In this document: one piece after another, positions 1 through 64,000 of the stretch
Layout: each line of letters opens with the position of its first letter
How positions within the stretch are numbered: the first letter of the stretch is position 1
Assembly: GCA_963715305.1 (NCBI GenBank)
Contig: CAVQSB010000019.1
Location: 19,072 to 83,071, forward strand
DNA: 64,000 nucleotides
Reading direction: 5' to 3'
Origin: an uncultured Actinomycetota bacterium
Lineage (GTDB): Bacteria; Actinomycetota; Acidimicrobiia; Spongiisociales; UBA4744
Program-made: the position numbers and the translations under genes
Notes under the pieces: generated by a model
What the model was told of the DNA's origin: nothing
The model's input: only the letters and a program-made list of their open reading frames with translations
Database searches by the model: none

Positions 1-2
1 AA

Positions 3-365
3 TTGCATCATCTATGTCGCGTTGGACTGGAAACACTTATAAACTATCTAAACCTTAAGAATGAAGCATCCAATCCAATAAAAAGACCAAAAGTTGCATC
101 AGGTATTATTAAATCAACCCAGATAATTGAAGGAATTAAAAATCTCATTATAATTCTAATAGTAGCATCGCGTCGCATTAACAATATAAATCAAAAGACA
201 AATGTTGACAGCTACTTCAGTGCATTCGAATCCGTCCGATACAAGTTGACGGATTTCGATAAATATTGCTTGAAACAAAGAGATGTTTTTCTGCATGGCA
301 AGATTCCAGTAACTCAAGAAAATAGCAATGAACTAGATTATATCATCTATAATTTACAATACTGC
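3..365 (+). other. AT-rich (about 27% GC) partial ORF of foreign-like composition, truncated at the window edge; the ORF runs on into GC-rich DNA to position 470 with no recognisable family
   Basis: Abrupt composition switch at about 365-370 (aat/ata-rich codons, then cccgggcccgg). The translation is Lys/Ile/Asn-rich, unlike everything else in the window. The 3' end overlaps the racemase stop region. Confidence 0.3.
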
Positions 366-407
366 CGAGCTGATCGTCCCGGGCCCGGTGCGTGCTCGAA
401 CCGGCGT

Positions 408-1106
408 TCATCCGCAGTCCAGCGCAGTATCGGCAGCCGCTTCAGCATGAATCCGGGTGGTATCGAATAGCGAGGTATCCGTGTCGTCGGAGCCGATGAG
501 CAACCCGATCTCGGTGCAACCGAGAATCACGGCGCCCGCCCCCCGCTGTTCCAGTTGATGGACAATGTCGAGGTAGCGGCGGCGCGAGTCATCCCGGGTT
601 ATCCCGAGGCACAGCTCGTCGTAGATCACGTCGTGGACGAACGAACGGTCTTCCCCATCGGGAACCAGCACCCGGAGTCCGTGGTTGGTTTCGAGCCTGC
701 CCCGATAGAAATCTTGTTCCATGGTGTACCGGGTTCCGAGCAAGCCGACCGTCGTGATCCCGGCCCCGACTACGGCTCTTGCGGTGGCGTCGGCGATGTG
801 CAGCACCGGAAGGCCGGTCTGTTGTTGGATATCGTCCGCCATCCGATGCATGGTATTGGTGCAGATAACGATGAAGTCGGCCCCGCCCGCCTTCACCCGC
901 TGGGCAGCCTCGACCATCACAACGCTGGCCCGCGACCAGTCTCCCTGCTGCTGCAGTTCTTCGATCTCGGCGAAATCAACCGAGTAGAGCGCAATCCTGG
1001 CCGAATGCAATCCGCCCAACCGGTCCTTGACCCGCTCGTTGATGATCCGGTAGTACTCGGCGGTTGACTCCCAGCTCATGCCGCCGATGAGCCCGATGGT
1101 TTGCAT
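408..1106 (-). CDS. Asp/Glu/hydantoin racemase family protein (aspartate racemase-like); likely start at the internal Met (MQTIGLIGGMSWEST...)
   Basis: N-terminal MQTIGLIGGMSWESTAEYYRIIN plus the central GGADFIVICTNTMH and C-terminal ILGCTEIGLL motifs typical of this family (from memory). The ORF upstream of Met55 is translation of a DNA tandem repeat. Confidence 0.7.
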   Translation of the reverse strand: MQTIGLIGGMSWESTAEYYRIINERVKDRLGGLHSARIALYSVDFAEIEELQQQGDWSRASVVMVEAAQRVKAGGADFIVICTNTMHRMADDIQQQTGLPVLHIADATARAVVGAGITTVGLLGTRYTMEQDFYRGRLETNHGLRVLVPDGEDRSFVHDVIYDELCLGITRDDSRRRYLDIVHQLEQRGAGAVILGCTEIGLLIGSDDTDTSLFDTTRIHAEAAADTALDCG

Positions 1107-1195
1107 GACCCGAAACGGTAGCCCCCCGGCGACGACTGGTACTGCTACAGCCAGCTCAAGCCACGCACCGAACCATGCCGGCTCAATCCCTGCCA

Positions 1196-1400
1196 CACGC
1201 TGCCGGACGAGGCACTCGACCACGAGGCGCTTGACCAGGAAGCACCACTCCACGAAGCGCTCGACCACGATTTGCTACTCCACGAAGCGCCGGACCACGA
1301 GGCACTCGACCAGGAAGCACCACTCCACGAAGCGCTGCTCCACGAGGCACCGGTCTAGGTATAACCGTTCCAGTCGCCACCCGACCACGACGCACTCGCC
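1196..1400. repeat. Tandem repeat of about 21 nt with roughly 7-9 degenerate copies (cac(t/g)cgaccacga(g/a)gc(a/g)ct-like); gives heptad-like peptides in several frames
   Basis: Visible periodicity: cactccacgaagcgc recurs three times and cactcgaccacga/cactcgaccagga recur between them. The same translation (RFVEWCFLV...) appears at the C-terminus of ORF 1275..1949 and the N-terminus of ORF 408..1268. Confidence 0.6.
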
Positions 1401-2992
1401 GCGACCAAAGCCGACCACGACGCCCCGTCCCAAGCGGTTCCGAAGATGTCCTGCTCGCCTACCAGAGCAAATACCATTGTCGGCGACGTGACTACTGCCC
1501 CGAGCGGCTTCGAGGGTGCCGGTGCCCGTTGCGGGGGCGAATAGTTGGACGGTCTGGGGAGTGGCAGCGGTCATGATCTTGTCCAGGACCGGCACACCCG
1601 CTCCCTGGCACTGGGTCGAGGCTTTTCTGATGGTGAATGTCGAACCCATCAACAGGGCCTTCACTTGATCCGGCGTGGCGTTCGGCCGCTCGCTGAGGAT
1701 GAGCGCAGCCATTCCGGACACGACGGCGGCCGATTGGCTGGTACCGGAGCCGAGGAAGAGGCGATTTGCCACCCGGGCCTGCGGATAGTTGACGTCCGCG
1801 TTGGAACCAGGAGCCCGGCGGCTGACGATCGACTTACCGGGTACCACGACGTCGACCAACCGATCGGTGGTTCCACAGTTCGAAAAGTCCATCACGGACG
1901 AGATCTTGGTCCGGGTCTTGGCGCTCTCCGAAGCTCCTACGGCAATCACGTAGGGGTCTCATGCGGGATTGCGAAGTGCAAAGCCCTTCCCGTCGTTGCC
2001 GGCGGCGACCACCACCACGATCCCGGCCTTCCAGGCTTGCTCAACCGCGAAGGCTAGGGGGTCGAGCACATAGCTCTGGTTGCCGTCGGTGCCGAACGAC
2101 AGGTTGACGACCCGTATGTTCATCCCGTTGTCGGTGCGGTGCTGTCCCACCCAGTCGATGGCTGCCAGCACCTGCGAAACGTCGGTGGCGCCATTCGAGT
2201 CGGCCACTTTGATGTTCACGATTCGTGATCCGGGGGCAATTCCCATGAAGGCAGCTGTGTTGAGGTTGGTGATCGGGATATCCGTGTCGCGACCGGCGAT
2301 GATCCCGGCCATGTGGGTGCCGTGGCCGAACGTGTCCAGATACCGGAGGTTGTCGGCCTGCGACTCGAAGGAGAGATCGGGTCCGTTGATCACCTTGCCC
2401 GGCTGCGTCAAGCCTTCGACCGGAACAACTCCTGAATCGATGAGAGCGATGTCGATGCCGGCACCCGTATACCCGGCCTTCCAGTACTCGTCGGTCTTCA
2501 CGACTGATTGAGCAACCCGATACATCGAACCTTCAAACGTGTTCGGGTTGTTACTGCTGAGGCCGGTAGCATCTTCCCAACCGGCGGCTTCGAGCCGGAC
2601 GGTGACGTTGGGCGTGACGGCCGCAACATCCTGGCGGCCGGCAATCAGGTCAACGGCGGATGCAGGAACTTCGCCGCAAACCCATCGATGATCTCGTACT
2701 GCTGCGTAACGGAACCGCCCAACTGCGCCACTGCCCGCTCCGGAGCATCGCCGGTGCCCGGTACCTCTCGAACAACGACCGACACCAGCTCGCCGGTCGT
2801 CGCGGTGACGGGAGGAGCCACCACCGCCAATACGAGTAGGGCGGCCATGAGGACAACGGCCAGTCGAATATTTCGCGAAGCAAGGGTCATTTGGTATCTC
2901 CACAGCCGGCCATTGATGAGGTGATCGGCCCTGAGGCAGGAAGCCTGGGAACCAAGCCCGCCGCCCCTATGGGGACTAGTCATGAAACACAA
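1275..2992 (-). pseudogene. Subtilisin-like S8 serine peptidase with signal peptide and I9 propeptide, interrupted by a 1-nt frameshift near 2660 and an in-frame TGA at 1959..1961
   Basis: Signal plus I9-like segment (MTLASRNIRLAVVLMAALLVLAVVAPPVTA ... IIDGFAAK) in one frame. The catalytic Asp/His motifs (DSGV, HGTHMAGI, AAGNDG) are in a second frame. The Ser motif (GTSQSAAVVSGMAAL) follows the in-frame TGA in the same frame. Around 2655 the reverse strand reads ggg ttt gcg gcg aa|g ttc; the expected continuation VPASAVDL needs one extra nucleotide. Confidence 0.65.
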
Positions 2993-3040
2993 TTCAGGTG
3001 GAGCACGGAAGCAGCCCCCCGGCCCGTCGCGTACGATCCA

Positions 3041-4303
3041 ATGATGGACACCAGCACCAGTGCCGCAATGCCGGCCGCGCTATGTATTCGTCAAGCCCGT
3101 CTTCGTCAGAGCCAGGGTCTCGTCGACATCGAGATCCTCGACGGTGTGATCAACTCGATCGAACCCACCGGCAGCAGACCCTCGCACGGCCGGCCGCTCG
3201 ATGCCGGGAAGAACCTGGTGACCGAATCGTTCGTGAACCCTCACCTGCATTTAGACAAGGTCTTCACCCTCAGCAGCCTGGGCGACGCCGCCCTGGCCGA
3301 CTATCAGTCGGGAGACATGGGAAACGCCATGAGCGCCATCGAGACCGCTGCCACGGTGAAAGTCGGGCAGGACCGGGACACCATGCTGTTGGCCGGGCGG
3401 CGAGCTCTGGCCATGGCGGCTGCCTACGGCAACACCCACATCCGTGCGCTCGCTGACGTCGACTCGAAGGCCGGCACGCGTGGAGTGGAGGTACTCCTCG
3501 CTCTCAAGGAAGAGTTCGCCGGCGTCGTCGACCTCCAGGTGGTGGCCTTCGCCCAGGACGGCATCATTCGCGAGCCGGGCACGGCCGGCTTGCTGCGACA
3601 ATCCATGGAACTCGGCGCAGACGTTGTGGGCGGGATCCCGTGGATCGAGTTCACCGATGCCGACATGGCTGAGCATGTTCGCATCTGCTTCGACATTGCG
3701 GTCGACTACGACGCAGATGTTTCGATGCTGCTCGACGATGCCGGCGATCCGGGTCTGCGAACGCTGGAGATGATGGCGGTTGAGGCGATTCGCCGCGACT
3801 GGCAAGGGCGGGCACTGGCCCATCACGCCCGGGCAATGCAGCTCTATCCCGACCCGTATTTCGCCAGATTGGTTTCACTGCTGGCGGCTGCGGAGGTGGC
3901 GGTGGTGTCCGACCCGCACACCGGGCCACTGCATGCCCGGGTGAGGGACCTCCTGGAGGCCGGGATCACCGTCAGCCTCGGCCAGGACGACATCTCCGAC
4001 GCTTACTACGCCTTCGGGCGCAACAACATGCTGGAAGTTGCTTTCCTCGGCGCGCATCTCCTGTGGATGATGGCCGGACCGGACCAGGAGGTGCTGTACG
4101 ACTGTGTGACGACGTCGGCGGCTCGCTCGATCGGTTTGACCGATCACCGCCTGGAGGTGGGGGCGCCGGCCAACCTGGTTGTGGTCCGAGGCGAAAAGGT
4201 CACCGAGGCACTCCGGTTTCACGCTGCTCCCCTGGCAGTCGTGAGCCATGGACGGTTGGTCGACCAGGCTGCCATGGCCGAGCTCGCCCAGATATCCATG
4301 TAG
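3041..4303 (+). CDS. Cytosine deaminase-like amidohydrolase (CodA family metal-dependent hydrolase)
   Basis: FVNPHLHLDK metal-binding motif, LQVVAFAQDGI, GADVVGGIPW and SLGQDDISDAYY align with E. coli CodA motifs (FVEPHIHLD, LQIVAFPQEGI, GADVVGAIPH, CFGHDDVFDPWY) from memory. ATG at 3041 (MMDTSTS...) chosen over the longer ORF. Confidence 0.65.
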   Translation: MMDTSTSAAMPAALCIRQARLRQSQGLVDIEILDGVINSIEPTGSRPSHGRPLDAGKNLVTESFVNPHLHLDKVFTLSSLGDAALADYQSGDMGNAMSAIETAATVKVGQDRDTMLLAGRRALAMAAAYGNTHIRALADVDSKAGTRGVEVLLALKEEFAGVVDLQVVAFAQDGIIREPGTAGLLRQSMELGADVVGGIPWIEFTDADMAEHVRICFDIAVDYDADVSMLLDDAGDPGLRTLEMMAVEAIRRDWQGRALAHHARAMQLYPDPYFARLVSLLAAAEVAVVSDPHTGPLHARVRDLLEAGITVSLGQDDISDAYYAFGRNNMLEVAFLGAHLLWMMAGPDQEVLYDCVTTSAARSIGLTDHRLEVGAPANLVVVRGEKVTEALRFHAAPLAVVSHGRLVDQAAMAELAQISM

Positions 4304-4309
4304 AGCTTC

Positions 4310-4837
4310 CTAGGAGATGGCGATGGGACCGACGGTGCCCAGCACTTCCCATCCGGCGTCGCCAACCTCGAGTGCGTACGTCAGCCAGATGCCGCAGAGA
4401 CCACCACACCACATGCCCATGTCGATAGTCGCTTCGTTGCCGTCGATGTCGGGCGAGCCGAGCGTGAGGATTGCCGCCCCTTCGATCGTCGGGCGGAGGT
4501 CGTCGGTGATGAAGTCGTCTTGACTCGAGATGAACCGGACGTCACTGAGACTCGAAACCGCGGTGGTGAGGGCCGCGATCTGATCGGCCGTCAGCGGAGT
4601 GCCGTCCTTCAGGCGGTCGACTACCAGCACCGTAGGAAATGCGTGGCCCTGGCCGAAGGTGGTGTCGTTGCGAAGGAGGTGCACGGTCGCCTGAACCAGG
4701 ATCTCGGTCTCCCAGGCATCGCCTGGGGGGCTGCTCGGCCCCGGCGCGGTCGTGGTGGTGGCCGGATTGCCTTGACCCGCCCCGCAGGCGCTCATCAGCA
4801 TCACCAAAGCTACGAGCGAGCTAGTTATTCGTTGCAT
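4310..4837 (-). CDS. Hypothetical lipoprotein
   Basis: Internal start MQRITSSLVALVMLMSACGAG has a lipobox (LMSAC). The mature part is Thr/Pro-rich and has no recognisable domain. Confidence 0.45.
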   Translation of the reverse strand: MQRITSSLVALVMLMSACGAGQGNPATTTTAPGPSSPPGDAWETEILVQATVHLLRNDTTFGQGHAFPTVLVVDRLKDGTPLTADQIAALTTAVSSLSDVRFISSQDDFITDDLRPTIEGAAILTLGSPDIDGNEATIDMGMWCGGLCGIWLTYALEVGDAGWEVLGTVGPIAIS

Positions 4838-4889
4838 GCTGGTTGGACGGATACAGCCGACCCGTCGGTTCCCGGCGTACGATGCAGAC

Positions 4890-5484
4890 ATGGAGATCCA
4901 TGCCACTTACGACCATCACACCGCGCTGGTGGTAGTCGATGTTCAGAACGATTTCGCCGACCCGGCCGGGAGTCTGTACGTGCAGAGCGGCGAGCACATC
5001 GTGCCGCTCATCAATGCCGAGGTGGCCCGCGCCCGGGCAGCCGGAGGGTTCGTCGTTTACACCCGCGACTGGCATCCGGAGAGCACCCCCCACTTCGCGA
5101 AGGATGGCGGCGTCTGGCCCGTCCACTGCGTGATGGACTCCTGGGGAGCCGGGTTCTATCCCGAGCTGCTCGTGGACGGGCCTGAGGTGAAAAAGGGATC
5201 TCGAGGCGAAGACGGCTACTCCGGGTTCGCCATGCGAAACCCGGGAACGGACGAGGTCAGTCCCAACCGAGTTGGAGAGCCTGCTTCGTGAGCGGCACAT
5301 AAACCGTCTCGTTGTCGCCGGGCTCGCCACCGACTACTGCGTGAAGGCAACCGCTCTCGACGGCTTGTCCCGAGGCTTCGAAGTGGGATTGCTCACCCGC
5401 GCAGTGCGGCCGGTCGATCTCGAACCGGGCGACGGAATCCGTGCCATCGAAGCGGTGGTGGCCGCCGGAGGGGCCGCGTTGTAG
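4890..5484 (+). pseudogene. pncA: Nicotinamidase/pyrazinamidase (isochorismatase family, PncA-like) with a frameshift near 5265-5280
   Basis: ALVVVDVQNDFADPAGSLYV, YTRDWHPESTPHF and VHCV in frame 1. The C-terminal LVVAGLATDYCV... is in ORF 5272..5484 in another frame. The sequence gtcagtcccaaccgag is where the two frames meet. Confidence 0.6.
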
Positions 5485-6239
5485 TGACCGGAACCGTGGC
5501 GATTCGGGATCTCGAGGCGTTATCGATGCGGGCTCTGCCTGCTCTCGAGACGGAGGACTTCGACGGCTGGGTTCTGCGGGCGGCCGCCGGGTATACCGGT
5601 CGGGCTAACTCAGCCGCTCCTCTCTCCCCGGGGAGTTGGACTCAGCTGAGAAGATCGTGCACACGGAAACCTGGTTCCGGTCACGCGGTCTCACGCCGAT
5701 GGTCCGGCTGACCTTGGCCGCGCAACCCCCCGTCTGGAGTCGCTGCTCGAAGACACGGGGCTACGTGCTCCGGAGATGAAGGCGTGAGTGTTCAGGTTCG
5801 CACGCTCACAGGCACCGGGTCCCCTACGGGCAACGTACCTATTGCCGAAGGACCGCCGCCCGATCACTGGCTCGAGACCCTGGCGGGTTTTCAACCAACC
5901 GTCGGCGAGCATTTCGCAACGGTGCGCACGTTGTTGTCACGGCTCCCCACGACGAGCGCCTTTGCGCTGATCAAACTCGACGAGACTCCTGCGGCGATCG
6001 GGCGGGCAGTCTTCGAGCACGGCCACGTCGGCTTGTTCGACGTGTTCACCCGTCCAGATCTGAGAAACCGCGGCCTGGCAACCGACATCCGGAAGGCGCT
6101 GCTCGGCTGGGGAGCACGGATGGGGGCTTCCCTCGCCTATTTGCAGGTGGTTCCTGCCAACGAAGCGGCCTGCCGCTTGTACGCCGAACTGGGTTTCGAA
6201 GAGGCCTACCGGTACTGGTACCGGGTGGCACCAGCGTGA
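5484..6239 (+). pseudogene. GNAT-family N-acetyltransferase with N-terminal GNAT-like domain, interrupted by at least 3 frame changes (about 5640, 5735, 5783)
   Basis: N-terminal WVLRAAAGYTGRANSA motif, then GELDSAEKIVHTETWFRSRGLTPMVRLTLAAQPP in a second frame, LESLLEDTGLRAPEMKA-stop in a third, then the acetyltransferase core RNRGLATDI...AYLQV...NEAACRLYAELGFEE back in the first frame. Confidence 0.55.
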
Positions 6240-6289
6240 CCCGCACAGCAGAACAGGCAAGTCCGGTCACCCCGCCGCCATGGATACCC

Positions 6290-7580
6290 TTAAGGTTCAG
6301 ACCCGAATCGAAAAGCCAACCGGCGCCTGGACCCTGGCGCCGCTACGGCACCATCCGCACCATGCGCTCCAGCAGGCGATACGCCTGCTCGCCGGTGTGG
6401 CGGTCCTCGGGCTCCAGCAGATTCGACATCACTTTCAGCACCCACTCCATCAAGGGTTTCGATCGCAAGCCCAACGTGGGCCAGGGTCCACATCACTTGG
6501 GGGTAGCCGATGGCCTTCACGAAGATCCGGGCCATGCGGTAGTACAACCCGTAGGTGTCCTCGAGGTCCTGCGGATACCGCTGGAGCAGGCCGAGGTCGT
6601 CGGAAGCCAGTGCCTGATGGACATGGTCGGCAGCCATTCGTCCGGTCTCGTAGGCATAGGCGATACCTTCGCCGTTCCACGGGTTGATCGCTCCGACGGC
6701 ATCGCCAACCAGGACCCAGTTCGACCCTGCATACGGTCCTACCGAGAGCGCCATGGACAGCTTGCCGCCGCGTGGTTTGGACAGAGCTGCTGCCGGAGAC
6801 AGCTCCCAGTAGTCCGGAGCGCTGTCGACATAGGCCGCCATCATGTCGGACGTGTTGATCGACTTCCACTGGCGGAAGGTTGACAGCAACCCCACTCCGA
6901 CATTCACGGTCCCGTCACCGAGGGGAAAGACCCATCCGTAACCCGGCATCGAATCCCCGTTGGCGTCGCGGATGTCCAGTTGGCTTTCCATGTACGAGTC
7001 GTCGGAACGGGGGCTCGAGAAGTAGCCGCGAGCCGCCATCCCCATCGGGTAGTCACGACGCCGATGCGTGCCCATCGCCCTTCCGAAGCGGGTCATGGAT
7101 CCGTCTGCGACGACAACCACCCGGGGATACAGGGTCTCCTGATCGCCGTTCGTCGATAGGTTGACACCCGCCAGGTGCCCGCCTTCGATCAACGGGAGAC
7201 GCTTCGGTGTGCTGACGCAGCAGGGCGCCCTGTTTCTCGGCCAGGGTTGCCACCCGTCCGTCGAGGTCCAGGCGGCGGATGATGCCGCCCCAGTTCGGGT
7301 AGATCGAATGCTGCGGCCAGTCCAGCTCGATCATCAGGTTGTCCCCGGCGTAGGAGCGAAGGCCGGTGATCTTGTGGAACTCGCCGACGTCGAAATCGAA
7401 CCCCATCTCGCTCAGCTGATAGATGGAGCGAGGGCGTCAGCCCGTCACCGCAGGTCTTCTCGCGCGGGAAACTCTTCTTCTCGACGACGGTGACGGAGTG
7501 CCCATACCTGGCCAACCAGTACGCAGCTGCAGAACCGGCCGGACCAGCCCCAACGACAACGACATCAGGCTGAAGAAGAC
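6290..7580 (-). pseudogene. Geranylgeranyl reductase family FAD-dependent oxidoreductase, split over at least 4 frames
   Basis: MSSSA then DVVVVGAGPAGSAAAYWLARYGHSVTVVEKKSFPREKTCGDGLTP (FAD GxGxxG) near 7580-7400. GFDFDVGEFHKITGLRSYAGDNLMIELDWPQ in ORF 7053..7406. The C-terminal part is in ORF 6290..7192. All are homologous to one protein family. Confidence 0.6.
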
Positions 7581-7689
7581 ATGAGTGGGAGGATTAGTGG
7601 GAGTGGGGACATGGGCAGCGATCAGTAGCCACCAGGTAGCGACAGCTACCGGCGGTCAGAAATGCTGAACCTGGAAACCTTGCTCGGCT

Positions 7690-8103
7690 CTACGGAACGA
7701 CCGGGTACCCGTCCTCGTACCAACCCGTGATGCCGGTGGCGACGTTTTCGACCTGGGCGAATCCGAGATCTTCGAACACAGAGAGGGACTGCCCGCTGCG
7801 GTTGCCGCTGTTGCAGTAGACGACGTAGTGCGTGTCCTTGTCCAGCGCATCGAGTTGCTCGCGGAAATCGGCGTCGTAGAAAGTCGATGTTGACGGCTCC
7901 GGCAATCTTCCCGGCGGCGTATTCCTCAGGCGTGCGGATGTCGAGCAGCACAAAATCGGAGTTGTTCGTGTTCTGCTCGATGATGCCTGCCGCGTCGGCC
8001 GGTGAGACGGTCGTGATCTGCTGGTCGACGACGGTGGTCGATGAACAACCGGTCAACCCGGTGAGCACCGCCAGGGAGACGGCCAGGAGACTGGAGATGC
8101 GTT
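7690..8103 (-). pseudogene. Rhodanese-domain lipoprotein (sulfurtransferase-like), frameshift near 7870
   Basis: MKRISSLLAVSLAVLTGLTGCSS lipoprotein start followed by a rhodanese N-part (FVLLDIRTPEEYAAGKIAGAVNIDF) in ORF 7646..8428. Rhodanese active-site part (HYVVYCNSGNRSGQS) in ORF 7690..7953 in another frame. Confidence 0.55.
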
Positions 8104-8224
8104 TCATGGGTTGATCAGTCCTTTCAAGAAGCAGCCGACATGATACCCCCTGGGGTATATACCTTCGTTTTCCAGCCGGATCCTCGTTTTTGGGGTTCCG
8201 GTCGTATCGTATAACGTCCCTCTT

Positions 8225-8862
8225 GTGAAATTGACGCGTATCCCCCGAGCCACCGTTAACCGGCTCCCGCTCTATCTCCGGGCGCTCGACATCATCCCCG
8301 ATGAGCAAATCACCGTCTCGTCGAAAGAACTGGCCGAGCTGATCAAGGAGAACTCCGCCAAAGTTCGCAAGGACCTTTCCTTTCTGGGCACGTACGGTGT
8401 GCGCGGGGTTGGCTACAACGTCGAGCAACTCCGTTTCCAGATCCGCCGCGAACTCGGGTTGACGAGAATCTGGCCCGTGATCATCGTCGGAGCAGGCAAC
8501 CTCGGATCGGCGCTCGCCAAGTACGGAGGTTTCGACGACGAGCGGCTTTGAGATCGTCGGTATCTACGACAATGACCCCGAACTCATCGGCACTACCGTC
8601 GGCGATCTCACGGTCGGCCCTATGGAGGCAATCCAGCACGACGCCAAGCGAATTGCACGTCGAGATCGGAATCATCGCGACCCCGGTGCCGGCCGCCCAG
8701 CACGTCGCCGAACAACTTGCCGCGGCAGGGTTCAAATCGATCCTGAATTTCGCTCCGATGGTGCTGAGGGTGTCCCCGGAAGTCGAGATTCGCCGTGTCG
8801 ATCTATCGACCGAACTCCAGATCCTCGGGTACTACGTTCAACGAGCCCTCGCCGAGGCCTAA
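8225..8862 (+). pseudogene. rex: Redox-sensing transcriptional repressor Rex, two frame changes (about 8545 and 8660)
   Basis: N-terminal winged-helix IPRATVNRLPLYLRAL and Rossmann IIVGAGNLGSALAKYGGF in frame 1. FEIVGIYDNDPELIGTTVGDL in a second frame. The C-terminal EIGIIATPVPAAQHVAEQLAAAGFKSILNFAP...YYVQR is in ORF 8548..8862. Confidence 0.6.
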
Positions 8863-8867
8863 ACCTT

Positions 8868-9217
8868 CTCGCGCTCCTGCTCTTCCTCGAAACGGCTGAG
8901 GGCCGTGAGAAACATCGCGAACAGGATCAGCGACGCCAGCATGAACGTCAGCGGGATGATGCGAATCTCGAAGGCGTTGAGACCTTCGAAATCAGCCGGG
9001 CGGGGCCGCGCGGGGCATAGAGGACGAAGAGCAGACTGTTGATCGAGGTCCAGCCGAAGGTGGCGGCCCCGGTCAGCAGAAAGGCAAGTTTCTTGCCGAG
9101 GTTGGTCCAGTTCAACAGATAGACCGACCCGAAGAACACGACGATGGAAGCCAGCGTCAACAGGATCCCGGTCACCGCCAGGTTGGCCGAAAGAATCTCC
9201 CTGAACAGTTCCCGCAT
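8868..9217 (-). CDS. Small polytopic membrane protein (possibly cytochrome oxidase subunit IV/CtaF-like), one frame change near 9005
   Basis: ORF 8948..9217 gives two TM helices. An alternative frame continues ADFEGLNAFEIRIIPLTFMLASLILFAMFLTALSRFEEEQEREKV-stop. The function is a guess from size, topology and position next to the cytochrome genes. Confidence 0.3.
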
Positions 9218-9218
9218 A

Positions 9219-10665
9219 TCAGTCCCCCGTCAGCGTGTCGCCGCGCAGATACTGCACGATCAGTTCCAGGTCATCCAGCGACAGGACCGGCCCGAAGGCA
9301 GGCATGCGTCCTGACCCGACCCCGTTGACCCCGTACGGGACTCCGTTCTCGGAGCCTTTGGTGAGGAACGTGACCATGTCGGCAGGGTTGAGGAATTGCA
9401 CGTTGGGCCGCCCGTCCCACAGAGCAGGTCCGAGGGCTCCCGAGCCGACCGGTTGGGTCAAGGCAACACCGGCCGAATAACCGGCCGTGTGGCACCGGGC
9501 ACAGTAACCGTTGAAGAGGCCGACGGCCCGGGAAGCCCGTTCCGTGTCACCGCCGAAGGTGGCGTCTGCCACGGCCGGGATGTCAATCTCCCACTTTCTG
9601 GTCCTGCTGTGCCTGCTCGAGGAAATCCAGTCCACCGACCGCCTGGGTGAGGAGCTTCTCCTGGTTGTCGGTGGTGACCTGCAGCTTGGTGGCAGCCGAC
9701 TCGAGCGCTGTGACTGCCGTTCTGGCCAGCTCGAGATCATCCTCCCCCGGCGTCGATTGCGGGTTTTCGGCATCGAGCGTGACCGCCAGGGCCGGATTGC
9801 CGAGCACGGTCCCGGCTTCGGCGAGAATCGACTGTCAGCTCCTGTTCGACCCGATCCGGAAGGCCGTCGCCGTCGACGTCGATGCCGTCGCCGGCTGCAT
9901 CCAGGGCATCCGCGGCGCGCCCGGCCAGCGCCTTGGCCGTTCCCACCTGGGACGGCGCCGCCTCGATCGAGGCGACGAGAGCGGTTTGTCTGGCAATGTC
10001 AGTCTTCCAGGAGGGTGTCGGCCGTATCCAACCGGGATAACGCTTCGTTGACCTTCCCCTCGATCTCCAGGAGCGCTTCGTCTTGGGGGATCATGAATTC
10101 CTCGGACTGCAGGTACTCCATCAACTCTTCGATCTGCTGGTCGTTCAGGGGACCACCGCCGTCGAGACCCCAGGCGGGCATCGGCGAATTGGCCCGGCCG
10201 TACACCAGCCAGAACTTGACCTCTTCCGGCGTGTACCGATAGAAGACTGAATTGATGTCCGGAGCCGACCAGGCAACGCTGATACCGCTCCGCTTCTCAA
10301 CGTAGGCAGCAACCCCTCCGCCACCGTCGACACCGTGGCAGGTGCCGCACAGGAATTCCTCGAACAGGTGGGCGCCCCGTTCCAGCGCAACCGCGTCGAA
10401 CTCTTCGACGAACCCCTCCTGGCGGCTCTGCTCACTCACGAAGTAGATGGGCAGCGAGAGCGCCAGGATCCCGGAGAGCACGACGGCGGAAGCCAGCGTC
10501 TTGTCCAGCCGTTTCGACTCGAGCCGGTCGTCGGTTATCCCGGGAGCGAGATTGGGGGCTATCTCTTCTCGGCCGCGGCCTCGCAGGCTGTTGGTACACC
10601 AGAAAGGCCAGCCAGGCGATGGCAGCCAGCGCGGCGACCGTGATGACAATGGTGCTGCTGTCCAC
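9219..10665 (-). pseudogene. Diheme cytochrome c (QcrC-like) with long linker; N-terminal TM plus heme 1 (CGTCHG), linker with several frame changes, heme 2 (CARCHTAGY)
   Basis: CxxCH motifs in ORF 9999..10682 and ORF 9219..9773. The intervening 9580..9999 region is only readable by switching among three overlapping minus-strand ORFs. The N-terminal TM (MDSSTIVITVAALAAIAWLAFLVYQ) is in ORF 10432..10665. Confidence 0.5.
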
Positions 10666-11566
10666 CTATCCCCCGATCGCAACGCAGGAAGGACCCTGCG
10701 GATAGGGAACGGTCTTGACCGAAGCGCGAGCCGGTCTGGATCACGGCGCCGGTGTCGATGATGAGGTGCCCATCCTCGGTGACTTCGATGACGAACCGAT
10801 CGAGGTTGCGGGGGGCCGGGCCACCTTCGTACTCACCGACGAAGTTGTATTTGGAACCATGGCAAGGACATTCAAAACCTTGTGAGGTCGCACACCAGGG
10901 CACCCGGCAGCCCAGGTGCACGCATTTCTGCCATAAGGCCGTGAGCCCTCCGGCGACAACACTCTTTCCTTCGAATTGAACTCCTGCAGCCTCATCGAAG
11001 GGCATGACGTAGGCGCGCGCATCGGGGATGAAGAGGGGCTGCACCGAACCATCCGGCAGGAAGACCTGGGCGCGCACGTCCTCGACCAACCCGGCGTCGA
11101 TCTTGCCGCCAAACCCTCCCGACAGCTTGGGCCAGAAGAAGGCAAGCATCGACAACCCCATCAAGCCCAGATAGCCGCCGAAGGTCGTGAGCAGCGCCCG
11201 GTTGAAGAACTGCCGGCGCGTGACGCCGGCTTCCTCGGGCGAAACCTCGACAACCCGTTGGACCTCGGCGACCGCCACGGCGGCCGATGCGGCGGCTGCA
11301 GCGGCGGGAGCCTCGACAGGTTCTCCAGGCCCTTCGTCGATTTCGTCAAGGCCTTCTTCAACCGGCTGCGGTTCGACCACCGGCGCCGGAGTTATGACCG
11401 GAGCCGACTTCTCCGAGACATCGGCGGCCCGGGTTTCCCTGGAGAGAGCCGACCGCCAGTCCGTTTCTTTCTCCCCGCCGCGCCGGTAGGCGATGGCGAA
11501 CGCCGCCAAGGCCGCCAGAAGGCACACCGCACCAATCGACACAATGAGGATCTGCTGTGTGCTCAT
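10559..11566 (-). CDS. Rieske [2Fe-2S] iron-sulfur subunit of a quinol:cytochrome c reductase (QcrA/PetC-like)
   Basis: Box I CVHLGCRV and box II CPCHGSKY, with an N-terminal TM (MSTQQILIVSIGAVCLLAALAAFAIAY). The C-terminal boundary is uncertain because the ORF runs on without a stop into the qcrC-like start. Confidence 0.7.
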   Translation of the reverse strand: MSTQQILIVSIGAVCLLAALAAFAIAYRRGGEKETDWRSALSRETRAADVSEKSAPVITPAPVVEPQPVEEGLDEIDEGPGEPVEAPAAAAAASAAVAVAEVQRVVEVSPEEAGVTRRQFFNRALLTTFGGYLGLMGLSMLAFFWPKLSGGFGGKIDAGLVEDVRAQVFLPDGSVQPLFIPDARAYVMPFDEAAGVQFEGKSVVAGGLTALWQKCVHLGCRVPWCATSQGFECPCHGSKYNFVGEYEGGPAPRNLDRFVIEVTEDGHLIIDTGAVIQTGSRFGQDRSLSAGSFLRCDRGIGGQQHHCHHGRRAGCHRLAGLSGVPTACEAAAEKR

Positions 11567-12050
11567 TCGAAGGAAATCCAGTCTTTGAGATCGTCGAACC
11601 AAATGCCGTCCGACCATGGATAGCTGAAGTTGAAGCCCGGGCCCCGGAACAGAACCCCGATGATCGTCAGGGTTGCGGAGGCAACCAGGAAGAAGGTGAA
11701 GAACGCAATGGCGAACTTGCGGTCGGACGGTTTCGTTGACGGGTTGCGGTCTACATACGGAACTGCCATCAAGCCGATCAAACCGACCACGGTCGGAACC
11801 AGGACTCCCCCGACCTGTGGATCGAAGTAGGACAGGAGTTCCTGCAAACCAAGGAAATACCAGGGTGCCTTGGACGGGTTGGGAGTCAGGTTGAAGTTGG
11901 CGAGGTCCAGAAGGGGAGCTTGCAGGATGACGCTGAGCACGACCAGCAGTGCAGTCACGGCCAGCAAAGCAACGAATTCGATCAGGAGCAGGTGCGGCCA
12001 GACGCTCACCTTGTCGGTCGGTTCGGCTTTCACCTGTTGAATCGACTTGG
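11563..12050 (-). CDS. Cytochrome b subunit IV-like (C-terminal half of cytochrome b, PetD-like) membrane domain
   Basis: PNPSKAPWYFLGLQELL, the characteristic PEWY-type motif of cyt b C-terminal domain/subunit IV, plus 3 TM helices. Upstream it is joined in-frame (after frame corrections) to the Ala/Pro linker and motif repeats at 12047..12861. Confidence 0.6.
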
Positions 12051-12861
12051 CGCGAACCACCGTTAAGAGCCGCTGCGGGCGAACCCCTTCGGGGGTTCCG
12101 GCCGGTGGAACGACCGGCGGAGCGGTGATGGTCGTGGTGCGGCCCCCCGGAGCCTCTGAAGCAGGTTCGGCAGCTGACGCAGCCGCCGCCGCCGGCGCAA
12201 CCACCGCAGCGGCTCGCGACCGCCGCGCAGGCTGCGGAGCCGCCGGAGCAGGCTCAACAACCGCGGGAGCGGGCGCTTCCGCGGCCGGTTCCGAAACCGG
12301 AGGACTCGGCGTCCCCCGGTCATCTCCGCCAGGATGTCCTCAACCGGACGACCGGTCGCCTTGGCCTTCGCCTCCGCCGAACGGCGCAACAACGCCTCAG
12401 GAATCTTCGACGCAGCCGCAGCCGCCGCCGGCGCAACCACCGCAGCAGGCTCAACAACCACCGGAGCAGGCTCAACCGCCATCCAGCGAGCACCGGTTCC
12501 GAAACCGGAGACTCGGCGTCCCCGGTCATCTCCGCCAGGATGTCCTCAACCGGACGACCGGTCGCCTTGGCCTTCGCCTCCGCCGAACGGCGCAACAACG
12601 CCTCAGGAATCTTCGACGCAGCCGCCGCCGCCGCCGGCGCAACCACCGCAGCAGGCTCAACAACCGCCGGGGCGGGCTTCGACAACCGACAAGCGCGGGT
12701 TGTTCGACATCGGCCGCTGGTTCGGCGGGTGCCTGCTGAGGCGCAGCAGCCATCTTTCCCAGCGCGTTCTCGCGAGCTGCGGCCTCCCGAGCCTGAAGAT
12801 CTTCGGGAATCGTCGTGCCGGGCGTGTCGGCGCTCACACCGCCGGAGACTTCCTCAATCAA
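12047..12861 (-). repeat. Coding tandem repeats: a copy ending near 12290 and two near-identical 206-bp copies at 12291..12496 and 12497..12700, each encoding AAVVAPAAAAAASKIPEALLRRSAEAKAKATGRPVEDILAEMTG, preceded by a divergent copy (TTIPEDLQAREAAARENALGKM); the frame is broken between copies
   Basis: ORFs 12334.. and 12540.. (plus strand) start with 42 identical residues, so the period is 206 nt. Minus-strand ORFs 12063..12482 and 12320..12685 both contain the identical peptide. Copy A reads cgtcccccggtc and copy B reads cgtccccggtc, a homopolymer-length difference. Confidence 0.65.
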
Positions 12862-12989
12862 CGCGGACGGGCTTCGGCCCCTTCGGGGGCCAGGCCCATG
12901 TCTGCCAGGACCTGCTCGAGTGGCACGCCAAGGGCCTTGGCACGCGCTTCGGCGGACCTCCGGAGAAGATGCTCTGGGATTTCGGGCAT
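12858..12989 (-). CDS. Mini-ORF (43 aa) made of one copy of the recurring module: MPEIPEHLLRRSAEARAKALGVPLEQVLADMGLAPEGAEARPR
   Basis: ATG at 12989 is preceded by AAGGAG 7 nt upstream and sits 11 nt after the cytochrome b6 stop. The ORF is below the 60-aa track threshold and was found by manual translation. Confidence 0.4.
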   Translation of the reverse strand: MPEIPEHLLRRSAEARAKALGVPLEQVLADMGLAPEGAEARPR

Positions 12990-12999
12990 GTGGTTCTCC

Positions 13000-13773
13000 T
13001 TAGAGGGGTCCCGAGATCCCGCCGTCTTTGCGTACCCGCCAGAAGTGAACGGCCATGAAGATCACGATGATGAACGGGAGGAAGAGAACATGCAGCACGT
13101 AGAAACGGAGCAGGGTGCTGCCGGTGACTTCGACGCCTCCGAGGAGGCCGAACTTGACCTGCTCACCGAAGACCGGCACGAACCCGGCCATGTTGCTGCC
13201 CACGGTCACCGCCCACAACGCCAACTGGTCCCACGGCAACAGGTAACCGGTGAAGGACAAGAGGAGGGTCAAGAACAGCAGGACCACCCCGACAACCCAG
13301 TTGAACTCACGGGGCGGTTTGTAGGCGCCGTGATAGAACACGCGCGACATGTGGAGGAACACGGTGAGCACCATGAGGTGAGCACCCCAGCGGTGCATGT
13401 TCCTGACCAGCGACCCGAAAGCGACACTCGTCGAAAGGGCCTCGATGTCGGCATAGGCGGCCGGGACCGTTGGCCGGTAGTAGAACATCAAGAAGATGCC
13501 GGTGATCGTGAGCAAGATGAAGAGGAAGAAGCTCAGGCCACCCAGACACAGGGTGTAGGAAAGCCGCACGCCGTGGCGCTTCACCTTCACCGGGTGCAGG
13601 TGATAGAGCACGTTGTTCATGATCACGTACGAGCGGTTGCGGGGGCTGTCGGTGTAGCCCTTCTTGAACGGTGACCCGGGCCGGAAGATGCTCTCCCAGG
13701 CCTGGCTGGCGCGAACCCGTTCTCCGACCTCGCCAACCCTTTCCTTGAGGCTCGTCTTGTCTCCGTTTGCCAA
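13000..13773 (-). CDS. Cytochrome b6-like (N-terminal four-helix heme-binding half of cytochrome b)
   Basis: 257 aa with 4 TM helices. His pairs are in the typical b6 positions ([38 protein letters not shown]; [22 protein letters not shown]). Split b6/subunit-IV organisation. Confidence 0.75.
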
Positions 13774-13788
13774 CGTGTTTCCCTTCCC

Positions 13789-14242
13789 TTACCAGCGCAC
13801 GCCGTACGCGTACCCGTTCTTGAAATCTCGTTGCCCGGTGTCGACGGCCCAGGGCGCTTCGGACAAACCTGCCTCGATGGCCTCGTCGGCAACCGAACCG
13901 GCGAACTTGCCGAGGGTGATCACCCCGGTCGGGCACCGGTCGATGCACAGCTGGCACCGGGTGCACTCTGACTCAGTCCACAACGAAGAAGCCGGGGGCT
14001 TCCTGGTCATCAGCCGGATTGGCGACACCGTGGGCCTCGGCGATGGCCGAGGTCGAGAGGTAGTGGATGCACTTCCAGGGGCAGATGTCGACGCAACCTT
14101 CACAGAGGATGCACTCGGACTGATCGATGTGCAGAAACTGCTTCGGTCGAAGGCCCTGCTGCACGTATTCGGTTTCCACCAGAGCCAGTTGATAGTCGTC
14201 GCGGAACGGTGGGGTCTCGAACCAGACGTCGGTGCGGGCCAT
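13789..14242 (-). pseudogene. 2x[4Fe-4S] ferredoxin-type protein, frameshift near 13975
   Basis: CILCEGCVDICPWKC in ORF 13973..14242 and CTRCQLCIDRCPTG in the 13789..14676 frame. Together they form a classical dicluster ferredoxin. ATG at 14242 abuts the stop of the upstream membrane protein. Confidence 0.5.
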
Positions 14243-14243
14243 C

Positions 14244-14870
14244 TCAGTCGCCCTTCACGAGCGGCCGGCCGTACACAGACTGCTTCTCTTCTGCGGCCGC
14301 AGAAGATGTGGCTTTGCCCCAATCCTGAAGCTTGTAGGCGAAGACGATCGCCGCTCCGAGCATCACCAGGTTGTAGGTGCCTGAGACTGCGTCTTTGATG
14401 ACGGAGTAGCTGATGTCTACCTGATTGCCGAGGACCAACCAGGGGGGGATGGTGAACAGAATCCGTTGTGACGTGAACTCGAGTGGACCCTGGGTCAGGT
14501 TGAGCCACTCGGAAGGCACGACCCCGAATATGAGAACCAGTTCGATCCAGGCGATGAAAGAGCCAAAGGTGGCACGGGCCCAGGTGAGCTTGCGACCCAT
14601 GAACCACAAGAACAAGGAACCGACGATCATCAGTTGGGAACCGCCGAATCCGATGAGCTGGCCGAGCGTGACCCATTGCCAGCCGCGGGGAATCCAGCCC
14701 AGGTAGTCGACCTGGACAGGCACCACGACACCGTCGATGATCTCGGTCTCCGGGAAGAGGGCGTAGTGGGCGATGATCACACCAACTGCCAGTGCCAGGG
14801 TCCCGAGGAGCAGGGCGACGGCACCCAGCCGCGTCCTTTGTTTCTCTGTCAGCTCGGCCAACCGGTTCAT
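14244..14870 (-). CDS. Hypothetical 4-TM membrane protein at the head of the b6 cluster
   Basis: 208-aa intact ORF with TM helices at LGAVALLLGTLALAVGVIIAHY, LMIVGSLFLWFMG, FIAWIELVLIFGVV and LVMLGAAIVFAY. No recognised family. Confidence 0.4.
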   Translation of the reverse strand: MNRLAELTEKQRTRLGAVALLLGTLALAVGVIIAHYALFPETEIIDGVVVPVQVDYLGWIPRGWQWVTLGQLIGFGGSQLMIVGSLFLWFMGRKLTWARATFGSFIAWIELVLIFGVVPSEWLNLTQGPLEFTSQRILFTIPPWLVLGNQVDISYSVIKDAVSGTYNLVMLGAAIVFAYKLQDWGKATSSAAAEEKQSVYGRPLVKGD

Positions 14871-14977
14871 TGGTTAGGTCTCATCTCCATCGCCACCAAG
14901 GACGGCGTACTCTACCGCGCAGATACGGATGAGCAACGGTCAACGGGTCATTGGCAGTTGCGCAGCGACCGGTTCGC

Positions 14978-15700
14978 CTATTCGACCATTCTCCGCCGAA
15001 ACAGGAGCAGGGCCAGGGCGACGGTCACCACGGTGTAGGCGAGCACCCAGGAGAAATCGGATGCGATGGCCCCGAAACCCGCACCGTCCAGCATGACATC
15101 ACGGGTTGCGTCGAGAGCGTGCGCGAATGGAAGGGCGTTTCCGACGCTTTGGAAGACACCTCCGATAGCGTCCAGATCCATCCAGGCCCCTCCGAAGATC
15201 GTCAGGAGGAGGATGACGGCGTACGCGCCTGACAACGGCGTCAGCGGCAGGACCGATCCGAGGATCATTCCCGTGCCCACGTAGAAGATCGCAGTGACCA
15301 ACAAGACAAGGACGACTAGGCCGACGCTTCCGGCCACCTCCAACCCGAGGAGCGCTCCGATGCCGTAGAGCAAGAGCGCCTGGATGATGGCGACCGGCAG
15401 ATACGGCAACGAGTAGGCGGCAACGAGGTCTCTCGCCCGAACCGGCGCGGTGAGCAATCGGGCGAAGAGGGCGGTTTCGCGGTCACGGGAGAGCGTCATG
15501 GCCGCACTGAACATCAGCATGACGAACCCGAAGAGCACAATTCCCGGCGCTAACACCGTCGGCGAGAAAAACGCATCGACACTGCCAAAGGCCTGGAGCA
15601 CGAGCAAGAGCAGCACGGGCAGCCCGATGGTGATTCCCAGCGAGAGAGGATCTCGCCAGACTTCTTTGAAGTTCCGCTTGGCCAACTCGAGGGATCTCAT
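14978..15700 (-). CDS. ABC-2 family transporter permease
   Basis: 240 aa, 6 TM, ABC-2-type pattern. Its start overlaps the upstream ATPase stop in an ATGA arrangement. Confidence 0.6.
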   Translation of the reverse strand: MRSLELAKRNFKEVWRDPLSLGITIGLPVLLLLVLQAFGSVDAFFSPTVLAPGIVLFGFVMLMFSAAMTLSRDRETALFARLLTAPVRARDLVAAYSLPYLPVAIIQALLLYGIGALLGLEVAGSVGLVVLVLLVTAIFYVGTGMILGSVLPLTPLSGAYAVILLLTIFGGAWMDLDAIGGVFQSVGNALPFAHALDATRDVMLDGAGFGAIASDFSWVLAYTVVTVALALLLFRRRMVE

Positions 15701-16642
15701 TCTCGCAACTGCTTTCCCGTGAGACGCAGGAACACGTCATCCAGGGTGACCTGCTTCCTGTACGTGGACTGGATCGTCACCCCCAGGGGTCGCAGAATGT
15801 CCTGGATGTTGTAGACGCTTGCCTGTTCGCCCTCGATCTCAACCCTTCCGTTGACGGCCCGAACCGTCGGGTAGACCTGCCGGAGGGCGTCGAAGGCAGC
15901 CTCCGAGAGGTTCTCTCGCCTCAACGACCATCACCGACGTGTCGGCGATGCCGTCTTTCAGCTGAGCGGGAGGGCCAAGCGAGACGACCTTTCCTTCGTC
16001 GATGATGGCGACCCGGTCGGCCAGCGCATCTGCCTCTTCGAGGTAGTGGGTGGTGAGCAGAATCGTCTTCTCGCCCTTGAGGCCTTCAATGTGCTCCCAG
16101 ATGGCCCTTCTCGACTGGGGATCCAGGCCGAGGGTGGGTTCGTCGAGGAACAGCACCTGGGGATCCGAGACGAGCGCCATGGCGATGCTGAGTCTGCGTT
16201 TCATGCCCCCGGAATACTTCTTGACCCGCTCCTTGGCCCGGCTCATCAGACCCATCATCTCGAGGAGATCGCCGGATCGCTTCCTTGCCTCTTGCTTGTC
16301 GAGTCCGTGCAACCCCGCCATGAGGCTCAAGTTCTCCCAGGCATTGAGACGATCGGCAATCGCCGACTCCTGTGGCGAGACGTCAATGACCGCCTTCACG
16401 GCCAGAGGATCCTTCCGGACGTCGTGACCCATGACGATGGCGGTGCCTCCGGTCGGTCTCAGCAAACAACACAGCATCTTGATGGTGGTGGTTTTGCCTG
16501 CCCCGTTGGGTCCCAGCAGCGAAAAGAGCTCGCCGCGCTCGACGTTCAGATCGATACCGTCAACGGCGACGAACTTGCCGAATGTCCTGGAGAGACTCGA
16601 TGTCTGGATGGCACATGCAATGCTTTCAGCAGGTCGGCTCAA
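15697..16642 (-). pseudogene. ABC transporter ATP-binding protein, frameshift near 15920
   Basis: Walker A LLGPNGAGKTTTIKML, signature YSGGMKRRLSIAMAL and Walker B LFLDEPTLGLD in ORF 15839..16642. The C-terminal domain is in ORF 15697..15924 in another frame. Confidence 0.65.
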
Positions 16643-16703
16643 GAACGCTCCCGGACGTCGTACATCCTTCCTAAGGGCTCAGCCCAGGGTCAGATAGAGG
16701 ACG

Positions 16704-17105
16704 TTGGTCCCTTCGACTCTGAAATTGGACCCCGAATCCCCTTGGGGTCACTGCCGCCGGGTACCTTCCGCGTTTCCCGGCCGGCGGAGTTTCTGTCATC
16801 TGGTTTCTCTTGGGTCCGGTACCGACCTCGACAACCTCATCACGTTATGTGGATATCATCACCGACTCTTCCACGAGCACGGCTGGACCGTCACCGGCCA
16901 CCCGGACCGTCACATCACCTGGCACCGCCCCGACGGCTATCCCTTCCGAGCCCGACCGCCCGCCCGACCACTCCACCAATGGAAACACACGCTCGACCTC
17001 ATGCTCCCGATCCAACCACCCGACCGGGTCGCGCCACCCCCTACCCGCTTCTACATTGACGGGCCCGCGTTCGACGGCGAGAATTGCCGCCGTTCGACGG
17101 CATGA
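16704..17105 (+). mobile_element. Remnant of an HNH endonuclease gene of the actinobacterial 13E12/DUF222-HNH type (C-terminal HNH part only)
   Basis: DLDNLITLCGYHHRLFHEHGWTVTGHPDRHITWHRPDGY matches the HNH C-terminus of REP13E12-family proteins (from memory). There is no upstream DUF222 part, so the gene is truncated. Confidence 0.45.
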
Positions 17106-17144
17106 ACCCCGGGTCCTTTCGGAAGTCGCTGCGACTCGTCGGGT

Positions 17145-18650
17145 ATGCTCGTGCGCCGGGCACGAAAGATTCGATTCGAGGAGGGTGAGGGGTTGGCAAC
17201 CGCCACGACCGCAGCACGGTCATCACTCGTCGATTTTCTCGCGCCCCGGGATACGGATTCGGCAGCCCGAAGGCACCTGATCGCCGCCGTCATCTTTCTG
17301 CTGGTGGCCGGCTTCTTCACCATGCTGCTCTTCGTCAAGCTTGCCTACCCCAACTTCCTGGGCGGGCAGGCCTTCACCACGTACGGCCGTCTCCGCCCGA
17401 TTGCGATCTCCGCAACGGTGCTCGGGTTCGTGACTTTGATGCACATGGCCGCCATTTACTACCTCGTACCCAGACTGACCGGGGCTCGGCTCTGGAATGA
17501 ACGGCTCGCCAACCTCGGGCTCTGGCTGGCGGTCGGCGTGAACGTGGCCGCCATCGTGGCACTGGCGGCCGGGTATTCGGATGGCCGGGAGTGGCTCGAG
17601 ATCCCCTGGTGGCTCGACATCGCGGTCGTGTGTCATGCTGCTGGTGCCGGGTGCCGTTGTGGCTCGCACCATGAAGGACCGCACCGAAGAAGGACTGTTC
17701 GTATCGCTGTGGTACTTCCTGGCCGGCCTCTTCTGGGTGGTCGGGCTCTATGTGGTCGGCAACATCCCGAATCTGTACGGAGCGGCCTCACAGATCCAGT
17801 CGTCGTTCTTCGTGTCCGGGAGTGACCGAGTTGTGGCTGATCGGCATCGGTGTCGGCACCGCCTACTACCTGGTCCCCAAGATCACGGATAGCCCGCTCT
17901 TCAATCGCCAGCTGGCGCTCATCGGATTCTGGTCGCTCGCCTTTGCCGGAGCCTGGCTTGGGCAAAGCCGGTTCATCTACGGTCCCGGCCCGGAATGGCT
18001 GGAAACGACCGCCTCTGCCTTCGCTCTAGCACTGGTGGTTGCCGCCATGGCGGTGGTCACCAACCTGGTCGGAACGATGAGCGGGAAGTGGTCGATGCTG
18101 CGGGAATCGGCTGCCCTTCGATTCACGATGGTCGGTGCCGCCCTGTACCTGATCGTGGCCCTGCTTCGTTTCCTACCCGGGCTTCGTTCGGTTGCGGTCT
18201 TCACCGGCCTGACGAGTTTCGGGGACGGCACGATGGCACTGGTGCTGTTCGGCCTGGCCGGCCTGTGGGCGGCCGCCTTCGTCTATCACGCACTCCCCCG
18301 ACTCATCGGACGCGAGATCTACTCGGAACGGCTCACCAGGGTGCACCTGCGCGGCCACCCTGATCGGAGCAGGTTCGCTGGCACTGTTGCTGTGGATGGC
18401 CGGTCTCGTCTCCGGATACTCGTGGGCGGCCGGGGCGTTGACCGGCGCCTATGTCTCCGCAGGCGAAGGCTTCGCCAACACGGTCGATCAAGTCCGCCTC
18501 GCCTACAGCCTCACGGCCCTGGCAGCACTCGTGCTCTTCGGCGGTCAGGTCGTTTTCGCCTACAACACCTATCGCACCTTCACCTCCGGCACGCCGACAG
18601 TTCATGAAGCGCTGGTAGCCGGCAAGCCCGTCGAGGTGGCCGATGAGTAA
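17145..18650 (+). pseudogene. Heme-copper oxidase subunit I homolog of the cbb3 CcoN type, with 3 frame changes (about 17625, 17820, 18360) and, as read, no canonical histidine ligands
   Basis: CcoN-like motifs recalled from memory: YGRLRPIAISATV (vs fGRLRPLHTNAV), AAIYYLVPR, EWLEIPWWLDI (vs EWPIDI), GVGTAYYLVPK (vs WGHNAVGF..MYYFVPK) and AAFVYHALPRLIGREIYS (vs ALYHLYPRLFG). Followed by ccoO with an 8-nt overlap. Confidence 0.5.
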
Positions 18651-19430
18651 CGAGACATTGGCTGCAGCTGCAGAGATCATGGGTGTACCCGAACCGCTGG
18701 TGCAACGATCCGCCCAGGCTCGCGCCCAGGTCGGTGGAATCGGTGTCGACGAAATCCTGGGGGCGTGGAGCGGCGGTGCCGCCGTCACTCCTTCGGCCGC
18801 CCCTCCCCCGGCTGCCCCACCCCCCGAGCCGGAGCCAGTTCCGAAGTCAGCCCCGGCCGCCCAAGCTGTCGAACCCGTGCCCGCCCCCACCCCACCGGCC
18901 GAGGCGGCAACGGCGGTAGCCGTCCTCGGAAACACCCATCCAGGAAGGCTCACCGGTATTGACCGGGCGCCGGGAAAGCCCTGGCTTCCCTCCTGGCCGG
19001 AGTGGTCGGCCTGTTCCTGGTCGCCGTGCTCTTTGCGCTGGTCCTGCCGGCTCTTCGACGGAATACCGCAAACACCCCCGCCGAGCGGTTTGAGTGAGCT
19101 CGGGTTGCAGGGACGAGATGTCTACGTGACCGAAGGTTGCTGGTACTGCCATACCCAACAGGTGCGGCCGATCGTGACCGATGCCAAGCTCGGACCGGTA
19201 ACCCGGGCGGACCTGCTGGCATCCTTCGCTCCCGACACGCTGGGCATCCAGCGGATCGGACCGGACCTGGCCCATGCCGGGAGCCGGGAGCCGACCAACG
19301 ATCCGGCGTGGCTGACCAAATTCCTCACCAACCCGCGTCGGTGAACCAGGACAGCCTCCAACCCGGGTACGGCCATCTGTCGGACGCCGACCTGGCGGCG
19401 CTGGTCCAGTACCTTGTGGAGTCCCGATGA
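18643..19430 (+). CDS. CcoO-like monoheme cytochrome c subunit with an extra N-terminal cytoplasmic module and Pro/Ala linker; one frame change near 19340
   Basis: GCWYCHTQQVRP...GIQRIGPDLAHAG...FLTNPR is a CcoO/NorC signature. The N-terminus (MSNETLAAAAEIMGVPEPLVQRSAQARAQVGGIGVDEILGAWSGGAA) is absent from canonical CcoO. The C-terminus continues in ORF 19137..19430 (LSDADLAALVQYLVESR) and ends in an ATGA overlap with the next gene. Confidence 0.6.
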
Positions 19431-20445
19431 GTGAGCATCTGTCCGCTGCCGCCGAATCCATGGGAGTCCCCGAATCGCTCGTGCAACGCTCCGCCCAGGC
19501 GCGCGCTGCGGCCGGCTCCATCTCCGCTGAGGACGTGCTCGCCGCCTGGGCAGGTGGAGCAGCCGCTCCTCGTAGCTCCGCCCGCTCCTGTTCCCGAACC
19601 TCCCGCCGCCGAAACTTCCGAACAACCGGCAAAGCCGGAGCCGGAGGCCGCCCCGCCGCCCCCCACCCCCAGCGCGGCACCGGTATCCGCCCCACCCGGA
19701 GAACCCCGGGCTATCCCGGCCCGACCGGTACCCGAATCCGTCGGCATGGCAGGGGCGAATGAATGGGAGTCGGTCATCACCGTCCCAACCGCCGGGCTTC
19801 GGGAGCGAACCATGACCCGGGTGCCGTCCTGGTTGACGGTCCGTCTTCGTGATCCTTCCTCTCGTCGGACTGCTCTACCTCGTGCAGTTCTCAGGAGGGC
19901 CCGACTGCGGGAACAGCGGTCTGCTGGCCGTCGATCGTGTCTCCGGGGAGGTCGTGAACTGTGACGGATCGCCGTTCGAGGGTCGGGGCGCACCCGGCGG
20001 AGGAACCACGAACTTCCTGGCCCTCGGCCAGACTCTGTATGCAGACGCCCAGGTGGCCTGCATCGGCTGCCACGGCGCCGGCGGCGAAGGTGGCGTCGGC
20101 CCGGCCTTTGCCGGAGGAGCGGTTCTCGTCACCTTCCCGACGTGCGCCGATCATGTGCAATGGGTTCAGCTGGGATCCAGCGGTTGGCAAGCCCAGGTGG
20201 GCACCGAGTACGGAGCACAAGGGACGCTCTCCAAGGGCGGCATGCCCGGCTTCGTCGACTCGCTCAGCGACGAGGAGCTTCGGTCGGTCGTCGCCTTCGA
20301 ACGGGTGAGGTTTGGTGGGGCCAACCTCGACGAAACCCTGGTTGACTGCGGCCTGGTGATCCCGGAACTACCGGTAGACGTGACGGAGGCTCCGGCCGGC
20401 GAAGGCGGGGACGCAACCACCACCACGACCGAAGCCACCGGCTAG
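19427..20445 (+). pseudogene. CcoP-like membrane-anchored cytochrome c with the same N-terminal module; 2 frame changes (about 19570, 19850)
   Basis: N-terminal MSEHLSAAAESMGVPESLVQRSAQARAAAGSISAEDVLAAWAGGAA, then a Pro/Ala/Glu linker, a TM (ILPLVGLLYLVQF) and a heme domain CIGCHGAGGEGGVGP in ORF 19849..20445. Confidence 0.5.
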
Positions 20446-20454
20446 TAGGGCCCG

Positions 20455-21285
20455 TTGGGAGAAACAACGGCCATCCATGCCGCCGATCGACCGGCCACCG
20501 CTCGCAGCCTCGCCCGCGATCTGGTCACGCTCGGGATAGCGAAACGGATGACCGTGATCGTCCATGCATCGCTTTCCCGGCTCGGTTGGGTTGCCGGGGG
20601 CGTCCCAGGCGGTGGTCGATGCCCTCCTCGACGCCATCGGCGAAGGCGGCACGTTGGTGATGCCGACCCATTCGGGCGGCCTTTCCGATCCGGCCGTCTG
20701 GCAGAACCCCCCGGTGCCCGAATCGTGGTGGCAAACCATTCGCGATGAGACGCCTCCCTACGACAAACGTCTGACCCCCACCCGGCAGATGGGTGCGATC
20801 GTCGAGTGCTTCCGCCACTACCCGGGAGTGCAGAGAAGTGATCATCCGCAGGTCTCATTTGCTGCACTCGGTCCCAACGCCGACGGGTCACCGGCGACCA
20901 TTCGCTGGAGCACCCGCTCGGCGAAGGCTCCCCGTTGGCCCGCCTCTATGATCTCGACGCCTCGATCCTCTTGCTCGGCGTCGGTCACGAGAACAACACG
21001 GCCCTGCACCTGGCCGAATATCGGGCCGACTACCCGGGCAAGGAGTGGACGGCCCAGGGCGCCCCGGTCACCATCGACGGAGAACGCCGATGGGTGAACT
21101 TCGAGGATCTCGAAGGTGACGACTCGGACTTCGCTGAGATTGGGACGGCCTTCGCCGCCTCCGGCGCTGAGCGAGCAGGGCCGGTAGGAAGCGGAACGGC
21201 CCGTCTGATGGGGATGCGGGATCTGGTCGACTTCGGCGCAGCCTGGATGACCACCCACCGGGTCAAACCGTCGGACCATCGCTAG
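20455..21285 (+). pseudogene. AAC(3)-family aminoglycoside N-acetyltransferase-like, 2 frame changes (about 20585, 20900)
   Basis: VIVHASLSRLGWVAGG, GTLVMPTHSGG, QRSDHPQVSFAALGP and LLLGVGHENNTALHLAEYRA match the AAC(3) fold family (from memory). They are spread over ORFs 20455.., 20564.. and 20935... Confidence 0.55.
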
Positions 21286-21545
21286 CCCCAACCGGACCTG
21301 CCCTTCCCCGACCGGCTCCTCGTAAACCGGGACCGAAGAAAAGCCCTCAAGGTCTCAGCGGGGTCTCCGATACCAAAGAAGGATGTGAAAGCATCCAGCC
21401 GAAGGGCTCCAATCCTTCCGCAACGCGGGGGGCGCGGTTGGTCATTCGTCGTATTTGGCCTTAGGCACGTTCAACGACCTAAGGTTTTAAAGGTAAGCCT
21501 CCCAGCCCGCCCCAACGACGAGGACCGACGGTCCCCCACCTCTTC

Positions 21546-21580
21546 GAGAGGCCCCCACCCAGGGGGCCTCTCTCTATTGT
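21546..21580 (+). terminator. Rho-independent terminator-like hairpin: gagaggccccc-accca-gggggcctctc followed by tctattgt
   Basis: Perfect 11-bp GC-rich stem with a 5-nt loop and a T-rich tail, in a 430-bp intergenic region that also holds a second hairpin (ccttagg-N13-cctaagg-tttt at about 21459..21492). Confidence 0.45.
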
Positions 21581-21716
21581 GGTTCGCAGTACCCGGGTAA
21601 GCTTGTGCCCACCAATCGGAAGCCTCGTTGCGCCCTGCCACCACCATCGTCATCATCGTGTTGTTGCTGCTGATCGCCGTGGCCGGAATCATCTTCGTCG
21701 TGCAACTGACCTCGAT

Positions 21717-22526
21717 CTAGGTCGGAGACGCGAACGAAACTGCCGTCCCTTCGGACAGGCCGAACCACTGATCCGCTCTGCCCTCCCGAACGGCCAGCGC
21801 CAGAAGGCCGTATGAATCGACATGGAGGAGCGGCTTGCCCGGCTCAACCGCTCCGTAGGCAACCACCCAGGGCAGCGTGTGGTCCCGATTCTCGATCTTG
21901 AGAGAGACCTCCGAGCCGGGACGGAGACCGAGCACGTGCAGTTCCTCCGGGCCGATGTTGGTTTGGGCGTTGCCGAACCGATCGACCCACCAGGCTTGGC
22001 CGGTGATGACGCCTCCTTCGGTTTGCGATAGCGGAAGGATGAGCGGCATCACGGCGGCCGGGTCAACTTCGCCCCCGAGATCGGAAAGTTGCGCCTCACC
22101 GGTGGCAAGAACGCCGGCCGCCGGGCCAAACCGATCCCGGCCGTCGAAGGTCGCACCTTCACTGGGAATCAGCAGTTCGGGGTTCTCGATCGCAACGATG
22201 CGCGTGGCGCCGCCAACCATGGCGACCGCGGGAGAAAGCAACCCGTTGTCGGGGCCTACAAAGAAACCCCACGGGGTCTCCGCGGCAATGGGAATCCGGG
22301 CGGTGCCAACCCCGGGATCGACAACGGCCAGCGCAACTCCCTGCGGCAGGTACTGAATCGCCCGCATCAACGTGAGGGCCCCGGCACGGACATCCCCCGG
22401 GGTCACCCCGTGCGTAACGTCGATCACCCGGCTCTCGGGGGCAATACGGGCCAGGACTCCGTGCACAACACCGACGAACTCGTCCTGATACCCGAAATCG
22501 GAAAGAAAAGAGATGGGAAGGCTCAT
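21717..22526 (-). CDS. SAM hydroxide adenosyltransferase family protein (DUF62, fluorinase/chlorinase-like SAM hydrolase)
   Basis: N-terminal ISFLSDFGYQDEFVGVVHGVL and overall 269-aa length match the DUF62 family (from memory). Intact ORF. Confidence 0.6.
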   Translation of the reverse strand: MSLPISFLSDFGYQDEFVGVVHGVLARIAPESRVIDVTHGVTPGDVRAGALTLMRAIQYLPQGVALAVVDPGVGTARIPIAAETPWGFFVGPDNGLLSPAVAMVGGATRIVAIENPELLIPSEGATFDGRDRFGPAAGVLATGEAQLSDLGGEVDPAAVMPLILPLSQTEGGVITGQAWWVDRFGNAQTNIGPEELHVLGLRPGSEVSLKIENRDHTLPWVVAYGAVEPGKPLLHVDSYGLLALAVREGRADQWFGLSEGTAVSFASPT

Positions 22527-22557
22527 GACAGAAGAGGTTATCGGAATCGAGTCGATC

Positions 22558-22992
22558 TCACTGCGCGCAGAACTCGTTGCCCTCCGGGTCGCGGAGGACT
22601 ACCCAGTATTCCCCGCGCTGTTCCATGGGACCGACCACGGTCGCTCCGACCCCTTCCAATCTCGCCACCTCGGCATCGACGCGCGCTCTCCGCTCGTCGA
22701 CGGGCGTTCCGTACCCGCCCCCAACATTGAGATCGAGATGAACCCGGTTCTTGACCGACTTCGGCTCTGGAACCCGTTGGAAGAAGACGCGGGGACCTCC
22801 TCCCTCAGGGTCGACCACCGCTGCAGCGCTGTTCCACTCGCTTTCCGGTATCCCCATCTCAGCGAGGAATGCTTCCCAGGAGACAAAGCCATCGGGAGGT
22901 GGTTGGACGACGTACCCGAGCGCGATGGACCAAAACCCGGCCAGGCGGGCAGGATCAGCACAATCGATAACGATCTGAACCGGCGTAGCCAT
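22558..22992 (-). CDS. VOC/glyoxalase-bleomycin-resistance fold protein
   Basis: 144 aa. IVIDCADPARLAGFWSIALGY...VHLDLNV...GNEFC has the VOC beta-alpha-beta(3) pattern. Intact. Confidence 0.5.
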   Translation of the reverse strand: MATPVQIVIDCADPARLAGFWSIALGYVVQPPPDGFVSWEAFLAEMGIPESEWNSAAAVVDPEGGGPRVFFQRVPEPKSVKNRVHLDLNVGGGYGTPVDERRARVDAEVARLEGVGATVVGPMEQRGEYWVVLRDPEGNEFCAQ

Positions 22993-23119
22993 ACCTAGAA
23001 AGGCTCGATCGAAAACCGACAGGCGCCAATCGACGACGTCCCCTGCATCTCTACTCCCTCATGTTCAGGTCACCCGGCCGGATAGCCGCCCCGACTGCGC
23101 AACACCATCCGGCAGGAAG

Positions 23120-24055
23120 TTGTTCCGCGCCGACAATGTCCCACGACTCGGTACCATCGCGCTCGTGAACGATAACCCGCACGACGTACTCGTAGAACGC
23201 CTCGGCAAACACGCCGGTGTCATCATGCTCATCGGAGCTCCCGACACCGGAAAGACCACCTTGGCCCGCCAGCTGCTGAAAGCCGGCATCGAAGCCGGGT
23301 TGACCGCAGCGTATATCGATGCCGACGTGGGTCAGACAATGGTGGGACCACCGGCCTGTGTTGGTCTCAAATGGGTGAGGTCTCAGCAAGATATGGATGA
23401 CTTCAGCGAAGCCGACGATTTGCGGTTCGTCGGGTCGATCTCGCCGGAACGGTTGGTGCTCCAGGAGGTCCTGGCAACAGCGACGCTCGTTGCCGTGGCC
23501 CGCGAACAGGCAGAACTCATCATCATCGATACCACCGGGTCCGTATCGGGTGTTACGGGACAAACCCTCAAGTATCACAAGATGGAGATGTGCCGGCCGG
23601 ACGTCGTGGTCGCCCTCCAGCGTGGCAGCGAAATGGAGCCGATGGTTGGTCTCCTCAGGCGTTTCTTCTCGGCCACGGTCGAACTCACGAGCGTCCACCC
23701 GGACGTCAATCCCGTGTCACCGGAAGAACGCCGTGAGCACCGCACCAAATGGTTCGCCGATACGCTGGCACCACCCCTCAACCGGTGGCGGGTACGGCCG
23801 ACCGTCTTTGCTCCCGCGCTACCCACCGGTCTCGACCTGTCCCGGCTCGACGGCATGCTGGTTGGAGTCCACGACGGGACGGGCCGCTGTCTGGGCCTCG
23901 GCGTGCTCGAGTATGAGGACGAAACGCTGCGAGTTCTCACCAACGTCGGCGAAGGAATGAAGGGGCTACGGCTGGGATCCCTCAAGATCGACCTCGAAAC
24001 CTTCGACACAACGGGCGCCAACCTGCGCGAAATCATGTTCGGGCTCGATTTGTAG
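23120..24055 (+). CDS. Clp1/Grc3-like P-loop polynucleotide kinase family protein
   Basis: VIMLIGAPDTGKTTLARQL (Walker A) followed by AAYIDADVGQT, the Clp1_P signature GxxDxGKST...DxDxGQ from memory. 311 aa, intact. Confidence 0.5.
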   Translation: MFRADNVPRLGTIALVNDNPHDVLVERLGKHAGVIMLIGAPDTGKTTLARQLLKAGIEAGLTAAYIDADVGQTMVGPPACVGLKWVRSQQDMDDFSEADDLRFVGSISPERLVLQEVLATATLVAVAREQAELIIIDTTGSVSGVTGQTLKYHKMEMCRPDVVVALQRGSEMEPMVGLLRRFFSATVELTSVHPDVNPVSPEERREHRTKWFADTLAPPLNRWRVRPTVFAPALPTGLDLSRLDGMLVGVHDGTGRCLGLGVLEYEDETLRVLTNVGEGMKGLRLGSLKIDLETFDTTGANLREIMFGLDL

Positions 24056-24138
24056 AACTCTCCCTCAAGATCCGGCCGCCTTCCTGCCGATACTCATAGT
24101 GGGATAAATACCACTGTTAGTGAGGCAAGGAAGGGACC

Positions 24139-24729
24139 ATGATTCGTCGGACCGCCACCATCATCACCGCGATCGTGCTGGCGATCGCCACCCTCGCTTC
24201 ACCAGTCCTGGCTTCGTCCGGAGACGAAGTCGGCTTTGTCAGCCTCATCAACTCCGAACGCGCCAACCGCGGCCTCACCTCTCTCGATGTCTACTGGGAC
24301 CTCGTCGACGACGCCCGGGCCCATGCGGGCGTCATGGCGGAGGCCGACAACATCTTTCACTCTTCGAATCTGGCCAATGCCACGACCGGCTGGGCTGCGC
24401 TGGGTGAGAACGTGGGGGTTGGCCCAACGGTCGGCGAGCTCCACACTGCATTCATGAACTCGGCAGGCCACCGTGACAACATCCTGGGCGACTGGGATTC
24501 CGTCGGGGTGGGAGTTGCAGAGACCGACAAGGGCTACATGTTCGTCACCGTTGTCTTCATGAAGGCGGCGGTATCGCAACCCGCTCCGGCTCCGACTCCG
24601 ACTCCAGCCCAAGCCACGGCCGCCGTCGCCCCGGCGCCCGCAGTCACCCCTCCACCGGCAGCCACCCCGGCAGTTTCTTCCGCACCAACTCCGCCGGCCC
24701 CGGCCCCGGCCCCGGCCCCGGCACCCTGA
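24139..24729 (+). CDS. Secreted CAP/SCP/PR1-like domain protein with Pro/Ala-rich C-terminal tail
   Basis: Signal peptide (MIRRTATIITAIVLAIATLASPVLASS). CAP motifs (SLINSERANRGL; GHRDNILGDWDSVGVGV). The tail is PAPAPTPTPA...PAPAPAPAPAP, encoded partly by a (ccggcc)n microsatellite. Confidence 0.65.
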   Translation: MIRRTATIITAIVLAIATLASPVLASSGDEVGFVSLINSERANRGLTSLDVYWDLVDDARAHAGVMAEADNIFHSSNLANATTGWAALGENVGVGPTVGELHTAFMNSAGHRDNILGDWDSVGVGVAETDKGYMFVTVVFMKAAVSQPAPAPTPTPAQATAAVAPAPAVTPPPAATPAVSSAPTPPAPAPAPAPAP

Positions 24730-25029
24730 GCCGATCGTTCGCATGATCGACGAGCTTCTGTCCGGCGGCGACTTCGCCTTCTGCATCTGCTGATCGGCGC
24801 CCTCGCCCAACCGGGCGCGGAAAGGCCCAAGGAACCTCTGCGAACTGCCTCCCGCACTTCCCCGAACAGGGGGCGGTTTCGCTTCAGCACCTTGGGCTTT
24901 GCTATAGCGGACACTACGAGTGGGTCACGAGCGAGTCAAGGACCCTGTTCGAACGAAATGTGGGCACGCTCATTTGTGCCAATCGATGCTACTTATGGTT
25001 AAACGGGAGCCATCTGGAGGGTTTTGCCA

Positions 25030-25080
25030 ACGGTTGTCCACTTTTCCACAGGAATCCACAGGAAGTTGTGCACAACCGCT
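25030..25080. promoter_or_regulatory. Cluster of four DnaA-box-like 9-mers (ttgtccact, ttttccaca, gaatccaca, ttgtgcaca) in a locally low-GC convergent intergenic region
   Basis: Each is 1-2 mismatches from TTGTCCACA/TTATCCACA. There is no dnaA/dnaN nearby, so this is not called as oriC. Confidence 0.25.
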
Positions 25081-25143
25081 GTAGACAAGTATTTCAGGGG
25101 AAATTTTCGCGCTCAAAACGGATCCTACGCAGCACCGCACTGC

Positions 25144-26366
25144 TCACGGCACGGCCCGGGATATTCCGCCGTACAACTCGAGCAGCCGATCGGCCGCCAC
25201 CTTCCAGGAGAACCTCGTAGCGAATTCGACCGCCCCTCTGGACAGGCGGGAGGCCAGGTCCTCATCGAGCAGGATCTTGGTGGCAGCCGCTGCAAATGCG
25301 TCCGGTTTCCACCCGTCAATGAGAAATCCCGAAATGCCGTCCTCGATCGTATAGGCCAACCCACCGACACGCGCAGCCACCACAGGCAAACCGCAGGCCT
25401 GTGCCTCGGCGGCCACCAGCCCGAACGACTCGCTGCGTGACGGCACGAACAGCACGTCGGCCGCCCGGTAGTACGTGGCGATCTCCTGGTGCGGTCGAGA
25501 TGGAACAAACTCAACGGACCCTCCGAGACCCAGGACATCGACCCGGGTTCTGGACCCACTCCAGCTCGGCGGAGCCTTGCGCACCGCTGGGACCACCAAC
25601 GACGACGAACCGGGTACCCGGGATCTCCTTCTGAATCCGGGCGAACGCCTCGAACGCAACGTCGAGACCCTTGAGCGGCTGGATTCTCCCCACGAAGAGC
25701 ACCACCGGGCCGTCATCCCATCCGAGCTCCCGGCGGGCGACCGGTCGTGGACCCGGAGCGAACAGATCGTGATTCACCCCGGGATGGGTGACACACAATC
25801 GGGCCGGTTCGGCTTGATAACGGCCGGCCAGATCATCGGCTTCGAACGAGGTCGAGGCGATGACACAATCTGAACCCGCAATGACTTCATGTTCCGCGGC
25901 GATCCGAACCAGGCTCTCGGCGGGCTCTCCTACCCGGCGCGTGGCATCTTTGACTCGCCCCAGGGTATGAAACGAATTGACGAGGGGTATCCCGGTCGCC
26001 CGCTTGACGACAAGACCTGCCCAACCGGACAACCAGTAATGGCTGTGCACAATGTCGAATTGCTCATCCTGGATGCGCTCGATCACGCCGTCTGCAAAAG
26101 GCTGGACGGTGGCCGGCAAGTCCTTCATCGGAAGAACGGACGGGTCTCCGGCCGGCACCTGGACAACGCGGTAGCCGGGCGTCAGCGTCCACGTCGGGAG
26201 GCTGCGGGTACTCGGTGGCCCGTGTGAAGACATCGACCTGCACACCGCGTTCCACCATCGTCCTGGCCAGCTCGTCGATGTAGACGTTCATGCCCCCGGC
26301 GTCCCCGGATCCCGGCTGGATGAGCGGTGACGTATGCAGCGACAGAAAGGCGACTCGCCGGATCAT
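25144..26366 (-). pseudogene. mshA: MshA-like GT4 glycosyltransferase (D-inositol-3-phosphate glycosyltransferase type), at least 2 frame changes (about 26070, 25700)
   Basis: [52 protein letters not shown] and PSRSESFGLVAAEAQACGLPVVAA align with M. tuberculosis MshA (from memory). They are spread over ORFs 26064.., 25511.. and 25144... Confidence 0.65.
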
Positions 26367-26389
26367 GTCGTGCCTTCGAAAGCGAAGAG

Positions 26390-26786
26390 AGGCCGCGGCG
26401 TGGCTCCCAACCGGAACTTGTACGGCTCATCACCCTTGAGGAAGTCGAACGTGTGTCCGGCTCGCTCCGATCTCTCGCTCGATCAGCATGCTCAACAGGA
26501 CGATGCCGGGAGATGCCGCCGAGGCGCGGTCGTAGCCGGAGTTGTACAGGTAGAAACCGTCGGCATCTGCGTAGGAAAAGGTCGCTGCCACGGGCCGACC
26601 GTCTTCGCCAGCACAGGAGATCGACCTGCCAGCCGGGCTGGTCGGCCAGCGATGCGAAAACAAACCCTCCATCGCGGACGTCATGAACCCGCCCTTGGCC
26701 CCCGCCGAGCTGCGATGCAGTTCGACGAACTGATGGAAACCCCCACCGGATCCCCGGGCCGTGACGAGCGCGGGCGGGCCGTGCAC
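26390..26786 (-). pseudogene. C-terminal fragment of a BioF2/CelD-like GNAT acetyltransferase, frameshifted near 26460
   Basis: FSYADADGFYLYNSGYD...GIVLLSMLIEREI then, in another frame, [22 protein letters not shown], a typical C-terminal motif of Acetyltransf_6-type proteins (from memory). No N-terminal part is present. Confidence 0.3.
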
Positions 26787-27272
26787 CTCTTGGAATCGGC
26801 GCCGTTTCCGCCTGATCTCGTGACGCTCCTTCTTACCGATCTGCTGCAGATACGTCCTCGTAGTCCTCGGGGAGCAGCAGCCGCGCCGTCACTGCGTGTT
26901 GCCTCCGGCGGAACGTCACATCCGGCTCTCTGCAGCCCCCGGCCCACCACGTCGGCGGCTTCGGCCGGAAGTGAATCGAACCGGTAGCGGAGTGCCGGGA
27001 CTCGTCGCCATCACTTCCGGCTATCAGGTCGGCACCACCATCGCCGAGCGGACACCGGTAGTCCACCAGATCACGATGTCCGACCCAACCGAGAGCCCGG
27101 TCTCGTCCAGCACGAGCGGCACCAGCGCCGAGCGGGATTCGGCCAGGCGAAGCTCACCGTTCGGCGCGCAATCCCCAGATTGCCTCGAGGAACCCGCGCA
27201 GAGCGAAGGGGCCGGTGTTCGGAGCAACCGGGGCGAGATCGAATGCCGGGGTCAACCAATCGGTGTGCAGAG

Positions 27273-28218
27273 TCACCATTGCAGCTGCACGATCGGCTCG
27301 ATGGCGCCTTGTGGCTTCCCCCCGCCCAGGACAATTGGATGGGAGATGCCCTGTAAGGCCTCCCGGGCCGTCGGGGAGATGAGGCCCAACTGATCGAGAG
27401 CTGCAACCATGCCGACTCCAACGGCTCTCGGCGATCCGTCCCACACCTTGATGGCCACTCCCAGTTGATCACGAACTGCCACCCCGAGGCATGCTTCCGC
27501 CCCATGCTTGGCAGCAGCCTCGACCCAGGTGGCGATGTGAGCAGCCGGCTGACTCTGGTCGCTGGTCAGCGCCGGCATTCCATGCAGGGCCTGCCAGGCC
27601 GGCGCAAAACGGGCGTGACCGGCCAGCCGGGAAAAGGACCTCGCCATAGCGCGCACGTTGGCCCGAAAAGCCGGCACCCCGCAGCCGTCGATTCCAACGG
27701 GACCGAAGTCCGCTCCAAGCACATCGTGCATCGTCCGGGCAATGCGTTCTTGTAGCGGGTGATCAGGGTCGAGGTACGGTATCGATCGGCCATCCGGCCG
27801 CTACACAGGCCCGCAACATGGCCGCGTGCTTCCCCGAACAGTTGTGCCAGATCGCACGCGGGGCGCGGTGCCCGGCGGCAACCAGCTGGTCCTGGGCGCC
27901 CTCACCAAACGGCCAGGCCGCCGGGCACCGCAGCGCCGACTCATCAAGCCCGACTTCCTCGAGCATGACCCGCACGATGGCCACGTGCACCGGTTGGCCA
28001 CCGTGGCTGGCGCAGGCCAGAGCCATGTGCAGTGAGGACAGGTCGGCGCCCGACTCCTGGGAGACGATCGCCTGAAAGGGTTTGGCAGCAGACCGCAGGA
28101 AGAAGACCCGATCCAGGTCACCGGTTGCGGCCAGCAAACGGCCATCGAGATCGACGGCTGCCACGGCACCGTCGTGGACCGCCTCGACGAGTCCGCTGCG
28201 AACGACCCGAGCCAGCAC
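27273..28218 (-). pseudogene. Asparaginase II family protein (PF06089-like), frame change near 27770
   Basis: N-part RSAAKPFQAIV...HNCSGKHAAMLRAC in ORF 27763..28218. C-part GIDGCGVPAF...VGVAVRDQLGVAIKVWDGSPRAVGV in ORF 27273..27731. Confidence 0.55.
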
Positions 28219-28227
28219 CGGGCCGAC

Positions 28228-28764
28228 TCAGCCGACCGGGAGCTCGTCGGGGTCGACCTGCCCCTCCTTGTACCGGCGCATGATCTCAACCTGGATGGAA
28301 TCGAACACGTGCTGCACGGCCTTGCGGCCCGTCGAGATCTCTTGCTCGGTTTCAGCCAGGACCACCTGGATGTCGGAGAGTTCCTGAGTTTCGCATTCCG
28401 GCAGGCGTGAAAGGAAGTCATCCTCCAACACCCGATCGATGTGCCTGCGCCGCGACTCCGGTAGGTCGGGAGCCAGCATCTGCGGGACCCGCTGCTGCTG
28501 GCCGCCGGCGCGTTCACCGGCACCGAGGATCTCAGGAAGCGCTTCGATCAAGGACCGGGTCTCCTCACCGCTTCGGCGATTCAGCTCGAATGCCAGTAAA
28601 TCCATTCGACCGTGCAGCAACCGGCGATAGAAGGACAACTCGGTCTCGACCTCGTCGGCCATCCGGCGGCGATCACGGAGTTCGGCAACCGGGACCGTCT
28701 CGAGATCCACGAGGAACTCCGGATCGAGGAGGATGTCAATGCGCCGGCGTTGTTCCATAGTCAT
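28228..28764 (-). CDS. Conserved hypothetical acidic protein
   Basis: 178 aa, intact, helical/acidic, no family recognised. Confidence 0.35.
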   Translation of the reverse strand: MTMEQRRRIDILLDPEFLVDLETVPVAELRDRRRMADEVETELSFYRRLLHGRMDLLAFELNRRSGEETRSLIEALPEILGAGERAGGQQQRVPQMLAPDLPESRRRHIDRVLEDDFLSRLPECETQELSDIQVVLAETEQEISTGRKAVQHVFDSIQVEIMRRYKEGQVDPDELPVG

Positions 28765-28768
28765 GGTG

Positions 28769-29876
28769 TTACCCGCACGCAGCTTTGAGAGTGAAATACG
28801 GGTTCATGGGTGATCCGCCTCCCGGATGAATCTGGAAATGAACATGCGGCGCCCCTCCGTAGGCGTTGCCGGAGTTCCCGTTATAGCCGATCACGTCGCC
28901 TTTCGATACATAGGCACCCGTTGAGATGCCCGGAGCCCAGCCACTCAAGTGAGCGTAGTAGTAGCCCGTACGGTTATCGGAGGTGAGCCATACGGAGTTG
29001 CCGCCCAGCGAGTTTGTGTACGCTCGCACCGTGCCGCTCACCACCGCATACACGGGCTGGCCCATAGGTGCGAACACGTCGGTGCCCTTATGGCTCCGAC
29101 CGCCGGAGCGGGGGAAACCCCAATCGTTGATGAATTGCGTAGCACCAGGGCTCATGGGACAGATGAACCCCGAGGTCACGGACGAAGGCACACCACCGGA
29201 CGCTCCCTTGGCCCGGGCCGCCGCGGCTGCAGCTGCGGCCGCCAGCTGTGCGTCGTATTCGGACCGGAGCTTCCTACAGTCATCGCTCAGCGTTCGGTAG
29301 GCCGCCTCTTTCTTGTTCATCGAATCTTCCATGAGTTCGGCGACGTCGAGAGCTTCCTGGTTGAGAACCACCAAGCGCTCCTGATCGACCTTCAGCTCCT
29401 CTTGCCACCTCTCCATATCGTTCTTGAGAGCGGCCAGGTGGTCGAGGGAAGAAATGTCTTCTTCGGTCACAACCTGGAGAAACTCCTGACCGGTCAGTAC
29501 TTCGTCCACCGATGAAGACGACAAGACGAATTCGGCGACCTGGCTTCCGCCGTCCATGTACATCTCGACCGCTCGGCCGACCACCCGCTCGCGAATATCG
29601 GCAACATCGGTTTGCTTCTCTTCGATGCGGTCGCGTAGTTGCAAGACTCGCAGGCTCACACTCTCGAGTTCCTCGTTGACTTCGTTGTACCGGGCGAGGG
29701 CATCGGCGGCGCGGGCCGCTGCAGCATCCCATTCGTCGAGCGCCGCTTTCGAGTTCACGCAGGCGGCATCGACCTGCGCCTTGGTGACAGATGACGCAGG
29801 CAGCGCGGAACCAAACACCCACAGCAGGACGAGGGGAAAGACAAAAAGGACGCGGCGCGCCAGAAAACCAATGCAT
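28769..29876 (-). CDS. M23 family metallopeptidase with long N-terminal coiled-coil region (secreted peptidoglycan endopeptidase-like); possible 1-nt frame change at codon 2
   Basis: C-terminal HKGTDVFAPMGQPVYA...GYYYAHLSG...GNSGNAYGGAPHVHFQIHP has the M23 HxxxD/HxH motifs. ATG at 29876 followed by one extra nucleotide would give a clean signal peptide MIGFLARRVLFVFPLVLLWVFGSALPASS. Confidence 0.6.
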
Positions 29877-29931
29877 AACGCCCTTCAGCGTAGTGAGATA
29901 TCGAACTCTTGAGAAGTCACAGCCCGCCGCG

Positions 29932-30958
29932 CTACAGCAACAACGTGACGAAAGGCGGGTACATCAGTGCGGCAAGCACCGGCCCGTCGAGGGCGACGAA
30001 GGAACCCTCTACGGCATCGGTCAGGTACACCTCGCCGACTCTGATGAGACTGCCCATGGAGATCCCGGCCACCAACCCGACGGCGACGAACATCCCGACC
30101 AGGAACATGCCGACGAAGTTGAGATCCCAGACGAACGAAGCTGCAACAGCGGTCACAACGGTGGCCAGAACGGCTCCCGTTAGCGGATCAAGCGACGGCC
30201 TCCTCGCGCGAGCCAACAGGCCGGCGGTGGCCTTGCCAATGATGACCATGGCCAGGAATACCCAGATGAGGTCCTGCCCGATCACCGTCTGGATGCGCAC
30301 CAACACCAGAGATCCGACCGACAGGGCCGCGGCCAGCGCCACCGTCGCGGTCGAAACCAGTGAGACCAGGCTGCGGTGCCGCACAGAGAAGACCCCGGAG
30401 ATGAGAGTGATCATGACGGCCAGGCCGGCCGCCACTCCCAGGCCGATCCCGGAACCCGCAGGGGACAGTTCCGCCACCTCGAATCCGTACGTCGCTAAAC
30501 CACCGGCCAGCACGGCCAGCAATACGGGAACCCGGTAAGGACGCCATGGGTCATCGTCGCCGCTGATGTCCCATACCCAGAGTGCTGCGACCCCGACCAG
30601 AACAGCAACAAACCAGGCCGGCTCGGCGAAGGCGTTGGCGATCAACAGTGCCAGGGTGGCCACGGTCACCTGGATACCGGCGACCGTCAACGTGGCTGCC
30701 GCCCCACCGGACACAGGAGGTATCAGCGCCACCTCGTCGAGCGGGCCGACCGGGTCTTGGGGATCGGCTGGTTCCCCATTGAGCCAGACCCGCGGCATGG
30801 TCGAGGCTTTGCTGGAACTGGCGGCCATAACGATCGGCGGCCTGGTCGAGTACCGCACCGACGGTCTCGCCTGAGATTTCAACTGAGGACGAACCGGCCA
30901 GTTCTCTGAGATTGGCGAAGAGGCGAAGGTGTGCCATGACCACAGAGGTTAACGCCAA
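29932..30958 (-). pseudogene. MoaD/ThiS-like sulfur-carrier domain (frameshift near 30797) that ends in GG and continues, without a stop, into a ~250-aa polytopic membrane domain
   Basis: MALTSVVMAHLRLFANLRELAGSSSVEISGETVGAVLDQAADRYG in ORF 30551..30958. RVWLNGEPADPQDPVGPLDEVALIPPVSGG-AAATLTV...(about 7 TM) in ORF 29932..30882. Confidence 0.4.
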
Positions 30959-30979
30959 GATTTGCGAAGGTACATTGTG

Positions 30980-31355
30980 ATGGTGAGATTCCTCATAGAC
31001 CAGACGGCCGCCGCCGCCCCGTACGTCCAGGTGCGGGACCAGATCCAGGCGGCGATCCGGTCCGGTGAGCTACCGGTGGGAGCCCGACTTCCGGCCATCC
31101 GCAGCCTCGCAGACAACGGCGAGTGTCGCTCCCGGCACGGTCGCCCGTGCCTATCGGGAGCTCGAAACGCAGGGCCTGCTCGAAACCCGCGGGCGCCATG
31201 GAACCTTCGTGTCCGACCCGGCCGAAGCCCGCAATCTCCACCGACGGGAACTGTCGGATCTCGCCGAGTCGTACGCCAGGACCGCCGCCCGGCACGGCGT
31301 TCGACCGGCCGTTGCGCTCGATCTCATCGACCAGGCGTTGCGCAACCAGGAATGA
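30980..31355 (+). pseudogene. Small GntR-family HTH transcriptional regulator, frameshift near 31120
   Basis: VRDQIQAAIRSGELPVGARLPAIRSLA, then in a second frame VAPGTVARAYRELETQGLLETRGRHGTFV (winged-helix GntR N-domain pattern). Confidence 0.5.
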
Positions 31356-31357
31356 CC

Positions 31358-32644
31358 TCAGGCTGAAGTTTCCTCCGCGGCTTCAACAACGACCGCCGTC
31401 TCCGCCTTCTGCTTGGCTCCCAGACCGCTCAGGATGTTGATCCCCGTGGCCGTCTCAATCTGTTCGGTCAGCTTGATCACCGCCGCCGGGAGCTGGCTCA
31501 TGACCTCGGGAATCCCCTGCGATCCGTTCCCGGAGTCGATCACGGTCACCTTGTCGATGGCGACACCCTTGACCGTATCGACGATCTGACCGAGCAGGTC
31601 GGGGAGCATATTGAGCACGAAGATCTGCTGAGCGTCGTCGCCGGCTGCCTGGTACTGCTCGATGAGCCGCCTGAACACCTCGATCTGGGCGGCCCCGTCC
31701 TCGATGATCTTGGCGGCTTCGCCCTTGGCCCGCAGTTCCTTGGCTTCCTTCTCGGCCCGGGCCGGAGTGATCACGTCGGCTTCGAGACGGCGCTTCTGCA
31801 ACTCGATCCGTTCGGTTTCGAGGGACTGCTCGGCGACGGCCTTCGCCTTCTCGCCGGCTACCTCTGCCTCCCGCTCCTTGGCGATCCCCAACGCGTCGAG
31901 TTCGGCTTGTCGAACCCGCAGGGCGTTGGTCTTCTCAACAATGTCGAGGTTGGCGTTGATCTGGGCGATCTCCGCCCGACGGCGGGCCCCCGCCTCGGCT
32001 TCCTGTGCCTCGGTCTGGCGTTCCGCCTCGGCGACCCGCGCCTCCATGATGACCTGCGCCGTCCGCCTGCGACCCACCGAGTCGAGGTAATCGACTTCAT
32101 CGGTGACGTTCTGGATCTTGAGCACGTCCAGGTCGAGCCCGAGGGTGCGCATGTCGTCGTCGGCTTCATCGATCAGCGTCTGAGCGAATTTGAGGCGGTC
32201 CTCGTTGACTTCCTCCGGGGTAAGGGTGGCCAGCACGCCGCGCAAGTTGGCTTCGAGGGTCTCCTTGGCGATCTTCTGCACGTACTCGGTTGGACGGTCC
32301 AGGAACCGCTCGATGGCGTTGTCGAGCACGCCTTCACGACTGGAGATCTTGATGTTGCCGACTGCCTGGACCGACAGCGGGATGGCGCCCTTGGAGTAAG
32401 CGTTTTGCACGTTGACGTCGATGGCGATGGTGTTGAGCTCCATCCAATCGACTTTCTCCAGCAGGGGAATGCGAAGCGTCCGGCCACCGCGCAAGACGCG
32501 ATATCCGGGTTGCCCTTCCTTGCCGCGTCCGGAAATAACCGCCACCAGGTTCGGCGGACAGATCACGATGAAGGACCGAACACTGATGAGCACCAGCGCA
32601 ATGGCCAGAACAACAATCACCGCAACGGTGATAACTACGTCCAT
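31358..32644 (-). CDS. Flotillin-like SPFH/band-7 protein (FloT/YuaG-like)
   Basis: 428 aa with an N-terminal TM and an SPFH domain. The C-terminal half has a long Ala/Glu-rich coiled coil. Intact. Confidence 0.75.
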   Translation of the reverse strand: MDVVITVAVIVVLAIALVLISVRSFIVICPPNLVAVISGRGKEGQPGYRVLRGGRTLRIPLLEKVDWMELNTIAIDVNVQNAYSKGAIPLSVQAVGNIKISSREGVLDNAIERFLDRPTEYVQKIAKETLEANLRGVLATLTPEEVNEDRLKFAQTLIDEADDDMRTLGLDLDVLKIQNVTDEVDYLDSVGRRRTAQVIMEARVAEAERQTEAQEAEAGARRRAEIAQINANLDIVEKTNALRVRQAELDALGIAKEREAEVAGEKAKAVAEQSLETERIELQKRRLEADVITPARAEKEAKELRAKGEAAKIIEDGAAQIEVFRRLIEQYQAAGDDAQQIFVLNMLPDLLGQIVDTVKGVAIDKVTVIDSGNGSQGIPEVMSQLPAAVIKLTEQIETATGINILSGLGAKQKAETAVVVEAAEETSA

Positions 32645-32708
32645 GTTTCAACCTCTCTACGAAAGCTCTCGAAACGACGACACCCGGGCAGTGCCCTTCG
32701 ATTGACTT

Positions 32709-33230
32709 CTACGACCACGACCGATTCACCGACCCCGAATTCGCCGTCTTCGGAAGGGTCGAAGGGACGGCGGTCAGATTGATGGTCTGACCTTCGACCT
32801 CGCAGGTGATCCGACCTTTCGAAGTCACGGAGATCGGCACGGTCACCCGGCCGACGGCGCCACTCAGCTTGCGGTCGCTCACGTCGGTGCCGACCGACGA
32901 GGTCTTGAGGTAGCGGAACACACGGTTGTTCAGACTGGCGGCAAACAGCCCCAGGGCGATCGCCACGATCAGAGCGATTACCAAGTTCGTCGACAGAGCG
33001 GTCAGGATCAAACCCGTTGCGCCGAAGAACGCCAGGAAGAACACGATCGAACGAAAGGACAACAGCGAAAGGGCCGCAGCCGCGATCCCCCCTCCGGCAT
33101 CACCGACCGAATCGAAGTCGACGTCGATATCCGCGTCGACGTCGACCTCGCCGCCCTCTCCACCGAAGAAGACGAAGAAGAGCAGGAAAGGCCACCCGAC
33201 GATCGCAGCGAAGGCAAATACAGCCGTCAT
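32709..33230 (-). CDS. NfeD-like membrane protein (YuaF-like), partner of flotillin
   Basis: N-terminal TM helices plus a C-terminal OB-fold-like region (GRVTVPISVTSKGRITCEVEGQTINL). Lies immediately upstream of flotillin on the same strand. Confidence 0.6.
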   Translation of the reverse strand: MTAVFAFAAIVGWPFLLFFVFFGGEGGEVDVDADIDVDFDSVGDAGGGIAAAALSLLSFRSIVFFLAFFGATGLILTALSTNLVIALIVAIALGLFAASLNNRVFRYLKTSSVGTDVSDRKLSGAVGRVTVPISVTSKGRITCEVEGQTINLTAVPSTLPKTANSGSVNRSWS

Positions 33231-33407
33231 ACGTTCAACGATACTCGGTAGTCGGCACCAACCCGACCGAACAGATCCCCGTGACAGGGCAGTCCGCCAC
33301 CATCAATAGGCCATCCGGCCCTCCGTTCGAAGCAGTCCCGGGCGGTATCTTTCGACAAAGAACCCCCCGGACTGGTTGCGCGAGCACCATCGACGATCGG
33401 AGGCAGT

Positions 33408-34540
33408 ATGTCGGACAAGCAAGCCGATCTGGCCGGACCCGGAATCGGCAACTACGAGGACCTCGCCAAAGTCCTGCCCGACGACTACCTATCGTTCCTC
33501 AACCCGCAGGAGACCATGCAGGCGGTGTTCGCCGCCAAGCAGTACATCGAAGAGCACCTGGCCGAAGAGCTCAACCTGATGATGGTGCAGGTGCCGCTCA
33601 TCGTCGACGTTCACAGCGGTGTCAACGACGACCTCGATAGGGACGGTTCGCGAACCCCGATCGGATTCCACATCTCCAACGATCATGACCGACACCCGGT
33701 TGATGCGCAGATCGTCCAGGCCGCCACCAAGTGGAAGCGCGTCGCCCTCAAGCAGTTCGGCATGCAACCGGGCGAGGGTCTGCTGACCGACATGAAGGCG
33801 GTCCGCAAGGATTACTTCCTGGACCATGACCACAGCGCCTACGTGGATCAATGGGATTGGGAAAAGGCAATCACGGCCGATCAGCGCAACCTGGACTACC
33901 TGACCGAGACGGTGCGCAAGATATGGAAGAGTCATCAAAGGCGCCGAGCAGCACGTCATGGAGTTGTTCCCGGCGCTTCGCACGGACCAGTACCCGGACC
34001 TCCCCGACGAACTCGACGTTCCTTCACGCCGAGGACATACTGGGGATGTACCCGGACCTGCCCCGCAAGCAACGAGAAACCGAGGTGTTGCAGAAGTTCC
34101 CCGGTGTGTTCATCTACGGCATCGGCTGGACCCTCGAAGACGGGTACCCACACGAGATGCGCGCGGCAGACTACGACGACTGGATCACGCCGACCGTCTC
34201 GGATGACGGGTGGCCGATGCACGGTCTCAACGGTGACATCCTGGTGTGGAATCCGGTTACTAAACGGCGCCACGAGCTGACCTCGATGGGCGTGCGGGTC
34301 ACCAAAGAAACCCTCGTCAAACAGCTCGAGCTCACCGGCCAGATGGACTTCCTGAAACTGCCGTATCACCAGGCGATCATGAACGACGAGATCCCGCTCT
34401 CGATCGGGGGTGGCATCGGCCAGTCCCGGACCTACATGGCGCTGTTGAAGAAGGCCCACCTTGGTGAGGTGAGCGTCACCGTCTGGCCGCAGATCCTCAA
34501 GGATCTCTGCGCAGAGCGAAATATCTTCGTCCTCGAGTAG
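33408..34540 (+). pseudogene. asnA: Aspartate--ammonia ligase AsnA, 2 frame changes (about 33935, 34015)
   Basis: LNLMMVQVPLIVDV...SGVNDDL, KAVRKDYFLDHDHSAYVDQWDWE and, in other frames, MELFPALRTDQYPDLPDEL then FLHAEDILGMYPDLP...GDILVWNPV...IGGGIGQSR align along E. coli AsnA (from memory). Confidence 0.65.
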
Positions 34541-34603
34541 CCGGCAGGGAGGGTGGGAGCAAGGCGAGGGGAACCTCGACGGACCTGCCAACGTCGCAAC
34601 TCC

Positions 34604-35038
34604 ATGAACAGGGTTGTTCTCGCAACGTTGATCGCTGCGCTGCTGTTTGGTTGTTCGCCGTCCGCTGATCCCATCACGACGATCGCCGGCCTCAACGATG
34701 CCGCCCTGCCAGCCGGCACCTACCGGGTGGTCGGATACCTGGTTTTCCTCGACGACTGCGGTTTCTGTCCTCCCGGTGCAGCCTGTGAGCCGTGCGCCGG
34801 CCCTGCCTTCTCGGTTCTCGCCGACGACCAGGAGCGAAGCATCGAATGGTCCGGCTCAACAATGGAGAGCGCCGAGCAGTTGGGGATCGACCATCTCCTC
34901 CTGAGCATCAACCTCGACAACGAGGACAGGCTCGAACAGTCCGTGCGATATGAGATGACCATCGAGTTGACCGACAGCACTCCGTACGGGGGAAGCAACC
35001 GGCTGGCCACTCTGCTGGCGTTTTCCAAACATCGTTGA
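34604..35038 (+). CDS. Hypothetical lipoprotein
   Basis: MNRVVLATLIAALLFGCSPS lipobox. Intact 145 aa. Cys-rich (CGFCPPGAACEPCAGP). Confidence 0.4.
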   Translation: MNRVVLATLIAALLFGCSPSADPITTIAGLNDAALPAGTYRVVGYLVFLDDCGFCPPGAACEPCAGPAFSVLADDQERSIEWSGSTMESAEQLGIDHLLLSINLDNEDRLEQSVRYEMTIELTDSTPYGGSNRLATLLAFSKHR

Positions 35039-35138
35039 GAACCAGGGGCCCTGAGTTCGCGAGTCATCCAAATTTCTGTCGGCTTCGTACTACATGCACA
35101 AGCCTGCTCCGCAGGAAACGAAGCTCAACAGGAGACAT

Positions 35139-35666
35139 GACATGAAGATCCGAGTAATCGCTCTGGCATCCGTGCTGGCCATCGTGGGAGCAGCATGCTC
35201 ATCCGCTGATACCACCGAAGAAACCACCACCACAACCGTGGCTGAAGAGATGATGGAAGAGACCATCGTCGACGTGGCCGTCGGTGCAGGATTCAACACC
35301 CTGGTCACCGCCGTCCAGGCCGCCGGCCTGGTGGACACCCTCAACGGCGAAGGACCGTTCACGGTGTTTGCTCCGACCGATGAGGCCTTCGCTGCCCTCC
35401 CCGAAGGCGTGCTCGACGGTCTGCTGGCCGACCCGGCAGCCCTGGCCGAAGTCCTGAAGTACCACGTTGTGTCCGGCGAGGTGCTGGCAGCCGACGTTGT
35501 CGGGCTCGACTCTGCCACCACGGTGCAAGGTGAGAACATAGCCATTGCCGTGGTTGACGGAACCGTCGTTCTCAACGGCACGGCCAATGTCGTCACGACC
35601 GACGTGATGGCTTCGAACGGCGTCATCCACGTGATCGACGCTGTCATCCTCCCGCCGTCGTCGTAG
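35139..35666 (+). CDS. Fasciclin (FAS1) domain secreted protein, MPT70/MPB70-like
   Basis: Signal peptide [24 protein letters not shown]1 motifs [10 protein letters not shown] and [11 protein letters not shown]. Confidence 0.7.
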
Positions 35667-35770
35667 TCACCACAACCACCACAAGCGGGCGAGACCCGCT
35701 GCTCAGGGCCCCCGATCAGATTCGGGGGCCCTTCTCATGGCCGAACCAGCATCGAGGGCAAACTCTCGCT

Positions 35771-36661
35771 TCAGGACCCTCCGGCGACCCTGAGGATCGC
35801 CAGGGCGATCTCCTTGGGGACTTCTTCCTGGAGGAAGTGCCCGGCCCCGGTTCGGGTGACCCGGGCCTCGGGCAGCATCCGCGCGATGTGATTGCGAGCC
35901 CCGCCCAGGACCGGGTCGCGGTCCCCCCAGACGATTTCCGCCGGGCCGGGATAGGTGCGAACGAATTCGCCGACTCGCCGCAGAGCCTGGATGGAAGGGT
36001 GGTCCATGGAATCGGGGACCATGCGGGTCAGCGCCAGCGGCGCCTGGTTGTGGCGCCGGTCTCGCAGCGGATACCGGTACGCCCGGGCGACCGCTCCCCG
36101 GATGCTGGATCGGTCACCTTGCGCGGCCGCCAAAGCAATCTGGGGGAAACCGACCAGGCGGTAGGCCAGGTCACTGACGACCGGCCACCGCCCGAAGCGG
36201 TGGAAGGCGGTCGCCGTGAAGTCCGGTTTCGGTTCGCTCAAGGCAGTGTTGAGAACAACGAGACCGCCCAGACGATCGGGACGGGTTGCCATGGCCCCCA
36301 CTCCGATGGCGCCTCCCCAGTCCTGTACCACCAGGACCAGGTCGTCGAGGGCTAGCTCGTCGACCAAACCTCCGAACCATTCGATATGGTGCTCGAGGGT
36401 ATGAGCGGCCGCCGCGGGCTTGTCGGAGAAACCCAGGCCGACCAGGTCGGGCATGATCACCCGCACCGGTTGACCGATCAGCGCCATGGCTACCTTGCGA
36501 TACAGGAACCCCCAACTCGGGTTGCCGTGCACGCACAACACCGGCCTTCCCTCGCCGATCTCCATCACATGGTTGCGATGATCACCCACCTCGATCAAGT
36601 AGCGGCGGAAGGGCACCATCTTTTCGAGCCAGACAGGTAGCGGCGGAGCAGGCGACGTCAT
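35771..36661 (-). CDS. Alpha/beta hydrolase, haloalkane dehalogenase-like
   Basis: VHGNPSWGFLYRKV and VVQDWGG nucleophile-elbow region. 296 aa, intact. Confidence 0.6.
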   Translation of the reverse strand: MTSPAPPLPVWLEKMVPFRRYLIEVGDHRNHVMEIGEGRPVLCVHGNPSWGFLYRKVAMALIGQPVRVIMPDLVGLGFSDKPAAAAHTLEHHIEWFGGLVDELALDDLVLVVQDWGGAIGVGAMATRPDRLGGLVVLNTALSEPKPDFTATAFHRFGRWPVVSDLAYRLVGFPQIALAAAQGDRSSIRGAVARAYRYPLRDRRHNQAPLALTRMVPDSMDHPSIQALRRVGEFVRTYPGPAEIVWGDRDPVLGGARNHIARMLPEARVTRTGAGHFLQEEVPKEIALAILRVAGGS

Positions 36662-36668
36662 GAGGGTT

Positions 36669-37860
36669 CTAGATCACTCCCATGGCTTGGCCGATTCTGG
36701 TGAAGGCTGCGGTGCCGTATTCAAGATCGTCTTCGGAGTGCGCGGCGGAGATCATGACCCGGATCCGGGCGGTACCCAGTTGCACGGTCGGGAAGGCAAT
36801 CGCCTGCGCGAAGACCGCTTCTTCGTCGAACAGTCGCCGCGAGAACTCCTGAGCAACCTTCTCATCCCCCAGCATCACCGGGGTGATGGGCGTCTCGCTG
36901 TGGCCGATGTCGAAGCCGGCGGCGCTCATCGCATCCTTGAACCATCGGGCGTTCGCCCAGAGACGGTCAACGAGTTCGGTGGATTCCTCCAGGATCTCGA
37001 CCGAAGCGATACAGGCCGCCACGTCCGGTGGGGTCACCGCCGACGAGAACAGGAACGGGCGAGCCCGCTGCATCAACCAGTCGATCAGTGCCTGCGGCCC
37101 GGCCACATAGCCTCCCATCACGCCGAAAGCCTTCGACATCGTGCCGACTTCGACCTCGACCCTTCCATGCAAACCGAAGTGGTCGACAATTCCCCGGCCG
37201 CCGCGGCCGAGCACGCCCTCACCGTGGGCGTCGTCGACCATGACCATCGCCTCGAACTCATCGGCGGCGTCGACGATGCGGTCCAGCGGAGCGATGTCGC
37301 CGTCCATCGAGAAGACCCCGTCGGTGATGATGAGAATGTTGCGAGCACCTTCCGCTCGCGCCTCGCCAAGCTTGACTCGCAGATCGAAGACATCGGCGTG
37401 GGCGTAGATCTTGCGGCCCGCTTTGGCCAGTCGCACACCGTCGATGATCGACGCATGGTTGAGGGCGTCGGTGATGATGACGTCTTCCTTGTCGACCAGA
37501 GCCGGGATCACGCCGACGTTGGCGACGAAACCGGACTGGAGCGAGATCGTTGCTTCGACGCCTTTGAAAGCAGCCAGCTTGGCTTCGAGCTCATCATGGA
37601 GGGTCATCGTGCCGGCGATGGTTCGCACCGCCCCGGGACCGATCCCGTAACGATCGAGCGCGGATCTTGGCCGCTGCGACCAGACGCGGGTGATTGGCCA
37701 AGCCGAGGTAGTTGTTCGAGCAGAAGTTGAGAACCCGCTTGCCATCGACCTGCAGCCAGGATCCCTGCGGGCCTTCGATGTGCCGGATGGTGTTGTAGAG
37801 GCCACCGGCCCGCAGTACTTGGACCTGCTCGGTGAGGAATCCGGTCTTGTCCATGTTCAA
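36669..37860 (-). pseudogene. kbl: Glycine C-acetyltransferase (2-amino-3-ketobutyrate CoA ligase, Kbl), one frame change near 37650
   Basis: N-terminus ([39 protein letters not shown]) in ORF 37594..37860. The rest, including the PLP-lysine region, in ORF 36669..37805. Sits 11 nt downstream of tdh. Confidence 0.7.
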
Positions 37861-37871
37861 CTCCCCGCCCG

Positions 37872-38930
37872 TCAGCTCAACGGCCCGTCGGCGTCGGCCG
37901 CGTCCGGGAACATCACCACCTTGCCGCAGTCCCCGGTGGCCATCAATTCGAACGCTTTCTCGAAGTCATCCAGGACGAATCGGTGGGTGACCAGGGGCGC
38001 AAGATCGATCGCACCCGAGCGGAGCAAACCGCGCATCTTGTACCAGGTGTCCCACAGCTTGCGTCCGACGATCCCGTAGACGCTCGCTCCTTTGAAGATG
38101 ATGTGATCGTCGAGATTGAAGCTGAGATCGGCCGAGGTCAAACCCAGCAGCGCTGCCTCCCCGCCCGGCTTGAGACAACGGAAACCTTCGTCGATCGCAC
38201 TTGGGGCTCCCGACATCTCCAGCAGCACATCGACGCCTTCGCCCTCCGTTGCATCCATTACCGCCGAGAACACGTCCTGCTTCTTCGGGTTGATGGTGAG
38301 ATCGGCCCCCATGGTCCACGCCATCGAGAGTCGGTAGTCACTGACATCGGTCGCGTAGACCGACCTGGCTCCGAGGGCCCGGGCGGCGGCAATCGCCATG
38401 ACGCCGACGGGCCCGCAGCCGGTGACCAGCACCTTGCGACCGGCCACCAGGGGAACGGAAGCGGTATGGACGGCATTCCCGAAGTTCTCCTGCAGCGACG
38501 CGATCGAGTACGGCATATCGGGAGGGTCGGCCCAGGCGTTGATCGCAGGAACGGCTACGTATTCGGCGTACGCACCATCGCGATGCACACCCAGGATCTC
38601 CGTGTTTTCGCACAGGTGTCCCTTGCCGGTCCGGCAGAAACTGCACTTGTTGCAGACGACGTGTGACTCGACGGAGACCAGCTGGCCGACGTCCGGTCCG
38701 TCGGCGTTGGCGCCCTTCTCGACGACGACCCCGCAGAGCTCGTGGCCGACGGTGAGGGGAAGCTTGACGTGATCCTGGGCCCAGGGGTTCCACTCATAGA
38801 TGTGCAGATCGGTCCCGCAGATCGACGTCGCTTTCACCTGGATCAGGACGTCCTCGTCACCTACTTCTGGCGTCGGTAGGTCGACCATTTCGAACCCGGA
38901 GCCGGGTTTGTTCTTCTGAATGGCTCGCAT
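37872..38930 (-). CDS. tdh: L-threonine 3-dehydrogenase (zinc-dependent MDR family)
   Basis: MRAIQKNKPGSGFEMVDLPTPEVGDEDVLIQVKATSICGTDLHIYEW plus GCGPVG Rossmann motif. 352 aa, intact. Forms a tdh-kbl pair. Confidence 0.8.
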   Translation of the reverse strand: MRAIQKNKPGSGFEMVDLPTPEVGDEDVLIQVKATSICGTDLHIYEWNPWAQDHVKLPLTVGHELCGVVVEKGANADGPDVGQLVSVESHVVCNKCSFCRTGKGHLCENTEILGVHRDGAYAEYVAVPAINAWADPPDMPYSIASLQENFGNAVHTASVPLVAGRKVLVTGCGPVGVMAIAAARALGARSVYATDVSDYRLSMAWTMGADLTINPKKQDVFSAVMDATEGEGVDVLLEMSGAPSAIDEGFRCLKPGGEAALLGLTSADLSFNLDDHIIFKGASVYGIVGRKLWDTWYKMRGLLRSGAIDLAPLVTHRFVLDDFEKAFELMATGDCGKVVMFPDAADADGPLS

Positions 38931-39029
38931 GGTTGCTCAGGTTAGCGGTGCGTTCAGACCGGTTGCCTACCGGCTGGAGGGCCGGCCATGCGTACGAACC
39001 CGGGGAAGCGAACCTCGTAGACTTCCCCG

Positions 39030-40061
39030 ATGCTGCGTGTGCTGGTGATCGGGGGGACGAGGTTCATCGGGTTGCATACGATCCGGGCGCTCGTCGCAGC
39101 GGGTTGCGAAGTGGCGGTGTTCCATCGGGGGACCACCGAAACGGCCGGGCTCCCCCACGTGCAGCATCTCCATGGTGACCGTCGCGATTTGTTGTCCTCC
39201 GTTCGAGATTTCGAGCGATTCGCTCCCGACGTCGTCCTGGACATGATCCCCCTCACCCGGGCCGATGCCGTGGACACCATGTTGGCCTTCACCGGCCTCG
39301 CCGGTCGATTGGTGGCCATCTCCAGCCAGGACGTCTACCTCGCCTACGACATCCTTCGGAATCGGGCCGACGAACCACCAGTCCCCCAACCCATGACGGA
39401 GGATGCCCCCCTCCGCACTCAGTTGTACCCCTATCGGGACCTCTTCCCACCAGACAACCGGATGTTCACCTACGACAAGATCCCCGTCGAGCAGACGTAT
39501 CTCGGCGAGGTCGGGCTGCCCGGAACCATCCTCCGACTCCCGGCGGTCTACGGACCCGATGACTACCAGCACCGGTTGTTCCCCTATCTGAAACGCATGG
39601 TCGATGGACGCCGGTGGATCCTGCTGGACGAGCAGGCATCCCAGTGGCGATGGAGCCGGATCTACGTACAGAACGCCGCGGAAGCGATTGCGATGGCCGT
39701 CGTGAGCGACGCAGCCTCCGGACGGACGTACAACGTTGCGGCACCGCAGGCGCGCACGGAGACCGAATGGGTCAAAGCGATCGGAGCTTCGTTTGGATGG
39801 TCGGGGGAGGTTGTGACCCTCCCAACCGAGCAGGTCCCCGACCATCTTCGTGATGAGGACTTGAACTTCGCACAAGATCTCGTGGCGGACACAACCAGGA
39901 TTCGTGACGAACTCGGCTTCCGCGAGTCTGTGGAACCTGAAGAGGCGATGGCCAGAACCATCGCCTGGGAAGTGGCCAACCTGCCAGATGAGCTACCGCC
40001 CAACCGTTTCGATTACGACGCGGAGGACGCCGCACTTCCCGACCTGACGCTGGGGATCTAG
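39030..40061 (+). CDS. NAD-dependent epimerase/dehydratase family protein
   Basis: MLRVLVIGGTRFIGLHTIRALVAAG (GxxGxxG Rossmann). 343 aa, intact. Confidence 0.6.
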   Translation: MLRVLVIGGTRFIGLHTIRALVAAGCEVAVFHRGTTETAGLPHVQHLHGDRRDLLSSVRDFERFAPDVVLDMIPLTRADAVDTMLAFTGLAGRLVAISSQDVYLAYDILRNRADEPPVPQPMTEDAPLRTQLYPYRDLFPPDNRMFTYDKIPVEQTYLGEVGLPGTILRLPAVYGPDDYQHRLFPYLKRMVDGRRWILLDEQASQWRWSRIYVQNAAEAIAMAVVSDAASGRTYNVAAPQARTETEWVKAIGASFGWSGEVVTLPTEQVPDHLRDEDLNFAQDLVADTTRIRDELGFRESVEPEEAMARTIAWEVANLPDELPPNRFDYDAEDAALPDLTLGI

Positions 40062-40082
40062 CGCTCCCGGCAGTTCTCCTGG

Positions 40083-40328
40083 TCAGATAGCGTAGACCCC
40101 CACCATCATCCTGAGCACCTCACCGTCTGCGAGGGTGGCTTCCTCATACCGGCCTTCGAACCCGACTTCGTTGAGGATGCGGAACCACTCGTCTCGGGAG
40201 AACAGACCGCATAGATGGCGGTCGTAGAGGACCGACGTGCTGGTCCCAAGCCGCAGCAGGTAGGCGAAATCCGTGACGTAGGTCGTGTCGTCCGGATCCG
40301 GATCGTGGGTCCATTGCAGATACCGCAT
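40083..40328 (-). pseudogene. Short gene remnant (81 aa) of unknown family
   Basis: Isolated short ORF between the epimerase and the nrdJ leader. It looks like a C-terminal fragment, with no start context. Confidence 0.2.
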
Positions 40329-40543
40329 GCCCCGACCCTCACCGTCGTGTCGCGACCAACAGTGAGCTATCAGCTAGGGGTGATCTCACGTTTTCAACCG
40401 GCAGCCGGGAGCGAAGCGGTCTGGAAGCTGGGTACCTTCTTCGGTTTTCGCGCTTCCTCTCCGGCGCCTAGTCTGAGCACGCCAACTTCCCCCACTTCCC
40501 TGGGTGCGCGACAAAAAACGCGAAAAATGGTCACCGAATACCA

Positions 40544-40573
40544 TTGACGTAATTACGTCGCAGTGATTATGGT
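40544..40573 (+). promoter_or_regulatory. Putative sigma-70-type promoter of nrdJ: TTGACG-N18-TATGGT
   Basis: -35 at 40544..40549 and -10 (TANNNT) at 40568..40573. Overlapped by a perfect 14-bp palindrome gacgtaattacgtc (40546..40559) and flanked by the inverted ggtcacc/ggtgacc. Confidence 0.35.
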
Positions 40574-40582
40574 GACCAAGCT

Positions 40583-40633
40583 ACACACCAGATGTCGTGG
40601 ATGGCTTCCCCCTCGACCACAACATCTAGTGGT
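40583..40633 (+). promoter_or_regulatory. Two tandem NrdR-box-like palindromes (acacaccagatgtcgtgg and accacaacatctagtggt), centres about 33 bp apart, between promoter and nrdJ start
   Basis: Both have ccac...gtgg arms resembling the NrdR consensus acaCwAtATaTwGtgt (from memory). Tandem boxes at about 3 helical turns are the usual NrdR architecture. Confidence 0.4.
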
Positions 40634-40671
40634 ATCGACGAAAGCTTCTGGTAGGAACCGGGCTGGGTGGA

Positions 40672-43600
40672 ATGAGCCCGGAACGTGGAGGGATACGTAT
40701 GTTTGAGACAGGGACCAAGGGTCTGACGATCGACCGACGCTTCACCAAAGCCGGCGAAGACCCCTACGCATCGATCGAATGGACCCAGCGGGACTCGAAG
40801 ATCGCCAATCCGGACGGATCGGTGGTTTTTGAGATGAAAGACGCCCAGATACCGGCCGCCTGGTCGCAGGTCGCTACCGACATCATGGTTTCGAAGTACT
40901 TCCGGAAAGCCGGCATACCTCAGTACGACGAAGACGGCCGCCAACTCTTCGACGAAGACGGGGAACCCGTCCTCGGACCGGAACGCTCGGCCCGCCAGGT
41001 CTTCAACCGGCTCACCGAAACGTGGCGTTGGTGGGGTGAGCAGAACGGCTACTTCGCCTCATCGGAGGACGCCCAGGCATTCGAAGACGAACTGAAGTAC
41101 ATGCTGGCCAATCAGATGGCGGCCCCCAACAGTCCGCAGTGGTTCAACACCGGACTCAACAACGCTTACGGCTTGACCGGCCCACCCCAGGGTTTCTGGT
41201 ACGTCGATCCCGAAACGGAGGAATTGATCCCGGGACCCGACTCGTACAGTCGACCCGCTCCTCACGCTTGCTTCATCCAGGCCGTCGGCGACGACCTCGT
41301 CAATGACGGCGGCATCATGGACCTCTGGACCAAAGAAGCGCGCCTGTTCAAGTTCGGATCCGGTACCGGAACGAACTTCTCAACGATCCGGGCCGAAGGT
41401 GAGCCCCTGTCGGGAGGCGGACGATCCTCAGGTGTCATGTCGTTCCTGAAGATAGGCGACCGGGCGGCCGGCGCCATCAAGTCCGGTGGCACCACTCGCC
41501 GGGCAGCCAAGATGGTGATCCTCGACGTCGACCACCCGGACATCGAAGCGTTCATCAGCTGGAAGAAGGTCGAGGAAGAGAAGGCCAAGATCCTCATAGC
41601 CAACGGATTCCCGGCCGATTTCAACGGCGAGGCCTATCAAACCGTTTCGGGGCAGAACTCGAACAACTCCGTGCGGGTTACCCAGCAGTTCCTGCAAAGG
41701 GTCATCGAAGACGGTGACTGGGACCTGGTCGAACGCTCGACCGGAGCGGTGCGTCGGTCGGTCAAGGCTCGCCACATCTGGCGGACGATTGCCGATGCCG
41801 CCTGGGCTTGTGCCGACCCCGGCATGCAGTTCGACACAACGATCAACGAATGGCACACGTGCCCGGAGGGTGGACGGATCCGCGCCTCCAACCCGTGCTC
41901 GGAGTACATGTTCCTGGACAACACGGCCTGCAATCTGGCCAGCCTCAATCTGGTCAAGTTCTACAACGACGACACCGGGGCCTTCAATGTCGAAGCCTAC
42001 GAACACGCCATCCGCATCTGGACGATGGTCCTGGAGATCTCCGTCACCATGGCCCAGTTCCCTTCCCGGGACATTGCCCTTGGTTCCTACGAGTACCGGA
42101 CGCTCGGCCTCGGGTACGCCAACATCGGTTCGCTCTTGATGCGGTCGGGGATTCCCTACGACTCGGACGAGGGACGCGCCATCGCCGGAGCCCTCACCTC
42201 CATCCTCACCGGACGTGCCTACGCAACGTCGGCGGAGATGGCAGGTGCGATCGGTCCTTTCCCGCGTTTCTGGGAGAACCGGGACCACATGCTGCGGGTG
42301 ATCCGCAACCACCGGCGGGCGGCCCACGACGCACCCATCGAGGAGTACGAAGGCATCACCCACTACGTGATGCCCCTCGACCCCACGATGGCACCAGGAC
42401 CGCTGGTCGAAGCAGCCCGCCGCGCCTGGGATGCGGCCCTTGAGTCTGGTGAGACCAACGGCTTCCGCAATGCCCAAGCCAGCGTCCTCGCTCCGACCGG
42501 AACCATCGGCCTCCTGATGGATTGCGATACCACCGGCGTCGAACCCGACTTCGCCCTCGTGAAGTTCAAGAAACTGGCCGGGGGTGGCTATTTCAAGATC
42601 GCCAACCAGTCGATCGCCTCGGCTCTGCGTCGGCTCGGGTATGGCGAGGATCAGATCGAACGAATCGTGCGGTACGTCGTCGGGACCATGACGCTCGATG
42701 GCACGCCTCATGTGAACCGGGCAAGTTTGTCTGAGCATGGACTGCCCGACGATGCGATCGACAAGATCGAAGCGGCGCTCCCCAGCGTCTTCGACCTCCG
42801 GCACGCCTTCAACGCCTATGTGCTCGGGGAAGCGACCATGGACGCGATTGGTATTCCGCCCGATCGCTACCTGGCCTCCGGGTTTGACTTGCTGGCCTCC
42901 CTCGGTTTCTCCAGGAACCAGGTGATCGAGGCCAACGACGTGATCTGCGGCCGCCAGACCATCGAAGGCGCCCCGGAGTTGGACCCCGAACACCTCCCGG
43001 TTTTCGATACGGCCAACAAGAACGGCAAGAACGGGAAGCGGTTCATCCATCACAACGGTCACATCAAAATGATGGCGGCGACGCAACCGTTCATCTCGGG
43101 AGCCATCTCGAAGACCATCAACATGCCCCATGAGGTCACGACCGAGGAGATCGAAGGCGCCTACATGCTGTCGGCCGATCTCGGCCTGAAAGCCATGGCC
43201 CTCTACCGGGACGGCTCAAAAGCCTCCCAGCCGCTGTCGTCGACGTCCGACGAGGGCGACGATCAGGAGGAGGCCCAGGAGATCAACGCGGCCCTGATTG
43301 AGGAGAAGGCGTATGCCTGGGGTCGTATCCCCGCAGGGGTCTCACCGACGGAGGCCTACGACCGGGGCATGCAACCGCCTCGCTTCCTACTGCCTGCCCG
43401 GCGTGCCGGGTTCACGCAGGAAGCTCGCATCGGGGGCCACAAGGTGTTCCTCCGTACCGGCGAATACGAGGACGGGACGCTCGGCGAACTCTTCATCGAT
43501 CTCGCCAAAGAGGGCGCGACCTTGCGCGGGATCCTCTCCTGCTTCGCCATTGCGGTGTCCAAGGGACTCCAGTACGGCGTGCCCCTCGAGGAGTTCGTCG

Positions 43601-44094
43601 ATACGTTCACGTTCCAGACGTTCGAACCTCGCGGCATGGTCGAGGGCCATCCCAACATCAAGATGGCCAACTCGATCGTCGACTACGTGTTCCGGGCGTT
43701 GGGCGTTGAGTACCTCGAGCGCGACGAGCTGGCCCAGGTGCCTCCGGTCCGGGAGATGGAATTGCCGGAGCCGGCCAAAGGGCTCGCCGTTGAAGCCGGC
43801 GTCCAGCTCGACCTGACCGATGCGGCCATGGAAAAGGACATCGACGTCCAGGTGGCTGCTGCCAATTTCGCCGATACGCAGCATGCGCCAAATGGATCGA
43901 ACGGCGGCACCACTCGACAGCCGGCCCGGGCGGCAACGGTCACGGTCTCCGACGCGGGGACAGCCTCGGTGCAATCGGCTCTGGCGGCCATGATGGGAGA
44001 TGCTCCCCTCTGCGAGACCTGCGGCCACATCACCATCCGCTCGGGCAGCTGCTACAAGTGCCTCAACTGCGGCGGTACGACGGGATGCAGCTGA
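40672..44094 (+). CDS. nrdJ: Vitamin B12-dependent (class II) ribonucleoside-diphosphate reductase NrdJ, long form
   Basis: 1140-aa uninterrupted ORF with class II RNR hallmarks throughout, for example the active-site region NPCSEYMFLDNTACNLASLNL and the C-terminal CxxC...CxxC tail CETCGHITIRSGSCYKCLNCGG. Confidence 0.9.
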   Translation: MSPERGGIRMFETGTKGLTIDRRFTKAGEDPYASIEWTQRDSKIANPDGSVVFEMKDAQIPAAWSQVATDIMVSKYFRKAGIPQYDEDGRQLFDEDGEPVLGPERSARQVFNRLTETWRWWGEQNGYFASSEDAQAFEDELKYMLANQMAAPNSPQWFNTGLNNAYGLTGPPQGFWYVDPETEELIPGPDSYSRPAPHACFIQAVGDDLVNDGGIMDLWTKEARLFKFGSGTGTNFSTIRAEGEPLSGGGRSSGVMSFLKIGDRAAGAIKSGGTTRRAAKMVILDVDHPDIEAFISWKKVEEEKAKILIANGFPADFNGEAYQTVSGQNSNNSVRVTQQFLQRVIEDGDWDLVERSTGAVRRSVKARHIWRTIADAAWACADPGMQFDTTINEWHTCPEGGRIRASNPCSEYMFLDNTACNLASLNLVKFYNDDTGAFNVEAYEHAIRIWTMVLEISVTMAQFPSRDIALGSYEYRTLGLGYANIGSLLMRSGIPYDSDEGRAIAGALTSILTGRAYATSAEMAGAIGPFPRFWENRDHMLRVIRNHRRAAHDAPIEEYEGITHYVMPLDPTMAPGPLVEAARRAWDAALESGETNGFRNAQASVLAPTGTIGLLMDCDTTGVEPDFALVKFKKLAGGGYFKIANQSIASALRRLGYGEDQIERIVRYVVGTMTLDGTPHVNRASLSEHGLPDDAIDKIEAALPSVFDLRHAFNAYVLGEATMDAIGIPPDRYLASGFDLLASLGFSRNQVIEANDVICGRQTIEGAPELDPEHLPVFDTANKNGKNGKRFIHHNGHIKMMAATQPFISGAISKTINMPHEVTTEEIEGAYMLSADLGLKAMALYRDGSKASQPLSSTSDEGDDQEEAQEINAALIEEKAYAWGRIPAGVSPTEAYDRGMQPPRFLLPARRAGFTQEARIGGHKVFLRTGEYEDGTLGELFIDLAKEGATLRGILSCFAIAVSKGLQYGVPLEEFVDTFTFQTFEPRGMVEGHPNIKMANSIVDYVFRALGVEYLERDELAQVPPVREMELPEPAKGLAVEAGVQLDLTDAAMEKDIDVQVAAANFADTQHAPNGSNGGTTRQPARAATVTVSDAGTASVQSALAAMMGDAPLCETCGHITIRSGSCYKCLNCGGTTGCS

Positions 44095-44143
44095 GTTCGG
44101 CACCAGCAACGAGGTGAGAGGAGAGGGCCTGCGGGCCCTTTTC

Positions 44144-44497
44144 TCATCCCCGGCCGGTTGGACAGAATGAACTGGTAGCGGCGCCGGCCGCCGTCGACCA
44201 CATTCCCAGCTCGGCCCGATCGGCCTTCGAACCGGCCCACCCGGTGGCGAAAGCCTCCCGGTCGGCAGGGCTTCCGAGGTCGGCGCCACACACCTCGCGG
44301 GCGAAGGCCAGCAATTCGTCATTCGTGATGTCGTGGTTGGCCAGGGTGGCCGCCTCTCGACTGACGGCCAGGTACGAATTTCTGATGATGTTTGGTGCAC
44401 CGTCGACTCCCCACGTTGCCGGCGAAGCTGTGGCAGATGAGCAGGCGCCAACTGCCAGCGCGACGACCAGGACCAAGGCAGAGAGACGGGAATTCAT
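44144..44497 (-). CDS. Small lipoprotein (DUF732-like size and organisation)
   Basis: MNSRLSALVLVVALAVGACSS lipobox. 117 aa. Confidence 0.35.
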   Translation of the reverse strand: MNSRLSALVLVVALAVGACSSATASPATWGVDGAPNIIRNSYLAVSREAATLANHDITNDELLAFAREVCGADLGSPADREAFATGWAGSKADRAELGMWSTAAGAATSSFCPTGRG

Positions 44498-44550
44498 GTC
44501 CTCATTATCGGCCGGTTCGACCTGATGGTTGAGGGGCGGGTGGAGCGCTG

Positions 44551-45396
44551 CTAACCGAACCCGCGATCATCCTGTTTGAGAGCCGTGTCGATCGAAAGGG
44601 CTGAGGCCACAACCAGCGACAGCAACGGCTGCGCGAGGCGCCCGTGGATCTGCAGCACGTAGTTGTCGGCGGTCGTGAACATGGTCTTGGCGAGGCCTTC
44701 CCAGGTTTTGGTGATCCTGGCCACCTCGGCACCCGTCGCATCCTCGATGCGGAAGTTCCAGGCCCGCCAGTTCTCGGCTTTGATGGCGCCGAGTTCCTGC
44801 CCGCCGGATTCGAGCGCGAAGTTGATCTTCCCGATCATGTTCTTCTGGACGACCCTGCCCAGTTCGGTCCCGTTGCCGTCCTCAACAACGACCGTCGATT
44901 TGAAGATCTTGGCCGGTCGGGTCAGGCGCAGAACAACGGTCCCGGACCGATCGGTGATTTCCATCCGGTGAGTGAGGAACTGATCGACCGAGGTGAGCAA
45001 CCGGAGGGCCTTCTTGAGCGTCGATTGGCCGACCTGGTTGACTGCGCCCAACTGGTTGCCGTTCTGATCGAATACGCCGTACTGGTTCGACAATTCGATG
45101 ATCTTGGCCTTCTGATTGACCACCAGCACCGGTTCGGTGAAGAGGGTGCCGCCTCCGGAGGCGTGTGCGTCGAGTCTGGCCCCGGTCAAGCCCTCACCGG
45201 TTACCTGGTCGCGAATCTTGGCGGCATCGTTCGCCTGGTCGACAACCATGGCCGCGTCGAACTTGTCCAACGAGTCAACCGGATCGGTCGATTGCTGCCC
45301 GTCGTTGCCGACCTGTTCGGTCCAGGCCGAGCCGTCCCAATAGCGAACCTGGTGGCGGCGGTAGGGGTCGGCGTACCAGCCCGGATCGGTGTTCAT
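44551..45396 (-). CDS. DUF2510-domain protein with C-terminal LURP-one-related/scramblase-like (tubby-like) domain
   Basis: N-terminal GWYADPYRRHQVRYWDGSAWT (DUF2510 signature from memory). The remainder has the LOR/scramblase-family pattern. Intact 281 aa. Confidence 0.45.
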   Translation of the reverse strand: MNTDPGWYADPYRRHQVRYWDGSAWTEQVGNDGQQSTDPVDSLDKFDAAMVVDQANDAAKIRDQVTGEGLTGARLDAHASGGGTLFTEPVLVVNQKAKIIELSNQYGVFDQNGNQLGAVNQVGQSTLKKALRLLTSVDQFLTHRMEITDRSGTVVLRLTRPAKIFKSTVVVEDGNGTELGRVVQKNMIGKINFALESGGQELGAIKAENWRAWNFRIEDATGAEVARITKTWEGLAKTMFTTADNYVLQIHGRLAQPLLSLVVASALSIDTALKQDDRGFG

Positions 45397-46150
45397 CTAC
45401 GGACAGAGCCCCTCGGCGGTCAACCCCCGGGCGCACAGGGCGGTACTTTCGACCGTCTTGAGCGTGAAGCTCTCGCCTCCGGAGTCGGGCGTTCCGAAGA
45501 TGACCAACCGCAGCCCGAAGACCGCGTCGTCGCCGATTCCGATGACGTCGTAGGTGACCTCGCCGAGGTCGGTGACGGTTGGCGACTTGGCGACTCGGAT
45601 CCTCGATTCCGGTTCTTCTACCGATTGCGACAGCGCCACCGTCAATCCGAGATCGAGCATGGTCTCGGCTGAGGGCGTCTCACCGAGCTCCGCGACGACG
45701 GCCGCGCTCGATGTCGGTGGTTTCGCCGATCCAGGCGAGGTAGGCGCTGCTGGCCCACCCGGTTACCCCGTCGGCGGTGATCTCGTACCAGATCGTATCC
45801 GGCGTCTGGCGCTCCTCGCCGGTCGCGACCACGTCGTCGGTCAGCGGTTGGAGCCGGGCCACAACATCCTGATCCGTCCCGGGAGCCGCCCGCACGTTGA
45901 GCTCGCTGTCGAACGAGATGCCGACAACGGCCAGGATGTCACCGGGTTCCGGGAACAGGTCGATCGCTTCTCCTGGCAGGGTGGTCGTCGTCGTGGTTGC
46001 AACGGTTGTGGTTGTCGTAGAGGTAGACGTCGACGAGGTCGTCGTGATAACGGCCGCGTCGCCTGCGCAGGAAACCAGGGTCAGGCTCATCGCCATCGCC
46101 ATCATTCCCCAGAAAAGCTCCCGGTGGCGGGGAGAAAGGTTCATCGTGCA
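45397..46150 (-). pseudogene. Thr/Ser-rich lipoprotein, frame change near 45690
   Basis: MAMSLTLVSCAGDAAV lipobox in ORF 45680..46174. The C-terminal part is in ORF 45397..45660. Confidence 0.35.
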
Positions 46151-46201
46151 CGACCCTTCCGTCGATGACCCCATATTTGCAGACTGTGATGCCCTCGGCG
46201 G

Positions 46202-46963
46202 TCAACCTTCGTTTAACCGGCGCAGCACCTCTTCGAGAGCAGCTTCCAGAGCAGCGACCCGCTCCTCGAGTTCGTTCGTCTGCGGCAGCGGTTCGGGCGA
46301 AACAGACGGGGCGGCGGGTTCGGTCAACAGGCACCGGTATCTCCGCTCTTTCTGGCCGGGTTCCCGCTCCAGATGTTCGACAAGGGGTTCATCGCGTCCG
46401 ATGAGATCGTTGAGCCGCTCCTCGGCGTTCTGGACGGATCCGAACGCGACGTACCGATCGGTGCGGGTCCGTAGTTCGGCGGCCGTTTGGGGGCCGCGGA
46501 GCAACAGCACTCCGAGCAGGGCCAGTTGCTCGTTGTCGACCCGGAGGGCCTCCCCGGCGTGGTGGGCGTACTTCAACGCCCGGCCGCCCGACACCCGCGT
46601 TATCCCGATCATGCTGCGCCGGTCCAAGGACGCCAGGGCATCGGCGACAGTCGCCGCGTCGAACTCGACGACCGGCTCGCGGTTGTTCTTCTGATTGCAG
46701 GCCGCGACCAGCGCGTTGACCGTCATCGGGTAGTACTCGGGGGTGGTCATCGATTTTTCGATGAGACAGCCGAGCACCCGGGCTTCTTCGAAATGGAGCA
46801 CAGACAGATCGTAGAACTCCGGACCCGTTGGTTCTAGCTGCCTGGTCGAATCTGCAGCGTGCGGGGCATCCCCCCGGCGACGAACGGGCACCCTGGCATG
46901 CCAGAACAGGAGGTGCCGCACGAACCGCTCCGGCAGGCGACTGCGGCCGCGCCGTCGGTCCAC
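46202..46963 (-). CDS. DUF480/YceH-family protein
   Basis: PEYYPMTVNALVAACNQKNNREPVVEF matches the UPF0502/YceH signature (from memory). 253 aa, intact. Confidence 0.5.
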   Translation of the reverse strand: MDRRRGRSRLPERFVRHLLFWHARVPVRRRGDAPHAADSTRQLEPTGPEFYDLSVLHFEEARVLGCLIEKSMTTPEYYPMTVNALVAACNQKNNREPVVEFDAATVADALASLDRRSMIGITRVSGGRALKYAHHAGEALRVDNEQLALLGVLLLRGPQTAAELRTRTDRYVAFGSVQNAEERLNDLIGRDEPLVEHLEREPGQKERRYRCLLTEPAAPSVSPEPLPQTNELEERVAALEAALEEVLRRLNEG

Positions 46964-47103
46964 TCGGTGAGCAGCCCCTTGCGGACCAGCAATTCGAGCA
47001 TCGGCTCGAGGGCGGACCGCTCAACCTGGAGCCGTTTGCTCAGGTCGTCGAAGCTGACCGGTCCGTTGTTCGCCCGGATGCTCGCGAGGAGTCGTTCCAA
47101 CAT
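46834..47103 (-). CDS. feoC: FeoC-like winged-helix protein with Cys-rich tail
   Basis: MLERLLASIRANNGPVSFDDLSKRLQVERSALEPMLELLVRKGLL followed by CRSGSCGTSCSGMPGC. Starts 5 nt after the feoB stop. Confidence 0.5.
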   Translation of the reverse strand: MLERLLASIRANNGPVSFDDLSKRLQVERSALEPMLELLVRKGLLTEWTDGAAAVACRSGSCGTSCSGMPGCPFVAGGMPRTLQIRPGS

Positions 47104-47107
47104 CCGA

Positions 47108-49327
47108 CTACCCCCAACCCAGCACGAGGCCGGCTTGGAACACCAGCACCGCCATACCCCAGGCCAGCGCCGTCTGACCGAAGATGCTGACCCACATCCA
47201 CCGGGCACCCAGCTCGTGCCTTTCGGCGGCGACGGCGGCCATGCAGGGTGTGTAGAGGAGCACGAACACCATGAAGGCCAGGGCGGCCAGGGCACCGTGA
47301 CCGGCGCTGGATTCTTCAAATCCGGCCCGGACGGCCTGCAAGAGCGCCCCCTGGTCGGCTTCCCCGCCGTCGTCGAGGAGGTCGACGCCGACGATGGCCG
47401 GAATTGCCTTCACGGTGTCGACCGAGGCCCGCAGGAAGCTCGAACCGATCTCCCGCACATCCCCGGCGAAGGTGCCCGGCGAGGCCGTCTCATTGGTGCC
47501 TGCCACCCCGTACACCTGCGACATCGAGGACACCACCACTTCCTTGGCGACGAACCCGGCGATCAGGGCACCGGTGGCTTCCCAGCTTCCGAACCCGGCC
47601 GGACCCAGGGCGGGAGCGATGGCGGAGCTCACTGCGCCGAAGGCACTGTCGTCGACTTCGACGTCGGAGAAGCTTCCCCCGCCGGTGGGGATGGCCATCA
47701 GCAGCCAGACGACCAGGCTGGTGCCGAGGATGATGGTGCCTGCGTCACGAATGAACGCCGAGGTACGGCGCCACATCTGCAGCCAGACCGAGCGCAGGGT
47801 CGGGAGGCGGTAGGGCGGCAGTTCCATGAGCAGCGGGGTGGCAGCCTCGTTGCGGAACACGGTCCGGTTGATGAGGAACCCCAGTGCCAGGGCGACCACG
47901 ATGCCGAGCAGGTACATGGCAAAAACCACGGTTCCCCGCGAGCGGGGGAAGAACACTGCGGCCATCAGCACGTAGACGGGTAACCGGGCCCCGCAGCTCA
48001 TGAACGGAACCAGCAGACCGGTAAGCACCCGGTCGCGCCGCCGTTCGAGCGTCCGGGTGGCGTACATCGCCGGGACGGTGCACCCGAACCCGACCAGCAT
48101 CGGCAGGAAGCTCTTGCCCTGCAGCCCGAGTCTGCGCATCATCCGGTCCATCACGAACGCCGCCCGGGCCATGTATCCGGAGTCCTCCAGCAACCCGAGG
48201 GCCAGGTAGAGCGCCATCAGCACCGGAATGAAGACCAGGATGCCACCCACCCCGGCCACTACCCCGTCGACGACCAGGCTCTCGACCCAGGTGTTGCCCA
48301 GGCCGACGGCTTGCACGCAGGGCGGCCATCCACCGGGCGATCGGACCGCCCATCACCCCGTCGACCCAGTCGAGGAACACAGCCGAAATGTCGACGGTCA
48401 GCTTGAAGACCACCCACATCGACGCCAGGAAGATCGGCAGTCCCAGCCATCGGTGCGTGGCGATCTTGTCGATCCGGTCGGTGAGGAGTATCCGGTCGGG
48501 AGCGTCGAGCGAAACGGATGCGCGCACGAGCGTGTTGATCCAGTCGTACCGGCCGTTGGGTACGAGCACCGCGGCGGTTGCACCGAACTTCTCCTCGAGG
48601 CGGGCCCGACTCGCGTCGGCGGCGGCGAGCACCCGATCTCCGCCTGGCAGCGCAGCCAGCCTGACCCGGAGGTCGTCGCCGTCTTCGAGCAGCTCCAGGG
48701 CGAGCCAGCGGCCGGGAAACCGATCCCGGATCGGCGGATGGGCCTCGATGACCCCGGCGATGTCGCGGATCTCGGCCTCGAGATCCGCTCCGTAGTCGAT
48801 GACCAATGGCCCGCTCATGCGGCCCGCTCCCCGGCGACGGACAGCACGGCCTCGAGGAGATCGTCGACTCCCTCGCCGCGGCGAGCCACCGTCCGGATGA
48901 CCGGAATCCCCAACCGCTCTTCGAGGAGAGCATGATCGATACGCAGCCCGCGCGCTTCGGCGGTGTCGGACATGTTGAGCGCAACCACACAGGGAATCCC
49001 GAGTTCCAGGACCTGGACCGTCAGGTAGAGGTTCCGTTCCGGGTTGGCCGCGTCGACAACCAGGATCACCACGTCGGGGGTTTCGTCCAGGAGGAAGTCA
49101 CGGGCCACTGCTTCCTCGGGTGAGACGGCGGCCAGGCTGTACGTGCCGGGCAGGTCGACGACGTCGAAGCGGGCGCCCCGGGTCGTGAAGCTCCCGGACC
49201 GCTTCTCGACGGTCTTGCCCGGCCAGTTCCCCACGTGCTGGCTGGAACCCGTCAGCACGTTGAACAGGGTGGTCTTGCCCGAGTTGGGGTTCCCGGCCAG
49301 AGCCATGGAAAGGCTTCTCATGCGCGG
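47108..49327 (-). pseudogene. feoB: Ferrous iron transporter FeoB: G-domain ORF (48815..49327) ending in an ATGA overlap with the GDI/membrane part, which itself has a frame change near 48300
   Basis: G domain [19 protein letters not shown]...DLPGTYSL. Membrane domain GYMARAAFVMDRMMRRLGL...FMSCGARLPV (conserved FeoB motifs). The ...VAGERAA-stop/MSGPLVIDY junction aligns without a gap to continuous FeoB proteins. Confidence 0.75.
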
Positions 49328-49561
49328 GGTCCCGCTCCGTCGGGGGTCACCCGCATCGCGCCCGCCATCGTCTGGCCGACCGCCACCCGCGCTCCCCGCA
49401 CCGCTACCAGGATCGGCCCTTTCGAGGTCTGCAGCACGGTCACCACCACTCCGGGGGTCAGGCCCATTTCGGCCAACCGGCGGACCGTGCGGCGATCGGA
49501 ATCGACGCCGGCCAGCCGTACCGTCTCGCCTCTGCGCCACGTCGCACAGGGTCCGGTTCAT
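49327..49561 (-). pseudogene. feoA: FeoA, frame change near 49525; ATGA overlaps with dtxR upstream and feoB downstream
   Basis: [10 protein letters not shown] in frame 1, then [62 protein letters not shown] (FeoA SH3-like) in frame 2. Confidence 0.55.
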
Positions 49562-50232
49562 CGCGGGCTCACCACAATGTCCCCGGCCAACCGGCCGGCC
49601 AGGTGCACCTCGGCTGCGCCAACCTGGACCAGGCAGTCACCGTCCCCGGCCAAGGCCAGGATTTTGACGGTGGCCCCCGGGACCAGGCCCTCTTTGGTGA
49701 GAAACGACCGGGCGGCGCTCGATCCCTCCACGCCCGCCACGATTCCCTGGCCACCAACCGGGAGTTCGGACAGCAGCACCTGAACCGGAACCGGACCGGG
49801 ACGCCCGGAAGGCGGAATCGGCCTGCCCTCGGGACCGGTCACCGGGTCGCCCAGCAGATCGGCCAGGCGATCGGCCAGGTCGGGAGGGGTGATGTGTTCG
49901 AGATCACAGGCGATGGCATCGGCCCGGGCCGGCGTGAGGCCCAACTGGTCGGCCAGGAACAGCGCCCACAGCCGCCGTCTCCGCAACACCTGGTCGGCTA
50001 TCTCCCGCCCGGGCCCGGTTAGCTCGACCCCTTTGTACGGGAGGTACACCACCAGTCCGCGCCCGACCAGTTTCTTGACCATCTGGTTGACCGAGATCGG
50101 TGAGAGCGAGAGCATCTCGGCCAGCCGGGACAACCCGACCGGACCCTGCACCCCATCTTCGCCCGCCATGGCGATATGAATGAGGTACATCTCCTCGCTC
50201 TCGCTGGTGACAGGTTCCGTCTCGGCAACCAT
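49558..50232 (-). CDS. DtxR/IdeR-family metal-dependent repressor with C-terminal SH3-like domain
   Basis: N-terminal HTH ([41 protein letters not shown]), metal-site region and C-terminal SH3-like [15 protein letters not shown]...ATVKIL. 224 aa, intact. Confidence 0.7.
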
Positions 50233-50389
50233 GTTAAGTCCGACCTAGTGATTCTCGACCAGATTGTTAAGGCAAGACATAACTGTAACGACCCGGTTCC
50301 GTCCCCACTAAGGCCGAAAGACCCATATTTCCCCCTCTCGCCGGCGGGTGGGGGCGAGGGGGAGGGTGGAAGGCTATTCGTCGAGGGTC

Positions 50390-51389
50390 AGGGCGTACTG
50401 CTGCCAGCGCCAGGTGTCGGCGCACATCTCGTCGATGGTCCGCCCGGCTCGCCACCCCAGCTCTCGTTCCGCTTTCGAAACATCGGCCCAGGTCTCGGCC
50501 ACGTCGCCCGTCCGCCGGTCGACCAACCGGTACGGGATGTCCTGGCCGGTTGTCTCGCTGAAAGCGGCGATGACTTCGAGGACGCTGGTGCCGTGCCCGG
50601 TGCCGAGGTTCCAGATGTGAAGGCCCGGTTCGGTTGCCAGCCGGTTGAGGGCGGCCAGATGGCCAACGGCGAGGTCGACCACGTGGATGTAGTCGCGCAC
50701 ACCCGAGCCGTCCCGGGTCGGGTAGTCGGTTCCGTAGACCTTGACTTCGGGAAGTTTCCCGGCGGCCACCTGCGCAACGATGGGCATCAGGTTGTTGGGG
50801 ATGTCGTTGGGATCCTCCCCGATCAGGCCGCTCTGCGTGGGCCCCGACCGGGTTGAAGTAGCGGAGCAGGGCAACGTTCCAGCGCGGGTCCGAGATGTGC
50901 AGGTCGGTGAGGATCTGTTCGATGACCTGCTTGGTTCCCGCCGTAGGGATTGGTGGCCGGTTTGGTCGGCATGTCTTCGGTGACCGGGACCACATCCGGA
51001 TCGCCGTACACCGTGGCCGAAGAGCTGAAGACGACGGTTCGCACGTCGTGGCGGTCGAGTACCCGGAACAGCGTGGTCGAGCCGCCCACGTTGGCGTCCC
51101 AGTAGTCGAGCGGGCGTTCCACGCTCACCCCGACCGCTTTCAACCCGGCGAAGTGGATGACCGCCTCGAACCCGCCCCCTCCCACGATGCGGTCCAAGGC
51201 CGCCTCGTCCCGGATGTCCGCCTCGTGGAATTCGAGTGCCCTGCCTGCGATCTGCGCGACCCGATCGAGGACCGACCGTTTCGAGTTGACGAGATTGTCG
51301 ACGATCACGACATCGTGACCGGCCTCGATCAGCTCGACGACGGTGTGGCTGCCGATGAACCCGGTTCCCCCGGTGACCAGAACTCGCAT
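50390..51389 (-). pseudogene. galE: UDP-glucose 4-epimerase GalE, 2 frame changes (about 50990, 50860)
   Basis: MRVLVTGGTGFIGSHTVVELIEAGHDVVIVDNL in ORF 50823..51485. GTKQVIEQILTDLHISDPRWNVALLRYFNPVGAH in ORF 50267..50995. The C-terminal part (IHVVDLAVGHLAAL...LGTGHGTSVLEVI) is in the 50374.. frame. Confidence 0.7.
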
Positions 51390-51439
51390 GCGGCGAGAGG
51401 ATACGGCATCGGGAGAGCGGCCGCCGGTAGGCGTATCGC

Positions 51440-52220
51440 TCTCCGGCCAACCGGTGAAAGGCGATCGCCGCGGCGTGGCCGACATTCAGCGAATCGAAGC
51501 CGGCCGCAATCGGAATCCTCACCAGCCGGTCGGCCTGCGCCAGCGTGGCCGGACGCAGGCCGGCGCCTTCCGCACCCAGCAGCAAGGCTCGACGGGATTC
51601 CTCGTCGACCGGGAGATCGTTGATGGAGACCGCCTCACGATCCGGGGTGAGCGCCACGAGTTCAAACCCGGCCCGGCGCACGACTTCGAGATCTTCTGGC
51701 CAGCCGGCCAGCCGCAGGAAGGGAAGCTGGAACACCGCCCCCATCGATACCCGCACGGTCCGGCGGTAGTACGGATCGGCACAGGTCGGGTCGAGCAAGA
51801 CCGCGTCGACACCAAGCGCCCGGGCGCTCCGGAAGATGGCTCCGAGGTTCTCCGAATCGTTGAGGCCTTCCAGAACGACCAGCGTCCTGGCCGTCTTCAC
51901 GACGTCGTCCAGGGCCGGCTCGGGCAGCCGCTCCGCCGCCGCAACCACCCCGCGATGCAGTTTGAACCCGGCCACCTGGTTCATGACGGCCGGCCCGACG
52001 ACGAAGACCGGGACGTCGAGGGGCGCCAGGTCATCGGCGAGTTGCGGGTAGCGGGCCGGGGTGATGAGCACACTGCGAACCGGGTGGGAACCGGCCAGCA
52101 ATCGCCTGACCACCTCGAGACTCTCGGCAATGAAGTAGCCGCCCGCCCGTCGCAGCTCCGCATCGGTCAGGTGGAGGTAGTCGCCAACGCGCGGATCGGC
52201 CGGGTCGTGGATCTCGATCA
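51440..52220 (-). CDS. TrmH/SpoU-family RNA 2'-O-methyltransferase (stop not found in frame; the ORF runs on into the galE region)
   Basis: MIEIHDPADPRVGDYLHLTD N-terminal pattern and the SpoU motifs LVVLEGLNDSENLGAIFRSARALG and LLLGAEGAGL...LVRIPI...DSLNVGHAAAIAFH. Confidence 0.6.
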
Positions 52221-52324
52221 TGGTGGCCACGTCATCATCATGCCAGCAGGCTCCTAAGATTCCCGGCTCTCCCCAGGAACCCTCCATAACCACCGACGCT
52301 CCAACATCAACCAGCAACCGGCTC

Positions 52325-53170
52325 ATGATTGTTCTGGCGCAGCTGGCGGTCTACGTGATCTGGGGCTCCACCTACCTCGCCCTCCGCTACATGGTCGAGG
52401 GCTTTCCACCCTTCCTCGGTAACGCCATCCGGATGCTGATGGCCGGGGCCATCCTGTATGTGTGGCTGCATGTCCGGGGGAAGGCCGCCCCCACGATGCG
52501 CCAGTGGCGGAACGGGTTCTTCGTCGGTTCGCTGCTCTTTGTTGGCGGACTCGGGTTGGTCACCACGGCGGAAGGGATGGGGGTCGGGTCGGGGCTGGCC
52601 GCCACGGCCGTCGGTATGACCCCGGTCTGGGCGGCCGTCGTCTCCGGCTTCTTCGACAGGTGGCCGACCAGGATCGAATGGGTCGGTCTGATCATCGGCA
52701 TCGTCGGGGTGGTGATCCTGTCACAGGAGGGCGACTTCGATGCCCTGCCCCTCGGGCTCTTCCTCCTGATCCTGGCCCCGCTGCTGTGGGCCATTGCTTC
52801 GGTGTGGTCCAACCACATCAATCTGCCGACCGGTTCGATGTCGACCGCGGTGCAGATGCTGGGTGGTGGTCTGGCCCTTGTGCCTGGCCGGCGCAGTGGC
52901 CGGTGAAAGCATCACGGCCGCCCCCAGCGCGAGAGCCTGGTGGGCCCTCGTCTACCTGATCGGGCCAGGATCACTGATCGCTTTCAGTGCCTATGCCTAC
53001 CTGTTGCGGACGGTGCGCCCGGTGCTGGCCACCAGCTACGCCTACGTCAACCCGGTGGTAGCGGTGGCGCTGGGCGTGACGCTTGGGCAAGGAAACGCTC
53101 ACCGGCGAAACCTGGATCGCCCTCCCGCTCATCCTGGGAGCGGTAGCGCTGATCGCCCGCGGCCGCAGCT
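52325..53170 (+). pseudogene. EamA/DMT-family transporter, 2 frame changes (about 52870, 53095)
   Basis: MIVLAQLAVYVIWGSTYLALRYMV... in the first EamA domain. The second EamA domain (ALVYLIGPGSLIAFSAYAYLL...SYAYVNPVVAVALGV) is in ORF 52794.. and the C-terminus in a third frame. Confidence 0.55.
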
Positions 53171-53604
53171 GACCTGCCAGATTCTACCTTCACAAATGCC
53201 GCGGATTGCGGTAAAGTACCCACTACCAGTGGTGGCTTGGGAGGCCCGACTGAGAGCGAGCCCGCCTGATGCAGACTGCCCTGGACTCCAACCACGACCT
53301 CACCGGTTCGGCTTCTGCCATCGCCCTCCAGCGCGACCTCGGCTTGCAGATGCGTCTCTTCCCCCGTCACTCCACCGAGGGTGATCAGACCGAAGTCGAC
53401 CTCCGGGTCGCCGACGACCTGGCCGGGATGTACTACATCGGCTAGTGGTCTGTCGTTGAAATGGTGCCGCGGTGTCGGCGAGCCATTCGGCTTCCTGGCA
53501 AGGACGCAGGACGACGGCGCACCCGGTGCGGTGCGTCGAGGACGAGGACGCAGCCAGGGGCGGCGAGGGCCGTCGAGACTGTCAGCCATTTCTGCGACGG
53601 GCCG

Positions 53605-54876
53605 CTAGGCGGTCGTCTCGCCGTTCTGGGACTCGACCAGCAAACCGGACACAATCACCACCTGCGCAAACAACGCAGCCGCCCCGGCCAGCGACAGGCC
53701 GACCGTCTTGGAAATTGTGAACGCGACGGGTAGCAGGGCACCCAGTACCCAGAGCAGCTGAAAGATGGTTTCTGCCCTGGTGAAGGCCGCCCCTCGTTGT
53801 TCGCGGGTGGCGCTTTTCTGCAGCAGCGCGTCGAATCCGAACTTGGCGGTGCCCCAGGCCAGCCCGGCCGAAGCCGCCAGTACGACTGCCGCCGTCAACC
53901 CGAAGATCTGCGCGGTGATGAAAGCCGCCGCCGCTTCGATGGCCAGCGCCGCCATGACCGTCGGCTCCTCGCGCAGACGCCGGGCGAGGAACGGGGACAC
54001 GTAGGACGCCACGCCGTAGCCCAATCCGGCCGCCACCAGCAACGCGCCGAAATCGGCCAGGGGTGCGTCGATGTCCTTGAACACAAACGCCAGCAACGCC
54101 AGGAGGAACCCGTTGATGAATCGCACGACTCCCGTGGCGATCATCGGGAGCCTGGTCACCCGCGGCACCGGACGACGCCGGTACCGTCTCGAAACTTGTT
54201 GGTCCGGCACATCCGGGGACGGCACCTGTCCGGCGCACAGGGCCGCCAGGACGAAGAACATCGCGGCTACTACCAGGGCGGGCCAGGACCCGATCCAGCG
54301 CACCGAGGCAGCTCCGATCGGGATGGCCACCGCTCCGCCGACAATGCCGACCCTGGCCAGCAACCCGTTGGCGGCCACCAGCGCTTCCGGTCCGGGTACC
54401 GCCACCGGGACCAGCGAACCTTTGGCGATGGTGTGGAGCCTCGAGAAGACGAGCAGGGTGAACGCCAGCGGGTACAGCCAGAAGGTATTGACCCCGACGG
54501 CCAGGAGCAGGGCAATGGCGGCCCGACCGGCGGAGCTGCCCGCCAGGCTGGCACGGTACGAACCCGGAAAGCGAGCAAAATACCGGGGCAGCAACGGGGC
54601 GATGACCGAAAACGGAGCGAGGGTCAACAGGAGATACAGGGCAACTTTGTCCCGGGCCTCGGCGCTCGGCACCGCAAAGAACAATGTGCCGGCCAGCCCC
54701 AAAGCGATGAGCGTGTCCCCGGCGACGCTGGCCCCGAACTCGGCGGACAGCCACCGGAACGGCGTCCCGTATCCGGCAAAGATCCGCTCGTAGACCCGCC
54801 GGGGCGCCCTGAGAGCCCCCCGGTACGTGCGCTCCGAGAGGTCCTTCACCTTCCCCACGGCCCCCTCGGTCTTCAT
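53605..54876 (-). CDS. MFS-type transporter
   Basis: 423 aa with about 12 TM segments. Intact. Confidence 0.55.
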   Translation of the reverse strand: MKTEGAVGKVKDLSERTYRGALRAPRRVYERIFAGYGTPFRWLSAEFGASVAGDTLIALGLAGTLFFAVPSAEARDKVALYLLLTLAPFSVIAPLLPRYFARFPGSYRASLAGSSAGRAAIALLLAVGVNTFWLYPLAFTLLVFSRLHTIAKGSLVPVAVPGPEALVAANGLLARVGIVGGAVAIPIGAASVRWIGSWPALVVAAMFFVLAALCAGQVPSPDVPDQQVSRRYRRRPVPRVTRLPMIATGVVRFINGFLLALLAFVFKDIDAPLADFGALLVAAGLGYGVASYVSPFLARRLREEPTVMAALAIEAAAAFITAQIFGLTAAVVLAASAGLAWGTAKFGFDALLQKSATREQRGAAFTRAETIFQLLWVLGALLPVAFTISKTVGLSLAGAAALFAQVVIVSGLLVESQNGETTA

Positions 54877-54886
54877 ATCGTGGAGA

Positions 54887-55369
54887 TTACCGAGCGGTGC
54901 AACCCGGTTCGTTGATTACCCGGTTTAGGTCACAAACGACTTGTAGACGGCCCAGGTTGGATCGGTCTTGGCGATCACGTGGACCTGGTGGGTGGTCACG
55001 GAAGCCTGCATCGCCTCGTGAAAGGCCTCCGAGCCACGCACTCGAATGGCTGTACAGCACGAACTCCCGCATCCCGCCGGTCGTGATCACTCCGGCCAGA
55101 ACGCTCCGCTTGTCGGCCTTCCGCAGGACCGTCGCCTCGATCTTCCCGAGCTGTTCATCTTCGTCGGGCGTCGGGAACCCTTCCGGAGTGGGATCGTTCA
55201 GGTGGATCGCCACCCCAACCTGTATCGAGTACCGCCCAATCAGCTGCTCGGCACTGGTATCAAACCGGGCAATCAGCGGCTTCTCGTCATACGTCCCGGA
55301 AACAATCATCCAAGACCCCTCGAACGTCACCTCCCGATGCGCCCTTCTCCGAAAAAAGGCCATACCCAA
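54887..55369 (-). CDS. DUF695-like protein (C-terminal part possibly frame-changed)
   Basis: KPLIARFDTSAEQLIGRYSIQVGVAIHLNDPTPEGFPTPDEDEQLGKIE resembles DUF695 N-terminal signatures (from memory). Confidence 0.35.
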   Translation of the reverse strand: MGMAFFRRRAHREVTFEGSWMIVSGTYDEKPLIARFDTSAEQLIGRYSIQVGVAIHLNDPTPEGFPTPDEDEQLGKIEATVLRKADKRSVLAGVITTGGMREFVLYSHSSAWLGGLSRGDAGFRDHPPGPRDRQDRSNLGRLQVVCDLNRVINEPGCTAR

Positions 55370-55379
55370 AGGATAAACG

Positions 55380-56365
55380 GTCGAGCCTCAGCCTCTCCCG
55401 CCGGGCATCCTGCCTCCCCTGCTTGCGGGGGAGGCGCGACGCCGCCAAAGGCGGCGGCGCGGAGGGGGAGGAGCGAAGCGAGCAGGCGTGGCAGCCACCA
55501 CGCGACAGAGCCCTTCCACCCTCCTCCTAACCCCCCTCCCGCCAGCAGGAGGGGGAAAGGAAAAGCCCCCCATTCTTGCCTCGCCCGCTGGCGGGAGAGG
55601 CGCGGCGCCGCCAAAGGCGGCGACGCGGAGAGGGTGGAGCGAAGCGACAGGGAGGAAGCCACCGCCACGAGCAAAGCGAGCGAAGAGGCCGGGCCCAACC
55701 GCGCCAGCAGACCGATCAAGGGTCTTGAACCCGGCCGGGTCCTGCGATACGACAGTCACCATGGCAACCGACCGAGACCCCTGGCTGATCGTCCGGGCGA
55801 AGCAACTGCGCACCAACCAAACCAGTGCCGAGACCGTCTTGTGACATCAGGTGCGAGCCCGGCGCTTGGCCGGGTTTCGCTTCCGGCGGCAACACCCGAT
55901 CGGTCGCGTACGTGGTCGATTTCGTCTGCCTCGAAGCCCGCCTGGTGATCGAGGTGGACGGCCCCACCCACGAAGACCCGCAGCCGGGACGAACGACGAG
56001 ACCAGAACCTCGCCTCCCGTGGCTACGCGACCCTCCGCTTCTGGAACGAAGACGTCTACGACAACCTCGACGGAGTCATCGAAACCATCCTCAACACCCT
56101 CGTTCCACCCTCCCCCTAACCCCCTCCCGCCAGCAGGAGGGGGAAAGCAACGCACCCCGTCCCAGCCTTTCCCGCAGCCATTCTTGCCTCTCCTGCTCGC
56201 GGGGGAGGCGCGCGGCACCACCGGCGGCGGCGCGGAGGGGGAGGAGCGAAGCGAGAGGCGCGTAGCCGCCGAAGGCGGCGAAGCGGAGAGGGTGGCAGCG
56301 ACCACGGGACAGGGCCCTTCCACCCTCCCCCTAACCCCCTCCCGCCAGCAGGAGGGGGAAAAAGA
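55380..56365. repeat. GC-rich palindromic repeat cluster: three copies of ccttccaccctcc(t/c)cctaacccc(c)ctcccgccagcaggagggggaaa (about 55511-55560, 56098-56147, 56316-56365) plus two to three copies of a gcgggggaggcgcg.cgccgccaaaggcggcggcgcggagggggaggagcgaagcgag module, flanking a coding remnant
   Basis: Direct visual repeat detection. Each unit holds hairpins (ccccctcc-N8-ggaggggg; cgccgcc-aaa-ggcggcg). Spacing is irregular, so it is not CRISPR-like. Confidence 0.6.
55752..56120 (+). pseudogene. DUF559 (Vsr-like PD-(D/E)XK endonuclease-domain) gene with a TGG-to-TGA nonsense codon in the conserved LW motif and 2 frameshifts
   Basis: MATDRDPWLIVRAKQLRTNQTSAETVL-TGA-HQVRARRLAGFRFRRQHPIGR | YVVDFVCLEARLVIEVDGPTHEDPQ | RDQNLASRGYATLRFWNEDVYDNLDGVIETILNTLVPPSP-stop. 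This matches the DUF559 consensus aErlLWrhLR...FRRQhpig.yivDF.c...rLviEvDG...D..L...G..vlRf.n.dv (from memory). The stop codon lies inside a repeat unit. Confidence 0.55.
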
Positions 56366-56368
56366 CGC

Positions 56369-57904
56369 TCAACCGCCTTGCGCCTCGAACATCGCCCGTA
56401 GCGTGTCGACCGTGTCGGCCTCTTCGGCGGTCTTGTCGTCCCGGTACCCCTTGACCCGGGCGAAGCGGAGCGCCATGCCGCCCGGGTAGCGGGACGAGGC
56501 CTGGATACCGTCGAAGGCGATCTCCACCACCTGCTCGGGTCGCACGAAGACCACGTGCCCTTCCCGGTGGGTCTCCAGTTCCAGGAACCGCTCCGTCTGC
56601 CACTCGAGCACCTTGTCGGTCAGGCCCTTGAAGGTCTTGCCGAGCATCACGAACCCCCCGGTGGCAGGATCACGGGCCCCGAGGTGGAGGTTGCTCAACC
56701 AGCCCCGGCGTCGCCCGCTCCCCCACTCGACGGCCAGCACCACCAGGTCGAGGGTGTGGACGGGTTTCACCTTCAGCCATCCCGATCCCCGCCGGCCCGC
56801 CTCGTAGGGGGCGGTGAGGCTCTTGACCATCACCCCTTCGTGACCGTGCTGCCAGGGCTTCCCGGAAGAAGGCCTCGCCGGTCCCGGCATCGTCGACGAC
56901 CAGGCGCGGCACTCGCATCGACGGCGGGCACGGCCTGTCTCCAATGCGATCACCCGTTCGGTGGCGGGAAGGTCGATCAGGTCGGCACCGTCCAGGTGCA
57001 GACAATCGAAGAAGAACGGGCTCAGCGGGAGCCCGGCGGCCATCTCGGCCGGGTTCACCTTGGTCCCGAACCGGCTCATCGTCACCTGGAACGGGTGGGG
57101 TCGTCCGTCCTCTCGCAGGGCGATCACCTCGCCGTCCAGCACGATCGAGTCCACCGCGAGGTTCTCCAACTCGGCCACCACCTCGGGAAGACGATCGGTG
57201 ATGTCGGCCAGGTTGCGGGTGAAGATCCGTACCACACTCCCGTGCCGGTGCGCCTGGATGCGGGCCCCGTCGATCTTCCACTCGACGGCCGCCGGCGAGA
57301 ACGACTCCAATGCGGCCGTGACGCTTTCCGCCGTTTGCGCCAGCATGGGGAGCAGGGGCCGCAGCACCTCCAGACCGACTGCCTCAAGCGCGGCACTGCC
57401 TCCGGTCAGGGCGCGGTGCGCGACCACCCGCAGATCACCGCGGAACAACGCGGCCCGGCGCACCAGGGCGGATGGGACACCCGCTGCCCGGGCAATCGCC
57501 TCGACCATGATGCCTTCCGAGGCGCCTTGCCGGAGGTCCCCGAGGATGAGCCGAACGAGGAACTGCTGTTCGGACTCTGAAACCGCTCCGAACAGCTCGT
57601 CGAGCAGGCGGCGCCGCTCAGCTTGCGAGCCGGGCCCGGCGGTAGAACCGATCTCCGTGAGGAGCCGATCGGCGGCCAGGAGCGACAGGTCCCCCTCCGC
57701 AACCGGTGGGGCCAGTTCCCGCAGCGACGCGTACCCGACGCCGATGGTGCCCTGACGGAGCACACCGGTCAGGAAGCCGACCCCAACTTCGATCTCATCG
57801 TGGTCGAGCTTGCCGAGCAAACCTGCCAGCAGTTCGATCTTGGCCAGGCGCTTGGAGGTTGCGGCGACCTGTTCTGAGGTGATGACGACTTCTCGGAGGA
57901 GCAC
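56369..57904 (-). CDS. ATP-dependent DNA ligase (bacterial LigB/LigC-type)
   Basis: 511-aa intact ORF. KxDG adenylation motif (EWKIDGARIQAH), then OB domain and conserved C-terminal motifs. Confidence 0.8.
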   Translation of the reverse strand: MLLREVVITSEQVAATSKRLAKIELLAGLLGKLDHDEIEVGVGFLTGVLRQGTIGVGYASLRELAPPVAEGDLSLLAADRLLTEIGSTAGPGSQAERRRLLDELFGAVSESEQQFLVRLILGDLRQGASEGIMVEAIARAAGVPSALVRRAALFRGDLRVVAHRALTGGSAALEAVGLEVLRPLLPMLAQTAESVTAALESFSPAAVEWKIDGARIQAHRHGSVVRIFTRNLADITDRLPEVVAELENLAVDSIVLDGEVIALREDGRPHPFQVTMSRFGTKVNPAEMAAGLPLSPFFFDCLHLDGADLIDLPATERVIALETGRARRRCECRAWSSTMPGPARPSSGKPWQHGHEGVMVKSLTAPYEAGRRGSGWLKVKPVHTLDLVVLAVEWGSGRRRGWLSNLHLGARDPATGGFVMLGKTFKGLTDKVLEWQTERFLELETHREGHVVFVRPEQVVEIAFDGIQASSRYPGGMALRFARVKGYRDDKTAEEADTVDTLRAMFEAQGG

Positions 57905-57942
57905 GGTTGGATCTTGCCCGAATCAGGCGGGTCGAGTGTCGA

Positions 57943-58176
57943 TTACTTCTTGGCGGCGCGGACGACCCCGATGAAGCCGCCGCCGAAGCCGCCGGTGAGC
58001 AGCGACGGCCAGACCGAGATGGCCACGGCCTCACCAAGACCCACGTCGAGCATCAACCACACGGCGAGCGTGATCAGCACAAACGCAACCGGGATTCCGA
58101 TCGCGGCACCCAGGGCCACGCTGCGGCCGAACGTACTGTCATCGGTGCTTGGTTCGGTTGACACTTCTGCCGACAT
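57943..58176 (-). CDS. Small 2-TM membrane protein
   Basis: 77 aa, two hydrophobic helices, ends GGFGGGFIGVVRAAKK. Confidence 0.3.
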   Translation of the reverse strand: MSAEVSTEPSTDDSTFGRSVALGAAIGIPVAFVLITLAVWLMLDVGLGEAVAISVWPSLLTGGFGGGFIGVVRAAKK

Positions 58177-58179
58177 GTC

Positions 58180-58816
58180 TCACTTCTCCGTGGTGGAACC
58201 ATCCATTATGGGTCTATTTCGGGCCGGCGCGTCGCCCTCGACCGGTTCGGGTTTGATGCCGAGCGCCTCCAGGACCGGCATGAGCGCTTCGATCGGCAGG
58301 CCGGCCACGTTGCTCCGGGAGCCGTCGACGGCGGTGATGAACCGGCTCGCTTCTCCCTGGATTCCGTAGCCGCCGGCCTTGTCGAGCGGTTCGCCGGTGG
58401 CGCTGTAGGCGGCCGCTTCCGCCTCCGTTATCGGTCTCATCGTCACCCGGGATTCCTCGATCCCGGTGTGTTCGCTTCCCCGGCCAACCAGGGCGTATCC
58501 CGAATAGACCAGGTGGGTGCGCTCGGACAGCAGCAACAGCATCTCGACGGCCCCGGCTTCATCGGCCGGTTTGCCGAGGATCCGATCATCGACGGCGACG
58601 ACGGTATCGACGCCCAGCACCACCCGGTCCCGGCCGACCCGGCCCGCCACCTCCCGCGCTTTCTCCATGGCCAGGCGGACCGCCATCTGCCGGGGACCTT
58701 CCCCCGCCTGTTCGATCTCCTCGATGTCGGACGGGATGACCTCCAGGGCATACCCGGCGCCGGTCAGCATCTGGTCGCCGGCGGGGCGATCCGCTGGCCA
58801 GAACGAGGGTCGGGGT
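58180..58816 (-). pseudogene. maf: Maf-like nucleoside triphosphate pyrophosphatase, frame change right after the N-terminal SGSPRRR motif (about 58765)
   Basis: MTPTLVLASGSPRRR in ORF 58586..58903, then LLTGAGYALEVIPSDIEE...VVLGVDTVVAVDDRILGKP...GYGIQ in ORF 58180..58770. Confidence 0.6.
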
Positions 58817-58901
58817 CATAGTCACCGGGACATTATGGCGTTGGGTCACTACGATTCCGCCGCCGGGAAACCGGATCCAGGGACATCGAGAGGACATCAG
58901 C

Positions 58902-59792
58902 ATGAAATGGCGCGGACGCCGTCAGAGTTCCAACGTCGACGATCGCCGGCGGCAGGGTGGTGGGAGTTCGATGGCCCGGATCCCCACCAGCGGCAAGATC
59001 GGGATACCGGCCATCCTGGCGATCCTGGCCGCCGTTTTCCTCGGCGGGAACCTGGGCGGGGGGAGCGGCCTGGACGACATCCTCGGGCAGTTGAACGGCG
59101 TCCAGCCGCAGGCTCCCGTCCAGAACGATCCTGCGCTCGAGGACGCCCCCGACCCCGACGCCGACCTGGCCGCCTTCATGGGGGTCGTGCTGGCTTCGAC
59201 CGAGGACCTCTGGGCCAATATCTTCGGAAACGCCGAACGGCAGTACCGTCCCGCTCCCCTCGTGATGTTCTCCGGATCGACCCAGTCCGCCTGTGGCGGC
59301 GCCAACTCGCAAATCGGACCGCACTACTGCCCGGTCGACCAGACCATCTACATCGATCTCGACTTCTTCAGGGAGATGGCTACCCGGTTCGATGCTCCCG
59401 GCGACTTCGCCCAGGCGTACGTGGTTGCCCACGAGGTCGGCCACCACGTCCAGAACCTGTTCGGGATCAGCGACGAGGTCCGCCAGTTGCAGCAGTCCCG
59501 TCCCAACGATGCCAATGAGCTTTCCATCCGGCTCGAGCTGCAGGCCGACTGCTTCGCCGGCGTGTGGGCGTACAGCGAGTTCACCCAGGACTTCCTCGAA
59601 CAGGGCGACTTCGAAGAGGCGCTCGGGGCCGCTTCGGCGGTCGGGGACGACCGCATCCAGGAAATGTCGACCGGGATGATCAATCCCGAGACCTGGACCC
59701 ACGGTTCGTCCGAACAACGGGTCGAGTGGTTTCGGGCCGGATATCAGTCGGGCGACCCGAACGTGTGCGACACATTCGGGAACGACTTCTGA
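58902..59792 (+). CDS. Putative neutral zinc metallopeptidase (YpfJ-family), membrane-anchored
   Basis: N-terminal TM (IGIPAILAILAAVFLGG), HEVGHHVQ zinc motif and conserved Cys pairs. 296 aa, intact. Confidence 0.6.
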   Translation: MKWRGRRQSSNVDDRRRQGGGSSMARIPTSGKIGIPAILAILAAVFLGGNLGGGSGLDDILGQLNGVQPQAPVQNDPALEDAPDPDADLAAFMGVVLASTEDLWANIFGNAERQYRPAPLVMFSGSTQSACGGANSQIGPHYCPVDQTIYIDLDFFREMATRFDAPGDFAQAYVVAHEVGHHVQNLFGISDEVRQLQQSRPNDANELSIRLELQADCFAGVWAYSEFTQDFLEQGDFEEALGAASAVGDDRIQEMSTGMINPETWTHGSSEQRVEWFRAGYQSGDPNVCDTFGNDF

Positions 59793-59867
59793 GAGTCCGA
59801 CATCAAACGCCTGTTAGCCCGGCAACTACGGTTGAATCTGAGACGTGACCAATTCGGAGAAAACCCG

Positions 59868-61315
59868 GTGAAGAAGCTGACCCTCATCCTGGCCATGGCC
59901 CTGCTGGCGAGCGCCTGTTCGTTGTTCGTCGTCGAAGACGGAAGCTCGGACTTCCCGAACACCACCGAAGCTTCCACCACGACCACCACCCTGGCGCCCA
60001 CCACCACCGTGCGTGGCCGGGCTGCCGGTCGAGCTGACCGACTGCAGCAACCCGCCGGAGGGTTTCGACGCCCTGTGCGACGCCTACCGCCTGCTGGAGG
60101 ACCACTACGTCGACCCCCTCGACGATGCCGCCCTGGCCGCCGGAGCCGCCCGGGGAATGGAAGAGTTCGAGTCGGAGACCCCCGGAACGGCCGTCACCGC
60201 GATGGGGTGTCCTGTGCGCTCCCGACCGCCGCCTTTGAGGACACCTGCACGGGTCTACGCCGAGGTCCAGGCGGAGACCCCCGCCCCGCCCGTCGATCTG
60301 GTCGAAGCGGCCGTCCGGGGCATGATCCAGTACGGCCTCGAGGATCCGCACACCGTGTACCTGTCGCCCGAGGCGCTGGTCAACGTCACCGCGGACATGT
60401 CCGGTGAAGTGTCTGGCATCGGGGCCCTGGTACGGGGCGAAGACCAGACCACCGAGGACGCCGAGAACTGTTCGGTCCTGTCGGACACCTGCATCCTCAC
60501 CATCGTCGACACCCTCGCCGACAGCCCCGCCAAGGCCGCCGGCGTGCAAGCCGGCGACGGCATCGTGACGGTGGACGGACAAGACGTCGACGGCCTCACG
60601 GTCGACGAGGTGGTCGCCATCGTGCGCGGCCCCGAGGGCACCGACGTGGCGCTCGGGCTGCTCCGGGACGGCCAGGTCATCGCGGTCGTGATCACCCGGG
60701 CCGCGGTGGTGGTGCCGGTGGTGGCCTCGGAGATGATCGAACCCGGCATCGGCTACGTGGCGCTCAGCCAGTTCACCAACAACAGCGCCGAACAGGTCCA
60801 CGAAGCCCTGGTGACCCTCATCGCCGACGGAGCCGACCGCCTCATCTTCGACCTGCGCAACGACCCGGGCGGGTCGCTGACCGCCTCGGTCCGGATCGCC
60901 AGCGAGTTCCTCGCCGACGGGATGGTGCTCCGTACGCAGTCGCCCGTCCGACACCCGCGAGTATTCGGTCGAGCCGGGCGGGGCTGCCACCGATCCGAAC
61001 CTCGAGATCGTGGTGCTGGTCAACCGGGGCAGCGCCTCGGCGTCCGAACTGGTTTCGGCGGTGCTGCAGGAGCGGGGCCGGGCCACCATTATCGGCGAAC
61101 CGACCTTCGGCAAGAACACCGTGCAGCAGCGGTTCGAGATGTCCAACGGCGGAGCCCTCAACGTCTCGATCGCCCGGTGGGTCACTCCGGAAGGCCGCGA
61201 CTCGGGGACGTTCGGAGTCCAACCGGACATCGAACCCGAAATCCCCGAAGACGCAACCACCGACGTGGTCCTCGAGTTCGCGGTTGAGTTTCTGCGGGGC
61301 GGAACCGCCACCTAG
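59868..61315 (+). pseudogene. S41 C-terminal processing peptidase (CtpA-like) lipoprotein with PDZ domain, at least 3 frame changes (about 60000, 60210, 60950)
   Basis: Lipobox VKKLTLILAMALLASACS. PDZ GIGALV...GDGIVTVDGQDV. S41 catalytic region LIFDLRNDPGGSL in ORF 60013... C-terminal RGSASASELVSAVLQERGRATIIGEPTFGK in ORF 61010..61315. Confidence 0.6.
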
Positions 61316-61351
61316 CGGGAACCTTCTCCTCCGGCCGCACGTCTGATCGGG

Positions 61352-61860
61352 ATGATTCCTGATGTCGAGCGGCGCCGGACCTTCGCGACAGTCGTCGATG
61401 AGGTCTATGAGCCGCTGCAGCGCTACCTGCGCCGGCGCGCCACCATCGACGACGCCGACGAGCTGCTCGACGACGTCCTGCTGACCGTCTGGCGCCGCCT
61501 GCCGGACGTTCCCGAAGGGGCCGCCCTCCCCTGGTGTTACGGGGTGGCCCGCCGGGCGCTCGCCAACCAGCGCCGCGGTCAGCATCGGCGGCTCAATCTG
61601 GTCGCCCGCCTGGCCGCCCAGCCGCTCGCCGCCCGTTGACGAAACGGGGCCGGCGAATACCCGGAGCTGGCCGCCGCTTTGAGCCAACTGCCCGAGGCGG
61701 ACCGCGAGGTGTTGCGGTTGTGGGCGTGGGAGCAGCTGGAACCCCGCGAGATGGCGGTGGTGCTGAATTCCACCCCCAACGCCGTCAGCCTGCGCCTCTC
61801 CCGGGCGAAGAAGAAAGCTGGCGCACCATCTGCGAACGACAGGATCCGGTCGATGCCGGA
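61352..61860 (+). pseudogene. ECF-type sigma-70 family factor, frame changes near 61630 and 61815
   Basis: Region 2 (DDADELLDDVLLTVWRRL) in ORF 61352... Region 4 (EADREVLRLWAWEQLEPREMAVVLNSTPNAVSLRLSRAKKK) in ORF 61679... Confidence 0.55.
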
Positions 61861-61895
61861 CACAAGGGGAGCAGAGACACCGGAGAGCACCGATC

Positions 61896-62490
61896 ATGAA
61901 CGACGATTTGCGCACCAACCTGAGCCGACTGGACCCGATGCACTCCGGCGTCCCGACCGAATCCCCGACGACTCCGTCGTCCCGAAACAGATTGGAGCGT
62001 GTCATGTCCACCAACCTTCGTGAACAGCAGTCCCGGGAGCGGCCCCGCCGCCAGCCCTGGATCATCGCGGCTGCGTCGGTCGCCGCCGCCTCGCTGGCCA
62101 TCGTCGGTGTCCTGTCCCTGACCGGCAACCCCGGCCCTTCCGGACCTCCGCTGACCTTGTCGCTCGGCGAGGGCGACGCCATGTCGTCGTGCCTACCCTT
62201 CGAGGTCGGCATCCTCGCCGGTATGCCGATGGCGTTCGAGGGGACGGCCACGGCCGTCGACGGCGACCGGGTCACCCTGACCGTCGACCACTGGTACACG
62301 GGCGGCGACGCCGCAGAGGTTTCCCTCACCGGCCCGGCCGGTCTGGAAGCCCTGATCGGCGGCATCACCTTCGAAGCCGGGCGGCCAGTACCTGATCACC
62401 GCCGAGAGCGGCAACGTCAACTACTGCGGCTACAGCGGAGAGGCCACCGCCGACATGCGGGCCGCCTTCGACCAGGCATTCGGAGGCTGA
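61896..62490 (+). pseudogene. Anti-sigma-factor-like single-pass membrane protein, frame change near 62385
   Basis: Lies immediately downstream of the ECF sigma gene. Single TM (PWIIAAASVAAASLAIVGVL). The extracytoplasmic domain continues in another frame to QYLITAESGNVNYCGYSGEATADMRAAFDQAFGG. Confidence 0.4.
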
Positions 62491-62575
62491 AATGTGCGCC
62501 CGGCCGGGGCTGGTTGTGTGCCGACCAGCCCGGCCGGCACACAACTAGCCTCTGGTGTGTACTCGAGGAGACGCT

Positions 62576-63717
62576 ATGGACTTCGCACCTTTGCCCGAAC
62601 ACGAAGCCTTTCGCAGGGTCGTCCGGGAGTTTGCCGAAGCGGAGATAGCACCTCACGCCGCGGAGTGGGACCGGACCCGCACGTTCCCGCTCGAGGCCGT
62701 CCGCAAGATGGGCGACCTGGGCCTGTTCGGTCTGCCCTTCCCGGAGGAATTCGGGGGATCGGGCGCCGACTTCATGACCCTGTGCATCGCCATCGAGGAA
62801 CTGGCCCGGGTCGATCAGTCCGTGGCGCTCACCCTGGAGGCCGGGGTCGGCCTCGGCGCCAACCCGATCTACCAGTTCGGCACCGACGAGCAACGCCAAC
62901 GGTGGCTGCCCGATCTGGCCGCCGGACGGACCCTGGCCGGGTTCGGACTCACCGAGGCGGAGGCCGGCTCCGACGCCGGCGCGACCCGCACCAGAGCCGA
63001 ATTGGACGGGGACTCCTGGGTCATCAACGGTTCCAAGGCGTTCATCACCAACTCGGGGACGCCCATCACGTCGCTGGTCATCGTCACCGCCCGTACCGGG
63101 ACCCGACGAGATCAGCGCCATCATCGTCCCGGCCGGCACGGACGGGTTCACGGTCGAACCGGCCTACCGGAAGATGGGTTGGCACGCTTCGGACACCCAC
63201 GGGTTGGTGTTCGAGGACTGCCGGGTGCCGGCCGACCATCTCCTCGGCGAGCGCGGCCAGGGGTTCCGCCAGTTCCTGTCCATCCTCGACGACGGCCGGG
63301 TCGCGATCGCCGCCCTGGCCGTCGGGGTGGCCCAGGCGTGCCTCGACCACAGCGTGGCCTATGCGACCGAGCGGGCCACGTTCGGCCGTCCCGATCGGCA
63401 GCAACCAGGCGATCGCCTTCAAGTGCGCGGACATGGAGGTGGCCGTCAACGCGGCCCGCCTGCTCACCTACCGGGCAGCCTGGCTCAAGGACCAGGACCA
63501 GCCCTTCAAACAGGCCGCCGCCATCGCCAAGGTCTACGCCACCGAAGCCGCCGTCACCGCCACCCGCGAAGCCGTCCAGATCTTCGGCGGCGCCGGCTTC
63601 CTCGACGAGACCCCGGTGGCCCGCCACTACCGCGACGCCAAAGTCCTCGAAATCGGCGAAGGCACCTCCGAAATCCAACGCCTCGTCATCAGCCGCGGCC
63701 TGGGGTTACCGATCTAG
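62576..63717 (+). pseudogene. Acyl-CoA dehydrogenase, at least 2 frame changes (about 63095, 63400)
   Basis: N-domain MDFAPLPEHEAFRRVVREFAEAEIAPHAAEWD...GSDAG in ORF 62555... The middle and C-domain (FGGAGFLDETPVARHYRDAKVLEIGEGTSEIQRLVISR) are in ORFs 63174.. and 62494... Confidence 0.7.
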
Positions 63718-64000
63718 ACCGTTCTTGCGTGACTTTCCTGCACTATGGCCCGGTTTCTCACGCAAGTTCAGGAGAGATCCGAACCATCGAGCCAGTCGGT
63801 TGATTTCTCGAGGATGAACTCGCTCACCTGGTGACAGCGGTCCATGACTTCGCAGGGGATCTGGCCGCCCATGAACGCTTCGGCCAGGGGGACCTGGACG
63901 CCGGCGACGATCGAGAGACTGCGGCGGGGGGCGTCGGTCACGGACGCGAACGAATCAATTGCCGACACTTCCAGCGGGAGTTCTGCCCCGCCCACTCCGG

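Follow-up and report, generated by a model that had tools for sequence, protein, structure and literature searches.

A DUF559 nuclease gene set between inverted BoxC/PIT-type triplex-motif arms, a candidate selfish cassette

Introduction

BoxC/PIT/triplex-motif repeats have been catalogued since the 1990s. The published search for the TMECO form, which has a TTA linker, allowed loops of 1-6 nt (Holder et al., 2015; PMC4666352). This 2015 reference paper found no mobility gene near the triplex motifs and stated that neither where they come from nor what makes their vicinity unstable was known (PMC4666352). DUF559 is a very large protein family without established function; one search in this work returned 5,890 proteins at E<=1e-10. 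Its one studied member, Caulobacter VsrA, can cause SOS-inducing damage; the authors of that work interpreted it as a nuclease that repairs T:G mismatches and has a tie to a cytosine methyltransferase.

Here we describe a DUF559 gene located in a nest of repeats within the window, the whole 64-kb stretch of DNA that was analysed. The repeats are of the BoxC/PIT/triplex-motif kind. Whereas the literature associates no gene or mobility function with such motifs, a nuclease gene lies between them here and at other loci. Should DUF559 and the triplex-motif repeats prove to be partners, both puzzles could be put to a direct test in E. coli and Caulobacter. An earlier note on this DNA, which had drawn attention to the nest, had not recognised its modules as members of this known family.

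Results

Three tandem units make up the nest

The nest lies between a DUF695 gene and an ATP-dependent DNA ligase gene, with an MFS gene also in the neighbourhood. Judged from its sequence, it is made of three tandem units, each of which begins with a hairpin and a G-run and ends with a C-run and a hairpin; the gene is located in the middle unit (Table 1). The left arm of a unit consists of a pyrimidine/purine hairpin, a linker with GNA-loop hairpins of its own and a G-run mirroring the purine arm. Inversely, the right arm is composed of a C-run, a 3-nt linker reading TAA and a hairpin. Between the arms, a full-length unit carries a 5' block and a DUF559 gene of ~115 codons, whose final codons and stop are encoded by the right arm. 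The stop codon had been placed inside a repeat copy by the earlier note, and indeed the TAA links the C-run of the right-arm module (H1) to its hairpin. The ORF-less material in the window amounts to two units of the nest plus one solo copy. The DNA ligase gene, on the minus strand, has its stop codon at 56369, 8 nt beyond the end of E3.

Table 1. Coordinates of the repeat units, their parts and the DUF559 gene in the window
Feature	Position	Strand	Remarks
Unit E1, ORF-less	55392..55558	+	regex search, repeat families D1-D4
E1 half Y-arm	55392-55405	+	regex search
E1 hairpin a, GCCTCCCC-TGCTTGC-GGGGGAGGC	55412-55435	+	regex search
E1 hairpin b, AAA loop	55436-55460	+	regex search
E1 G-run GGAGGGGGAGGA	55461-55472	+	followed by GCGAAGC mini-hairpin motif (55473-55479), then spacer
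E1 C-run	55515-55527	+	followed by hairpin d (55532-55555)
Unit E2, ORF-bearing: left arm (H2), leader, DUF559, right arm (H1)	55572..56146	+	block recurs in relatives
E2 left arm (H2)	55578..55638	+	hairpin a 55578-55601, hairpin b 55602-55626
E2 left G-run GGAGAGGGTGGA	55627-55638	+	mirrors purine arm of hairpin a; inverse complement of C-run 56104-56116
Conserved 5' block AAGGGTCTTGAAC-N17-GATACGA	55716..55758	+	ends 6-7 nt ahead of ATG
DUF559 (Vsr-fold PD-(D/E)xK nuclease, predicted) frame	55762..56120	+	ATG 55762, TAA 56118-56120; three lesions repaired
E2 right arm (H1)	56104..56143	+	C-run TCCACCCTCCCCC 56104-56116, TAA stop/linker 56118-56120, hairpin d 56120-56143
Unit E3, ORF-less	56166..56361	+	module search
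E3 half arm	56166-56179	+	hairpin a 56186-56209, hairpin b 56210-56233, G-run 56234-56245
E3 duplicated hairpin b	56260-56284	+	plus G-run 56285-56296
E3 C-run	56319-56331	+	followed by hairpin d (56335-56358)
Solo degenerate H1-type triplex motif, CCCCCTCTCGCC-GGCGGGTGGGGG-CGA-GGGGGAGGGTGGAA	50326..50371	-	nhmmer E=3.9e-10

The H1 hairpin, CCCCCTCC-CGCCAGCA-GGAGGGGG, is present in exactly three copies (at 55532, 56120 and 56335), compared to zero in 100 shuffles. The CGCCGCCAAAGGCGGCG module was found three times at <=2 mismatches against 0.05 expected and belongs to a 74-nt module, of which there are three complete copies and a partial one. The nest holds three H1 hairpin modules and four modules of the left-arm type (H2). 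The bracketing of the gene by three hairpin copies and by copies of a second module, as described in the earlier note, is real, and the repeats are far above chance. The repeat is not unique to the nest either, since a degenerate H1 copy lies elsewhere in the window, precisely at a synteny edge: the alignment with the sister contig L003 starts at window position 50362. The suggestion that the repeats are dispersed genome-wide is supported in kind by this fourth copy 5 kb away and by copies in other genomes, although the density of H1 is low, four copies in 64 kb with three of them inside the nest.

The modules are triplex motifs

On the other strand, H1 reads CCCCCTCC-loop-GGGAGGGGG-TTA-GGGGGAGGG(TGGAA), a perfect type-A triplex motif: a Y-arm, a loop, an R-arm, TTA and a mirror G-run. 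The hairpin is formed by the arms CCCCCTCC/GGAGGGGG, and the third, G-rich mirror segment is present, the purine arm GGGAGGGGG being mirrored by GGGGGAGGG. Both H1 and H2 begin with TTC. H2 follows the type-B plan, with arms CCTCTCCC/GGGAGAGG or CCTCCCC/GGGGAGG, and its purine-arm variant (A or G) agrees with the G-run variant in 17/18 copies (alignment A3). The two types are combined in inverted A+B doublets, as at five E. coli sites, and share with the described repeats an intergenic position, a high GC content and a tie to local rearrangement. They differ in the stems, which are GGGAGGGGG or GGGAGAGG here and not GGGAGAGGG with GGGTGAGGG, and in the loops. The 3-nt linker of H1 (TTA) is within the 1-6 nt of the published search; its 8-nt hairpin loop is outside this range, as is the H2 linker of ~25 nt, which forms its own hairpins. 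By sequence, then, H1 is a perfect BoxC/PIT/TMECO intrastrand triplex motif and H2 its long-linker form, both of an already known kind.

Folding of the units, which the earlier note had proposed as a check, gave the predicted structure. As single-stranded DNA, unit E1 has a folding energy of -47.1 kcal/mol (z=-3.9, with 0/200 shuffles equally stable) and forms hairpins a, b and d and, centrally, a stem of the G-run with the C-run. The z-scores of the unit in L015 and of an E. coli BoxC doublet were -5.2 and -6.5. Folding was done with ViennaRNA, which models Watson-Crick and wobble pairs only. Among the 18 H2 copies, 90.6% of the cells pair and three pairs have a compensatory change, a modest covariation which weakly supports the hairpin. 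Rfam gave no family match at gathering score in the whole window and just chance-level miRNA-type matches for the locus at E<=10, suggesting that the modules belong to no known RNA family.

The gene and its product

After repair of the frame, the product matches PF04480 with 139.9 bits (gathering cut-off 20.6, E=3.6e-41, positions 6-108 of 109) in a Pfam profile search. The AF2 model of P0003, an actinomycetotal protein 80% identical to the window protein, has a pLDDT of 86.8 and its closest structural match in Foldseek is the uncharacterised N. gonorrhoeae NGO0050 (3HRL; E=7.4e-9, TM 0.66/0.82), so the DUF559 protein is predicted to have the Vsr-like alpha/beta nuclease fold. The next PDB match is the catalytic domain of the homing endonuclease I-Bth0305I (3R3P; E=7.6e-4, TM 0.61-0.72), related at the level of fold with 17-18% identity, and Vsr itself ranks behind it (E=0.03-0.09). 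The window protein belongs to the same family as 3HRL (sequence match E=1.2e-20) and E. coli YcjD (b1289; 43% identity in alignment A2), and scores 95.7 bits with the YcjD equivalog model, below its cut-off of 218. The Vsr model TIGR00632 was not reached (19.9 bits against a cut-off of 97.85).

Domain matches at the locus were limited to DUF559 and MTES_1575; no transposase domain was among them, the RAYT type (HUH/Y1, IS200/IS605-like) included. A cytosine-5 methyltransferase gene is absent among the neighbours of the window gene, and there were no methyltransferase calls near its relatives, which sit in unrelated contexts. The PADLOC defence models gave a single chance-level DpdF fragment. 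The 5' block is kept in 5/5 close relatives (alignment A1) and is possibly the promoter of a near-leaderless mRNA; a scan of the nest for the sigma-70 consensus found no promoter, the 5' block included, and a scan for intrinsic terminators found nothing terminator-like in the modules.

Is the window copy decayed?

In the assembly, the frame is interrupted by one nonsense codon and two +1 insertions. These are the lesions listed by the earlier note, a TGA in place of an invariant Trp codon and two frameshifts, and all of them are in the sequence. The TGA (55843-55845) replaces TGG of 4/4 close relatives (alignment A1) at Trp28, which is invariant in 25/25 and 35/35 homologues in two alignments (A2 and A4). 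The extra bases, mapped against four relatives, are near 55906 and 55980, and a third one, near 55753, falls in the leader. Among the conserved-core residues checked (W28, D53, E64, D66, H70 and others), the catalytic D, E, D and H are retained and no invariant residue other than the Trp is changed.

We considered the two frameshifts as proof of decay and dropped this once the one-base indel background of the neighbouring genes had been measured. Across ~6.2 kb of coding flank, the window and L003, a 95%-identical sister contig, differ by ~35 one-base indels; frameshifts disrupt the EamA and DUF695 genes of the window, both intact in L003, and the ligase gene is broken in L003 and intact in the window. 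Because the neighbouring genes carry indels of the same type, the frameshifts are not trustworthy as biology and may be assembly errors instead. Over the 404 nt of the DUF559 stretch there are 5 indel differences, against ~2.3 expected from the flanks. Lesions aside, the window gene differs from the intact sister copy by 13 synonymous and 9 non-synonymous codon changes, which points to purifying selection until recently. All this speaks for a gene that is intact in the organism, part of a live element and a "pseudogene" solely through a noisy (probably long-read MAG) assembly. We regard this as a serious possibility, somewhat short of an even chance, since the change from TGG to TGA is a substitution and not an indel and affects a residue invariant in all aligned homologues, and since three one-base insertions in 230 nt are about twice the local background. 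The nonsense codon is the sole lesion arguing for inactivation, the frameshifts falling within indel noise, and the window copy may be an inactivated member. The description of the element as decayed, given by the earlier note, is thus favoured by the TGA, disfavoured by the indel noise and the 13:9 ratio, and not established.

Close relatives at other sites

The E2-type block, arms included, was found at a syntenic site in L003 and at unrelated sites in three further contigs with DUF559 genes 64-80% identical. In L004, an intact gene lies between MoCo and radical-SAM genes; in L006, between IS481 and ABC-transporter genes; in L007, it adjoins a response-regulator gene. All three have H2 upstream (L004 also H1), the same 5' block and a stop codon within an H1-type arm, which is degenerate in L004. 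The gene and its arms thus move together to unrelated chromosomal sites in related genomes. The order of modules is unlike between the window and L003, where H2 and not H1 follows the ORF, so the arrangement is plastic.

Other contigs carry remainders of the same unit. H2 and H1 enclose the final 34 codons of the gene in L012 (tblastn E=1.7e-7), ~31 nt of ORF in L009 and 23 nt in L015; L015 and L016 have a common downstream flank and unequal amounts of ORF left. Such a series shows that ORF-less units derive from full units by internal deletion in place. The ORF-less spacer "aactgacgactgacaactga" was found at at least five sites in L001, L006 and L014, which shows that at least one ORF-less variant has multiplied as such. 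Most H1 copies in metagenomes have no adjoining gene, and copy numbers in actinomycetotal contigs are low. An exact 24-mer search of 185,579 species genomes gave three loci only; a match in Novosphingobium, a bare hairpin, is probably a coincidence. The exact H1 and H2 patterns had zero matches in viral contigs.

The same layout in distant bacteria

A gene between inverted repeats was also seen at distant DUF559 loci: in Bradyrhizobium, where the terminal inverted repeat reaches 57 nt, Rhodoferax, Planctomycetota, Caulobacter and at E. coli ycjD. The generality survey covered Bradyrhizobium, Planctomycetota, Rhodoferax and 30 further loci. The exact inverted repeat between the upstream and downstream flanks was longer than in any of 30 shuffles at 22/28 loci, with a median of 16.5 nt against about 8 in the shuffles; roughly one in five of the surveyed loci (L040, L042, L052/L055) showed no clear arms. 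The check on other DUF559 copies that the earlier note had suggested thus found the same flanking both in relatives and across phyla. Relative to the coding strand, the G-run is always upstream and the C-run always downstream, and at many loci the gene begins a few bases past the left arm. In most of 120 homologues the protein terminates with PPSP, PPHP or PHPxLPPQAGEG, the translated arm. Overall, comparison of these loci shows the layout to be common to at least five bacterial phyla or classes. No target-site duplication was visible at the clean Bradyrhizobium copy. DUF559 as a cargo gene of phages or plasmids was ruled out by its rarity in their records (3/50,697 and 41/72,556, respectively).

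In E. coli, an inverted type-A motif, CCCTCACCC-caa-CCCTCTCCC-tgaaa-GGGCGAGGG, forms the end of ycjD, and a second ORF remnant follows the gene; a recognisable left arm is lost, and K-12 has additionally lost 12 nt of the C-run, which is intact in the ST69 allele. According to the literature census, phylogroups A, B1 and C carry ycjD and 13-30 TMECO copies, and B2 strains lack the gene and have 1-2 copies, yet phylogroup E has 10-11 copies without ycjD; the correlation is confounded by phylogeny. Comparison of filled and empty alleles revealed neither a target-site duplication nor a clean empty site, and the alleles differ by replacement (112 nt versus 10 nt), not by simple insertion. The idea that spacers of E. 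coli BoxC doublets are remnants of the ycjD 3' end was dropped, as the similarity is not significant (p=0.15-0.8). In C. vibrioides, a DUF559 gene is followed by three tandem ORF-less units; this species has a copy between portal and terminase genes, and Caulobacter a GTA-cluster copy. Gene-less doublets are present elsewhere in the genome in both species, and Caulobacter DUF559 genes have an SOS box and the same arm layout.

Discussion

The presence of the gene and its arms at unrelated sites, the ORF-less derivatives and the recurrence of the layout across phyla suggest a selfish DUF559 nuclease cassette with repeat termini, analogous to the REP/RAYT partnership. We hold this to be a reasonably probable account of the locus, in which the architecture is demonstrated and the part played by the nuclease in mobility is inferred. 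The DUF559 nuclease would act on the arms, recognising their structure or sequence, and the resulting breaks would cause the cassette to be copied to new sites or into doublets that lack the ORF, in a manner resembling homing or the service that RAYT transposases provide to REP/REPIN repeats. Later the gene would decay and be deleted, leaving behind BoxC-type doublets and singlets. The "selfish element" of the earlier note fits these observations well. Its other proposal, a target of REP/MITE-like insertion, is the weaker one: the repeats are the termini of the unit and not later arrivals, although units do accumulate side by side in tandem nests.

DUF559 could instead be an ordinary host repair gene for a Vsr-like T:G mismatch nuclease, with independent BoxC-type repeats piling up in permissive intergenic spots. 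Caulobacter VsrA is SOS-induced and has a functional link to the ScmA cytosine methyltransferase, triplex-motif repeats are reported as rearrangement hot spots by themselves, the unlike module order in the window and L003 means that local shuffling of repeats does occur, and most metagenomic H1 copies stand without a gene. However, a chance pile-up does not explain the constant orientation of the G-run and the C-run, an arm that encodes the stop and the last codons in most of the 120 homologues, the company that arms keep with the gene at unrelated sites, or the 3' pieces of ORF kept in ORF-less copies; nor do the failure of the Vsr model and the lack of an adjacent methyltransferase gene suit a Vsr-like role. 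We therefore judge such a repair gene to be unlikely. Still less credible, in our opinion, is a device operating at the RNA level, in which the 5' arm would pair with the 3' arm in the transcript and regulate how stable the nuclease mRNA is or how it is processed or translated, with ORF-less units serving as structured small RNAs, terminators or insulators. Pairing of the G-run with the C-run does loop out the ORF, the flanking hairpins are stable, stem changes are compatible with G:U pairs (UG in 4-5 copies at two pairs), and at many loci a few bases separate the left arm from the start of the gene. Against it, Rfam recognised no family at gathering score and its miRNA matches were chance-level, the hairpins lack following T-runs, and spread to new loci is left unexplained. 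GCGAAGC and the GNA-loop mini-hairpins presumably point to structure at the DNA level, which also counts against an RNA device. Furthermore, a purine-motif triplex cannot form in RNA (PMC4666352).

Returning to the selfish cassette, its likeness to REP/REPIN-RAYT lies in a low-copy gene between inverted copies of a short dispersed palindromic repeat and in gene-less doublets which form long hairpins and are found in intergenic, tandem clusters. Unlike in that system, the predicted enzyme is a Vsr-fold PD-(D/E)xK nuclease and not an HUH/Y1 transposase, GTAG or CGTC tags are absent, the repeats are of the mirror-plus-inverted (triplex) type rather than simple palindromes, and a repeat encodes the gene's 3' end. 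With MITEs and their parent IS the element has in common terminal inverted repeats, short non-coding derivatives that arise by internal deletion of a coding parent, and an ORF-less variant at several sites. It differs from them in lacking a recombinase of the DDE, HUH or serine/tyrosine type, in showing no target-site duplication that could be found, and in having arms conserved across phyla far beyond the ends of a usual IS.

Among functionally characterised proteins, I-Bth0305I is the best structural match of the DUF559 protein model. Both appear to be products of small selfish nuclease genes, and the deletion series found here agrees with a cycle of gain, decay and loss. I-Bth0305I resides within a group I intron of a phage and carries an additional DNA-binding region, while the DUF559 gene is free-standing, chromosomal, intergenic, bounded by repeats and limited to the catalytic domain. 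The ORF-less doublets are candidate targets in a comparison with homing; no cognate empty site was identified. Vsr and VsrA share with the DUF559 protein the fold superfamily and the conserved D, E/D and H residues.

A broader proposal can be made tentatively, at slightly less than an even chance: stand-alone DUF559 nucleases, including YcjD and the Caulobacter copies, would be the cognate enzymes of the BoxC/PIT/triplex-motif repeats, and the repeats would be the ends of a pan-bacterial family of nuclease cassettes, together with its ORF-less relics or derivatives. If true, this would be a REPIN-RAYT-like partnership between a Vsr-fold nuclease and DNA capable of forming hairpins or triplexes, and it would account for the origin of the repeats as well as for the genomic instability reported around them. 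As for annotation, the N- or C-terminal tails of many DUF559 proteins in the databases are mere translated repeat arms.

Anatomy of the repeat nest

The DUF559 gene lies in a nest of repeats (positions 55380-56365) in a window of 64% G+C. Its repaired product covers almost the full Pfam DUF559 profile (139.9 bits, E=3.6e-41). The gene carries TGA where 4/4 close relatives have TGG in the alignment, together with two surplus bases and a third in the leader, and the Trp replaced in this way is invariant in homologue alignments of n=25 and n=35. The description of gene, lesions and repeats given in the earlier note was accurate and is seen in the sequence.

Coordinates of features in the window
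Feature	Position (strand)	Basis	Remarks
Unit E1	55392-55558	module mapping	no gene, no conserved 5' block
Unit E2	55572-56146	module mapping	conserved 5' block and DUF559 gene between arms
Unit E3	56166-56361	module mapping	no gene, no conserved 5' block
DUF559 reading frame	ATG 55762 to TAA 56118-56120 (+)	translation	in three pieces
Single surplus bases	near 55753 (leader), 55906, 55980	alignment with four close relatives	
Heptamer GCGAAGC	55473, 55639, 56246, 56278		after or ending the G-run-side linker of every H2 copy
Fourth H1 copy, degenerate	50326-50371 (-)	profile search, E=3.9e-10	
EamA-family gene	52181-53381 (+)		frameshifted in the window, intact in L003
DUF695 gene	54887-55369 (-)		frameshifted in the window, intact in L003
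15-nt tandem repeat	1192-1390		nine head-to-tail copies; five-residue repeat if coding
GC-rich stretch	12169-12685		shorter related repeats
Direct repeat, 159 nt	12314-12472 and 12520-12678		97% identical, within the GC-rich stretch

The nest is a tandem of three units, each opened by module H2 and closed by module H1. H2 consists of hairpin a (a pyrimidine and a purine arm), hairpin b with a GNA-type loop and a G-run, while H1 consists of a C-run, TAA and hairpin d. G-run and C-run are inverse complements of each other, so that H2 and H1 serve as terminal inverted repeats. The G-run also mirrors the purine arm of hairpin a, and the variants of the two are matched in 17/18 copies (GGGGGAGG with GGAGGGGG, GGGAGAGG with GGAGAGGG). 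Folding of E1 as single-stranded DNA predicts the four expected helices (z=-3.9). The hairpins are preserved in 18 copies taken from several genomes, with pairing in 90.6% of cells and a few compensatory changes. The heptamer found in every H2 copy forms an unusually stable DNA mini-hairpin.

The hairpin CCCCCTCC-N8-GGAGGGGG occurs exactly three times in the window (0 expected by chance), and the second module has three full copies and one partial. A profile search found a fourth, degenerate H1 copy, and the repeat is therefore not unique to this locus. This solo motif sits precisely where the alignment with the syntenic sister contig L003 ends, so the repeat marks a synteny break.

Two details of the modules may be added. 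The stem of hairpin b has a T:G mispair (GCTGCC versus GGCGGC) in several copies (L006 1260, 1447, 2884, 3427; L013 8517) and T:A or C:G in others, which is curious, as T:G mismatches are what Vsr-type nucleases recognise. In L003 (6340-6401, versus window 56095-56125) the 3' end of the sister gene is joined to H2 and not H1, the switch falling exactly at the module boundary between GTT and C; TTC starts both modules.

Identity of the repeats

A literature search with sequence strings led to the BoxC, PIT or intrastrand triplex motif, which is composed of a pyrimidine arm, loop, purine arm, short linker and mirror G-run (Holder et al., 2015, PMC4666352). Judging by sequence, the window repeats are of this known kind. 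Escherichia coli has type A motifs with linker TTA and type B motifs with linker CCG(G), the two facing each other at five sites (PMC4666352). On the minus strand H1 is a perfect match to type A, its TTA linker being the TAA stop codon of the DUF559 gene; H2 is type-B-like, but its linker has grown into a hairpin. The organisation of E. coli BoxC doublets, fetched for comparison, is identical to that of E1 and E3. Triplex-motif loci are unusually rearranged between strains, by a mechanism and from an origin unknown to the authors, and a mobility function was never found near them (PMC4666352). Among the 25 papers searched that mention DUF559, none connects it with repeats.

Gene and arms move as one unit

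Relatives with 64-80% identity to the intact gene occupy unrelated sites, where their neighbours are molybdopterin and radical-SAM genes, an IS481 transposase and ABC transporter, or a two-component system. At two of these loci (L006, L007) the gene has H2 upstream and retains the 5' block, and its stop codon is inside H1; at L004 H2 and H1 are both upstream and the stop is inside a degenerate H1-like arm. Scanning metagenomes with the H1 pattern yielded 13 loci, many at contig ends, whose upstream sequences form a graded series of deletions. Between H2 and H1, L012 retains the last 34 codons, L009 about 31 nt and L015 23 nt of the ORF, and further units at the end of the series have no trace of it. 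L015 and L016 have a downstream flank in common and retain different amounts of ORF; therefore the gene was lost in place. An ORF-less variant with the spacer aactgacgactgacaactga is present at five or more sites, spread over three contigs; units lacking the ORF thus multiply in their own right as well.

The same plan extends to distant homologues (40-57% identity) in a Planctomycetota MAG, Rhodoferax and Bradyrhizobium; in the last of these the inverted repeat formed by the flanks is 57 nt long. We fetched 63 further DUF559 loci and inspected the flanks of 30. The longest exact inverted repeat between upstream and downstream flanks exceeded all 30 shuffles in 22 of the 28 loci tested (median 16.5 nt versus about 8); clear arms were absent at some of the 30 inspected. 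Translated arms form the C-terminus of most of 120 homologous proteins, reading PPSP, PPHP, PHPxLPPQAGEG or SPxPSPASGRGE.

In E. coli KE47 the 3' end of the DUF559 gene ycjD reads CCCTCACCC-caa-CCCTCTCCC-tgaaa-GGGCGAGGG; in K-12, 12 nt of the C-run have been lost. Just downstream come a second DUF559 3' remnant and a further motif (L025, L092, fabI-sapF region). Among 5,426 complete E. coli genomes 3,378 carry ycjD. The gene sits at the fabI-sapF site in phylogroups A, B1 and C plus ST69 and ST182, whereas B2, D, E, F and G have the five-gene eefRABCD operon there. This operon was lost at least twice, ycjD being left each time (PMC12817139). Published counts of the triplex motif (TMECO) are 13-30 in A/B1/C, 1-2 in B2, 10-11 in E and 6-15 in D/F, where the top count belongs to UMN026, a ycjD carrier. 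Their direction fits a role of YcjD, the contrasts being few and confounded by phylogeny.

In Caulobacter vibrioides portal and terminase genes enclose the gene, which has an SOS box and, behind it, three ORF-less units in tandem; a second strain has a different allele, different arms and a different number of such units at the same site. The cluster that holds this nest (L093 1040-2340, CP079926; L095) resembles a GTA or a phage, and the SOS box ahead of the nest reads GAAC-N7-GAAC.

A possible role of the nuclease

The protein scores below the Vsr model and YcjD equivalog cut-offs, and its sole solved relative by sequence is the uncharacterised 3HRL. A confident AF2 model of P0003, an 80%-identical relative, matches 3HRL best; next comes the catalytic domain of the homing endonuclease I-Bth0305I, and Vsr ranks below it. 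Further matches in the PDB comparison are several mitoribosomal proteins of the large subunit from Toxoplasma and Tetrahymena.

The architecture, the joint transfer of arms and gene, the series of deletions and the wide bacterial range are all directly observed. Beyond them, the fold match to I-Bth0305I and the analogies with REP/RAYT and homing endonuclease genes suggest that the nuclease may act on the arms, thereby spreading or maintaining the units. It is also possible that DUF559 is a host repair gene accompanied by unrelated repeats. The single experimental work on a DUF559 protein found that Caulobacter VsrA sets off the SOS response in the absence of a cytosine methyltransferase, and its authors interpret VsrA as a nuclease of mismatch repair. 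A device working at the RNA level is possible too. Both explain less than a nuclease cassette does. Against action on the arms weigh the loci without clear arms; nor was a target-site duplication or clean empty site found at the Bradyrhizobium copy or among filled and empty E. coli alleles. The spacers of E. coli doublets, which are not demonstrably ORF remnants, also count against it, as does the fact that we know of no activity for a DUF559 nuclease.

Decay and assembly noise

L003, one of three matches in the species-genome scan, is a contig of an uncultured Actinomycetota MAG with 95% identity over the flanks, and its DUF559 gene is intact, bracketed by MFS, DUF695 and ligase genes. About 35 one-base indels separate it from the window across ~6.2 kb of coding flank. 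The EamA-family and DUF695 genes are frameshifted in the window and intact in L003, while the ligase gene is intact in the window and broken in L003. Because of this indel noise in both assemblies, no biological meaning can be read into the two frameshifts of the window DUF559 gene. Inactivation is solidly indicated by just one lesion, the nonsense codon, which is a base substitution in an invariant Trp codon. With lesions excluded, the codons of the two genes have 13 synonymous and 9 non-synonymous differences; any decay of the window copy, which may be dead, is recent.

Away from the nest, the window contains the 15-nt tandem repeat and the GC-rich stretch with its long direct repeat.
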